From Minutocellus sp. GHC0000111 (taxonomy: Eukaryota), in the NCBI GenBank assembly GCA_977018835.1, contig OZ361261.1:1674001-1738000 (forward strand): a DNA stretch of 64,000 nt. Direction: 5' to 3'. The notes beneath the pieces were generated by a model, which was not told the origin of the DNA, ran no database searches, and saw only the letters and a program-made list of their open reading frames with translations. The first letter of the stretch is position 1. Every line of letters begins with the position of its first letter. This document shows, piece by piece, positions 1 through 64,000 of the stretch. The translations under genes and the position numbers were made by a program.

Positions 1-141
1 CACGATGGAAGCAATGTTTCGTCCACCGTAACTCTTGGGAGGTTTCAGCGCCGGCTGTTTGGCCTTTGTCTCCTCCGCTGTCTTGTCCTCCTCATTTTCA
101 CCCTGCTGCTGCCAGGGAACGTTGGTACGGCCCGATTGCGC

Positions 142-477
142 CTAGGCCATCCGATCGGCGTAGGCCTTGCGGGTCCCAACGTCGTGAATTTGGCGGTACA
201 TGTCGACCATCTGGCCGAGGCGGTCGTCGTAGATGGGCTCGTGATTTTGCACGTTGCTTCGATACGCACGGAGGGCGGCACAGTGGATGTATGCCGGGTC
301 CGACTGCACCATTTGCGCGTGCCGGGCCTGGGCCTGGGCCTGGGCTTGTGCTTGCGAGGGTGGTACTACCGGAGCTCGCGGCGCCTGCGGTGGTCCAGGG
401 ACCGGCCGCAGCTGCTGATTATTATTGTTGGCATTCCCAGCGCCGCCGCTGGGCGCATCGCCGCCGCCAGATGACAT
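142..477 (-). CDS. Hypothetical Q/A/P-rich protein, N-terminal part (frame stays open past an in-frame TAG at 142-144 towards the window edge)
   Basis: ATG in accATG context; QAQAQA repeat encoded by (ggcctg)n at about 324-345; the frame continues as AQSGRTNVPWQQQGENEEDK after the TAG. Confidence 0.45.
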   Translation of the reverse strand: MSSGGGDAPSGGAGNANNNNQQLRPVPGPPQAPRAPVVPPSQAQAQAQAQARHAQMVQSDPAYIHCAALRAYRSNVQNHEPIYDDRLGQMVDMYRQIHDVGTRKAYADRMA

Positions 478-850
478 GGTTTTATGAAGCGGGCCGGGGG
501 GTCGGTTTCCCTCGATCTCAATTCAAATAATAAATGACGGTCGCGGAACCGGCACCGCACTTGAAAAATAAGCACAAGATACGCTGCAATGCTCCAAGAC
601 CACCCAAGCGCGAATCCAACAGGCAATGCGGATACAGAATGAGGGCCAGTATCTGAATCAACCAAGTGGTTTACATAGACTCTTCCACGCAAATACGTGT
701 ACCTAGGTAGCGTCGGTCGGCAGCAGGTACCCAAACGAACACAACATGGCGTGCTCGTTTTTTTATTTCGGTTCCTCGAAGAATGAGGCGAGACAGGCCT
801 TTCTGAACGCCATCAGAATGACCTCAAGGAAACCAAATCTGCGCTGCGCT

Positions 851-910
851 TAATTCGAATCAGCCGGGACCAACCAGTGACGTACCAGTCGACATGTGCC
901 AGCCAAGGCA
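851..910 (+). repeat. About 60-bp direct repeat, copy 1 (copy 2 at 1767-1826)
   Basis: taattcgaatcagccgggaccaaccagtgacgt(a/g)ccagtcga(c/t)atgt(g/a)ccagccaa(g/a)gca occurs twice with 4 differences. Confidence 0.95.
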
Positions 911-1826
911 TGCTTCTTGGAGGACAAAGGGTAGACGGCAACGTCATGAAAATCCGTCACCAACACTTGGGTACAATTGTGGCCGCGGATCGACTTGATC
1001 CCGGACATCATGGTGTCGGCACAGACAGTGCCACGGAACCTGTTGCGCGACGACGAGACACAAAGCTTGAGGCGTCCTGAGCCTTCTCGTAAACGGCTTG
1101 GTGACATCATCTCGGATGGCCTCCTGCGTCGCAGCATCGATGGCAGCTCTTGCTTTGTCGATGCCGACACCCCACATCTTGGCCAGACGCTCGGCGGTCA
1201 CCCTTGGCTTCCTGCTCGAGGTGCCGATGGCATCGATGGGGAGACTTGAGGGACTCCTTGGTGGCTTTCAACTTGCTGACACGAAGCTTGTTGAGTTTCC
1301 TGACGATGCTGGCTTGTGATGACTTGAGCTTGGAAAGACGGCGCCGTTCCTTGGTGCCATGCAACAACACAGAGCTGTCGCTGCTGTTGGAAGACGAGCT
1401 GTCATGTCACACTCTGCCACTCTCCGACGACGTCTCCTCCCTAGTCTCGCTGGCATCATCAGCGGCAGGATCAATCGCAGACACCAAGTGCGAATCTTTC
1501 GACCTTGTCCAAAGTGAAGACAGATTGACTAGAGTTGCGCCGCCACCAAAACGCATTGTGCAAACTCGCGAGGAGTAGATTAACGTGCTCCCCAGCACGG
1601 TGATCGACATGGCCTATCTCCCGCCCTGTGGCGGTCGGTCGGAGTTCCTCGATGGGCATCTCAACGACACGGTGTAACGAAGTGCCGATGAAAGACATCG
1701 GAACGAACATAAAAAGACACGCAAAAGATGTGCTCATGCAAGAGACACGATGGGTCGGATGAGAACTAATTCGAATCAGCCGGGACCAACCAGTGACGTG
1801 CCAGTCGATATGTACCAGCCAAAGCA
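851..1826 (-). mobile_element. Degenerate Ty1/Copia (CoDi-like) retrotransposon fragment, integrase N-terminal region
   Basis: Frameshifted peptides VTAERLAKMWGVGIDKARAAIDAATQEAIR..PFTRRLRT and GTVCADTMMSGIKSIRGHNCTQV..VAVYPLSSK resemble the diatom Copia pre-integrase/integrase region; bounded by about 60-bp direct repeats; no RT or RNaseH seen. Confidence 0.75.
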
Positions 1827-2147
1827 AGAACATACGTTCCAATGTATCCAATCACCAGCACACAGCAAAGATATCGTAGCAACAACTCTAACTCGACAAC
1901 TAGTCAATTACTCATGGCTCGTCGGATCTTTCATGGATCCTGTCGCTCTCTAAGGCGACGTACAGACGGCTCCTGGCATATTTCAATTACGCTGCCGCCA
2001 AAAACGTCGCTTGCACAACTCAAGCGCGAAAAAGTGGCACAGCAGAGACCAACCCCTTGCTTTTTGGCCTCGCTCATTTTCCCTTGCCCTGTCATCCCTG
2101 ACCTGCCGCCGCTTCTTAGTCGAAGGAAAATAACACGGACAAAGAAA

Positions 2148-3032
2148 ATGCCGAGTCGTCGGGATGGTGGCGGCGCGCTGCTATCGTCGTCAACATCGCT
2201 GCTCGCTATGTGCGGCTGCTTGCTGGGCAGTCTACATTTCGCATCGTCGACGTCGATGGAGGAGTCGCAAGAACCAGCAGGGCCCGCCAACGCCAACGCC
2301 AACGCCAAGCGCAGAGTGAGCCACGTGCATCCCACGCCGCATCCTACGCGGCATACTTCGCCAGCACCAACTGCCAGTGCGACCATGGCCAGAAGCAGTG
2401 CCACAGATCTCAAAGCAGACTCCTTTGTAGGATTTCTGTTTCTCGGGAAAAATAATGCCACTGGCAGCGAAAGCAATGCAACAAATAGCAGCAATATCAC
2501 CGACGACACCATCGAAGCGGACCAAGAGCTTCCATCGATGCCACCTCCTGAATATACCGCCGCCCCACTTCTCCCCTCCTGCTCCCGTCCTCCTGCGTGG
2601 GCCGACGAGGCCATGGTGTGGTCGAACCTGAGCGACGATCAGCGCCAAGCGGCGCTGTATCTGGGCTACACGCCGGCCGCATGGGACGCAGACGACGAAA
2701 CCATAATCGAACAGCTGTATGCCACGTTGGATTGGTCCACTGGGTTGTCGTCCGACCAGCGTCTGGCTTTTACGTACCTGGGGTACAACTCCGGTTCGTA
2801 CGAGAATTTCTACGACGACTACAGCTTTGCCGAATTGCCCGCGGATGTTCAGGTGGCTGCCAATGCCGTGGGATATACCCAACAAGTTTGGGACGAGTGC
2901 GAAGAGGAGGTGTGTGCCAAGGTTGACGACAAATTTTGGAAGGGATTGAAGAAGGGGCAAAGAATCCATATGAAAGTGTTGGGGTGTGACTGCTGGACTT
3001 GGAACAACTATGACCCCGCGCCTTGTGTTTGA
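2148..3032 (+). CDS. Secreted or membrane-anchored protein with tandem W-x-x-L-x4-AA-x2-LGY-x4-WD repeats
   Basis: Hydrophobic N-terminal stretch, N-glycosylation sequons, four repeats (WSNL..AALYLGYT..WD; WSTGL..AFTYLGY; FAEL..AANAVGYT..WD; WKGL..VLG..W). Confidence 0.7.
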   Translation: MPSRRDGGGALLSSSTSLLAMCGCLLGSLHFASSTSMEESQEPAGPANANANAKRRVSHVHPTPHPTRHTSPAPTASATMARSSATDLKADSFVGFLFLGKNNATGSESNATNSSNITDDTIEADQELPSMPPPEYTAAPLLPSCSRPPAWADEAMVWSNLSDDQRQAALYLGYTPAAWDADDETIIEQLYATLDWSTGLSSDQRLAFTYLGYNSGSYENFYDDYSFAELPADVQVAANAVGYTQQVWDECEEEVCAKVDDKFWKGLKKGQRIHMKVLGCDCWTWNNYDPAPCV

Positions 3033-3513
3033 TTACATGTAGAATGATTACGCTGGAATCCTCTGGAAGACGCATTCCGTGTGGTAATATAGCTAGAGAT
3101 TCCCATGTCAGATTTTTGATTCATGAATTTGATACGAAAATATAGTCATGCGCCGGCGCAACGCCGACGGACCACCATGGTGTTGGACGGTCAAAGAATG
3201 GGTGACGAACGAGATTGGGTTTTGGTGGGTTTCTTCGTGACGTGTTCGTCTTTTGCCGAAAAACGCTTCATCCGACCGGAGATGGGGCTGTGGCCAACAT
3301 GCTGCCGCTCATTTTTACTTGCCGAAGAGCGGTACCTAGGTACACAACATGCATGACAGCACGAGCGTCGGTTGTTGAAGCAAATCTCCCAATTACACAT
3401 CGAAACACTTCAAATATCGTAGGAAGAACATCGTGGTATCTGAGAACTGACCTGGAGGCTGAAGAGAATCGCCGCACCAAAGAACAATAAAGCGCGTCGA
3501 ACAGTGTCGCACG

Positions 3514-4851
3514 ATGCCCGTCCCCACACCAGCCACAGCAGCGTCTGCGTCAAGACTTGAAGTTGTTCTGTTCTTCTTTTCTGGCCTCGGCTCCAGTCTG
3601 TGCTACATAGCCACGCTCTCCAGTCTGGTCTACTACAAGGTCCGGTATGGACCTCAGTCCTACATTTACATCAACCTGGCGGTGTACCTTCCATTGCTTC
3701 CTGTTGCATTAGCTCAAGCCAGGTACGATCAGGACGTCGATCGGTTGGTCGGCAGTGCCAACGCATTCCTGTGCAGGGGCGTAGTGGGATATGTGCTGAG
3801 CATTGGGGCTCTCGCATCGATACCTTTGGATGCAGATGGTGGTCTTGTATGGGTTTGCATCCCTGCCGTCGTGATTGGTGCTGCCGGGGCGATACTTCAG
3901 GGCATTCTGTATCAGATGGCAAGCTTTGTTTCATCCAATTGTGCGGCGAGTACCCAAAGCCTCAAGGTGGCCGTTGCGGCGGGAATCCAAGCATCGGCCC
4001 TGATATCTCTGGTTGTCTCAGTCGGCACTGGCTTTGGGAGCTCAGCCGATGATACCGTGCATGATCTCAGGCATTTCAACAAAGTGATATGCCTCATGGA
4101 GACTTTCATATTTGGACTATTTATATTCTTGATGGGGTACAGCCGACGCGTGCATCACGCCATGATTCAAAGGGACTCGTCTATAAGTTTGGCTCGCGCT
4201 GTTGATGAAAGTGCTGATAGTATTAGCGTCGATGAATCAGAGCCAGATGAAACACCATTGTTGCAAGATTCAGAGAATGAAGGGGAATGGTCTTTGGATG
4301 CCGAGGACCAAGCTGACCCAAATCGGCCAATAGTTCCTCGATCAGTCGAACTGAGCTACCACCAGCTATGGAAATACAGCTCTCGATGTTGTATAAGTCT
4401 GCTCCTCACACTGATCCCATCGTTCCTGGTCGCCTCCTGGTTCACAAAGGTCCAGACCGATTTCGTCATGCTTCCACAAATTTTGTTTTATGTGCGCATA
4501 ATTAGTGACTTCTCATCCAGATTGTTGACAGTGTACAAGTCCCCAGCGTCTCAGAAGGAGCTTCTTGCCCTTGCTTGCTTCCGACTCGTGCTAGTTGTTA
4601 TTTTCTTCATCAACGCTGCATCCTCCACCTTTCCACATCGGGATGCATTATCAATTATGTTGGTAGGTGCAATTGCCTTTGGATCTGGATATCTTGTAAC
4701 AGGGGCGTATCAATTGGCACCGTCGGCCTTACCAGGACGGTACCGAGAGAGAAATGCTACAAAGCAAAGTGCTTTTCTCAACGTTGGTTTTTCATTATCA
4801 GCCCTCTTAGGTTTGTTCGTAAGCCTAGCATTGGATGAGCTTGGCTTCTGA
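3514..4851 (+). CDS. Equilibrative nucleoside transporter (ENT/SLC29)-like membrane protein
   Basis: 445-aa ORF, about 11 hydrophobic segments with a large acidic central loop after TM6; F..G.G in TM1, D..SR in TM8, GYL in TM10. Confidence 0.7.
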   Translation: MPVPTPATAASASRLEVVLFFFSGLGSSLCYIATLSSLVYYKVRYGPQSYIYINLAVYLPLLPVALAQARYDQDVDRLVGSANAFLCRGVVGYVLSIGALASIPLDADGGLVWVCIPAVVIGAAGAILQGILYQMASFVSSNCAASTQSLKVAVAAGIQASALISLVVSVGTGFGSSADDTVHDLRHFNKVICLMETFIFGLFIFLMGYSRRVHHAMIQRDSSISLARAVDESADSISVDESEPDETPLLQDSENEGEWSLDAEDQADPNRPIVPRSVELSYHQLWKYSSRCCISLLLTLIPSFLVASWFTKVQTDFVMLPQILFYVRIISDFSSRLLTVYKSPASQKELLALACFRLVLVVIFFINAASSTFPHRDALSIMLVGAIAFGSGYLVTGAYQLAPSALPGRYRERNATKQSAFLNVGFSLSALLGLFVSLALDELGF

Positions 4852-4913
4852 TGTTGCGGTTGAAAATAATTAAAATAGAGCATGCTCAAGATAGAAATGA
4901 AAGATACGCTCAA

Positions 4914-6426
4914 TTAATCAAACTCGAAGCCCATGGATCTCTGAATCGTACCCACAAGCCGCTCCTTGTAGATTGGATTATTAATCATCTCTTTGACGCC
5001 GCGATGAGAGTTGTAGTCAGGGAACTCCAGGATGAAATCTTTTGTAACCTTGGTGAGATCGTTAATAATTGACTCAAGGCGAGAGGCATCCAATAAATCA
5101 TCATGTCCAGCCTTGCCGAATTGCACAATGAGAACCCGGGCTAGGTGAGCGCAACGATCACGGAGATCTTCCTCGCTGATCATGAGCGCTTGGTCACCCC
5201 CCTTCTCTTTCATTTGCCCGAGTTCTTTTTCCATGACTTCTTGCAGGCCAACCCGAAGTTGGCTCCAAATCTCGCTATATCCAGGTTGCTCGGCGAAGAA
5301 GTCTGCAAGGGCTTGACAAAATGCAGGATCAGTAGCCGCATCGGCACCGTAACAGTTATCGTTGAAGTGCTGGAACTGTCCAGTGAATAGCTTCTTGAGA
5401 TGCTAGACCAGGTTGATCTTTGCCTTCTCTTTTTGGCATTCCGGTATAGGGCGGCCGGTGCGAACTTCCACAATTTGGCCGTGATTTTTAATGAAAATCT
5501 TGGATATCGTCAGTAAATGAACTGATTTAATGTTTGTGGTGTTCTTGGCGCCGCACAGCTGCTTGTGTATAGGCCAATCGGCTGCTTGGCAGGCCTTGGA
5601 GCAGTACGATGCTTCGGGATCGGAACATCTCGAGCACTTTTTGTAGTCTCCGAAACATTCTCCCTCTTTGTCGCATCGGGCACACGCACGAAGTTTTCCA
5701 GCAGGGGCCGGATCGTTTGGTCCTTTCACCGAGAACGTGAGAGCCTTGAATATGTCCTCGTCACTAACCTTTTCGTAATCGTTGGAGTCAAAGAAGGACG
5801 CAAATACCATGTCATAATCTGCCATGTTATCATCCACGAATTTGCCCTTGGCCTTGAGGTCCTTTTCGTACGCGACGACATCCCGAAATGCTTTGACGGC
5901 CATGTCGGCATCGTTGAGCTGGACGCCGCAATTGATCCGAATGAGGTTGGCCTTGTACGTCAGCCCGCCGCAGCAATTTCGCATGGTCCCGTCGTCATCT
6001 TCGCCAACCTCCTCGCACTCGTCGGTCATTTGCTGATACAGCTTCAGCACCTCCATGTACGTCGTCATGACCTTCATACATTTGTCGAGATCCCCCCTTT
6101 GGCGCAGGATGGTGCAGAGCGTTCCCAATATGCCCGTGGACCGGGTTCCCTACCCGAAATATCTCGTCGAACCAAATGTCGCGATGGTCCATTATATCCT
6201 TGTAAAGGTCTTGGTAGTACCGTTCAAACTCGAGGCTGGATTCGTTGGAGGAGCGGAACATTCCGTTGAACCGGAGGTTGGCCTGTTGGAGTTTGACGAT
6301 GCGGTCGGCGTAGTATTTGACGTAGGTGGCGGGATCGTTGCCTGGGGGAATGCTCACGTCCTCGTTGAACATGTAGGTGACATCCTTGTCATTGTCGTTG
6401 CTGTTGTCTTCGCCTGGGTTGGTCAT
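4914..6426 (-). CDS. MYND zinc-finger protein (frameshift near 6140-6150, in-frame TAG at 5403-5405)
   Basis: CARC..KKCSRC..YCSKACQAADWPIHKQLC is a MYND motif; ORFs 5995-6426, 5403-6128 and 4914-5234 join, and the last two are in frame across one stop. Confidence 0.8.
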
Positions 6427-6750
6427 GCTGGGAGGGACGTTGTTATTTCACTTGTTGGCACAAGCAATGGCTGGAAATGGAGGGTGGCGGCGCTCGCGAG
6501 CAAGCCGGCTCATTCTCGAGCAGGCTTGCCAAATTTTCGAGATTCGATCTTGGGAATGACGCAACGCAAACAACGCCGACGGTTCAAACTTCCGGCGGCT
6601 TCCCCAGCACCTTCGTCGCATTGCTTGCCGTGGACTGGACGACGACAGTATCGTTGACGCATTATCGACCTAGCTAGAGGAGCCTCTCTCTGGTCCCACT
6701 TACTTATCCTCGGTATCTTTTGGTTTGCAACTTCGAGCACATAAATAAAT

Positions 6751-8451
6751 ATGAGCTTTCCCGACATGCAATACCAGTACCAGCAGCAACCGCCGCCAGC
6801 TCCGGCGGGTGCACCGATGGCGATGCCTCAGCAGCAGCAACAACAACAACAACAACATGCGCCACCTCAGGAGGCCGCCAATCCATTCGATCAATTCGAT
6901 CAGCCTGTGCCTGCGCCGCAGCCAGCGCCGATGCAGCAGCCTCCGATGCAAATGCAGATGCAGCAGCAGCCGTTGTCTTCGTCGTCATCTCTCGTGCCGC
7001 AGCAGAATGCCAATGCGAATCAGTGGGGACTTCCACAGCAGCAGCAACAGCAGCCGCCGCCGCCCGCCGTGCCTCCTCAGCCTCAGGCCCCGCAGCAGCC
7101 GTTTGGCATGCCGGCGCCAGTTCCGGCTCCTGCCCAGCAGCAGCAAGCGCCTCAGACCAACTTTGATCCGTTCGCCGGTACTCCCGCGGCTCCCGCGGCT
7201 CCGATGCCTTCTGCAGCTCCTCCTGCTGCAATGCCGGTCCAAACGTATCAGCAGCAGGCTCCTCTCGATCTTGTCGTTGCCTCTCCTCCTCCGGCTGCGG
7301 CCCCACCCGCTGCTCCGCCTGCGGCTCCTTCGGACGATCCCTTTGGTGTATTCGCAGCTGCTCCGGCTCAGCCTCAGCCCCAGCCACCTGTTCCGGCCGA
7401 CGCCGACCCCTTTGGACTGGGCACCAGCTACCAGCACAGCAGCAGCAACGGACTCAACGAAAGCTTTGCCTCCTCGTCGATATCCAACTCGGCCCATGGC
7501 AGCAGCGCTGGGGGCGGCTTGGGACTGTTCACGGCCGGGACCGACCCGACCATCGGTGCCGCCTCCTCCTCGTGGCTTGACGTGTCCGATCTCAACCGGG
7601 CCGCCGCTGGCAATGCCGAGGGTGCCGCCTACGTGGCTTCCTCCTCTTCGTCGAATCCTGGCGTCCTGCCCCCCGGCGGGGAGCACTACCAGGTGGACAT
7701 CCCCGATCGGCTCCTCGGTCTGGTCATGTACAAGCCCACCGCCGCGGCCTCGTGCGGCGTCCTGGCCCAGCACAATGCCGTCACCATCGAATCGCTGGGT
7801 CCGTCCCGTCCCGTCGTCACGCACCTCAACACCAACTCGGCCGCCAAGGCCGCCGGTGTGGCCCTGGGCGACGTCGTCACGGCCATCAACGGCCAGGAGG
7901 TGGCCGACCGCGTCGATGCCTCCAACCTCATCCGCAGCACGCCCCGTCCGGTGACCCTGCAGATGTACCGGCTGCCGGGGGCGCCCACCACGCTGTACCA
8001 GGGCGACGTGTGGGTGCACTACAAGAACCGCGATGCGCTGCCCCCGCCCAAGGTGAAGGATTGGAAGCCCAAGTTCGTCGTCGTCGGCGGCATCCTCGGC
8101 GGTGGCAGCGGCTCCAAGGTGATCAACATGTACCGTTCCAGGGCCGAGTACGACCGGGCCGTGGCCGACGTCCACAGCAGCCGCAAGGTATCCGTCGAGG
8201 TGAAGCAGTTCAGCTTGGAGGGCGGTGCTCGCCTTTGGTTCAAGGATGGCACCACCGATGGGGGCATGTCGGGCAGCGATGGGATGGAAACCATCAAGTA
8301 TCCCGCCGAGGACGAAAGCCGGCAGTATGTCAACATCCTCATGCCCAAGCCGGCCAACAACATCAAGCTGTCGGTGCCCGCGGGCCAAACCAACCAGCTT
8401 CGGTCGGTATTGGATGGCATCCGTTTGGCCTTGTACATGTACTCGAACTAG
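6751..8451 (+). CDS. Q/P-rich protein with NPF/DPF motifs, a PDZ domain and a PH-like C-terminus
   Basis: 566-aa ORF; LGLVM..SAAKAAGVALGDVVTAINGQ..IRSTPRPVTL is the PDZ pattern; one NPF and three DPF motifs. Confidence 0.8.
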   Translation: MSFPDMQYQYQQQPPPAPAGAPMAMPQQQQQQQQQHAPPQEAANPFDQFDQPVPAPQPAPMQQPPMQMQMQQQPLSSSSSLVPQQNANANQWGLPQQQQQQPPPPAVPPQPQAPQQPFGMPAPVPAPAQQQQAPQTNFDPFAGTPAAPAAPMPSAAPPAAMPVQTYQQQAPLDLVVASPPPAAAPPAAPPAAPSDDPFGVFAAAPAQPQPQPPVPADADPFGLGTSYQHSSSNGLNESFASSSISNSAHGSSAGGGLGLFTAGTDPTIGAASSSWLDVSDLNRAAAGNAEGAAYVASSSSSNPGVLPPGGEHYQVDIPDRLLGLVMYKPTAAASCGVLAQHNAVTIESLGPSRPVVTHLNTNSAAKAAGVALGDVVTAINGQEVADRVDASNLIRSTPRPVTLQMYRLPGAPTTLYQGDVWVHYKNRDALPPPKVKDWKPKFVVVGGILGGGSGSKVINMYRSRAEYDRAVADVHSSRKVSVEVKQFSLEGGARLWFKDGTTDGGMSGSDGMETIKYPAEDESRQYVNILMPKPANNIKLSVPAGQTNQLRSVLDGIRLALYMYSN

Positions 8452-8636
8452 CTGGCTAGCTGCGGCCGAGACTTGTCCTTATAATGTCATTGGCGTCAAT
8501 ACCGGTAACGCGCATTTTGCAATTTTATCTCTAATATTAAAACAGCTATACATGTATTCTTCAATGGACTATAATATTCACATCAAAAGTTGTGCAGGAG
8601 GAGTTACGCAGCTAGCTACCTAGCTACGCAGTAGGT

Positions 8637-9202
8637 CTAGACGTTTTGTACAAAGTAGATGGCACCCTTCCGGTCAACCCATTCGATATCATCCGAGCGT
8701 TCAAGTTTCTCTATTTTGTCGAACTTGATGGTGACGTTAAGGATTTTGTTCTCTCGGCCAGAATCATGGTGGATGGCACTGCAACTTGTGATCGTGGCGG
8801 TCCTTCCGCATTCGTTCTTGTACTTGATGTTGATCCTAGCCAACGTTTCGGCTACCTCCTTCTTCAGGGCCTTTTGGACTGCTGTACCGGCACATGTAGA
8901 TCTATCGGTAGTAGGCGGACCAACTGGCGATGATCTCAGTGCACACCATTCATGACACGCGGTGGTTGTCGTGAATTCAGCGTTTTGGGCACCAGATGAA
9001 TTGCTTTGGTGAGGATGGCGGTGCAATTCATGGCGGGGAAACAAACGACTTGATCGAAGACTGTGAAGAGACTCTGCAGATCGAAGGCGACAGGTGTGTT
9101 TGTTTCGAGGACCCAAGCTTGATGTGGAATGTCGGCTATACATTTTTGCCATTGTTCTCCTAGCACTGAGCTTGCCAGGATAGGAACGAGATCTTGCGGC
9201 AT
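8637..9202 (-). CDS. Hypothetical protein (possibly frameshifted or spliced)
   Basis: Two overlapping minus-strand ORFs with protein-like composition; no recognised motif. Confidence 0.3.
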
Positions 9203-9863
9203 TTGTCAGAGTTCGGCGCAAACGAAATCGTGGCGAATCAACAGAACCAGATGAACGTCGTCGGCTGCTTGCATTAAGGTTTGATGTTATGATACAGAGT
9301 CCATCTTCTTCGAGTCTGCCGATGATAGAATCTTTCTTGTTGCCATCTTTCTTGAAAAAGTCTGTTTACTTGGTATTTTATGAAGTGAAACTCGCTCTCT
9401 TTTCTTCTCGGCACGGCTGCGGTGCATGTATACATATATGCATGCATACACACACACATGTATTCTTTTGGTGTGCTTCAAGAGGCTTTTGCCTTGCTTT
9501 GCGATGATGATTTCTCATCAAGCAGAATTGATGTGCACTCATTTGGGGGCAGAGTTACGGTACAATTGGGCGATCGATCAGAAAGGGGAGATATTCTGCA
9601 CATTCGTTTCTATTGTGTATTGGTGCTGCATAAAATTCCTTTTGTACATGTACGCAACTATTCTCATTTTGTGAGCTTGAATTTGTCCTCATACATGTAT
9701 CATGGACGGACGTCCCGCGGGATATCATATCGAGATGCTCGCAGGAATGTTCAAGATCCCGAAATGACGTGGCAATCCATTAACTCCTCGAGAACTCGAA
9801 ACTGCCACACTTCGACGCGACCTGCCATTCTTGGCCTGCCAACCTGCCAACCGCTCTTCGGGA

Positions 9864-10877
9864 ATGATGGTTGGCACAACCGCAGCAATGTACCTAACTT
9901 TATTGATGGTAATTATGTCTCATTCGTCTTCGTTTCGCATGTCGCCCCACTCGTTGCCAAACCGAGGCCGCTCGTTACCGCCGGCTTCGGGTCCAATCGA
10001 CCTGGCGTTCGTCGAGAACCAAGGCTCCAGCGACGGACTTACCACGTTGCTCATTCATGGTCTTGACTCCTCCTCTCACACATGGCGAGGTGTGCAAGAA
10101 TACCTATCCACGCCATCTGTTGCCATTGACTGTAGAGGATGTGGGAGGTCTGAGCTCGGGGACCCGCAAGAATTTTCGCCCGATTCCATAGTGGACGACA
10201 TTAAGCGTCTTGCCGATACGCACCCTCTTTTGAGAGACAACAAGTTTGTCATAGTCGGGCATAGTATGGGAGGAAGAGTCGGGATAAGCTACACAGCAAA
10301 GTATCCAGGGGATGTGGCTGCTTTGGTTGTAGAGGATATGGACACACGGCGTCGATCGGTGCAAAGCAACTTTATCCCTAAATTTGATGAAGCAAAAGCT
10401 ATTGCATTTGACAGACAACAAAGTTCCATGAATAGCCTTCGCGATGCATTTGGAGAAATAGGATATCCGTCTGACATGATCGAAAAATGGATTAGTGAAG
10501 GGAGAGTTTATGATGTTGAAGTGGAAGAAAGCAACGGAAAAGGTCAGCGCGTATGGTCAGATGCCAATCCAGCCTTCCGAGCTCTGTGTTATCGCACAAT
10601 ATTTGATTCGGATTGTGAAACAGAAGCATGGTCGACAATTGCGAATCACGTGAAAAGGGCAGATCGTGGCATGGCCTTGCATCTAATGGTAGCTGGCATT
10701 GGGACTGTATGTGATGAGTCAAGCATCGACGATATGAAGAAGACCATGGGAGATTGTCTCTCTGTAAAAACATATTCCGAGGGGACACACAGCATCCACA
10801 ATTCTGCAAGACATGAATTTATGGCTGATCTCGAGGAGGTGATAGAGGGGTTGTCTCTGCAGAAAAAGGAAAAGTAG
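9864..10877 (+). CDS. Alpha/beta-fold hydrolase (ABHD11/YbfF-like esterase)
   Basis: LLIHGL..S..W, DCRGCGRS, nucleophile elbow GHSMGG, C-terminal GTHSIH catalytic His; hydrophobic N-terminus. Confidence 0.9.
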   Translation: MMVGTTAAMYLTLLMVIMSHSSSFRMSPHSLPNRGRSLPPASGPIDLAFVENQGSSDGLTTLLIHGLDSSSHTWRGVQEYLSTPSVAIDCRGCGRSELGDPQEFSPDSIVDDIKRLADTHPLLRDNKFVIVGHSMGGRVGISYTAKYPGDVAALVVEDMDTRRRSVQSNFIPKFDEAKAIAFDRQQSSMNSLRDAFGEIGYPSDMIEKWISEGRVYDVEVEESNGKGQRVWSDANPAFRALCYRTIFDSDCETEAWSTIANHVKRADRGMALHLMVAGIGTVCDESSIDDMKKTMGDCLSVKTYSEGTHSIHNSARHEFMADLEEVIEGLSLQKKEK

Positions 10878-11475
10878 ATCTGGGAACTCCTACGTAGATA
10901 GAAGTTGAGATCCTATATTAGCTAGATCTAGATCTAGTGGAGTAGCGGTACCGTAGTCGACATGAAGGTTCGAAGGTGGATGTCAGCAGTGTGCGCGTTA
11001 CCCTGGGAAAATTTACGTACGTAGCTACACGTGCCGGTACGTCGCTCGCGAATCATCATCGCTCCGCGCGCGGGAAAGAAAAATCGAGAAATGTGTGTAG
11101 GAATCCACGTGGTACATTGAAGTTCCAGCAAACGAGAGAAAGTGAAGAAAACCATGAAACACAAATTTCAACGAGCTTACATGTATTGTGTATTGTTTCC
11201 CCCAATGACTCCTGACTAGTAGTAGCTAGTCAGCCTGCTAAATTGGCCCACACACAAAATTGGCACGTATATTACACGATTTTGACCCGCATGCTTTTCT
11301 TCCTACGTAACTTAATTCCGCACAAGGAAAAGATGCTCCACCGCATCGAAGAAGGCGTCCAAAGAAAAAAAACAAAAAAACAATCAAACACAACAAAAGA
11401 AAGGTGAGCGAAGAGCCACAACGAGGTAGAACAGCAAGAGCTTCTCCAATATCAACTCAACACAAAACATAAAAC

Positions 11476-11918
11476 ATGGCCGCTTTCAAGGTTTACTCCA
11501 AGTCCGGCAAGGAGCGTCACTTTATTGCTCTTGCCGATGACATCAACACGCTCTCGTCGTCGAGCAGCTCATATCGGAAGAGCAGCAGCAAGAGGAGCAG
11601 ATCGACCCTACTGCAGAAAATGATGACCATCGGCTACAAGACGATAATTCCAACGAGATTCAGCCCCGCCGTGATGATGAAAACGACCAGCAACCTAGTC
11701 GACGAGATACTTCATCATCAATCACAAGCGATCCTCTTCGATCAAGCACCGGAACGAGCCAGAGCGCGAGGCCAATCAGGCACAGATCGTCGTCCTTGAG
11801 AAAGGGGGACATCACCGGTCCACTCACATTTGCTCTTGAACTTGAAGCAGATCTTGCTCGAGATCAAGACGAATCGAGTGACGACGGCGGTGAAGAAGAT
11901 GACACTGTGGCAAATTAG
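11476..11918 (+). CDS. Small hypothetical protein (probable frameshift near 11610)
   Basis: aaacATGG start after an A-rich leader; a second frame gives an acidic tail ending at TAG 11916-11918. Confidence 0.35.
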
Positions 11919-12114
11919 TTGCTTAGTTTTTATTGTATTGTTTGATGAATACCATGGTAGTAGGAATTGAAAGCAAGATATAGTATGAATCGAATCTCTC
12001 GCTTCTCTCTACATACCTATGCGTAATAGTTACATAAAAATTGAATTTATCATTATACCAGCTATTTTGTGGCTATATCCCGCAGTGCGTATTCTGTTTT
12101 TTTAATCACACTCT

Positions 12115-13612
12115 TCAAGGCGTTGTCATCATGCTGCACATTTCTTCGCAAGAAACTTTGAATAAACAATCGTCGTGACAAGCCGTGATGCATTGTTCCA
12201 TCGGGTCGCACTGATACATCCCAGTTGCCATGGGCATGCTACAATAGTCACAAACTAACTTTCGAGGAGCATAGTTGCATTCATGGTACTTGCCACAAGT
12301 CTGCTCCCAGCCACCAAGATGATCGTCGCATTTTCCGTCAACATAATTGCCAAAGATTGGGTCAGATGAATCGTTGGCGTCGACCAAGGCGGAGCAGTCC
12401 CCCTCTGCCTCAGTCTTCGTAGCGCTTGATAGACTTCTGGAGGTACTTGAAAGACTGGTGGTCTCCCAATCAAGGACGCATGAGTAAAACGAATCGCATT
12501 TCGTCTTGTCAATTGGATCCATGAGGATGTAGTCACATGTGCTATCCGCGTATCCGGAGGAGTTGGAAGGGAGGCTGGCGTCGTAGACTGGAAGTAGGCC
12601 CGCTTTGCAGTCTTCTTTTGCCTGTTTCGCGATTTCATACTGGAGATAGTCGACGTTCAGGTACTTTTCCAACACTTTATCATAGATGCAGGTAGAATAA
12701 CTGGAGCAATTCTTAGGAACATCAAACCCAATCATCGCCCCACAAGCATCGCTTTCAATGCCTCCAGCTTGGTCGGGGCTATAACAATAGTCCACCTTCG
12801 GCTGTCCCAAACCAGAACAGCCTGGAACCGAAGCGGTAGGATTCGCAGAATCCCTATGGAAGCACTTTTGGTCACCGCTGCAGTCATCGTCTGATTTATA
12901 TTTTGCGAGAGTGGGTAAAGATAAGGATTTGTTAGTACATATGTATGTAAATGGTTCGTCCATTATGACCATAATATATATATGACCATGATCTTCTTAC
13001 CTGAATTGCAGTCGCCTTGGCATTCATCGCACGGGTGCATCTCACTGCACACATGAAAGTGCTTTTAGTGATGTTCGAGGTGGTGACTGTGATGCTTGTG
13101 TTCGAGGTGGAGTCTGTCCGGTAGCTCGGGAGCAAGCGGAGGGGCATCTGGACCATACACCTCGCAATACTTCTTCTTCCTGCCGGCAATGTGCTTCGCT
13201 TCATCGCTGCACTTGGACGAGCAGTGGTCGTGGCATTTCATCGTCTTTTATCATTTGTTCATTTGAAGTAGGCGGGGATATCGAGAAGGGTTAGATTGAT
13301 TGTGAGCAGTACGGTAACATTGTGTCGACAATGCAAATTATCCAAATCGGCACAGCTCAAACATATATATCTGAACATGTATCTCACCTCGCACATCATC
13401 ATGCATTCTGGCCCCATATCCATGTCGACCGCATCGACTCCAATCATGTCTGTAATGGTGGCGGTGGCGGTAGCAGTCGCGGCAACTTCCGGGATTTCCT
13501 GCGCGTTGCGCCTCAGCTGCTGCTGCTGACCAGGCGATGAAGGTGCGGCATCGGCAGCAGCAGCACCGCTCAGCACGATGGCGATGGCTGGCAGGATGAT
13601 CTTAATCTTATC
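12115..13612 (-). CDS. Secreted cysteine-rich frustulin-like protein, multi-exon
   Basis: Spliced CDECQGDCNS|DDDCSGDQKCFHRD..VPGCSG..DYCY matches the frustulin acidic-cysteine-rich repeat; GTAAG donor near 13001 and CAG acceptor near 12892; signal peptide KIILPAIAIVLSGAAAA; the start codon appears damaged (ATAAG for ATGAAG). Confidence 0.75.
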
Positions 13613-14305
13613 TTTGCTTGCTCGCCTGGTGAAGTTAAGTTTCAGGCTTGTGCTTGTGCTTTGCGATGATGATAAAATGATAAATGCCTACCGCATCAAG
13701 CGGAAGCAATCGGTGAGGGTGCATCGCCAACTTGTCGAGAAAGCACTTCTCGCGGCGGACTTGCCTCCGCCTCTTGCCAGTATGGCCGAAGGAGATCGTC
13801 AAGTTTTTCCCATACTGCAAGCACGAGGGCTTTTTGTTCCTGCAAAAAGTGGGGAATATCAGAAATGGGTAAACCCCCATAAATGAAACCAGCACATCTC
13901 GCGTGTGCACATCTCGCGTGTGTGCTCAAAACTCATCTGCTCTCGTCCGGCCGTATCTTGACTGGCGGAGACTTACCTTTCGAGTTCAGAGGATTTGAAA
14001 GTGACGTGATGATGACGTATTAGAAACACGACCACACCAGACCAAAAATCCAAGCTCACTATTTCTAACTCCGAGGAATAAATGACGGCCAAGATGGAAG
14101 TCGGGGCAAGAACCAAGTTATGGTCACCAACTTCTAGGCCTACATATAGTCGAGAGATATTGTGCACCAGAACCAATAAATGTACATTATGTGATGATTT
14201 TTTTCGACATTTGCATTCCTCACCCCGGGAAAAAATACATTTTTGGAAGCACCAAATCAAAATGTAATGAATAGAAATGGACATGCTATGATAAGTTATA
14301 GCAAA

Positions 14306-16800
14306 TCAATGACTCCATCCATCGTCTTCTTCATCATTTTCATCTATGTCGTCCTCAATGTCATCATCTTCGCCGGGAGCATCAATTGGCCAGAGTGGTT
14401 CACCATCCTCTTCAGCTTCTTCCTCGGCAATTTTTGCGAGACCAGCCTTTCCCCGTCTGGTCTCCACAAGATTGTTGCCGCCACGACTTCTCTTGATGTT
14501 GTTATGTGTCACTGGAAGTTTTCCAAATACATTGAGAAAGGCCTCTTTTGATGCGACATTGGCCCATACTTTCATCACAGTCTTGTCAAGAGCATTCGCA
14601 TCATTCTTCTGACTGCGATGCTCCTTTTCGACGGCCGACTGCAAAGACATCCAGATGCCGAGATCAAGAACATTTGTCTCGGGCGACCGAGGAACCTGCT
14701 GGATTATCTCAATCTTATATTTGTTTTTGAGGTCCTCGGTGTACTTCTCAACTGCTTCATTGGACCCATGACCGCCGGCATTGTCCATCATAAGATGTGT
14801 AACATCAGACTCCTGAATATTTTGTGGATCCCACTTCACCCAATGATGTGCGTCTCGAATCGCCTTCCCGACCTCATTCACAGTCTCCAACATCCATTTG
14901 GAGTCGCAGCTACAGTCCTTGGTAACCTTATCGCCCCGTTGATACCGCACCCCGAGCTCAAGGTCGTCGATCTCAACCTTCACCTTCTCTCCATTGCTGT
15001 CAGGAGTGCGTCGCTTGAGACTCGAGATCTTTTGATTGTAGCCAACAGCGGCATGCTTGCGATGGCCGGCGGTCATGTCAGCATTCTCGTCGTAAATGTC
15101 GCGCCAATCTTTGTCATTTTTAGCGCATCGTTGACCTTAGCATCTGGAGAGAAATTCTGATTACGCGTAAGCTTTTCCACCTTCTGCTCCCTGGCGACTC
15201 TCTTGATCATGATGCGCCCATTGAAATCAACGTCTTTGGTTTCATCCTTCATTGGTCGGCCAACAACTCCAAGACACATAACTTTGACAGGGGGTCTTCT
15301 GGATCGAATTTTCGGGCGCTTGCCTCAGAAGCATGGACAGACGCGAGGTTCGGACTGCTTAGTTCTTCGTCAGAAAGTGGCAGGCAACATCTTGATCTTT
15401 CGTCGCCGAGTAGCAGTGTAAAACCACTTTTCATCAAGATGCGCTACAGGAATGTTGGGATCGGTCGCAATGTCCTCCCACTTTTCGATCCAATCAAGTC
15501 GCTTCCTACAACATTCCGGGGGTGAGCCTCGGCTTCTCGATCGACGACTTCTCCTTACCGCCTTGCTTTTTCCACCAGCGAAAAAGCTGAAGACGATGGA
15601 GACTAATTGTCAGCCTGTCTTCATCTGGAGTAGCTGATTTTGCGCTCATGCAGTCAGCTAGCTCCTTAAAGGTTGCCATCGCACCCTTCATCCGAGTGGC
15701 ATGCCGATGCAGCTCGCGGAGACATCCTGGCTCCTTCTCCTCGATCATGTCCGTGCATGCCTTCCTTCCACGAACCTCCTTTCTGCAGATGGGATTGCTG
15801 ATGCCATCAGCAAGGCTTTTGTAGAGCTGGTCTCTCCACTTGTAAAGCTGAGAACCACCGGTTGACTTGGCACAACCGTGATCGTGCGCAACTTGCCAAC
15901 ACGCGGCAGTTGCAACTTGTTGCCGGTCTTCATGCGTGCGAGTTGGGTCGCCGCATCCCCACCAATCCGCGAGAGCCACGGCGCTGAACCGCATTCTTTC
16001 ATTCGCCTGCTTTTCTTTTCTGATTGGTGTTGGTTCGGTGACGGTTGCATTGGGACGAGGAGGACGGAGCATGTCATCGTTGGCCATCCGAACAACAAAA
16101 GTCGAGGCCGAGAGCGACCTTTACCTGTTCATCAATGTCACTGGAGGTGGCACAGACAACGGAAGTGTCGGCTCCTCCTAAACCTTCATCATTGGGGGAG
16201 GCTGCAGCTAGCTGCTTCAGTGGCGGAAGCATCACCAGTTCCCTTCAGCATGCTGAGGAGACTTGCTGGCATCCAACCCAGTTTCTTGGCCTCGTCGACT
16301 AGTGATTTTACTCTTGCTTCGCAATGCGCTGACTGCACCTCCTTTCTGTGAGCTGACAACCTCTCACCTAGCTTAGTAGCTAAGACAGTCGAGCGCCCAG
16401 AGAACAGAACTTCATCGGCATTTCTTTTCTCGTGCACCTTCTGTCCCTCCGGTCCAGAGAATTTCGGGTGGTTGTCCTCCTTTTTTTTACGCAACCTGTG
16501 AGCACAAACATAAAGCGCCCTGCGTCTTGTCTTCCCTCTCTCGGCCGACACGTCGACAAGTGCAACTTCAAACTACAATGCTCCTTGAGATGTTGCTGCA
16601 TGTCCTTCCATTTTTCCTCGTTGTACTGTAGCTCATACTTTCCTCCACCGACGGACTTGGAACGCAACAAGTCGGCCTCGATGAAAAGCAGGGAGGGGAC
16701 GTCTTCCCATTTCTGCCGAGAACCACCACAAATGTCATCTTTGCCGCGCAGGAATCGGGGGTTACTCTCCACCACAGATCCTTACCAGCCCTTCGAATGA
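14306..16800 (-). pseudogene. Disrupted DD39D mariner-like transposase
   Basis: HLDEKWF (near 15420-15442), MDNAGGH and QVPRSPETNVLDLG with 39 residues between the 2nd and 3rd Asp; split over several frames. Confidence 0.9.
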
Positions 16801-17135
16801 CATCTGCTGCAAGGAGAAAGGCCATGGGGATAGGAGGAGGGGCCGTCCTCTTCTTCGCCGACGACGGTGACGGTTTGGCGCGGGGGGGCGAATTTGACCG
16901 TGGCCGCTTCTTCGACGTGTTTGCGCTCGGCGATGGTGTTTTCGGCTCAGCTGCCGCCTTTGCCGCCTTCCTGGATGCCTTGGTGTTGCCTCACTTGCTC
17001 CCTGAGAACGAAGTTCTGCTGCGTTTGTATTTTTTGGGCGTGGTCTGGTTTTGGTCGTCGTCATCGTCGTCACAAAATTTGCGGGTTGCGGTGAGGGTGT
17101 GCGGGGGACCAAAAAATATATGTGTTCCTGCCAGA

Positions 17136-17208
17136 ATCTACTGGACCTGCGAATTCAGTGGATACTACTGGTCGGTGGCAACCTACTGAATGAGCAGGTC
17201 CAGTAGAT
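17136..17208. repeat. Subterminal inverted repeat (26-bp arms) inside the mariner element
   Basis: atctactggacctgcgaattcagtgg (17136-17161) pairs with ctactgaatgagcaggtccagtagat (17183-17208), 3 mismatches. Confidence 0.85.
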
Positions 17209-17498
17209 ATCCACGAGTTGAGGAGTATTTGTGTTCCTCCCGAAGAGAACATCGACTAACAAAACACGTGGTGGGAAATGAGAAATGGGTGCAAGAATGA
17301 CCTTTTTTAGGGGTTATTGGTATACCCTCTACAAATCCTCTGAAACCGAAAGGTAGCTCTGTTCAGGCAGCAGGCGCTTCTTCATTACTTCCCTTCAAGC
17401 AATTTTCGCTTTTGGCTTTATTCCCCCCGGCTTTTTGCAGTATATTGCATTTTTATTTTGATCGGGACGAGAACACATTCCAGCACAAAACAGGGAAC

Positions 17499-19411
17499 AT
17501 GGCGCCACCTGCTGTGACCGACCCCACCACCGCCGCAGCTGCCGCATTCGGTGGTGCCGCCTCCTCGGCAACCCCTCCCCCACCTCGTCCGGTGCGGCCA
17601 TCAAGCAGCAGTTCGTCGACCTGCGCACTGCGGCCATCGCCCATCCGCACCAGCTCCTCACCCTGACGTGCTACGTCCCTCCCACCAAAATCGGTTCTGT
17701 CATCGGCCGCCGAGGCTAGTCGGTCCTGACGCTGCAGCGAGAGGCGACCCATCGGAGCGGCGGGGCCAACGGCAGCGTCCGGGTGAGCATCGTCGGGAGT
17801 GGCATGAACGCCGGTGGTGGTGGAGGCGGACCGCCCATTTCCATCCCGCACCACGCCCAGCTGGCGCATTCCGACCCCCGCTCGTCATGGGCTCCGGTGG
17901 TCATCCGCGCCGATCCCGTCGGGGCCTTCGCCGCGGCGCGGCTGCTGACCAGGGACATTGGCGGTCTAGATTGCATGGACGACGTGGTGGTCGACGTGCC
18001 CATCCACCGGAGCCGGCACGCCAGCATCATCGGGAGGAAGGGCCTGACCATTGCCAGCCTCAGTGCCGAGTACGACGTAAGGATTATGGTCCCCCAGAAG
18101 CGGGGCGGGGTGAACCACCACCAGCAGCAGCAACAGCAGGTGCTGGGTGCCAAGCAGGGCGGGGGTGGAGGCGGCGGCGACGAAATGCTGTTTCCTGGGA
18201 CGGAGGAATCCGACAACCAAAAGGGTGGCGGCGGTGGTGGAAAGGGCGCCAAGAAGAACAAGGGCGGCAATCAGCAGGCAGCGGGAGCGGCGAAGAACGA
18301 GGACGAAAATGGGGATCATCATGACGGCGACGAGAACCACCATCGGGAGGCATCGGACGCAGCACCAGGTGGTGGTGCCTCCTACCAGAGCCACCGCCCG
18401 ACCAACGTCAACGTCGTTCAGCTCGAGGGGCAGCTGGACGACGTCGAGCGGTGCCTGGCCAAGGTGATGGCCATTGCGGCCGGGACCAGTACCGGCGGGG
18501 GTGGCGGCGGCGGTTCAGTTGGGGGTGTTGGTGGTGTCAGTAGTGCCGGTGGCAAGATCAAGAGCGCCGACGGAAAGGCGGCCGAAGGCAAGGATGCGGA
18601 CATTCATACCGGAGCCGAGACCAACAAGAAGATGACCAGGGCGGAAAAGCTCAAGGAAAAGAAGAGGGAGAAGAAGGCCAACGCCAAGGCAGAGAAAGAG
18701 GCGGCTGCTGCTGCGGCAGCGGTGACCAAGGCCAAGTCGGGTGACAATGGTGCCATTGATGTCGGCGAGGCTGCGCCAGAAGTTGATGATCAAACCGGAG
18801 ATATTCCCATGGACATTGAAATCAAGCCCAAGGGCGACGGAGAAGCTCCTGTCGATGATGCCACGGCCGCAGCTTCCAAGGAACCCAAATATTCCTTCGC
18901 CGTTGTCAATGCAACGGACGAGACTGCCCACCTCATGCCGAGCCTGCGGAAACTCCAGGCTCTGGCCAAGAGTACCGGGGCCAAGATCCGACGGAGGAAG
19001 GTCGACGAATCGCCGGGCGGCAGCGGTGGTGGTGGCAAGAAGGGAGGAGACGGGAATGCCCCAACGGATGATGACGATGGTGACATGGCAGAGAATGATG
19101 AGGAAGAGACCAACGACAATGGTGGCGGCGACGACGAGGACGAAAATGAAGGCGATGAGGATGAGGAGGACGGTGGAGAAGATGCCCAAGCAAACGATGA
19201 TGGTGCGCCCGGAAAACAAGAAATCACCATCACCGGCAAGACCGAGACCGTCAAGGCGGCCATCTCTGCTCTTGAGAACATCTTCGGAGAGGGCGGATGT
19301 ACCTACACACTGGATGCGCTCAAAACTCGGAAGAAGAAGAATGGAAAGAGAGGCGGCCATCAGTTCCGAGGTAAAAAGAAGAGAAAGGGAGGACCAGGAA
19401 CGAAAGATTAG
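17499..19411 (+). CDS. KH-domain RNA-binding protein (frameshift near 17580-17595, in-frame TAG near 17717)
   Basis: YVPPTKIGSVIGRRG*SVLTLQ and VPIHRSRHASIIGRKGLTI are GxxG KH motifs; third degenerate KH (ITITG..V.AA..AL); Lys-rich NLS-like tail. Confidence 0.8.
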
Positions 19412-19518
19412 CAGCGGCCATAGCTACGTAGCCTTCGCAATTGTACGAGTCTTTGACTCAATATAAGTAATGTAGGCTACATATTTACTACGTGCTAGCT
19501 GAATATTCACTGCATGAT

Positions 19519-21708
19519 CTACAGCGATTCCTCCTCCATTCTTCGTTTGCTGTGTTGTATCTCACGCATTTGCAGTATCTTTCGCAACGAGAAGAACCAA
19601 ACGAGAGGTACCGACATAAGTCCGACAAGACCAGCCGACGCAGCATCGAGGCCGGCCAGCTTCCACTTGGTCATGAGCGGGATAAGGTATTTGCACATCA
19701 CAAAGCTGTACGGTGCCGCAAAGATGTAGCTGTCTACCCGATCCATGACACCTCCGTGCTCGGGGATAAGGTCGCCGAAGTCCTTGATGTCGGCATCGCG
19801 TTTGATCATTGAAGCAGTCAGATCACCAAGAAGACCGAGAGCGCCCAAGTATATGCCATGTATCGGACCAGTGATGTACCAGTATGGCCATCTCTGCACC
19901 CAAGCGCCGAGGGTTGATAAGACGGCGCTGATTGCACAGCCGCCCATGACTCCCTCCACGGTCTTGTTGGGGCTGGCAGCTCCAGCGGCCGGTGCAACAT
20001 CACCAAGCTTGGTCTTACCATATGATCGTCCAACGAAGTAGGCTCCAACATCGCTGAAGGCCAGAGACAGCCATGTCCAAAAGATGAAGACGGCGCCCGT
20101 TGTGATGGGAAGGTGAACAAATTTGGGCAGGAACGACGGCAACGCATCGGCCTTTTGACCAAGGAAGGCAAGGACGGGTTCAGCAAGCTTGGCCAAGCGG
20201 GTAGGAGGCACGTCACTGCCGATGCTTCGAATGCGGACCCAAAACGATGGAATATAACCCAATAAGAACATGCCGGTGAAGGTTGTGCTGATCTCGGGGA
20301 TACTGGTTGTTTGTTTTCGCATGGTCAAAAACCAACCCATCGAGACCAAGGCAAAGAAAGGAAGGCATAGCTGATGCAAGTCGGGAGCAAAGAGTGCCGT
20401 GACGAACATGCTGCATGCTCCCACGACGGATATGCGCCGGGCGGGATAAACACCAGTGTTCATAACCATTCGATAGTACTCCAGCTGACCCAGGATCGTC
20501 ATGAGGGTAAACAGCCCGGTGAACACGTAGTTGCCAGAGAAGACCCAGCAAGCCACGAGCGCACCCATGGCGGCACCGAACAGGATGGACCGACGGGGTT
20601 TGCCTCCATCGGCCTTCTTTTTGAGAGCAGCCTTGGAGGTATCGACCTTGGCTACCTGCTTACTCGCGTCGTCGATGTCGGAGGGCGTGGCGATATCAAC
20701 GGGAAACTCCACCGTAAATGTTTTGGATCCGGGACTCGTCAGCGGCGGGATAGTTTCCACTCCCACCTGCACCAGTGCATCGTCATCTTTCTGAGATGCC
20801 TTGGCCTCCTCGTCCAATTTACGCAAATATTCCGATTCACCGGGATCGACCTTGTTGGCCAACTCTTCACCTACAATCTCGGGGTGCGCAGCACCATCCT
20901 CCTCCTCCAGCATGTGCAAATATTGCGATTCTCCCGGATCAATCTTTTCATCAGATGATTTAGAAGGACTCGCAGCTGCAGGATCACTGCCTCCATTGCC
21001 CATGGCATCCAGCACATCATCGCAAGCATCCAACATTCTACTACGGGCTCGTTCCATCTTGTAAGCGTGCACAGGATCTTCCTTGCCATCGATTCCACCC
21101 TTGTTTGCCTCACTGCTTAGATCGGGCCCATACTCCTCTCCTCGCATCAGATGCTGGACCCGTCGCACGGCCCGGGTGGCTCTGTCGCGAGCAATCCGCT
21201 GCCGCTGGGTGGTGGACGTCTCCTTCCACAGCCGCTGCAGGTACGTGGTATAGATGCCGTAGGCCTTGCCCAGCGGTGTGTGATGCCCCTCGGCCCCGGT
21301 GGCTGTGGTGGATTCCTCCTCATCTTTGGCCTTGGTTGCGGAAGTCGTTGAGCTATCACTCTTAACGTCATCATCTTCGCTTCCATCCGTCTCGGCATTG
21401 TCATCGGAGCTCGCCCAAGATATTACCAGCCGACTTCCGCTGCTGACGTACGACGTTCGGAATCGAGTGGAGAACGACGATGCTGGGAATTTCTTTGCAC
21501 CAATGTGCTGCCTGTTGCGATCATTTGCACAAAGCTGATTCAATGGGCTACGCAACTGCTGACTTTGCGCATATCCTCCAGTTGATGATTGCTGCGGATG
21601 GAACGCTGACGCATGTCGAACGGAAGAATCCAGGATACCGAGGACGAATAGCAGTGCACCGCTGAAAAGCAGGGACTTTGATCCGCTCTGATTTCTGGTC
21701 TGAGCCAT
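19519..21708 (-). CDS. cdsA: Phosphatidate cytidylyltransferase (CDP-diacylglycerol synthase), plastid-targeted
   Basis: SDVGAYFVG, SPNKTVEG and KR..IKDFGDLIPEHGGVMDRVDS signature; signal peptide followed by ASAF. Confidence 0.95.
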   Translation of the reverse strand: MAQTRNQSGSKSLLFSGALLFVLGILDSSVRHASAFHPQQSSTGGYAQSQQLRSPLNQLCANDRNRQHIGAKKFPASSFSTRFRTSYVSSGSRLVISWASSDDNAETDGSEDDDVKSDSSTTSATKAKDEEESTTATGAEGHHTPLGKAYGIYTTYLQRLWKETSTTQRQRIARDRATRAVRRVQHLMRGEEYGPDLSSEANKGGIDGKEDPVHAYKMERARSRMLDACDDVLDAMGNGGSDPAAASPSKSSDEKIDPGESQYLHMLEEEDGAAHPEIVGEELANKVDPGESEYLRKLDEEAKASQKDDDALVQVGVETIPPLTSPGSKTFTVEFPVDIATPSDIDDASKQVAKVDTSKAALKKKADGGKPRRSILFGAAMGALVACWVFSGNYVFTGLFTLMTILGQLEYYRMVMNTGVYPARRISVVGACSMFVTALFAPDLHQLCLPFFALVSMGWFLTMRKQTTSIPEISTTFTGMFLLGYIPSFWVRIRSIGSDVPPTRLAKLAEPVLAFLGQKADALPSFLPKFVHLPITTGAVFIFWTWLSLAFSDVGAYFVGRSYGKTKLGDVAPAAGAASPNKTVEGVMGGCAISAVLSTLGAWVQRWPYWYITGPIHGIYLGALGLLGDLTASMIKRDADIKDFGDLIPEHGGVMDRVDSYIFAAPYSFVMCKYLIPLMTKWKLAGLDAASAGLVGLMSVPLVWFFSLRKILQMREIQHSKRRMEEESL

Positions 21709-22289
21709 TTTGAATTGGTATAAAAAGATAGGGATATTCTCTATCTCCAAGAGAGTCTCAGTTGTCGGCCTTTGAGTGATAAATTGATGTGATTTGCGTT
21801 CGTTAGTTCAAACAGAAGCACAATACGTGCTCGAGATTGATTGGAGTAAGATATGGACGCTGATTGCTCTGCTTCCGATTTCAAGGCACTGAACACCAGA
21901 GAACAAGATAACGATTTTGTATCTGGACAAAGTAGGCACTCGATGGTCTCCTTTCGCGTAGTACAGGCGATCTCAGAGTCAACGGCGGCGGACCGGACCA
22001 ACATCTTTGCGCTGACGCCTTCAAGCTGCTTCAACCAGTCGCTCAGCTCACCAAAAAGGCTGCACGTAGAGGCTGCTGTACTTCAAGTCGCCAGAGGATG
22101 AACTTCAAGTGAAGTCAGAGTCAGAGCTCGTGATGATGTCGAACAAAAAGGTCTAAACACTAATAAATTCAAAATACGTCTACTATTAATATAAACCGGT
22201 ATAGATAAATGCATGTAGCTAGAATTAGGCATTCTGATCTTTCTCAGCCGTACATGTACAATGTACCGGCGGTAGTCCATCTCTCCTCA

Positions 22290-25200
22290 CTAAGAGGCTC
22301 GATCCCATCCCATCACCCTAACCTCAGTTACACTGAGGGGCTCACCAGCGGTAAGCTGGACTTTAACATAGCGTGCAAAGACACCCTTGCCGGGATAGAA
22401 GATCTGGGTCCATTGATCGCCCTCGAGACCGCCGGAGTGGAATATGTTCTTGACTTCGTTGCCGCTCTCGTCCAAGAATCGGATGTAGAAGTTGCTGAGC
22501 CGGAAGCGGCAACAATCCCCCCGATTCCAAAGCTGGACGCTATCAATCTCCTTGGTAGCCTCCAGATCCACCTGCCACCACGAATTTGACGTCTTGCAGG
22601 TGTGGGTTATGTATCTCCTTCTTTTATTGACAATCCCATCGTTTCCATTCTTTGCCGGGTACCGTGAGCCATAGTTGCATTTATGAGATGCTGGCTTGCC
22701 CACGGAGAGGTTGATGGGAGGGGTGGGTGTGCGGGTAGGAGACAAACTCAGTGAAGGAGGCATGCTGGGCGCATTGCTCGTCGTATCGGTGGGAACGGCG
22801 CTAACCGAGGGGAATGAACTCGGGGCGGAAGTCGGCTGAGGGGTGGCAAAGCGGATGCTCTCCGTGGTGATGTGGTCCGAACAGGCAGGCGCGTCGAAAA
22901 GGGTGAGGACTGCATTGGGGAAGCCCACGTTGCCGTCGAGGTCAACAAAGGAAACGTCGTAGTCTTGGCCGCCCGGGAGGACGAGATCGAACATGTCGTT
23001 GTAGGTTGTGCCGAAGGGCCAGCTCCGCCGAGTCGACTTGTCGTATGTGTATGTTTTGCTCGGGTCGAGCTGGGAAGTCACTATCATCCTGTAGTCGATC
23101 GGTAGTGGGTCGGGGCTGCTGTCAAGCTTACTACAGCATCCAGTATTAACTTGAATTCGGCGAAGACATACGTTCGGACAGAATGTTGTCCTTTCATTGA
23201 TAACGTCGGGCAAGCAAGAGTCTTGAATGAAAGCGGTCATGAAAGGTTTGTCCGCCGCGAAGAATCCTTTCTCGAGAGTGGGCGTCATTGTTCCCTCTTT
23301 GTCTTCTAGGTAGATGATTCTTGGTAATAGTTAGAGGCGGTAACTTCAAACGCGTATGGCGGCGTTGAGTCGAAGTGAATGCCCGACCATGACGTTGGAC
23401 TGTTGTACTTGTCTCTGTTTTGGCATCACGGCGAAATCGGTCGAGGCAAGAAGGCAGCATCAATCGCGTAAGTCGGATAGCTGGAGAGCAAATGCAAAAG
23501 AAATAAAAGCAAACATATTCGCCAATTCCCCATATCATCCCAAGGCTCTTCTCACCTAATGTCGTTTCCTTGCCACAGCCTAATCGGACGGCCGGGCGGC
23601 GTGCACCCGACCGGCGCCGGGCCGTATCCCCTGAAGGTGACGTTGGTGAGTTTAACCATCTCATAATTCGGCTCCAGGCTAAAGGTGACCCCGCTGCTGG
23701 ATCCAAATTCATGGAGGCATTCCCCCCCAGCCGCGTGGAGGGAATCTACAGCAAAGATCTGCGTATCCTCCAAAATATTCGATCCTGGACGATTGCCCAT
23801 GACGTTGACGCCATTGGCACCGATTATGCCGTTCTTGACCTTAATTCTGCAGGTACCGTGAAGGTCAAACCCCGCCCCGCCGTTCTTGTACGTCTTCAAG
23901 TCGTTGAAGACAGCCAGAGAGGGATTTCTCCATCCAGGCCTGTACGTGATGAGTCCCTCTCTTTTGTTGTTGTGCATGACGTTACCATCAAAGGTATAGA
24001 GCCCGTAGTAGCGCGCCGCACCGTTTGTTTCGAACCAGAAGCCAACATCCTGCGAGCCCGTCGCCACGTTGTTAACAAAGTGGTTTCTACGCGAGTTTAG
24101 TTGAGAAATAGAGGAATTTTGGACGTCAAGAATCAATATGGAATCCAAAAGTTTGGGATAGAACTGCTCATAAAATGCATGCGGATCGGTGAACCCGTGT
24201 AAAATTGGCTAGGGACGCGGCCTTTTGGATTTCTTTCTGCCGTCCTAGCTACGTAGTCAGAAGAAGGAGCCAAGCATATCAAACAAAGAGTTGGAGAGTC
24301 TCACCTAGTGTTGGTGATCCAGAAGAGTGAGGATTCGTGGTCAGTCGCCCCGATACCGATCAATTGGTTCCTCGTCAGGGCCCCCAAATTTCCAACAGAG
24401 TGGTTGTCCTCCTCAACTCCGTCCTCGAGGACGTAGCAGTGCCCAAAGGTATTGTAAGCGACGTTGTTCTCGATGCGGACGTTGTTGGTCTGATGCACGA
24501 CGAAGCATCGCTGATTGGAATCGATGACGGCATTATTCCGAACGACGGAGCCAGTGACATCACCAGACATGTGAAAATGGATCGGCTGGTATATATTGGG
24601 GTTGGGGTAAGGGGCAGTCGAGCAGTGGATGTGATGAGAAGAAGGATATCAAGAAAAACAAAGAGTTATCAAGAAGAAGCAAACACAGAGACGATGTTCA
24701 GCGCTAGTGACCCACGTAACGACCTAGCTCGCCCTGCTGGCCAAAGCCTCGAATCTCTACCCCCTCCAGCCTCTGCGCCACTTGCGGCGTGTGGTAGACG
24801 ATGATATGGCCGCCGTGCAGGTTGTCGAACCCTCCCGCGGACGGTCCGTCCTGGACGGACTCGAAGATCACGGGGCGGCTCAGCACGGCCACCTCCGCCG
24901 CGAAGTGCGGTTCGTTCTCGACCGTCGGAGGCCGGCCGGGGTCGGAGAAGATCATAGCCGGTGTCAGACCTTCGATGACGATCTCGCCCGTGGTCGGGTC
25001 GATGTGACCTGAGGGCAGGACGTGGTGGCCGAGCCACGTTCCCCTTCCCTCCGCGCTGGTAACAAGGACCTCGACCTCGCCCCTCCGCTGGAGGATGGCG
25101 TCCCAGCACCCCGCCGCCTCCGTCCCGACCTCCATGCGAGTCTCGAGGCTGGCCTCGTACCGGACCGCCTCCCACCAGTCCAGGTTCATGATGCCGTTGG

Positions 25201-26310
25201 AGCCGAAGCCCCGGAGCGTCACGTTCTGGACGCCGGACAGATCTTGGCCCTCGAGGTCGATGGCAAACTCGGCCGTTACGTAGTTGCCCCAACCTCCCGT
25301 GGAGGTGGGCTCGAACGCTCCGACGATCGGACCGTCGGGACCGCCCAGCCGGACTTCCAGAAGGGGAGTAGAGGTGGTGCCCTGCGTGAAAATAAACAAA
25401 GGTACAAAATATGACAACAACATTTATTTATATATCAAAGATGGTTCCGGTGAGTGGCATGTAGTATAAATATGCACAAACAAAATGCCATTTTCAGACA
25501 TGACGATCAACTCCAACTCCAACTCACCTTGGAATAGTGGATCCGGATATAGTTGGCCGGGCTGTTGTCCACCTCGCCCAGATCGACGTCGTGGTACGTC
25601 ATCCAATCCCCCGCGTCGAAGTACCCGACGATGTCGGCGTAGGTGTTGATCCCCTGCGCGGCGTCGTGCTCCTCGGCCTCCGTCCGGCCAAAGACGGTCT
25701 CGCCGGATCCCGAAACGGACAGGAGGGGGGCGTATCCCGGACACGTGGCGTCGATGTCGACTGTCCCGACGACGTCGAGGATGCCCCCGGCGACGGCCAC
25801 GGCCCGCTTGCCGATGGGACAGCCGGTCGCTGCATCGCACGCCGCGGCATTGTCGGGGTGGGGGACGAAGTACTCCAGCTCGGGCATTGGCGACGGGGGA
25901 TTTATCATGGAGAACCGCACGGCGTTGCCCTCGGCGGGTGGGTCGACCTTGAGGATGCCCTGGACGACGATGCGGGTCGCCTCGATGGTGAGGGATGCCG
26001 AGGGCGGGACGTACAGCATCCCCTCGACGTTGAGGCCGGAGGGGAAGGTGAGGGTAGAGCCGTCCGAGACGGTGGCGGTGACGCACATGCCGCACGGGAT
26101 TGTGATCTCGGTGGTACCGTTGTTTGCCGACGACTCGGCGAGGATGGAGGACAGGGTGAGCCCCGTGGTGCCGGTGGCGTCGCAGTCGGCCACGGTGAGG
26201 TTGGCGTTGCACGACAGCGGGGAGAAGTCCGTGCCCATGCCGCTGACGACGACGGCATGGCGGCCGAGGTGGAAGAGGAGGAGGAGGGCCAGGGAGAGGA
26301 ATCTCGGCAT
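22290..26310 (-). CDS. Secreted G8-domain / beta-helix (TMEM2-CEMIP/fibrocystin-like) protein with an inserted CBM6 and a C-terminal F-type lectin domain; multi-exon
   Basis: Signal peptide; G8-like IPCG..GLNVEGML..IVVQGIL; AEVAVLSR, HGGH, GQQGELGRY|PIHFH, SNQRCFVVH, GHCY.LEDGVE; CBM6-like VGYFDAGDWMTY..LEVRLGGPDGP..TGGW; F-lectin THT..WWQVDL..NRGDCCRFRL; several GT-AG introns. Confidence 0.85.
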
Positions 26311-26959
26311 CGTTTCGTGCTGGTTGCCAAGCAAAATATGAAAATGTCTCAATGTCCGAAATACGTCGTCGTTCTGGTTTCGTTGGATGATCCGCGATTT
26401 TGACGATCGATCTACTTTTGACGCACGGATTCCTAATGACTCCCGTCTTCTGCCGGCTGATATACTACTAGTAGCTAGTATATAGAATAGGAGACCGAAG
26501 GAAGGGGTTTAGGTATCTTGTGTGGCTCGGATGTTATGTGCGTGGTGAACCACTGGCTATGGGCAGGTCACTCTTCAACACAGAAATAGCCCTTCGATAA
26601 ATGACCGCATGACGCCGACTGGAGAACAGCAGAACATAACAGCCCTCGGTTTTTCCGGATGCCGCGTCTCAGTTGTATTCTTGCCTGCATACTCCAAGTC
26701 GGCATCCCATTTTCCGCTGCCGCGGACCACCATGAGATTTTTGCCCGTGATTTGCCGTCGCGCGACGGCGCGGCGGTGTATCGAGCATGACCGTGCGTGC
26801 GTCGTCCGTCGCCGCTCCGCCGCCATAAGCAAGTAGCATCGAGGGCATACCCGCAGGTGTTGGTTGGAGATACAGAGAGTCTTTCTCTTGCGCCGACTTT
26901 GTTTTGAATTGCATTGATTTGATTTGCACACGGCTTTTTTTCTTGCAAGCGAAGCAAGC

Positions 26960-29900
26960 ATGCCGCCAACCGCAACCACCTCCGACGACGAGCGCATGGC
27001 CGACGCCGTGACCGCCGACGAGGCGGCCGAGGCCGCTGCTACGGAAGCCGCTGGTGATGTAGCAGTTGCTTCGGCTGCTCTAGCTCCCGCACCTGCTAGT
27101 GCGAGTGCGAGCAATGCGAGCGGTGCCAGCTCGGCCGCCGGGGGAGATTCCACCGAGGAGGAGGAAGATGACGACCACGACAATAGCAACGATGATAGCA
27201 ACGAGTCGTCGGAAGATGATGATGACAATGATGACGACGACGACGATGATGATGATGACGACGATGACAATGAAAGCAGCGGGAGCAACGAGGACGAGCC
27301 GATGGAGGTCGAGGCAGTCCCTACCGAAGATCAGGACGACGAGGACGATGATGCCGAAGATGACACAACCAGCGCGACCCAAGGCAGCTGTATGCAAGTA
27401 TCCTCTGCGAAACCTGCTACTGCTCAGGTTGTGCCTGCCCCGGCGGCAGTGCCCGTGCCCGTGCCCGCCGAGGAACAACAAGAGCAGCAGCAGCAGCGGA
27501 AGATGACGCCCAAGATGCGGATCAAGCTCAGCCTCAAGGCCAAGGCAGCCGCGGCGGCTTCGGAGCACTTCCCCCCTCCGTCTTCTGCGGTGGGATCAAA
27601 GCCTGCTACAGTTTCGGGTGGTAGCGACAAGAAAAAGGGCGCATCTACCGGCATCATCAATACAGACAAGGCCAAGGCGGTGGTACCATCAACAACCGAT
27701 GACGACGATGTGGTCATGGCCGAGGCTCATGTGGGCGGTGAGGATGAGAACGAGGAGGAGGTCATCGCCACGGCCGAGATTGTCGAAGAGGTGCCATCCG
27801 CAACGGATGCAAAGACAACGGACGCCAAGAGCAAGTCCAAGCCCACCTCTTCCACTACTTCTACAAATAACAAACTGGTGGAGAGCCATCCCCTCCACAA
27901 ACCCTCGCGCCAGCGGGCTCCGCCACCGTCGCTGTCCCGTCCCCAGTCCAAGAATCCCCAGCTGGCCTACACCTCGGCCGCCGGGCAGGGGGGAGGATAT
28001 CACTCCCGAGCCATGCGCTTCCCCTCGATTCTCAGTCCGGGCATGCTGGCCGTCCCCAACCATTCCAACAACGTCGGCACCACCGTCTGCGATACCGATG
28101 CGTACAAGATGCTCCACGGCAAGGAGGGTACCAAGTCCGATGCAGAGGGTGCAACTGGTGGTGGCAGTGGTGGTGGTGGTGATACCCACGAGGATCCCTA
28201 CGAAAAGTACATCACGGCCGATTCGGTGTTTGCGCATTACATGGGGGTGCAGGGGTACACGCCGGAGTCGCGCACGACCAACCCCCATCGGGGCAGCAGC
28301 ATCCAACGGACCGTGGGGGACATGTTCGACAACGACGTTGTGAGCAGCATCAACTTTCCCAACCTGCTGCCAGACTATCTCAGGAGTCGACGGGCGCCAA
28401 AGAAGGGCAGTGGCAAGAACAGTCTTGCGCCTGGCAAAGAGAAAGTGACTGTGACCACTCCTGAAACGACGGCGCCGACAAAAGATGGTCAATCCTCAGC
28501 AGGTGCAACCGGCACCACTATAACCCCAAGTGATGTGTCCCCCACAAGCGAGACGCCTGCCAAGAGCGAGATGCCCAAGAAGAGTGAAGGATCACCTGCC
28601 AAGGTGAAGATGGATGCCATGGATATGCTCAAGTCAACCCTAACCTCCGTCCTCGAGAAGCGCAAGGCGGCGTCAAAGGGTGTTCAGCAGGGAGCCGCAA
28701 AACGATTCCGTCCTCTCCAATTCCAGGATATGGTGCCCGTCTCTCTGACATTCCCGTATCCGGAAGAGTACACCAAGGCACGAATCGAATATGCCCGCAA
28801 GGTGAAAGAGCGCGAGGATGCCATCGCACAGGATCAGGTAGCCTCGCAATCAGCCGCGGATATCATGGAAAACTACAACCGCGAGAAGGTCAAGTGGGAG
28901 GAGAAATTGACGCAGTGGGAGAAGGACAAGGCCGAGCACAAGGAAAAAGTGGCCGCATGGGAAAAGGACCAGATCGAACGCAAGGAGCGGTTGGCGCAGT
29001 GGGAGAAGGGTCGGGCCGAGGTGGAAGCCGCCGCTGCTGCATTGGCCAAAAAATGTACATCGCCCAAGAATAGCGAGTTGTCGCCAAGTAAGGAAACCGA
29101 TACGCTGGGCAAAGAAAAGAAGGAAGATGAAGATGCACCAGCAAAATCCAGTGATGAACCACCCGCACCTAATACTCCTGCCACCGACTCAAAAGTCGCC
29201 CCATCTGGTGATGACGATGATAAGAAGCAGGCCGAAGAAGAACCAGTGCTTGGTCCTCCAAGACCACAGACGCCTCCCCAGCCCACGGAGCCCATCCTAC
29301 CACCCCTCCCGGCACCGGTTTCTATCCCTCCCATCCCTGTAAGCCCGAGTCCCCCCAGTTGGATCGACTCCAATGGTACCGAGGGTGAAAGTGCCAAAGC
29401 CAAGGGATTTCAACGCCCATCGCCGGAAACGCTGAAGCGCTACGCCACACATCTAGCTCACCTCGATCCGGCCACCTACTTGTCTACAGTTCCCACCCCA
29501 AGAGCCCGGTATGTTGGTCTGTCATCGAATTCCATCGCCGATGCCAATTTCGTTGGGCCTGCAGCTCACGGCATTGCTGGTATCGGTCTTGGACTTGGCT
29601 CTGGATTGAGCACGGCCTACACCGGAGCCTCAGGAGGCCAGGGCGGTGGCGGTCTCCACTCCAGCAGTTACTACGAGGGTCTCAAGCGCTTTGCGGACCA
29701 TATGGGCTATTCGGATGTCAGTAAAGTGTCTCCTGCAAAGAAGAAGAAGAGCAGTAGTAGCAGTGGCAGCAGTCCAAACGACGCGAATAAGGAGAAGGGC
29801 AAAGAAGGAAAGCCAAAATTGCCAAAGATCAAGCTCAAGATGCCCTCGCTGCCTCCCGGGCCAAAGGGGGAAGGCATTTCGAGTTCGGAACTCAAAAGTC

Positions 29901-30223
29901 TGTTCGAAACAGGCGGGCAAGCTGCAGAGGACATGCGAGTGACTATCATCAAGGCGACCATTTATGCCGCGCGCGTCGGAGAAGCTGCCGGCGACAAATT
30001 TGTTGGCAGCGATGGCAGGGTTTACGATGGCGTTGGGAAAGCCTTTAGCAATTTTGCCGGAATCAAGCCTTGCGAGCGTTGTAGGAAGAGTAAGCGAGGT
30101 GCCTTGATGTGCCGAGTTCGAAGAAAGCACAAGGATGAAGACTACGACGGAGGGAAATCTGCGGGCGAGCTCCAGCAATATTTCAAGGCAGACTTAAAGA
30201 CTTTGATCCGAAAGGAGTCGTAA
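26960..30223 (+). CDS. Large acidic, low-complexity nuclear protein with a coiled coil and a C-terminal Cys/His cluster
   Basis: Uninterrupted ORF of about 1087 aa; poly-D tract, WEK heptad repeats, PAKKKK NLS, CERCRKSKRGALMCRVRRKH. Confidence 0.8.
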   Translation: MPPTATTSDDERMADAVTADEAAEAAATEAAGDVAVASAALAPAPASASASNASGASSAAGGDSTEEEEDDDHDNSNDDSNESSEDDDDNDDDDDDDDDDDDDNESSGSNEDEPMEVEAVPTEDQDDEDDDAEDDTTSATQGSCMQVSSAKPATAQVVPAPAAVPVPVPAEEQQEQQQQRKMTPKMRIKLSLKAKAAAAASEHFPPPSSAVGSKPATVSGGSDKKKGASTGIINTDKAKAVVPSTTDDDDVVMAEAHVGGEDENEEEVIATAEIVEEVPSATDAKTTDAKSKSKPTSSTTSTNNKLVESHPLHKPSRQRAPPPSLSRPQSKNPQLAYTSAAGQGGGYHSRAMRFPSILSPGMLAVPNHSNNVGTTVCDTDAYKMLHGKEGTKSDAEGATGGGSGGGGDTHEDPYEKYITADSVFAHYMGVQGYTPESRTTNPHRGSSIQRTVGDMFDNDVVSSINFPNLLPDYLRSRRAPKKGSGKNSLAPGKEKVTVTTPETTAPTKDGQSSAGATGTTITPSDVSPTSETPAKSEMPKKSEGSPAKVKMDAMDMLKSTLTSVLEKRKAASKGVQQGAAKRFRPLQFQDMVPVSLTFPYPEEYTKARIEYARKVKEREDAIAQDQVASQSAADIMENYNREKVKWEEKLTQWEKDKAEHKEKVAAWEKDQIERKERLAQWEKGRAEVEAAAAALAKKCTSPKNSELSPSKETDTLGKEKKEDEDAPAKSSDEPPAPNTPATDSKVAPSGDDDDKKQAEEEPVLGPPRPQTPPQPTEPILPPLPAPVSIPPIPVSPSPPSWIDSNGTEGESAKAKGFQRPSPETLKRYATHLAHLDPATYLSTVPTPRARYVGLSSNSIADANFVGPAAHGIAGIGLGLGSGLSTAYTGASGGQGGGGLHSSSYYEGLKRFADHMGYSDVSKVSPAKKKKSSSSSGSSPNDANKEKGKEGKPKLPKIKLKMPSLPPGPKGEGISSSELKSLFETGGQAAEDMRVTIIKATIYAARVGEAAGDKFVGSDGRVYDGVGKAFSNFAGIKPCERCRKSKRGALMCRVRRKHKDEDYDGGKSAGELQQYFKADLKTLIRKES

Positions 30224-30303
30224 TTTAGTAAGCCGATAATAACATAGCAACTTCTTTGAACAAAATTGTACCTAATAGCAGGCATAGTCATTTATTCATT
30301 TGC

Positions 30304-31835
30304 TCATAACGCTAATAAGTGTCGCCTGCCCTTTTCGCAAGGGTCGTGTCCCCAGTCATCCATAAGCTTTACAAACTCCTCCCGGCTTGATACAAATACA
30401 TCTTCACTTTCAATAAAGTACTCTGTGATCCATTTGGCAGCTTCCTTTCCAATTTTCACCAGCTCTTTCCGTACATCATCGTGTTCCTCATCACAAATAT
30501 GGATGAGATGCTTCATGCTTCCTTGTTGGAGAATTCGGCATACTTGTCCGCCGGTGGTACGTACGGTTGCAGATCCGTCAGAGGCTTATTCAACCCCAAA
30601 AAGTCATGAACATCCTTTGTAAAATTCTGAGCCGACGGATGGTTGTAAATGATTTGTCGCTGCTCCATGATGAACACCTTGTTGGGCATCGGATCGATGC
30701 TCATATCATGCTGTAGGAGGGCCTTCTCGTCCTTCGCTTTCATTGGTGTTTTGCCCAGACGAGACAATGCCCAATGAAAATGCGCCCGGACGGTGCACAC
30801 ATCCATCTTCCCCGACGGACAGGACGTCATACACTTGGGTTTGTAAGGGTATCCCGGCTCGCATTCACCAATCAATTTGGTTGTCGGCCTTGCCACCATA
30901 TGCGGGAAGTGATGATACTGCCGAAAGTTGAAGAAGGATTCGAACCACTTGACGGGATGACGGAGCGAGATGATAAACTTGGTCTGAGGAAAGTATTGGG
31001 CATACCGACCCAGCGACCCTTCAATTTCCATTTCGGCGGGATTCTTCACCCCGTACAACCGCTTGGTCCCCTCGGCCACGTCGGCCTCGTGCGTCTTGTA
31101 CATCATCTTGACCATCTTGGCCGGCCCGTCCGGCTTGCGCATAAAGTGCACTTCGCCCTGATTGACCCACAGTTCCCCGCTGGACCGACCATTCTTGCGC
31201 AGATAATTCATCATCCACGTCGTGCCGCATTTGGCAAATCCGGTAATGGCAAAGTCCAACATCCACGATACGTCGGTATGGACGTTGGTGCCGTCGGTAA
31301 GACTTGACAGGGAGGGGAATTTCGTCTCATGACGGCTGCTGGTCGGTCTCTGAGCAATCTCATCTGGTGCCTTGGCGCGGTTGCCATCGCGATCGTCCTG
31401 GCTGTTGCTGTTGCGGCTGGGCGTATCGTCTTGGTTGGGATTGGGCCGGTCGTCCTCCTTGCCGAAATCGTCGTCATCGTCATTGTTGTCGAAGCTTTCC
31501 TTGTTGTCATCATTGTCATTATCATCTGCTCGACCGGACGCATCCTTCCAGTCTCCATCTTTCTTGCCATCTTTGGCCGGAGGTATTTTGTTCTTTAAAT
31601 TCTTGGAACTTTTGCCCTTGGAACTCCCACGCTTGACACCGCTGGAATCCTTCTTTTTGCCTCCTCCTCTGGAACCGGCGACAGCAGAAGCATTGTCCGA
31701 CGAGGAGGATGAATCCGAGGCATATTTGATTCCCACAAAGGCTAGCGCAAGGAACACGGCCAATGCCTTGTGAAATTTTGACCGATTGGAAACACCGGCT
31801 GGTTGGAGCGGTTTGCTATTGTTGTAGTTGTACAT
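30304..31835 (-). CDS. Type II membrane sulfotransferase-like protein (single-base frameshift near 30515)
   Basis: PAPS-binding motifs DFAITGFAKCGTT and LRHPVKWFESFFN; N-terminal TM; continues as MKHLIHICD..WGHDPC. Confidence 0.85.
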
Positions 31836-32248
31836 TTGTGTCTTGGCTGTTGTTTGATATGCGGTTCGTTGTGGTGCTTACTGTTCCAATAACAGCTCGA
31901 GAGGACCAATGCCAATGCGTTGAGTTGAGAGAGATGAAAGCTGGCTGGCGGGACCCCAAATTTTAGAGGGCACAAATGTAAGTTGTGACCGGTACAAATC
32001 TCTTGCAAGACGATGCCTTAGCTCTCCCTCTTCCACACGCTCCTGCACCCCTTTCGAGAGCACTGCCGTGGAAGAAATTGCCTGCCTTGGGCGTGTTGGG
32101 GAACTGCTTTGGTATGATTTCACTTGGTGCGCGTTGTTTTTTGTTGTTGGCGGAATCGAATCGGAAAATTTGGGAGAAATTCGGTCTGTCCGTCGCTCTT
32201 CCTATTTGCTGCTCCGTACCCTCATGCATCATTCTTTTGTTGCCCTCC

Positions 32249-33874
32249 ATGGCGGCCCGCTCCTGCTACCGGCAACACCATCGGCGACGGCGCTATGCCT
32301 TGGCCTCTCTCACCTCTCTAGTGCTCGCCGAGGGAAATCATTGTGCAGCCTCGGGTCAGCGGCGAACATTTCGCCCTGGCAGCAGCGCTGCATTCGCCTA
32401 CAATCCATCTCCATTTGCGCAGTCGTCATCACGTGTTGCACCAGCAGTGCGGTTTTCCCGTTCTGCTAGCGCACTTTGCTCGACCTCTACCAGTATTCCA
32501 ACCCCAGCAACTCATTCTACTCGTGCAGTATCAGCATCAGCAGAAATAGATGCGCTCACCAAGCACAAGGCCCTGTGGGATGAGTCCGAACCACTGTCCA
32601 AGGCACGGCGGAAACTCCAGCGACGGCATCGGTCCCTGTTTCAGCCCACCGACGACGCTGACCTGGCCCTGTTCAATGAGTTTTGTACCGTCCTCTGCGA
32701 TACTGGCGTGATGCCTCGAAAGGAGATATTCGAAACGTGGTCGGCGGCACTGTACATACATGAGACATTTGGCCATGAAGTGCGGAGGGTGTGCGATGTA
32801 GCCGCTGGGCATTCGTTGTTGGCGTGGGCTCTACTCGTGCTGGACGATCATTCCAGTAATGACAAAGATAAAAATTCACTCACAGTCCTTTGCGTCGATC
32901 GAAGGATGCCGCCATCTGCCGAGGCGATACGGGTGGCCATGCTTGAAAAATGGCCACATCTGGAGGAACGATTTGATTTCGTCGAGGGCAGCCTGGAGCA
33001 AATGCAGCCCCATCCAAGCTGTTTGCTCGCAAGTGTCCATGCATGTGGAGGTCTCTCCGATATTCTCATCGCATCGGCCGGATCATCCAAGTCTCCGATT
33101 GCATTGGTGCCGTGCTGCCATACTCGCAAGAAGAAGGCTCTCTTGGGTGCGTCTGATTTTGCGAGGAAGGAGTACGATGCCATCATCCAGGCCGAGGAGG
33201 TGAAGGATTTGACAACGATGCTCGACGAGGCCAGAGAAGCGGCGCTGAGAAATGCTGGGTTTGACATCTGCACGCAGTATCTCCCAAAGAGATTCACGTT
33301 GAAGAATAGAGTTATCATGGAAATGCCGAGAAATGGCAATCCACCTGATATCGCATCCACCAACGATGACACCGTGATGGCACCTGGACGAATGCCACCG
33401 ATAGAAATCGACATGTCTCTGGCCAAGGCAAACTTTCTCAGCAGATTTACAATACCCTGCGAAGATAGTGACGACGCAAGGCTGGTGATCAAAAAATTAT
33501 CTGGCAAGGCAAACGCTGATCGGCGCAAGAAATCCCTCCATCGCAAGGGCAATGCAGAGACGCCGACTTATGATATTTCCTTTTGGTTGCCTGCTTCTGA
33601 AGGTGATGCAAAGACACAACAGCAGTGGGAGGAATCGCTATCGAAGTTTGCAAGCTCGATCCGAACAAACATTGCTTGCGAAGCGAAGCAAATTGGGGAC
33701 GAATTTGTCAACTCAGCAGGAAGACGGGCGAGGGCATTTCGAATGAGCTATCAGTATGAAAATGAAAATGAAAAGGAAGGCGACGACGAGCTGACAAACG
33801 AAAAAGCCAAGACAATTCACAGGGAGGTCTATGCGACTTTGCCAAGCGAATTTCCAGGGGCTGAGTGTCGGTGA
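32249..33874 (+). CDS. SAM-dependent methyltransferase (Methyltransf_32-like) fused to a C-terminal FDX-ACB-like domain
   Basis: VCDVAAGHSLL, VDRR, HACGGLSD, VPCCH; C-terminus YDISFWL..GRRARAFRMSY..LT..H..V..ECR. Confidence 0.8.
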   Translation: MAARSCYRQHHRRRRYALASLTSLVLAEGNHCAASGQRRTFRPGSSAAFAYNPSPFAQSSSRVAPAVRFSRSASALCSTSTSIPTPATHSTRAVSASAEIDALTKHKALWDESEPLSKARRKLQRRHRSLFQPTDDADLALFNEFCTVLCDTGVMPRKEIFETWSAALYIHETFGHEVRRVCDVAAGHSLLAWALLVLDDHSSNDKDKNSLTVLCVDRRMPPSAEAIRVAMLEKWPHLEERFDFVEGSLEQMQPHPSCLLASVHACGGLSDILIASAGSSKSPIALVPCCHTRKKKALLGASDFARKEYDAIIQAEEVKDLTTMLDEAREAALRNAGFDICTQYLPKRFTLKNRVIMEMPRNGNPPDIASTNDDTVMAPGRMPPIEIDMSLAKANFLSRFTIPCEDSDDARLVIKKLSGKANADRRKKSLHRKGNAETPTYDISFWLPASEGDAKTQQQWEESLSKFASSIRTNIACEAKQIGDEFVNSAGRRARAFRMSYQYENENEKEGDDELTNEKAKTIHREVYATLPSEFPGAECR

Positions 33875-34283
33875 TTTATCTACTAGTATACATTTAGTTG
33901 CATTGTAGGATACGATGATGCACGATGCAATCAATAGATCTCTAGATCTAGATCTACCAGTAGATCTAGAGTCAATACTGTACCTAGGTACACGTAACTT
34001 CCATTTTTCTGGGAGCCGGGCGGGTTCGCACACGTGGTTCGCATGAGTGGCGGGTTCGCACCTTTCTGCGCTGACTCAGCCAGCCAGCCAGGCTTCACTC
34101 CACACCACGTAATTTTTGAGTGCCGCGACGGAACTCAAGCGATCGACCTGGAATCGCATCGAAGCGACGCAAGAGCACAGAGTGGTCTTGGATATATACT
34201 AGTATATACTCATTGCAGCTCCTTTCATTTCTCGAGTCGGCTACTACGTAGCTAGGCACACACTGCCTACTTTACCAGCCATC

Positions 34284-36803
34284 ATGTACCTCGCCGCCGC
34301 TGCTTCTGCTCTGCTGCTGCTGCCCTGCGCAGGAGCTGCCGCTGCCGCCGCGAATAGGCCTATTACCACCGGCGCAACTTCTACACGTAGTAGATCTACT
34401 CTGCCTCCAAACCACCCCCCGCTCCAGCACCAGGAGCTCGTCCGGCAGTTCGCCGGCACGCTCCAGTGCCCGTACGCGGCCGAGTGGCTCACCAAGGGCC
34501 CCGAGCGGGCGTCCCGCGATCTGGCCGAACGCCACGGTGCAAGTGGCAGCCGTCGCCGTCGCAGCTTGGCGACGGCCAACGAGGCCGATGTCGACGCCGG
34601 CACGCCGATGCCGCCGATGCCGACCGCCCTCTCCGGATCGTGCACGTATCCCAACCAGTGGACCGGGGGCGAATCCTGCGTGGAGTACCGCGGCGCGGGT
34701 TGGACGGAAGCGGACATGGTCGCATCGTGCGCTGCCCAGCCCGGAGGCGGCGGGACGCTGTCGGTCGGGTCCGAGGCCTCGCACTACTGTCCCCTCCCCG
34801 CCGGGGGGCGACTCGCCGGCTGGTGCGTCAAGCGCAAGGAGGGGACGGCGGGTGCTGACACGACGATGGTCGAGGCCACGTCCATGGCGCTCACCGGGGG
34901 CATGGGCTGCGAGGCGGTCGGAGGTGCCTGCACGTCGTTTGCCGGCGGCGATGCCTTCGTTCTCGACGGGGCATGCAAGAAGTCGAATACTGCCACGATG
35001 GATGAGGAGGGTGCTGTAACGGGCATGGACGAAATGTTCCAACCGCCTCCGTCCGAATCGTCATCGTGGGGCGGAGGTGGAGGCGCAGGCGTTGGCGAGA
35101 AAAACGGTGATGCAAACACCTGCCAGATCGCTCCAGGACCAGCAGGGGCGGCCCACCAGGCGCCCTTCTCCTCCGGATATCGCACCGACTGCGCGGGAAC
35201 ACCCTCCGAGTCCTCCCCGTACCAGTGGCCCCTCCGCTGGACGGCCGTGGTCGAGATGAAGTCCCTGTCGTACGAGTCCGATACCATCACCTACCTCAGC
35301 CAGAGTCGGGTTTGGTACCGTCTCGACAAAAACTGGAAGCGGATGGACAACTACCGCCAGAAGGGGGTGGTGCCGTTCTTTTCTCGAAGCACCGAGGACG
35401 AGGACTTTGTCGACCGGACCGATCGCAACACCATGATCCATCGTGGGGGCAAGATGTATTTCATCACCTACCACAACGACACAGACAGCAGTACCGGCAG
35501 TACCAGTATCGGCACTACTGCAGCCAACCCAAACGACGACGTGGCCAACATCAAGACATGCAGCTGGCTCGACCTGGCCATCGTGGGCAACATCCGACCG
35601 GACTGGTTCCTCGATGCCCGGGGAGGTGCCACCGACTTCGCAGTATCTCGGAAATCAGCACGTGTACTACCCCGGATCCGGCGGCAGCGCCGCCATCGAC
35701 GGAAATGGGAACCTCGAAATTCTCACCGAGGCATCGCCCCGTCTGGTCAAGCAGTGGCGCAAGACCGACTTTGCCAACCAATACTTTACGCAATCCACCA
35801 AGGTCCACGTCGGTGACGACGGGGTTCACTGGCCACTCATCCTCAACGTCCCCGGAGAGGGATTTGGTGACGATCTCTTGCAGTACTATCAGAACCACGA
35901 GCTGCTCGACGAGGATTTTGTCGATCCCTTCCTTCTCGACGAGGCGTTCATCAAGGCCGGCGGAGAGTGTACCAACATGCGAGAAGGTCAGGAGGGAGGC
36001 GGTGGACCTCCGCATATGGAGTACGTGCCGAGCAACTTGGAGAAGGACGAAAATGCCTGGGTGAGCAATGTCTGGACGGGAAGTCCGGTGTGGGAAGGAC
36101 CTGCCAGGGACAATGAAGCTTTGCCGCAGATGTCGCATCTGCCATTGTCGGCGAGCTGGCCACAACCGACGCCAGTCCGTCCACAAAAGTGACGTCGTGC
36201 TACAACGACGATACCAAAGCTGTTGAATTGTCCATCACATACTCCGACCTGTCCCCTTCTTCGGATGGGTCCCTGCCCTGGCTTGGCCTTTCCTTTCGCA
36301 AGGATGAAGAGTGTGTCGTGACGCCACGCGATGGTAGCGACGCTGAGGTAGCACTCGTTCTGACCGATGAATTCGGCGCCTTGGTTCCCACCCATTTCCT
36401 TATGTCTTCCACAACTAAGAGCGGTGGAATGAGCGTCAGCTCTGGGAGGAATGGCGCGCCTTCCTTTCTTCCCTTGGAAGAGGTCAAAGAATACAGTGAT
36501 GTGAGTGTCTCGCATTCTGAGAACAAGGGCTCGGTGACTCTTGCGTTGTCCAAAGCCGTCGAGTCCGCACCGGAAACTATGCACCTCACTTATGCAATTG
36601 GGTTGACTGGTACTTTTGGATATCACAACGTTCGTACATGCTTTGACGTCGAAAATTTCCCCTCGTGTCCAACGGAGACGAAATCAAGCATGGCGGGCAC
36701 TTCAATTGGCAATGCTCCGTCGTTTGATAGCTCCAGTGGTTATTCCACGTCTCTTTCTGTTTTTGCAGTAACTACCTTTACTGTGATTTTTGGACTATTG
36801 TAG
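34284..36803 (+). CDS. Secreted or GPI-anchor-like Cys-rich protein with a central ependymin-related-like domain and a C-terminal DOMON-like domain (two frameshifts, near 35630 and 36120-36190)
   Basis: Signal peptide; PYQWPLRW..VWY..KRMD..VGNIRPDWF..QYLG..QWRK; WLGLSF..LTYAIG..GYH..R; Ser-rich spacer plus hydrophobic C-terminal tail. Confidence 0.65.
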
Positions 36804-37050
36804 CTAGCCAGAGAGATCGACATATTTTTTTCTTTTGCCTGCATTCTCTGCCGGGAGCGAAGATGAAGCCAACTAACTGCTGTTGTTTCATTATTGTACA
36901 TAAAAGTTACCGGTGAGGAGGATGGCCGATGAAAGACCTTTTTACATGTAATAGATCTAGATCTAGCTCGAGTAGATCTTTACATGTACATTTGGTGGTG
37001 TTCGTCCCGCTAAATATAGCTTAAATCTATCTATCGTAGTGAAAAGTTAG

Positions 37051-37988
37051 AGAGCGTTTCCACGAGAGAGCCGACACCCCCTCCTCGATGTTTCGTAAAT
37101 ATTGTAACAACTCGATTTTTTTACACCATATGTCTTAAAAGGGTGTTGTAGAGCATAATCAACAATAAAATCGAGGTGTTACAATGATCTTGGGGTACTT
37201 TACTAACAAGTCGCTGGGTTTGGGTCCGAGATTTTGAGCTCGATCTAGTGGCTTCATTTTTATTGACGTGAAAATTTTCGCACAAAAATATTTTCTAGTG
37301 GCTTCAATTGAATAGGTAGCCTCATTTGCATCAGTAAGAACGAATGTCAATAACATAAATCATGGTTACGAACATTGTAGGATAAGATTGAGGGGTAAGG
37401 GGTAAGGGTCAGCACTTGTAGCTCTATTCGAGGTCTCGGTCTCTCCAAGCATTAGGATTGGGATTGTTGGCCGGCACAAAGCCTTCGAAAGTAGCTGCCA
37501 GATTAAGTCTGGCTGATTGGCTCCTGGTAGTTCTTCTCGGCACGGCCACTTCTGTGTCTTCCTCGACCGTTGCTATTACAGATGCTGCTGTAGCATTGGT
37601 AAGAGCATTAATCATAGGGGACATGGCAGCGTGCTCGATGCTCTGACTGATGTTCGAACGGGGAGATAGTGCATGCCGGCATGTAGATCTATAGAGCGTT
37701 TCCACGAGAGAGCCGACACCCCCTCCGCGATGTTTCGTAAACATTGTACCAAAGTAATTTTATTGCTGATTACTGCTTAGAAGGATGTTGTAGAGCATAA
37801 TCAACAATAAAATTACTTTGGTGCAATGTTCTCGGGGTGCTTTGCTAACAAGTCGCTGGGTTTGGGTCCGAGATTTTGAGCTCGATCTAGTGGCTTCATT
37901 TTTATTGACGTGAAAATTTTCGCACAAAAATATTTTCTAGTGGCTACTATTTACAGTGATTTTGTCGGCGGTCTCGTGGAAACTCTCT
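37051..37988. mobile_element. Non-autonomous TIR element (MITE) region: partial copy 37051-37303 and complete copy 37693-37988
   Basis: About 250-bp direct repeat; 26-bp TIR agagcgtttccacgagagagccgaca versus tgtcggcggtctcgtggaaactctct (37963-37988), 3 mismatches; no transposase; TSD ambiguous. Confidence 0.85.
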
Positions 37989-38340
37989 GTACGTACCTAG
38001 GTACACATGTGTGTACATGTTAGACTCTAGATGACTGCTCTCTACCAGTATCGGCACACACACGACGAAGATGCCAGGACAATTCAAAGGCAGATATAGA
38101 TCTAGGTGACTTTGTAGGGGCTGAGTGTCGGTGATGTACTGGAGTAGCATTAATTTCAACATCGATCAATACAGCTGTAGATCTAGTGATGACGTTTTGG
38201 TTGGGAGCTTCAACCCAAAGAAGCAAGATGTGTGAATCACATAACGACAATACCGATGTCCTTATTCATAAGCGGGAATGATTGCGCTGAGTCCTGCAGT
38301 CCCGCCAGTCCCAAACCGTTCGTTTTCACTTCGCTCCACG

Positions 38341-39826
38341 ATGGTGTATCACCAGAACACTCCGCTAGCGACTGCGGTCCCAATTCTAGCCTCAGAGGCC
38401 GCTGGAGAGTATAGTCTCAGCCGAAAGTCTACCGATGTCGACGAATCAATGATCAGGGCTTTAAAGGGCCAAGGTTATACAAGAGGTAAGTCGACACATC
38501 GGCGAGTGACGTGGAACTGCTTCCATATCTTTCCTTCTTGTTCTCAATCCTACTTATGCCGCTTTCATTCTCTACAATCCATCAGGCCTGGCAAAGTCGC
38601 TGGCGCAGAACAATGCGACGTTTCCATTGAGAATATGGGTGGTAGATAATAGGTGAGGTTTCTGATACCGTTGGGACCCAAGATTCGGGTACGTTTGTTC
38701 GACATCCTGTACGAGTAGACATGTCTCCAGACTCCTGACCCAGACGTTGGCAGACTGAACCATAGATGGTCACCAAATTCCTGCCACGTATTGTCCCCTC
38801 TCATTCCATCGACGAATAGAGCTGTCTAAGCAATTTTCATGTGCTAACGCCATATTTCTCTCCTTCTTCCTATCGGAACTCTCTCGTAACAGTGGGTCCA
38901 TGCAGCAGACCGATGGTCACAAGATCGTATCTACCTCCAAGAAAGAACATGTCAAGATTGTTCCGTGCAGTCGCTGGGAGGAGATTCGAGAGTGTGCCAA
39001 CTATCACATTCAAATGGCAGCCCTTTTGCAAGCACCCACTGCCTTTCGTTTGCTCAACCATCCCGGTGCCGGCGCCGGAAGCCAAATGTTCAGCATTGCC
39101 GAGGCCGACGCTGCATCGATCCCCTCGGATGTAGAGAAAGCCATGAGCATCATGCAAAGGGCCCGCCCAGGTGGCGTCACTCCTCTCAATTCGCACATTC
39201 TTTCGATTCATCAGTCAATCAATGCCGTCGCTCCCCAGCTGCGTGCCGAAGGGAAGAAAGTGGCCATCATTCTAGCAACAGATGGACTTCCAACCAATGA
39301 GCAGGGAATGTACAATGATTATGTAAGGGAGCAATTCATATCATCTCTGAGACTTCTGGAGGGATTGCCGGTATGGGTGGTTGTTCGGCTCTGCACAGAT
39401 GAAAACGACGTAGTTTCGTTCTACAATGACCTTGACGAGCAGTTGGAGTTGTCGTTGGAAGTGTTGGACGATTTCTGTGGCGAAGCGGAAGAAGTCTATG
39501 AACACAATCCTTGGTTGAATTACAGCTTGCCGCTCCATAGAATTCGGGAGATGGGCTATCACGATCGGCTGTTCGACATGCTCGATGAGAGGCAGTTTAC
39601 CATATCGGAACTTCGAGAGTTTTGCTGCCTCATGTTTGGTTTCGATCAAATGGATTCGGTTCCCGATGCGGATGCCGACTGGCCGGGGTTTCTGCAGGCG
39701 ATGGATCGGCTTGTAAATGCAGAGGAGCTTCAGTATGATCCAATGAAGAAGAAGCCCAAGCCAGTCGTTTGCACCGAGACTCTCAACAAAATGTATGGAG
39801 ACGGATCTGCCTGCACAATAATGTGA
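38341..39826 (+). CDS. von Willebrand factor type A domain protein, 3 exons
   Basis: Splicing (GTAAGT near 38486 to CAG 38585; GTGAG near 38653 to CAG 38892) gives IWVVDNSGSM (MIDAS DxSxS), then TPL and ILATDGLP; ends in CTIM (CaaX-like). Confidence 0.88.
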
Positions 39827-39896
39827 TTATATGTAATTGTAATTATTTAGTATCAGCTTTTCATAGTGCGCTTTATATCTTATCAATAGCTTAGCA

Positions 39897-42800
39897 TCAT
39901 CCCATCTCGACATCGGTTCCGCTGTCAAATGTGAAATTACTGACGCTAGCCGACATTCTACTTTCTGAGTAATGCCCACTCAAGAAAGATGCAGAAGCTG
40001 CTGCACTGCTTGCTCGACCACGAGGTGATAGAGCAAAGCCGCTTGCACTGCCGTTGCCTGCCGCTGAAAGGAAGCTCTCGTCTTGAGAGGCATCGACCTC
40101 ATCATCAAAGATTGGGTTGCTTTGCGGATAATGCAAGGATTCGTTGAGTGCTCTCATGAGCATCTCGGAGCAGAATGGATCATCTGGCTTGCGGCTTAGC
40201 GACTGATGATAGGCCTCGATGGCACCGTCGAGGTCGCCGTTGAGGTGTCGGGTGAAGCCAAGCGCTGAATAAGATGAAGCCTTGCCAGGGCAGATTGATA
40301 GAGACTTCTCGAAGCAAGCCGCGGCTTCATCAAACATGCAGATCTTGCGATAACTCTGACCCAAATTGAAGATTGTAGGTTCCCAATAAGCATCGCGACA
40401 GAGCTGGATGCATTCGATATCGGATAGCTTACTTTTGCTCTTGGACCGAGGATGATGAGGTGCATTGTGAGAACGAGGTGCATGATGAGAAAAGGTGGAA
40501 ACATCCGCTGCTGCCGTATCCTTGGCGAATCGAACAGATGTCATCGGCGGGTTTCCAATCAAAGGACGACCTCGGCCATGTGGGGTGTTCTCGGCATCGT
40601 TGTCTACTTCCATCTCATTGGCGCCGGTGTTCATCAGAGTGCTGCTGCCCACACCGGTCTCGTCACCTTCGCCTTCTCGATCAAGAGTCATCTCGGCAAC
40701 GAGCCGAACTGCGTGGACAAAGCATGTCACAGCGTCGTCCCACTCGCCCTTGCGGTAGTGCAGGACGCCCATTTCACTACGAACAAGAGGATCAGTGTTG
40801 CCGGATACCCTCCATGCACTCTTGAGGAAGTGACTTGCTAGACTGAGATGATTGGTTCGCACATACTCCATACCCATGTAGAGAAGAGGGTAGTGGTCTC
40901 CAGGATTTAGTCGGGAAGCTGCGCGGTAACTGGCCAGTGCCTGATCACTTTCGTCGCAGGCAGCAAAGGAACAGCCAAAGGCTATCCAGCACTCACTGCT
41001 CCGAGGATCAAGCCTGGCCGCGCGGCAGAAGTGGCGCTGGGCTAGGTCATACCTTCCACATGCGTAGTAGTACGAACCGACCGCATACCAACTCTTGGCG
41101 GCCTTGGGGCTGGAATCGACGAGGCGATGGGCAAGCTGGAAGAGAGGGCGCTTGTATCCCAGAGACGCCAGAGCCGAAATGTGAACGTAGGCAGCATTCT
41201 GACAGTACAGATCGGCCTTCTCCAGAAGCTGACAGTAGGACAATGTGAGAGGTAGATCGTACTTGGCATATGCATGGATGGCTGCCAGCGAAAGAATCTC
41301 CGATGACGACGATAGGTCCGGGTGGGACGTCAACCGAACCAAGGAGCGATTTATTTCATCGGAGGGAGTCAAAGGCACGCGCGCATCCGCTGCCGGGGTG
41401 TTGGCAGCCGCTGCAGGCTTCCGATCGTCTTCTCCTTGCTCTCCTACCGCCTTGGACTCAGAAGGCGACATCATTTGCGACTCCTCGAGTTGGATGGAGC
41501 TCTCATCCATGGCATGACCACCCATGAAGGTGAGGTTGGGAGTTTGCTGCTGCAGGATGACATTCGGCGACGACAAAGTGGTATCCTTGTTCCCATTCGT
41601 CGCTGGCTGCACCGTTTCATCTTGATCTCGATCCATCTTGTCATTTTGACCATCACAATCGCCATTTGCGCCAACATTATTTTCGTTGAGCTCATACCCC
41701 ACAATCGCCGCATCGGCGGGGGCAAAGCCAAGCTTGGCCAGGTACACGTCCCGCAAGAACTCGCCTCCCGGCACCCCATCGAAGCTGAGATTGAGAATCA
41801 TGGACCGTTCCTGATCCTTGTCCATAATGCGCCGATGGAGGCAGTGGTCCAGGGCCTGGACGTTGCGCGGGTCGATCCGAAGGGCCGCCCGGAGGAAGGT
41901 GGAACTGCGCGTCGGGTTGCCCAATTCGTCGTGGACGATGCCCAGCAACATCGCCAGGCGGGAGATGGGATGGATGGCACTGGCCAGTGCAGGTGGGACG
42001 TCGTCACCGACAGACCCGGCAGGGGGGCGGATGAGGTCGGCCAGCAGGTCCAACCGGGCATCATCTCCGTCCTCAATCTGATGAAAGACCAAATGGGCGT
42101 CGAGACCAAAGTAGTCCACCTCCTCGGCGTCCTTTCCTTTGCCGCCGCCATTACCGGTACCGGTACCATTGCTTCCGTCACCAGAAGTCGCCGCCGCTAT
42201 CGACGATTGCTGCTGCTGCACCACCTGCCGATGGCCCGGGGGCGGGTAGCAGCTCACCACCTCCATGACGTTCAGGGCATCGTCCCACTCCCCGGCGGCG
42301 ATCATGCACTCGGCCGCGAGGAGGGCCGCCTCGACCCGCAGGGCCGGAGATGATGATGCAGAAGCCTTGTGATCAATACCATTACCACCACCACTACCAT
42401 TGTCACCATCGTCGGGAGTCACCGTCGGACGGGGATGGCCGAGCAATCCGGCCCCCTCGAGCATCCAAACGGCCCTCTTGCCCTCCCCATTCAGAGCCAA
42501 CGCCCGCGCGTAGAGGTAGGCATCGCCCACGTGTTTGGTGCGGGCACAGCGACCCAAAGAACACGGCGTTGGTTACCGACGATGCGGTGGGACAGTTGAG
42601 CGGGGATGGGGGAATGACGTGCTGGAGGGTGGACAGGAGGAGGGTCCGCAGATGGCGGGTGGAGGTGGCATCCTGTCCGCTGGCGATGGCGACGGCCGAG
42701 AAGCCTCCGCCGTCGTGGGCGGTGGTACCATCGTGGGCGGTGGAGTAGGACGAGTACGACAGGTCGTGATGGTGGCTGCCATTGGGAACCGACGTGGATG

Positions 42801-43518
42801 TGCCGGCTCCTCCTACACCTCTGCCGGTGCTGGCGTTGGGTATGGCCGTACCCAGTACCCCACCGGCGGCGTTGCCGGTACTGCCAAGGGTATTGCCGGT
42901 GGCGGTGCTAAAGGCTGGCGAGGCGCCGGGGACCAGACCCCCGCCGTACGTCGGAGCGCCAGCGCCACCGTAAGACCGTCTGGCGGAGGCAGCGCCCCCA
43001 GTTGCGCCGGCAGCCATCATGGAGGAGGACGGTCCGTCCGACAGGAAGGATGCTCCGACCCCACCTCCTCCCGCCCCGCCTCCAGCTGTGCCTGCACCTG
43101 CCATGGAAGACGCACCGCCGCCGCCCATACCAGCAGCGCCAGTCGCGGCACCCCCGGCCGACCCGTAGCTCAATCGGCCACCCCGCCCAGCGCCGGCCAC
43201 GGTGCCCGGTGCGCCGATGGAGGCCGCCGCCGCGTCGGCGTAGGCCGAGGGACTGGTCAGACCGGCACCACCGGCAGCAGAGGCACCATTTGCGCCTCCT
43301 GCGATGCTCGCCAGCGAATCGGCGGCTCCAGCAGTACTAATACCAGCGGTGACCCCGTCGGGATCCGAGGCAAGGCCACCGCCGCCGGGAGTCGGGGCCG
43401 CGGCCGAGGGCAGCCCGCCGCCGGCTGCTGCTGCGTTGTTGCCAGCGCCAGAGGCACCGCCGCCTCGCGAGGAGCGGCGGGGAGCTGTCCGGCGGCGGTA
43501 CGGCGATCGGCCGGCCAT
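39897..43518 (-). CDS. CDC16: Anaphase-promoting complex subunit 6 (TPR protein); frameshift near 42550
   Basis: LFQLAHRLVD..P..SWYAVGSYY..WIAFG.SFA..ESDQALASY..HYPLLYMGMEY.RTN; WEPTIFNLG; long Gly/Ala-rich N-terminal extension. Confidence 0.93.
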
Positions 43519-44501
43519 TGTTGGTGTCTCTTTCTCTCAGTAAGATACCCCACCGAAAAGAGCACCGAATAGAAGGACAAGGGGGGCGCGTTTGGGCTGT
43601 GTATCTTCCGGCCGGTGGCAAGCTCCCCCTTCGTATTCCCTCAATCCGCACTTATTGGCCAAAAGTTTGGTTTTGGAATTGGTGCGTATCTTCCACGACG
43701 GTCTTTTGTACTGGTAAACAAAGCTTGGTGATTCGATTCAATTAATCTGTTCGGCCTTGCGATATATTGCGTTAAACGAGGAGGGATGGGGTGTGGCGCT
43801 CCCGATGGCTTGATCGAGGATGCCAACTGCGCAGCCAGGCAGATAAGATGCAACGGCCCTCTCTCGTTTCGTCCGTCATTTTTGAGCACATCATGTATGT
43901 GCGTGCTGCAATCTGGAACGGGCGAGGGACGGACGAAAAAACTGCTCTCCTACTCCTACTCCCCTTTTTTGGAGGTGCGAAGAAAACGGGGAAAATCCAA
44001 AAGCGTACAGTATTCAGTTTTTTCGTTAGAAATGCAACCTCCTTCCTCTTGCTTCATCTTTAGTGGGAAATTAAATACCGATTTTGCAGGAAAACACTTT
44101 GATTTTTGGGGCGATTTCGCATATTATTCGGTAAACCGAACCAACGCAACCAGCACCGCGAGCACAAACAAAACTTGCTTGTTTGCCTTGAACTCGACGT
44201 TGCATTGAGCATCTCGTTGCCGCGACTGCTCAAAAGGCAACCCGTGCCAATCTCTTCCCTTTAAGAAAGGCAACTTCACTCCTGGCGTGTCTCCATCTTT
44301 TTACACTTTTGGGCCGGTCTTTCACCTTGACCCAATCTCTCAGATTCGATTCTGTCGAGAGAATTTTCACGTGAAGTGCGTGCACCTTGCATCAGAATCT
44401 TTGGTTGTGGCATCCTGTCTCTCGGCCAGGTCTGCATCTACCTCCACCTGGATTGAAGACCATTCTTTATACTTAATATTGCCAAACGCTGACGACACAC
44501 A

Positions 44502-46605
44502 ATGCCAGACTCTACTGGCTCGCCCCAGCAAGAGGAGAAAGATGGCACATCATCGGGCGACAAAGATACGAGTACGTCATCGCCGAACAATCAGGCACCA
44601 GAACTAGAGGCAAATGCAGAGCAGGGCAGTCCTTCCACGGTCGACATGAGCACCATTGCCAATGATGACGATGACGACGATGCAATCAATAGCAACTCAG
44701 ATAACAGCAATGCCTACCCATCACCGGAGCGCATCATCCCCGCCCAGCCCACGCAGCCACCCGACAGTCCCAACCTGGGCGCCAATCCGGACGAGACAGA
44801 CACGCTCCATTCCATCATGTTCAATCAAGACGGCGGATGTTTGTCGGTGGGTACCGGGCGGGGATTTCGAGTTTGCAACGTGTGGCCGTTCAATGAGACC
44901 TTTCGAAGAGAATTCGGTGCCAACATCCAGCTTGGAGGTGGAGGTGGTGAGGATGGCACCGATGGGTCGGATGATGCTAATGGCGCCGGGGGCAATGATG
45001 GAGGTGGTCAAAATGGAAACGGATCAGGTTTGGACGGGTCAGGCAGTGGAGGAGGGGGCGGCGGAGTTGGACTGTGCTCAATGCTCTACCGGACCAATCT
45101 GCTGGCGCTGACCAGCACGACGCCCCCTCCCATCAATGCGCACAGCCGCGTCACTCATTCGATGCATACGGCCCATCACACCGCGCACAATGCCGCGACG
45201 GCCGGTCAGTTGGCGCAGGTGACGTCTCCGAGCTTCCCGCCCAACAAGGTGTTGATTTATGATGATGCCCTGTCTCGACCGATCGGTGAATTGTCTTTCC
45301 GCCATCGAGTTTTATCAGTGAAGCTGCGACGGGATAGGATTGTGGTCATATTGAGGGATCGCATCTATGTCTATCGGTTCAGCGATTAGAGTCTGGTAGA
45401 TTGCGTTGGCACTGGGCGGAATGAGGCAGAACTATGTGCAATTAGCCTGGAGGGTGCCACTGGAACAACCGGAGGCGGTACCATGAATGCCGGTGCTGTC
45501 GGTGGAAGTGGTGATGGGGATAATGCAGTCATGGTGTTGGCCTGCCCAGGAGTCGTTACCGGCCAAGTGCGGTTAGAGTTGTATGGTTTGAGAAAGACCT
45601 CGGTACGTTCGCGCTATGTGGTCGATGGTATGGTTATATCATTTCTTTATCTTTCCTAATATTCCATCAGCTCACCTTCTAACCACGTTTCCTCTTCCCC
45701 AATCTATCTTCCAGCTCATCAATGCTCATGAATCACCATTGGCGGCTCTTCAAGTTACAAATGATGGTACTCTGCTCGTCACAGCAAGCGAACGGGGCAC
45801 CGTTCTGCGTCTCTTCGAGACTGGCCTCGTAAAGCGCGGCCACGGAGTTGGCGGGTCAAGAGATGCTACCGAGGACACAACCGGTAAACCGATCCGAGAA
45901 TTCCGACGCGGAGTGGAGCGTGCGACTGTGACGTGTCTCTCCTTCAGCCTTGACAATTCCTGGGTGGCTTGTGCCAGCGACCATGGAACCGTCCATGTTT
46001 TCCGGTGCTGGGAGAACGAAAACGCGGAAAGCACTCCTGCTTCCTTTGCGTCCTCAAAAAAGAAGAAATCTACAAATCCAGTAAAGCTTTTGTCCAAGGT
46101 GCGTTCAACGACGAAGAAGTATTTCATGTCAGAAGAAGGATCGGTAGCGCATGTTCGCGGAATACCGCACCCTCATGCATGCGCCTTTGTTCCAGACCGA
46201 GAGCGAACGGTTGCAGTCGCAGGAACGGATGAGCTTGGAAATGGATGCCTTCTGGTCGCCGAATTCGCTACGAAAGGCAGTCTCGACTCGGAGGAGATGA
46301 TTAGGCAGCAGCTTTTGGACGGTCAGAGTGGAACGGAAGTCAATAAGAGCGGCAAAGTGAGGAGGTTGGGATATCACCGCTTCTTTCGGAAAACGTCAAT
46401 TGCCCATCATATTCCAAGCAGCCAAAGAAGACAGCAAATGCAACAAAATGGCCAGAATGGTGCTTACTATGACGAATTACGTGTGGGGGATGCCCCGCCC
46501 AAAGGCGAGAGCAACATTGATTCGGTTGCCCGGAAACTTGACGACGTCGTCTTCAGCGACGAAGGTGGCGGCGACGATGGTTTTGATCTTGTAGATGTAG
46601 CGTGA
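44502..46605 (+). CDS. ATG18: ATG18/WIPI-family PROPPIN (WD40, phosphoinositide-binding); intron near 45603-45714, in-frame TAG at 45387-45389
   Basis: FNQDGGC..GFRV.N..P, MLYRTNLLAL, PPNKVLIYDD, VKLRRDRIVV, AHESPL..TASERGTVLRLF, EFRRG, SDHGTVHVF. Confidence 0.93.
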
Positions 46606-46778
46606 CAAATTAAGCTCCGTGAAAAATTATAGCATCGACTTGACTTACTTTAGCTACTAGTACCTAGCTAGTCAACATCAATTGACGAATTCATCCAAAA
46701 ACTCACAGCTTCTCTGGATTATCTCTTGCAGTAGTCACATAGCCAACCATTAACCTATCGTTTCATCTTTACCTGAAA

Positions 46779-49700
46779 CTACGCCTGCTTTACTTTCCTC
46801 GGACTCAATCTACTGCTAGAAATGAGTGATGGATTCTTTCGAACAAGCTCCTCGATGAGAGGCCTCGCATAATCATACCCTCTTTGGACAATTTCGTCGA
46901 ATTTGTCATATTCGAGTGTGCCGAAGTCTTGAATAGGTGGGCGCAAGTGAAGGTCGGCGACGGTTTCCATTCGTCGTCTATGCTGATCCGACGAGACCCA
47001 TCGCAAGGCATCTTGAATGTCACCCATCGAAGGCACATTAACGGTCTTTGAGAAAGGGTTCAATGAGTTCCAGAGCAACCACCAGCCAGACAAGTAGGTG
47101 CCATACTCGTAGTAATCCTTCTGACTCTCGGCTGAGACGTCCACCGAGATCACTGTTCTGGCCCCGGCCTGCTCTTTCATGACATCGCTGGGTATGACGG
47201 ACATGTAGCCGCCGTCTGCAAGCAGGGATCCGTTTTCACTAATGGGAGGAAGATATCCGGTTAGTGACATGGAAGCCCTCACGTACTTCCACAGAATGCC
47301 CTTGGTATGGATCATTAATTCACATCGTTGAATGTCGGTAGAGACACAAAAGAACTTGAGAACGAGATCTTGTATTCTCGTTGAGCTTCCGAGGCTTTTC
47401 ATGATTTGTCGGTTGAATCGATAGCCTGAAAACATGGAAGTTAGAGGCAGAGTTAAGTCCAGTATCTTCTCAATGGGTGAAGCCATTTGAACAGCCATCT
47501 CTCGCGACCGTTTCATGAGAAGATCAAAATTATCGGGCGATCTTGCGAAGAGAGCACCAATAAAAGCCCCCTGAGATGTACCGCCGACCATGTCAATAGT
47601 TACACCGGCCTCGAGTAAAGCTTTGATCACGCCGAGATGGGCTAGGCCTCTTGCACCCCCACCTCCAAGAACTAAACCCACAGATAGTCCAGGCATTCGG
47701 CGACAAAGGCGCAAAATATCCTTTTCGTGCGTTGAGAATGGTACTCGAACAAGATGATGACCGACAATCCAGCTACGCTCCTCCGACCAGTTGTCAAGAG
47801 CATCAGACACGGCGATCTCTGGGCTATTTGCGCTTGCAGAGTCCTCTTGCAACAAATTTGTGACCGAGTCCTCAACTACAACCACCTCAATTCGAACATG
47901 CATTGACTCATATGCCCATTCAAGACATCGCTCGATTTTGTTTGATGCGGGGGCTTCATCGGCCTTCACTAGCAGTAGAATTGCATCGGCCTGCCCGATG
48001 CAAGTTCTTGTCCACCACGTGTAATTTGCATCGGTCTGAAAGACAACAAGTCTATTCTGCTCTTCAACTTCCGCTAGAAATCGAGTCATTTTCAGTTCAT
48101 GGACTGCGTTCTGGTGATGGTAAACCTTCTCTCCCAGGTGTTTCCGAGCGAGATGCTTTGTTAGAAGTTTCGTTGGAGCGATTCGTTGAAGAGAGGACGC
48201 CATTGCTGTGCAGAATGCAGATGCATCGATATCAGCGGCCATCGGAACAACTGCAATTGTCGCCAAACTCAACCCATAGGTAGGCATGATGGACGGCGAA
48301 GGCGCCTTGGCACTACTGCCACCCATTCTCAGAGGAGTAACTTTCCTTGGGATATTTCTGCCACCTCCAAGGATGGGGTCATGTCCAGCACCAAAGCGGG
48401 ATACTTGAGCAGCTATTACACGTGAAAAGTGAAGCCCGGCGCTGGGGTGGGTCCGTATGAGTGCCTCAAGGACCTTGATTGGTATACTTGCTGTCTCGCT
48501 GTTTCGGATGGCGTAAAGCTTGCAGGGCCAGGCCTTTTTTGTAATGCCGGCAATGTCACCCACGCACTTTCCACGGCCGAACTCCTCAACTGCATTGCCA
48601 CTGTGGGAATGATAGCTTGCTCGAAGGCGGCCATTCAAAATCATTATCATTGAGTCACATGCGTCGCCCTTCCTTGCAATCACCTCACTGGCTTGAACAA
48701 ATTCCCACTGGCTCGCCCAATTCACCAAATGCACTGACGGGCTCAGGAGACTGAGAATATGTTCAAAGCACGAAACCATGGCATTTGAATTTGCAATGAT
48801 GAGCTCATCAAATACCATCTTTGGGATTCGAAGTAATTTTACCTCCTTGCCGATGGCTTTCGCAGTAAATATACTCACATCGCCACTAAAACACGCAAGC
48901 CTGCCGATGATTGCCCCCGGGCCTACCTTGGTGAATCTTTGGAACGAGGAGGAAGATTCTCTAGGGATCTCAGAGCCGATGTCCATCTCGCCATCGAGAA
49001 TAGAATATAAGGAATGGTGTGGCTCGCCCGTTTTGATGAGAATTTCATCTTTCCCAAGAGTCACAAGTGTTGCATGTTGTTGCAAAATTGGGACGCACTC
49101 CTTTGGCATCTCCAGCTCTTCGGCGGCAACAGCAGTAGCGTCGCGTATGATCGCAGACATGTCAGGGGTTTTTGTTCCGCCACCCCCCGTTAAACTGGAA
49201 GACAATCGGTACCATTCCTTGGATGACATTCGATTGGCCCATGCGGTTGGTGTTTCAAAATCGGCTCCGCGTCGAAGTAGTTCTTGCGAAATGCCGAGCG
49301 TTTTCACAAGAACTTGTAGTGTCACGCGTTGTACGCGTTGCACAATTGTCACTAAAACTCGGTGCACGTCGGCCGGAAATGAATCCATTACAACAGAATA
49401 ACATCTCGCAGGAACTTTGATCAATCGACTGTTTTTGGTTGCAACGGCACTCACACCGCCCGCCATTAATAAGACCTGCGGTGCTGCCGGTGCATCGGTA
49501 TCATCAGCTCTTGCCTGAACTCTTTGGTGCTGAACAAGAGCCTCGAGCATTGCCAATAGCGGTGTAACTACAGTACCTGGTCCCGAGGTGAAGCTCAACA
49601 CTTTTTCTTCATCTGTAGCATCAGCTGCAATGTCTTTTTCGGCTAACGGATAGTCGTGAAAGAAACACTGGATGCTTCCCGCTAGAACAACGAATAGTGA

Positions 49701-50438
49701 GCCGTCGAATGAACCTCTCTCAAACAACTCTTGGCCGGGCTCCAGATCAATATACTCCGCTTCGCTCAAACACAATTTTAGCGCATCTTGCCCAAAAATG
49801 CTGAATACCTTGATTTTGGACGCAATCTCTGCGAGGCTGCCATAAGTCGGGCGATCCACTCGAACAGCTCCAAACTCTTTCCGGCGGTCTTTCACCTGTC
49901 TCTCCCTCTCTTCTCTTAATTCCTCCTCCGGCACGTCATCGTCCGGATCAACCTCAAAGTTCATGATACTCTCATAGGCTTTCGATCGCTTGACATCGCT
50001 CATTAGACGCCGCCATTTCTGTGACCGACGGATACCTTCGGCTGATTTCTTTCCCGGCGATATCTCATCGGCCCCTTCAGCATCGTCCTCGTCCAATTCG
50101 ATCTGATCAATCACTTCTTGACCACCATCGTCTTCATCGTCCGACGAATCGCTTTCGTCATCACCGGCGGTTTCATCCTGCACCTTGAAACCAACATGCG
50201 ATCCCTTGGTCTTTTTAACGTGCGCCTGTCGATTGATGATCCAGAGATATAAAATCAACAGCAGAGCCATGCCATTGAAGAACGATGCGGTCCCGAAGAA
50301 GGCAAGACTGAGCCTCCATCCCACCACGTGTTCCTTTGTGATGTTGGGCGTGGCGGATGATTCGTCGGGATTTTCCACGTCGTAAAATAAAAGACTTTTG
50401 ATGTACTGAATATCGAGGTCGGAGTTGAAATCGACCAT
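46779..50438 (-). CDS. NTE1: Neuropathy target esterase / lysophospholipase NTE1 (cNMP domains plus patatin)
   Basis: 1219-aa ORF; N-terminal TM, three cNMP-like domains, GGGGARG, GTSQG, DGGY. Confidence 0.95.
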   Translation of the reverse strand: MVDFNSDLDIQYIKSLLFYDVENPDESSATPNITKEHVVGWRLSLAFFGTASFFNGMALLLILYLWIINRQAHVKKTKGSHVGFKVQDETAGDDESDSSDDEDDGGQEVIDQIELDEDDAEGADEISPGKKSAEGIRRSQKWRRLMSDVKRSKAYESIMNFEVDPDDDVPEEELREERERQVKDRRKEFGAVRVDRPTYGSLAEIASKIKVFSIFGQDALKLCLSEAEYIDLEPGQELFERGSFDGSLFVVLAGSIQCFFHDYPLAEKDIAADATDEEKVLSFTSGPGTVVTPLLAMLEALVQHQRVQARADDTDAPAAPQVLLMAGGVSAVATKNSRLIKVPARCYSVVMDSFPADVHRVLVTIVQRVQRVTLQVLVKTLGISQELLRRGADFETPTAWANRMSSKEWYRLSSSLTGGGGTKTPDMSAIIRDATAVAAEELEMPKECVPILQQHATLVTLGKDEILIKTGEPHHSLYSILDGEMDIGSEIPRESSSSFQRFTKVGPGAIIGRLACFSGDVSIFTAKAIGKEVKLLRIPKMVFDELIIANSNAMVSCFEHILSLLSPSVHLVNWASQWEFVQASEVIARKGDACDSMIMILNGRLRASYHSHSGNAVEEFGRGKCVGDIAGITKKAWPCKLYAIRNSETASIPIKVLEALIRTHPSAGLHFSRVIAAQVSRFGAGHDPILGGGRNIPRKVTPLRMGGSSAKAPSPSIMPTYGLSLATIAVVPMAADIDASAFCTAMASSLQRIAPTKLLTKHLARKHLGEKVYHHQNAVHELKMTRFLAEVEEQNRLVVFQTDANYTWWTRTCIGQADAILLLVKADEAPASNKIERCLEWAYESMHVRIEVVVVEDSVTNLLQEDSASANSPEIAVSDALDNWSEERSWIVGHHLVRVPFSTHEKDILRLCRRMPGLSVGLVLGGGGARGLAHLGVIKALLEAGVTIDMVGGTSQGAFIGALFARSPDNFDLLMKRSREMAVQMASPIEKILDLTLPLTSMFSGYRFNRQIMKSLGSSTRIQDLVLKFFCVSTDIQRCELMIHTKGILWKYVRASMSLTGYLPPISENGSLLADGGYMSVIPSDVMKEQAGARTVISVDVSAESQKDYYEYGTYLSGWWLLWNSLNPFSKTVNVPSMGDIQDALRWVSSDQHRRRMETVADLHLRPPIQDFGTLEYDKFDEIVQRGYDYARPLIEELVRKNPSLISSSRLSPRKVKQA

Positions 50439-50624
50439 TGTTGTTCTGAATTCGCTTCTTGTGGGGTAAGGCGTATCCGGTCAGCAGCGTCTGGAACACA
50501 AGATGTGCTGCGTACAGAATGGCGAGCCGCGTATCTTACGGCGCGCGTATTTCTACGTACGGCAATAGTCGGCGACGTTTTGCCGCACTTCGCCGCGCGC
50601 CGCCGCTTGACCGTCACAAAGCAC

Positions 50625-50742
<118 letters not shown>

Positions 50743-50877
50743 TGAGCGGGCGGCTCTTCGCTTCCGCGCACCCGCGACATGTGAGTATGGCAAACAAGGA
50801 AGCTACGATAATTGCCACCCTCCAAGATCAGACCACCCTAGCTACTAGTAGCTAGTTATTCCGCATTCAGTGTCAAG

Positions 50878-52179
50878 ATGAGCTCTCTATCGGCGTCGCT
50901 TGTTGGACCGGCAGCAGCCCCGCCTCATTACTGTGAAAATGATCACGATGACGAGGCTTCGCCAATGATGGTGTTGTCATCGGCATCTTCCGAAGAATAT
51001 CCGACCGACTATGAATGTCAAAGGCATGCCAGCGCCAATACTCTCAATTCCATACCCACTGCGCGTAGGGCATCGTCTTCGGTAATATTGGCATGTCTCG
51101 CTGTATCTTTTGTGGCGGGGGTCCTCGCCACCGTCCTGATATCTGGCAGCACCAGCACAAGTAGCAACGAGAGCCAAGGCTACTTATCGACGATGCTTGA
51201 CAGCACCGACAACAACCACGAACACACCTCTTTACGCAGATCCTCGTCTGCATCACGGGTCAATTGGAGCGTCTTGAGCTTGATAATAAGATCAACTCGG
51301 TCCTGTTCCCTCTCCGCGCAGCCGGCTATGAACCAGATGTAGCTCTGGTCTTGGACGACTCGTGTGACCAATGATGTTGGTCCGAAGGGAGTCGATTTTG
51401 ACTATGCTCCTGTCTACACAGCCTTTGACGATGCCGCGCGAGATCTTCGAGATTTGGACTTCCATGTAGTTACCGGCTCACCGTATATCCAAGCGGCCGA
51501 CCCAATCGTCAACGAGGAGTACGTTCAGCATCTACAACAAAAGGCTGGAATGACTTACGAGCAGCACAGGGAACGCAGCAAGAACAACATCCGGATGATG
51601 GAGAGCTGGCAGCAGTGCTATGCCGAGATGATGGGCGACGTCGAGCGATCTTCAACTTATGATCTCGTAATTCGCGTCCGTGAGGATGCTGGATTTCTCG
51701 AAGCACTGGACATTGACTTTCTAAAGCAGGAGCTTGCCAAGTCATCCAGAACTGTCATTTCGAACGGTTGCCGAACAAGTCACGGGATGAACGACAAGGC
51801 CGCCGTCGTTTCGAGAGATGCCGCACGGTCGTACTTTTTGTCCCCACTTCAGTACTACTACACTCGACCAATCCACGACAATGTCGTCTCGTCGGAAAGT
51901 TTCATCTACTACGTGTATCAGGCAGAGGGCCTTTTGCTGCTAAAACCACCAGAGATCCGTTCGGTGGTCAAGCTCGTTACCGACAGGGATGGCAACACCA
52001 AGCTATTTCCCGGGGAAAAGAAAACTCTCATTCACATGTGCAGGGTACGAATTGATAATTATGGGGCACCGAGTAACTGTACTATGGTGTGGGACGCCGA
52101 GAATCGCGATCTGCAGGACGTATCTTCGATTTGCTGGCCGCATACTATGAAGGATCCAGAATGTGCGACATGCAAGTAA
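50878..52179 (+). CDS. Type II membrane protein, putative glycosyltransferase-like (frame disruption or intron at about 51235-51365)
   Basis: Single TM; alternative frame ILVCITGQLERLEL; later YDLVIRVRED, GMNDK and SESF motifs typical of an algal DUF family. Confidence 0.6.
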
Positions 52180-52381
52180 TAGGTTCGACGAAACGACATG
52201 TACATATCAAGAGGACATATCCGGACAAATTCATTATATTCATGTAATTGTAGAGAAAAAAGGTGTACTTTATAAATTTTCGATCGCTTACATACTACGC
52301 CGCAAATTCATCCACTAATTTCTTCGTCGCTCTGCTCTGAGCTTTCGCGAAGTCCACTATGAAAGACAACCGAATCATTGT

Positions 52382-53501
52382 CTACATTTTCTCTTGCAAA
52401 AATTCCCAAGACCCCCCTTCTTTGCCAAATATGTATTCTTCCATGGTCGATATCGCTGCTTTCAGTACGCTGATTTTGGTGGGAATATCTTTTGGACTGA
52501 TGAGGCTACTTGTCTCTCCTTCTTCCATAGAACGCAGTCTTTCGATCCAACTTTGTGCAATGTCGATGCACCCTTGTTGCACAGGATCAGCTCCGGACTC
52601 AAGTAGTTGTTTCATCTTTGCAAATTTCACCCTTGAGGACCTGCCAACACCAGCATATGCATATAAATTCATTAAAGAATCAATAAGGGGAGTGATTTCA
52701 TCATTTTCCTCTTGTGCATACAATGAATTAATATCTTCACAATCCGGCTGGTCCAAGAGAGCCTTTAAATATCGGGGACGAATGCAGTCTTTTTCCAGTG
52801 CGTATTGAACAAGGTTCACATCGCGTGATTCCTCGCCATCCTCGAAACTGGCATCATCAATTATTGACGCTTGGCTATTTGGATCGATCTTGGGAAGTCC
52901 CATGAGGTATTTGAAACAACCCCATTGATCTTCAACCATTGCTTCCGAGAGCAGGTGAACTCGGCGGTAGCTACTAAGACTGCTCCACATCATTGAATTG
53001 ATGTCAACCATCAACATCCTCGACCAAGCATTTGAACACGTCCAGGAGGCCACATTCGATGGCCACGGCTGGATTGTTGAAGAAGACGAAGGGATTGACT
53101 CGGAACGCTTCCTCATCAATTCTCGAGGCAAGCGCAAACTCTTCTACACCCTCGGAACAGCAAAGATTCCTCCAATTCGGATTGACCCTCATCCATGCGC
53201 GAATATTTTTGGACAACTTTCTCTTTTTCTTACGAGCGGCGACATCACCAGCACGTCCGATGTACGCGATTTCTCGGCAAGTTTCGAGTACATACTCAAA
53301 ACCGGCATCGTTATCTTTTAGGTATGCTACTCGGCAGGCATTGGCATCCGTTGGGCCGACTGCCAGGAGGATATTCATAAGAGTATTCTGAGCAACGTTG
53401 CCATTAGAGCTGCTTCCCCAAGGAATGAAAGTAAAAATCGAAGCAATGATTTCAGACGGGAAAAGAAGATGCTCGCCGTCGTCAGAGATATGATCTGGCA
53501 T
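52382..53501 (-). CDS. Hypothetical protein with an F-box-like start and ankyrin-like repeats (frameshift near 53010; possible extra 5' exon to about 53772)
   Basis: LLFPSEIIASIFTFI; AIECGLLDVFKCLVE..DIN; TPLI..LLESGADP. Confidence 0.55.
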
Positions 53502-53689
53502 GGGTGCGACGTTCGGGTATTCAACAAGTGGTACTAGGACCGCGAGAGCGTTCAATGAGATTCTCTGGTCGACTATCGCCTTTGACTGGCCCAAACAATG
53601 AGAATGGAACTCACCGCGCGGCAAGACGAACGAGTGCATGTAGCATGCGCGGCCCATATCTCAAAACGGTACTGGCGGCATATCTTGTC

Positions 53690-53737
53690 GGCCTTCGAGA
53701 AGATTTTGGGTTGGGCCTTCGAGAAGATTTTGGGTTG
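53690..53737. repeat. Perfect 2 x 24-bp tandem duplication
   Basis: ggccttcgagaagattttgggttg twice; encodes PNPKSSRR x2 on the minus strand. Confidence 0.9.
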
Positions 53738-53888
53738 GGGTTGATCCCCGAAGATCTCATAGGGGTCTTCATGACGCCTCCATAAAAAAGTTGCAAAAAA
53801 AATCTCGTGCCAGTTGATCTTTCGTCACCAACAAAGCAATAACAACATCTACTCGAAAGCTGCAACAGGTTCTATCTTCTCTAACCTT

Positions 53889-55239
53889 TTAAACTATGTG
53901 CCGATCCTGATTCCCTTGATCCTGAACAGTCCATTTCTGCTCCGCAATCAGTGCAAGATCATCTCGATCGAGAGTACCGGATTCATCTCTGTCAAGCTTG
54001 GCAAACAATTTGCGGATTTCCAAGATGCTTCTCTTCTCTGCTTTCCCCCTTGCAAGTAGCATAAAAGATATAAAATCGGCCTCGGACACCTGCCCGTCGC
54101 CGTCGTCATCCATCTCTTCAAGGTCGCTGAGCGCTAGTTCTCTCTCTAGAAACTTCTTTTCTGCCATGCGCGCCTCTCTCTTCAACCGACTTCCTGCAAT
54201 CTGCCCCAATATCTGACCAACAACTGCCACCGATGCCGGGATAAATAGCAAAGATAGGAGCCTCATCGACGGCAAAACTGGTGCAACATCACCTATACCA
54301 ATAGTGGTGGTTGTGATTACCGCATAGTAAATCGACTTGCCAATTGTCCACCCTTCAAAGTGTCCAATGGTGCATGCAACTAAAAAATCAAACAGCAGCA
54401 ACGGCATAACCTTCTTCACAATATTCAATGCATCTTTGAATGTGGCCAAACAACTCGAGTCGGCATTGTCATTCCTCGGTGCCATGCTCAAAGCTCTGTC
54501 CACACCGGAGTTTGATTCTTCATCCTCGTCATCTTCAACGCCCGAGGCAAAGATGTGAACAAGCCGTCTCTTTGCTTTCTCTCTTCGCGACTCATACGCC
54601 CGTTGCTGCTGCTCCAATATCCGTTGGCCCAGTATACCCAAACCGATTGCAATGATGCAAACCCCGTAAATGGCAAAGAACCCAGTAAATATTTGGCTTG
54701 GGGCATTTGTAGGAGCAGGGGAACCATATCCAACGGTGGCTATAATATTTGGTACAGTGTGACCGATTCGAATCAATGAAACGAAAGAGTGTGAGATATG
54801 CCAAAGAAAAGTTGCCAAACATATGGCTGCGGTCAGTATTGTCTACTTAGGATCGAAGCGACCCAAGAATACATGGCATGTACTCACTGAATGTAGTGAC
54901 GGAGAAGTAGAGGCTATAAATTATTGACCATTCCTCGAACACGAACGAGTAGGCACAGACTCCAACGCCAAGGTACAGAACAAAATAGACGAAGCATTCC
55001 CTGAACGCCAGCGTGGCCGGCTGGAATCCATCCGCAAAGCTTGGCTGACGCCGATCATTTGCGGCTGATCCTCTGGATGTGTTGGATGATAATAATGCGG
55101 ATGGTTGTAGGGATGCGGACTCCTCGTCGTCGTCGAGTAGAGGCGAAGCGAGGGGCATGTGATCATGATCAGTGGTCTCGCCATTCTGCGAGGCCGTGGG
55201 GCTTATCACTGACTCTGGGGACTGCCGTTTCCGTATCAT
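53889..55239 (-). CDS. Two-pore (TPK/KCO-like) K+ channel with two EF-hands; one intron at about 54740-54887
   Basis: WS..SLYFSVTTF|TVGYG and SIYYAVITTTTIGIGD pore loops; EF-hands DDDGDGQVSEADF and DRDESGTLDRDDL. Confidence 0.9.
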
Positions 55240-55481
55240 GGTGCACTGCCAATGAGGCTGCACCACGGTGGTTGCTTCCGATGCTTGCAGTGGTTCTTTG
55301 TTCTTTGACCTGGCGCCAGGCAGCCAGCTTTACTTAAAATTTCGCCGACGATCACTTCGCCGAGCTGCAGAGAGCGACTGATCCGATGCGGACCTTCGAA
55401 CCTGCTGCATACGCATGCAGACCATGACATGCAGGCCAACGACGCTTCTTCTTGCTGCCATTTTATTAGATACCGACCAAC

Positions 55482-57221
55482 ATGTCGCAACAACCCAAAG
55501 CCACCCCAGTGGCCAGCACGTACGTCGCCGGAGACGACCCCTCCCGCCTCAAGGATGCCGCCGCCTACCTGGGCCTCGACCGGGCCCGTCGGCCCACAAA
55601 CAAAGTTCGGGAGGCCGTCGGGTCGCTCCTTTTGGACACGACGCTGGAATCAGCCAGGATGCACTCCGTCGGAACGCTGGCCAGCGACGAGCGCGTCGAC
55701 GAGGGCGGGACCATCCATCTGATGACGCTGACCCGACGGCGACGGGCGGCCCGGCCAGCCTACGAAGGCGGGGGGGATTTGATGAGCATCTTCGAGAAGC
55801 CGATGGAGATTGCCCAAGGTGAAGAGGAAGGGGAAGAGGGCGAGGAGGAATACGAGGTGGTCGATACCGTGGAGGGTGGATCACTGGGAGCCGCAACTTT
55901 TGGCATCATCAAGGGCACGATTGGCACTGCTATTCTCTTCTTACCTCGAGGCTTCAAGATGGCCGGTTGGGGTCTGGCCATTCCTGCGCTGCTGTTCTCC
56001 ACGGCGACCTACCTGTACAGTGCCGGCAGACTGTTGGATTGCTGGCGCATCGAGAAGCGCAAAATTGAACGATTAGAGGAGATCAAGGCTCTGTTGGGAG
56101 ATACGGAGGGAAACTACGGCGCCACCGATGATGCAGGCGAGGCACCGGAAGCGCCCAAGGGTCCTGTTGATCCGCACCTTGCATCGTCGGATGGGACCAT
56201 GTTGACTTATCCGGAACTTGCAACTCGAGCGTTTGGGAAATACTCCGTATTTGTTTCCGCAGGAATTGCCGTGCTGCAGTTTGGAGTTTGCCTCACATAT
56301 TTCATTCTTGTACCAGAAAATTTGGTTGCCGTCACGCATTCCCTCACCGGAAAGGCCGTACCACAAGAGGCGTTCCTTATTGCCATGATCTTTGCAGAAA
56401 TCCCATTTACTTGGATTCGCGATATTCGGAGGCTCACTCCAACCAACATTCTGGCATCGTTGCTCATCTTCTTTGGATTGGCATCGTGCCTTGGCATTGC
56501 ACTTTTTAAAGATTACGGCGATAGCTCCCTCATCAAAGAGATATCGCAGCTTCCACCAGTCAACCATGAGACTTGGTTCATGTTCATCGGCACTGCCTTT
56601 TATATGTTTGAAGATGCGATGACGCTCGTGGTTCCCCTGCAAGAAGCGGTGTTTACCCCGGAAGACAAGGCCAAATTCCCAGCACTCAACAAGCGCGTCA
56701 TGTGGTGCATCGTCATCTTTTACTGTTTCTTTGCCACTACCTGTTGGGCGGCGTTTGGCGAAGGCCTCAAGACGGCGATGACGGCATCGCTTCCACCGGG
56801 AGCCTTGGCAACGGCGGTGCAAATAGCTTATTCCATTGCCGTCTTCTTTACTTTTCCTCTTCAGGTCTTTCCAGCGTTGGAGGTTACTCTCAAAACGGGT
56901 GCCAAGGCCGGAACGTCAGACCATGGGTATGATGCGGCCATATTTCAAAGGAATATCAAGGCATCGTTCTTGGTCTGCCTGCTTGGCTTCATTGCCTACT
57001 TTGCGCAAGATTATCTTGGCAACGTCGCCAGTATTTTGGGCTCGGCCATTGGTGTACCAGTAGCGCTGATATGCCCAAATCTGATGCACAACATCCTGGC
57101 CAAAGATATCTCGTTCTGTACTCGAATGATGAACTACTGCGTCGTCTGCATCGGAGTGTTTGCCTTCGTCGTGGCATCAACTACCACAATTTTGAATTGG
57201 AGCTCCGGCGCTGAAGGCTAA
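55482..57221 (+). CDS. Amino acid transporter, AAAP family (AVT3/SLC36-like)
   Basis: IKGTIGTAILFLP.GF..AG, TYPELA..AFG, QFGVC..Y, FTFPLQ.FP; about 11 TMs. Confidence 0.92.
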   Translation: MSQQPKATPVASTYVAGDDPSRLKDAAAYLGLDRARRPTNKVREAVGSLLLDTTLESARMHSVGTLASDERVDEGGTIHLMTLTRRRRAARPAYEGGGDLMSIFEKPMEIAQGEEEGEEGEEEYEVVDTVEGGSLGAATFGIIKGTIGTAILFLPRGFKMAGWGLAIPALLFSTATYLYSAGRLLDCWRIEKRKIERLEEIKALLGDTEGNYGATDDAGEAPEAPKGPVDPHLASSDGTMLTYPELATRAFGKYSVFVSAGIAVLQFGVCLTYFILVPENLVAVTHSLTGKAVPQEAFLIAMIFAEIPFTWIRDIRRLTPTNILASLLIFFGLASCLGIALFKDYGDSSLIKEISQLPPVNHETWFMFIGTAFYMFEDAMTLVVPLQEAVFTPEDKAKFPALNKRVMWCIVIFYCFFATTCWAAFGEGLKTAMTASLPPGALATAVQIAYSIAVFFTFPLQVFPALEVTLKTGAKAGTSDHGYDAAIFQRNIKASFLVCLLGFIAYFAQDYLGNVASILGSAIGVPVALICPNLMHNILAKDISFCTRMMNYCVVCIGVFAFVVASTTTILNWSSGAEG

Positions 57222-57312
57222 GGATGATGTAGAGGGAATAACAGCAAGTAAAATCTAAATGTATCGCGATTATTTGACAATATATGTGTATAGTCTGCAA
57301 AGAAAGTCTTCA

Positions 57313-57918
57313 TCAGCGCAGCAAAACCTCGCCATCTTCGGCCAACGTCTTGGAGAACTCGGTTTTTGATACATCGACCTCGCCGTTCACCAATTCATAC
57401 ACATAACACACCACCTTGGATCCTTGTACCGCCAATAACACAAAGCTAGGAGTGACGCCGGGATTGGTTGCCGAGTATGCCCCGGTGATGCTGCCCGGGT
57501 TGATGTGAAAGAATCCCTCCTGCTCCACAACCTCATTCTTATGCGTGTGGCCACTGATGAGGATGTCACAACCCAGCTTCCGCCGCATCATCCCCAAAGC
57601 CATGTGGTCGCCCCAGGGAGTTAACTGGTGACCATGGATGACCCCGACCCGGAATTCTCCGACGGTCACCACGGTCGTTTCGGGAAACGCCGCCGATTGC
57701 GGACCGGTGAATTCCATATCGCCCGCCACGACGTGAACGTTGGGGGCCAAATCTCGCAGTCCCTCAAAGTTTTCCTTGGAACCCAGATTGCCGTTGCAGA
57801 TGACATGCTGCATTTTGTTGGGCACCAACATCCGCTTGAACTTCTCGGGGATGGCCGATGCACGGTAAGGGATGTGCAAATCACCCAGGACCAGTACAAG
57901 CTCTCCGAAGTTGGCCAT
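57313..57918 (-). CDS. VPS29: Retromer subunit VPS29
   Basis: LVLVLGDLHIPYRA..FK.MLVP.K..HVIC.GNL, HGHQ..PWGD, DILISGHTH, INPGSITGA, PSFVL. Confidence 0.97.
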   Translation of the reverse strand: MANFGELVLVLGDLHIPYRASAIPEKFKRMLVPNKMQHVICNGNLGSKENFEGLRDLAPNVHVVAGDMEFTGPQSAAFPETTVVTVGEFRVGVIHGHQLTPWGDHMALGMMRRKLGCDILISGHTHKNEVVEQEGFFHINPGSITGAYSATNPGVTPSFVLLAVQGSKVVCYVYELVNGEVDVSKTEFSKTLAEDGEVLLR

Positions 57919-58467
57919 TGTTTTTTCTACGAAGTCGTAAGTACGGAAACGAAGAAAACAAAACAGCAGTTGGGTCCGTATCTTTCGAGTTGTCGAATTA
58001 TTGCTTTCCAAGGAAACAAAAGACAACAGGCGACACCTGATATCGAAGAAAGATATCGACGGGGCACTTCACGGGGATCGATAGCTCGGCTCAAGGACCG
58101 GAACGCACACCGCCGCAAGCACGAGATGTGGATCGATACCTTGATTGACCAACTTGCTTGCAAAATCTTTCTATTTTCATCACGATGACGTCAATGGCAG
58201 AAAGCCCCCTGCCTGCCTACGCCTGCCGTGTGGGCCGTGGGGCGCCGCATCGCCGCAAGCAAGCAAGAGAAGCAAACCAAACCAAACACATGACGTGTTG
58301 GCCGCTGCATAATTGGTCCAATTGACTTGACTATCGCTTGTTGGTCTAGAGAGCCTCTGCTCCCTGGCGCTTCTCTGACGGCATTGAGCTGAGAGGGTGG
58401 GGTTTTACCAATCGCAAATCGAAGCACATTTATTTCATTATTTCCGGGCCGGGAGCGAAAAATAAAA

Positions 58468-59560
58468 ATGACGAGGTCGTGCCGGTCTGTTCTCTCCTCG
58501 GCGGTAGCTGCGGTCCTCCTTGTTCTACTGCAACAAATGCCGACCGCTGGTGCTACCAAGCACAATTTCGTCACCAAGGAGGATGCGCGCTTCTTCATCG
58601 GTCCGATCGGTATCCCGTACGGCTTCACGGCCGGGGGACATTTCAATCTGACCGACGATGAGTTTGGTCCCATTGATGATACTGATGATGCCACTGGTGC
58701 CGGTGTGTTCCTATCGATGAAGAGCTCCGATCGGACGTGGAAGCCCAACACTCCCTCGGTAGAGTACACCTTCGAAACTCCCGACGAGGAGGGCATGTAC
58801 TTCCTCATGTATCAGGTATGTCAGTTGGATCGGGCCGACCCCAATGACAAGCACTTCAAGGAGATCCGGTCGACGTTCGAGCTGGACATATCGATGAAGA
58901 ACTACGACGACTTTGGCAATGTGTCGTATCTGACGGCGGGTGAGATGCTACTGCCGCGGGTGTTTTTGTACTTCAGTATCTCGTTTCTGATGTGCACCGT
59001 CATTTGGATTCAGATGCTCCGATCTCCCGTCGGTGGTCCCGGCGGAGCTCGGCCCAAGGTGCTGCCCATTCATCACATGATGACGGCCCTTCTTGTCCTC
59101 AAAACGTTGAGCATCTTCTTCGAGTCGGTGCGATACCATTACATCCGCGTCACTGGCCATGCCGAGTTCTGGAGCTTTGTTTATTACACATTTGCATTCT
59201 TGAAGGGAACGTTTCTCTTCACGGTCATCCTTCTCATTGGCTCGGGTTGGAGTTTCGTCAAGCCGTTTCTAAACGAGCGAGAGAAAAAAGTGGTCGCGGT
59301 GGTTTTGCTTTTACAGGTGATTGATAATTTGGCTCTTGTTGTTCTGAATGCGGAAACTGAGGGAGAGCAAAGATTTGACGACTGGAGCGCAATCTTACAT
59401 CTTGTGGATATAATATGCTGCTGCGCCGTTCTTGTTCCGATCGTTTGGTCGGTCAACGCATTGGAAAAGTCCATCGAACAAAAAACGGAATCCAAAGCAG
59501 CAGAGGCAGGAGGTGGCAAGGCAGCACCGCCTCCAGGTAGTGAGGATGCAAAGATCTTGG
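58468..59560 (+). pseudogene. GPR107/GPR108 (lung seven-TM) family gene lacking its 3' part
   Basis: YLTAGE..LP, IHHMM..L..LK, LIGSGWSFVKPFL..REKK, DIICCCAVL.PIVWS; similarity stops at KIL before the last two TMs. Confidence 0.8.
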
Positions 59561-59914
59561 ACGCATGCGGTGCTGATGCTTGCACGATGCGTCTGCTCGG
59601 TGCTGCAGAAGCGCTGCCGGCTAGACACAATGCGAGGCAGATAAGGATACTGCGTCTCAATGGAGTCATCGTCGTGGCCAATCAAGTTGTCGTGAGGGGT
59701 GCAATGCAATGGCGTCTCACAAGGGCCGGCCATGCAACGGTACCTAGGTACGGCAAAAATGAGCGGACGACCGACAATGATGAACACCGAATTTGTAATT
59801 GGAGTCTTCTCATCCGCCTACGCCTGCCTCATTTTTTCTCAACGACGAGCAAGTTGAGGCGGTATCCTTTCGCTTCGCCGCTACCGCATCCCGAGCGTAC
59901 TATAACAGGCAGTC

Positions 59915-61120
59915 ATGAAGACAATCATTTCTTCAGTTTTGGCACTATCTCTGGCCTTGCCGGCATTGGGATTTGTTGGAAAGTCAGGACGTAAATTTTC
60001 GGCGCAGAACCATGCAACCCATCACAACATGCGCATGCCGAAAAATGACGCATGCGATGGAATTGATGGTAGTAATGGCGCCATGAGTAATGTCGAAGTA
60101 CCCGCAAGCCGACGTTACTTTCTCGGAAAAGCGGCAACGGCTACCGCCGCTGCCCTAATCACCACCACGCCAGCAGCCAATGCGGTAGAACGGGCCGTCG
60201 GTGCCGCCGAGTCCAAGTGCCGGCAGGAAGGGAATTGCTTGGAGCAAGGCGATTGGGACGGTGCCGTCGGTTGGAACTGGGGCGGACGGGATCGATGCGA
60301 CGCCACCGATCCTCTCTGCGGGCCCGACGGCAAGCTGCGCGATGCACCGCTCACAGGGGCGCCCGTTCCATATGTGCAGGGCCAGGACATTACCGACGTT
60401 GTCGAGCTCAAGCTCAAGATTGGCAGAGGGGACGAGGTTGTGATGAGGATTGGTCTGTATGGAAAGGCCTGCCCTGCGTCGATTGCTCAGATCTTGGCGT
60501 TGTGCACCTCGGATCGAATTGGTGGACTGGCAACTACCTCGAAGCTGCTGTTTGAGGAGGGATACGGAGCCTATTCGGCACCTGTATCCATTTGTCGTGG
60601 AGGACTGCTGACCACGTTGTACCCCAACCAACGATTGGACTTTGGCATACCCTCCCAAGCGGCGTCGTATGCCAAGAGTCGCAACCAGGCCAAGGCGGGT
60701 GATGGATTTTTACCCCAACCTCGGCCGACGACGCAGGATGCTGATGTCATTGCGAAGGAACCCTTTGCGAGGAAGCATGATGTTGCTGGTCTCGTCTCTC
60801 TTCCTACCAAGGGCATTGGATATGGTGGTACCGGATTCGAATCTGAGGATGAGGCCTATGCCAGCTCGTTCCAAATTACAGCCACGGCCATGCCATCCAT
60901 GGATAAGGAAGGACGACGAGTGGTCGGGCAGCTCATGGATGCCGAGAGTATGGCTGCATTGGCTCGCATTTCCAGCTTGCCAACCAACAAGGGTCTCAAA
61001 GGGATTGTGCCAGGGCAGAATTATGGCCCTCCTCTGACGGCTGTCAAGGTGTTGGAGTGCGCAACGGCATCTACCAGCAGTGCTAGTGGAGATACCGTGG
61101 GCAGTGAAGCTTCCACATAA
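59915..61120 (+). CDS. Divergent cyclophilin-like protein, thylakoid-lumen targeted
   Basis: Signal peptide ending ALG-F, twin-arginine SRRYFL, hydrophobic stretch and ANA cleavage site; IGLYGKACP, HDVAGLVS, FQIT, VVGQL, P...V.V. Confidence 0.82.
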   Translation: MKTIISSVLALSLALPALGFVGKSGRKFSAQNHATHHNMRMPKNDACDGIDGSNGAMSNVEVPASRRYFLGKAATATAAALITTTPAANAVERAVGAAESKCRQEGNCLEQGDWDGAVGWNWGGRDRCDATDPLCGPDGKLRDAPLTGAPVPYVQGQDITDVVELKLKIGRGDEVVMRIGLYGKACPASIAQILALCTSDRIGGLATTSKLLFEEGYGAYSAPVSICRGGLLTTLYPNQRLDFGIPSQAASYAKSRNQAKAGDGFLPQPRPTTQDADVIAKEPFARKHDVAGLVSLPTKGIGYGGTGFESEDEAYASSFQITATAMPSMDKEGRRVVGQLMDAESMAALARISSLPTNKGLKGIVPGQNYGPPLTAVKVLECATASTSSASGDTVGSEAST

Positions 61121-61249
61121 GTAGAATACGTTCAATTAAGTGATGCAAAAACCACGTGTTTTAGAGTAACAAACACATTCGTAAACTTAGCTAATTAAAC
61201 CTATAGCTTCGCCGAAATGCGATTGTGTTGGAAGAAATATGTATGTGCC

Positions 61250-63076
61250 TTAGTCCATCTGAGCGGATGTTCCCATAGTCCCGCCCCAATTTGCAAGGCT
61301 TGAACTGGCCGTACTCTTGGACTCCAGATCGTCATTGGATATCGAGCGGGTCAATTTAGCTCTCGAATCAGAATCAGACTCGGACTTGGATTGGGGAATC
61401 ATCAAGTCATCCTCATCCTCCTCGATGTCATCACCAGAGCTTTCTGCATCACTCTCGTCGTCAACCATAGACCCCACGTTGACATTGCGCTTGTTTCGTT
61501 GCCTCCATAGCTGTTTGGCGGCAGCATTGTTACCGCCCTTGGCTTTACTACTTCTTCGACTTTGTCTCGGCGGCGGAAAAGTCCGAGGTGGCAACGCCCT
61601 GCTTGTTTTCTTGCTACTCGGGGCAAATTCAACGGTAGAGCCACCTCCTTTGCTACTTTTCTTTTGCCTTGATCTCCATAATCTACCGGTACCTTCTGAT
61701 CGCTTTCAGGAGCCGCATCCGTTTCGGTCCGTACATAATTAACAAAACCACTCATCGATACCTCTACAGAACTCATCGCCATGCCCCCGGCCTCACTTGG
61801 CACAATCATCTCGCTCCCCGTATCGTCATCTGGATCAGCATTGCTAGCATGATTTTTCCCGGCAACTTTCAGGCCATCGGATGATGAAGAAGAGCCAACG
61901 CCAACATCGACGTCAACTTCGAGAGGGGCCATTGCCTTTGTTAGCCACACTTCTTTCCGAACGGGAGTGCCAGATGGATATAGAGGTCTGGCCAGTTGTC
62001 TCTCTTCGTCGGAGACAGGCTGGCTGGCCGTTGATACTCGATAAATCAGGCAACCGATAAATGATATACAATCGATGCATCCGCATCTGCTCTCTGTTGG
62101 CCGCATCGATCGCCGCATCCAGCTTGGACTTGAGCTTCGGGTCGATATTTGTCGGCAGCTTTGCATCCCGTAGAGGACTTTCACCACCCCTTTTATTCCC
62201 GGGAGAGCACGGATTATTCCTCAAACTCAAATGTTGTAGCCTGGGAAACAACTGCACGACAATGTCCAAGAAGGCAGGAAGATCGTTGTTGCCATCAACC
62301 CCGTCTCCTACTAGATTCCCATCGTATCTCAAATCTCTCACGGATTGTGCCGTCTTGCGGGGAACGCCAAATTTCAATGCCTGCGCAGACAGGGATCGGT
62401 TGGACAGGTCCAACACCTCCAACGATTGTTTGTGCGAACCGGCCAGCTCCGACATGGCCTTCCACCGATCTCGGGGGTTACGGTTGACCAGTCTGGCATC
62501 CTGGGCACTGGGGTTGGGCGTCGGCGGTACATCGATCAGGGGTGAGTGGACAATAATGCGGGGATTGCCACCGCCTCGTTTCGGAGTGGAATATTGCGGT
62601 CTCCGTCTGTTATCAGTGCTGGGACCGGTTATTCTACCATTCGTACTCGTGCTGCCGCCATGCTTGGAAGCTTTGGGCGTGGAATGCGCCGTCGTTGGGT
62701 CTCGATTCGTTGCCTTTTGCGTCGGATATGTGTGCTGCTGTCTCTGACGAAGTGACTCCGCCGCCAACGTCGTATTTTTGCTATTGTGGTTGCTGTTGCC
62801 GCCGATCATATCTTGGTCCTTGGTGCCAATTGTGTCATTCGAACCTGCTTCTGTTCCTATTTGTGCTGGTGGCGTGGAAGGGCTCGATGGTTTGTGCTGG
62901 GGTCCTTGGGATGTTGCTGGTCGATCAGCTCCCTCACTTGACGATTCTCCGGGGGCAGTTGCAATGCCGGCCGTGGGAGCATTGGCGCCACCTATCGCCG
63001 ATGAGACCGACGACGACGTGGAGTTGGACCGTTTCCGGCCTGCACCTGCACCGCTTGGGTGCGTTTTGGCAAACAT
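61250..63076 (-). CDS. Leucine-rich-repeat protein with an LRRcap-like motif and long disordered regions (frameshifts near 62025 and 61590)
   Basis: LEVLDLSN, FPRLQHLSLRNNP, HRLYIIYRLPDLSSINGQP|VSDEER; a 4-bp ccag duplication causes the first shift. Confidence 0.7.
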
Positions 63077-64000
63077 TTTATTAATTCTCAGCAAACAGGA
63101 CTGGCTTCTGACTCGATGATACGACTCCGATGCTTCAACTTTTTTGGCACAAAATTTCTTCTGTTCGAGATCCCTGTAGTTCACAGACAAGATATGCACA
63201 TTCTGTAATAATTAACGATTGGGTGACTCTCTTGTTAGATATCAAGGCCCGGGGTAAGCACCTTCTTCGCCCGGCTTCGACCTCTCGATCTCAAGCAATG
63301 GGCTAGCGAGCAAGGAGGCAAGCGGCGACGCGAGGCGTCGGGCGTTGGGTCGACGTCATGATTACGAAATGGAAACGATGGACAGATGAGACTCACGGAG
63401 ACGAAATCGAGAAGCGACGAGAGCGACGGCGAGAAGCGGCCCAAGCGGCAACAAATATGCCCAAGCATTGTGGATGGTTGATACGACAGAGCAACCGAGG
63501 AATAGATGTTATGAGACGAGATCAAGTGACTTGATTGTAGAAGAATGAGGCATTCTCTCCTCTTCGCCTTGCCATTCGTCGGTGCATCCATCAGCATAAT
63601 TCTGATTTGGCACTCCACAACCATACTTCGATGGGAACAAATCAAGGTGGAGCTCATCCTCCCCATTCCTCAGCTTGGTGGCGATGGCTCGTCCCGTGCA
63701 CTTTGGAGGCGTTCGCGGCCGCCGTTTGATTTGTCCATTTCGGTGGGACCGGATGTTCACGCGGAGCTACCGCGGGGGTCGTGCTGTATCGGCTCGGGGA
63801 CTTGGCCAAAGCCAGCACGAAGAACATGCCATCCACCCCAGCAAGGCGAGCGATCGAGGTTCGCCTTTTGCCCAGCACAAACTCTTCAGCTGTACGTTTC
63901 GACATTCTGTTCAGCGACTACAGTGGAGCATTTGATCGAAATATCCCAAGGCGGCAAGGTATGCAGAGTTTCTACGTCCCGTGGGAAGATTCCCAGGCAT

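Follow-up and report, generated by a model that had tools for sequence, protein, structure and literature searches.

Can the DNA of a mobile element be rewritten in one direction, from TpA to TpG or CpA, until its tyrosine codons read cysteine and histidine, and if so, by what? The question is raised by a transposase pseudogene in a diatom, Minutocellus sp. GHC0000111. An initial annotation, made from the letters of a 64,000-nucleotide stretch of contig OZ361261.1 (hereafter the window, with positions counted from its first letter), answered it with a repeat-targeted A-to-G mutator that acts on both strands, prefers TAY and serves as genome defence. From the element, its sister copies and its alleles in public contigs, we conclude with high confidence that the process is real and directed to TpA.

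The sequence in question belongs to a defective DD39D Tc1/mariner transposon lodged in diatom DNA. The annotation had placed the signature at 14306..16500, which misses the ends of the element; the whole transposon, a multicopy element on the reverse strand, measures 3378 bp and extends from 13976 to 17353. A left terminal inverted repeat that starts CCTTTCG (13976..13997, forward strand) is matched by a right one (17332..17353, reverse strand), both lying within a pair of 29 nt found by inverted-repeat search (13969-13997 and 17332-17360, 86% complementary) that also takes in the target-site duplications and flank letters. The TA duplications, left (13974..13975) and right (17354..17355), are intact in the sequence and are corroborated by the empty allele, in which contigs of runs X15, X17 and X18 join 13967 to 17354 and keep one TA only. 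Since filled and empty junctions are both present in the contigs of these three runs, the TA duplication is demonstrated and the insertion, heterozygous by these junctions, is segregating. A further inverted repeat lies inside the element, upstream of the transposase (17136-17208; 24 nt, 92% complementary, with a 25-nt spacer).

The transposase pseudogene (14306..17000, reverse strand), traced by six-frame translation and by tblastn to P0035 of a sister subfamily, is disrupted by several frameshifts and short duplications and lacks about 38 codons at 15061, where indels and loose contig ends are also found; its start is not fixed more closely than near 17000-17100. The catalytic residues, placed by P0035 columns 444, 693 and 733, are the Asp of LDEKWF (15433..15435), that of MDNAGGHG (14783..14785) and that of SPETNVLD (14663..14665), all on the reverse strand and the third 39 residues past the second. 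This DDD triad with its 39-residue spacing, the TA duplication, the short terminal inverted repeats and the length of 3378 bp identify a DD39D element of the Tc1/mariner group. The DD39D or PlantMar elements share short terminal repeats, sizes of 2-6 kb and the DD39D triad with the element described here, whereas the hosts on record for them are flowering plants together with a few oomycetes (PMC7325037); our element is likened to them by its spacing. Pfam returned no transposase domain above cut-off, DDE_3 appearing below it (E 0.04-0.07) in three of eight relatives, and a PDB sequence search gave one chance match. The named homologues of a neighbouring host gene are from diatoms, and each of 19 long window ORFs put through a scan is either an ordinary host gene or without a match. 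A related intact element, with its Tyr intact and the terminal 22 nt in common at 95%, lies on a JGI metagenome contig (L001:2952-5965). Elsewhere in the window, a long (TGCT)n microsatellite (50627-50730) lies just past a patatin/NTE-like gene.

Summed contig depth is 10^4-10^5 inside the element and about 10^2 in the flanks, and depth per majority contig is about 18,000-20,000 inside (X17, X18), compared with 73-103 for each haplotype where the junction is crossed. This depth, which is not a copy count, is a rough sign of about 100-200 copies; the protein cluster closest to the transposase has 275 members. Compared with the run majority, the window copy carries many insertions of 1-6 nt, several of them short tandem duplications, and there are sisters with doubled residues. 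In 130 bp of flank, 21 letters and 20 gaps separate the empty-site haplotype from that of the window. These insertions and the divergent flank may reflect a high rate of small indels or diverged haplotypes; three of the short duplications, examined by eye, showed no link to TA sites.

The annotation had started from a scarcity of TA, and its count of two in 15670-16120 is correct, where 21 are expected from base composition. As a discriminator, the raw count was rejected: a count of 3 already marks the 1st percentile of 451-bp windows, and TA is just as scarce in low-complexity exons of the host (near 900-1100, 6800, 17500 and 18700). TA is in fact low throughout the window (observed/expected 0.60), as it might be under GC-biased conversion, ordinary TA avoidance or selection with no targeted process at all. 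The specific deficit is one of RTAY, which occurs eight times in 14306-17000 (observed/expected 0.22 versus 0.85 in the rest of the window), less often than in any of the 553 windows of the same size outside (minimum 18, median 31). Within the window, the proposed concentration in the repeat is borne out. Host genes use Tyr normally, as had been noted, at 210 of 7450 residues over 14 host ORFs and 1.6-6.5% in each.

The residues singled out in the annotation do carry the Cys and His codons quoted, and ten of the 12 guessed to be ancestral Tyr or Ile have one of these in P0035 or in P0008 (KA-C, PG-C, L-H, R-H, WWG-C, VA-H, G-C, DA-H, T and H); the guess failed for the Cys of AD-C-M and the His of D-H-G, which are conserved in homologues. 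Over 771 aligned columns, the Y/C/H counts are 11/19/21 in the window versus 27/11/16 in P0035. The direction of change is fixed by 141 further homologues and by the L001 DNA, and it is the one proposed, from TA to TG/CA. At the hot columns an aromatic residue, Tyr or another, stands in distant homologues (<70% identity), with Y in 42 of 48 at column 294 and Y35/F18/W6 of 59 at column 353; with L001 as DNA outgroup, 42 of 99 TA sites of L001 correspond to CA/TG in the window, as against 12 of 52 in the reverse comparison. Five columns (61, 113, 603, 618 and 672) are His in every sister copy and Tyr in P0035 or P0008, His being found also in P0008 at column 603 and in P0035 at column 61, which suggests that the founder of the sister copies already carried some hits.

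The substitution spectrum was tabulated from 31 sister protein records, whose contigs range in length from 21 kb to 5.3 Mb and which are assumed to come from the assembly or species of the window. The set drew on 15 listed members of the 275 in the cluster and excluded two records of 60 residues and two on 5-kb contigs; the data being proteins, silent sites are unseen. At 29 Tyr columns the sisters hold 211 Tyr, 126 His, 114 Cys, one Q and one R, and no F, N, D or S, so that 240 of 242 changes are the two transitions, to His or Cys. Other changes where the DNA predicts TA are Ile to Thr or Met, Val to Ala, Thr to Ala, Met to Val and Lys to Glu. Rates per strand were obtained from 72 of 82 candidate TA sites, ten being dropped as fixed or doubtful. 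A>G occurs in 304 of 1091 TAY (0.279, a rate raised by the fact that polymorphism itself was how some TA sites were recognised, a bias from which the Tyr tally with its outgroup support is free) and in 17 of 409 TAR (0.042), confirming the TAY preference. Both strands are hit, as had been claimed, with 184 of 896 on the coding and 137 of 604 on the template strand. The A>G background is 13 of 3149 after A (0.004) and 5 of 6319 after C or G (0.0008), AA being hit 5-fold above CA/GA (p=0.0008). In four-base contexts the counts per strand are 236/697 for RTAY, 68/394 for YTAY, 17/262 for RTAR and 0/147 for YTAR, and GTAC sites, which have no AT within, are also hit (28 of 47 cells). The excess of TA to TG/CA that the annotation had looked to the substitution spectrum to reveal is present in the sister copies. 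Conversion, TA avoidance or selection would have to account for a rate of 0.0008 after C or G against 0.279 in TAY, and for changes that strike conserved aromatic residues in dead copies; that no targeted process exists is highly improbable, being refuted by this ratio between contexts provided that the sister records represent independent copies.

Repeat-induced point mutation (RIP) of ascomycete fungi consists of repeat-directed C>T transitions (CpA to TpA) and makes DNA AT-rich. It resembles the present pattern as a repeat-directed, dinucleotide-specific series of transitions on both strands that wrecks transposons, but it gains TpA through C>T, whereas here TpA is lost through A>G. In the sister copies C>T stands at a background of 0-0.45%, with 0 of 2264 before A and 10 of 2242 at CpG, bearing out the annotation in its dismissal of fungal RIP.

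The rewriting is heaviest in 15270..15960 (reverse strand), where comparison of sister copies shows RTAY Tyr codons changed in 62-100% of sisters and TTAC/CTAC Tyr codons in 0-10%. Near the 3' end (14500-14750), RTAY Tyr codons are changed in 23-27% of copies versus the 62-100% in the centre, which may be an edge effect or one of wider sequence context.

How the hits are distributed among copies bears on what made them. The five-site patterns are distinct in 15 of 15 copies, all four Cys/His combinations occur in 31 of 44 site pairs, and the association of Cys/His between sites is weak (p=0.049), which allows some shared ancestry among copies. Hits are mostly independent per copy and site, as expected after insertion. 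The load, counted over variable Tyr sites, varies between copies from 4 of 22 up to 11 of 11, a spread reached in 0 of 3000 shuffles. Each site has changed once, except for one sister cell with Arg from a second step. Neighbouring hits fall on the same strand in 78 of 160 cases (null 75.8 +/- 5.7), and the imbalance of Cys and His per copy is 33.6 (null 27.6 +/- 6.3; one-stranded expectation 240). This lack of strand coordination argues both against a strand artefact of long reads and against processive editing. Editing of retroelement intermediates by ADAR- or APOBEC-type enzymes leaves strand-coordinated clusters on RNA or a single-stranded intermediate; it was rejected here, same-strand neighbours being at the null and the element being a cut-and-paste transposon.

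The changes might also be an artefact of base calling or polishing at modified bases in a long-read assembly. In nanopore reads, A>G errors become more frequent around methylated motifs and may exceed 50% (bioRxiv 10.64898/2026.01.14.699587), the records with heavy loss of Tyr are mostly those from long contigs, TA is the reading of majority contigs of public runs at seven listed sites, and small insertions occur in many copies. Such errors are, however, strand-biased (bioRxiv 10.64898/2026.01.14.699587) and predict copies that are all Cys or all His, whereas 24 of 26 copies with three or more hits have both. The flanks and the junction are identical to run contigs letter by letter (records of 139-152 nt), relatives on short contigs also show Y>H/C differences, and at column 618 (row 15009), where P0035 and P0008 have Tyr, even the majority contigs read His. 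Eight of the 12 rows listed inside the element, in contigs of two studies, set TA against TG/CA. The allele of the window holds 47-49% of the summed depth at 15617 (X15, X1) and 23-35% at 16167 (X15, X18, X1), shares that are taken from the summed depth of contigs, which drop rare variants. At the listed sites the contigs of X17 show none of the TG/CA alleles of the window and those of X18 show two of seven; a CpG change private to the window (14614) is absent from the run contigs. On these grounds an artefact is very unlikely. Two further observations, a dip in X18 depth at 15655-15791 and a low number of G>A/C>T places per run in the element (16-17 versus about 30 expected if TA stood everywhere in the runs), fit real polymorphism but depend on missing rows and were given no weight.

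Related elements and other repeats were also inspected. Near-identical relatives on short contigs (P0006, P0035, P0039 and P0056; P0045, P0046, P0052 and P0054) differ by Y>H or Y>C, which make up three of five distinct differences in the P0035 group; these related elements may have undergone light action of the process. The related transposase P0012 retains Tyr, so not every element has been hit, and in the JGI loci L001-L024 Tyr is mostly kept with no clear signature. Two transposases of 37-41% identity, P0339 and P0341, have more Cys/His than Tyr at Tyr columns (two of 132 besides a family member), and the process may accordingly touch other families or hosts. Within the window, a duplicate of 60 bp (851-910 and 1767-1826) has three of its four differences as TA versus TG/CA, all in RTAY, and sits inside a 26-nt inverted pair (697-722 and 3320-3345), possibly the bounds of another element. 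In a MITE-like repeat with 29-nt inverted ends (37048-37309 and 37690-37991), five of 14 isolated differences are of this kind.

What, then, changes the A of TpA? Pure transitions, a strict TpA context and hits on both strands fit deamination of adenine to hypoxanthine. A host deaminase of the TadA/ADAT type is the cause we favour, as somewhat probable. Such an enzyme would act in the chromosome on silenced repeat DNA, to which repeat chromatin or homology might guide it; the A of TpA would become hypoxanthine and be copied as G, and because a hit destroys the TA, each site would change once, to TG or CA. Over many generations following insertion hits would accumulate, conserved Tyr and Ile would be lost and the transposase disabled. 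A TadA-derived editor, ABE8e, shows comparable chemistry on genomic DNA, with 94% of off-targets A>G/T>C and a preference for TA, though it is an engineered enzyme and the one suggested here would be natural (PMC13225742). The 27 window ORFs that were scanned gave no match to a deaminase family.

A real TpA mutator might instead arise from error-prone synthesis during repeated repair of repeat DNA, a polymerase like eta placing G opposite T. POLH errs readily where the template reads TW and produces hotspots at WA (PMC6423074), and the excess of AA>AG over CA/GA leans a little to this WA rule. TAY is nevertheless hit about 70-fold more than AA (0.279 versus 0.004), the Tyr changes are the two transitions in 240 of 242 cases, and patch synthesis should leave same-strand runs, none of which is seen in the sister copies. 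One fourth of the in vitro errors of POLH are at C/G (PMC6423074), as against the 0-0.45% of C>T here; this route is unlikely.

A base modified at TAY in repeats, for example a methylated adenine that deaminates or mispairs with no dedicated mutator, is equally doubtful as the source. The target is symmetric and palindromic (RTAY 236/697 per strand, YTAR 0/147), and one-step decay with independence of sites fits a mark that then decays, the adenine analogue of 5-methylcytosine decay. Against this, the CpG sites of these copies decay 60 times more slowly. Eukaryotic N6-methyladenine is located at ApT, unlike the GTAC sites, which are hit without one.

The annotation knew of no characterised pathway with this signature, and here it needs correction: hypermutation of TpA to TpG/CpA has been described by Mettrop et al. 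in integrated NCLDV and virophage DNA of Bigelowiella natans, with Illumina and Sanger support, new mutations still arising at about 1000 times the background rate and DDE endonuclease domains enriched among TpA-poor genes, and an ADAT2-like enzyme was proposed there, untested (bioRxiv 10.64898/2026.01.13.699255). TpA hypermutation is therefore not categorically new, with one precedent found in one unrelated alga. The sister copies share its defining features, almost only A>G and T>C, at TpA and on both strands, but the B. natans host is a rhizarian, not a diatom, its changes are confined to foreign DNA where ours are an RTAY deficit in a repeat, by comparison within the window, and it concerns new mutations in single-copy viral inserts where we see standing copies of a DNA transposon present 100 or more times (bioRxiv 10.64898/2026.01.13.699255). 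The main text of that preprint makes no mention of diatom, stramenopile or trinucleotide, so that the rule of TAY over TAR and strand independence are not stated there, and a literature search with most subscription journals outside its coverage found no diatom host, multicopy DNA transposon target or TAY rule. This locus contributes a multicopy DNA transposon that is only partly rewritten, and from which come the TAY rule, the independence of the two strands and an allele that segregates.

Programmed mutation of repeat DNA has been known as C>T chemistry, and its A>G version from one preprint on one alga, as far as we found; the transposon family described here extends that version to diatoms and to cut-and-paste transposons. 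Partial saturation of the family makes the TAY over TAR rule, strand behaviour and load from copy to copy directly readable, and a segregating insertion with its empty allele in the sampled organism makes a simple amplicon test possible. The pattern would fit a role of the process in defence against mobile DNA. Tentatively, and at somewhat less than even confidence, we entertain a larger idea: that diatoms possess an adenine editor for DNA of their own, a deaminase guided by chromatin or by homology that recognises TAY in the double-stranded DNA of chromosomal repeats. It would work as a RIP in reverse, either held in common with Bigelowiella or evolved convergently, and A-to-G defence would then span both Stramenopiles and Rhizaria. 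Should a natural deaminase of DNA adenine be behind the process, it would count as a new enzyme of defence and be of use to those who develop base editing; the ages assigned to transposons, and gene models poor in Tyr, would also be biased in assemblies of diatoms.
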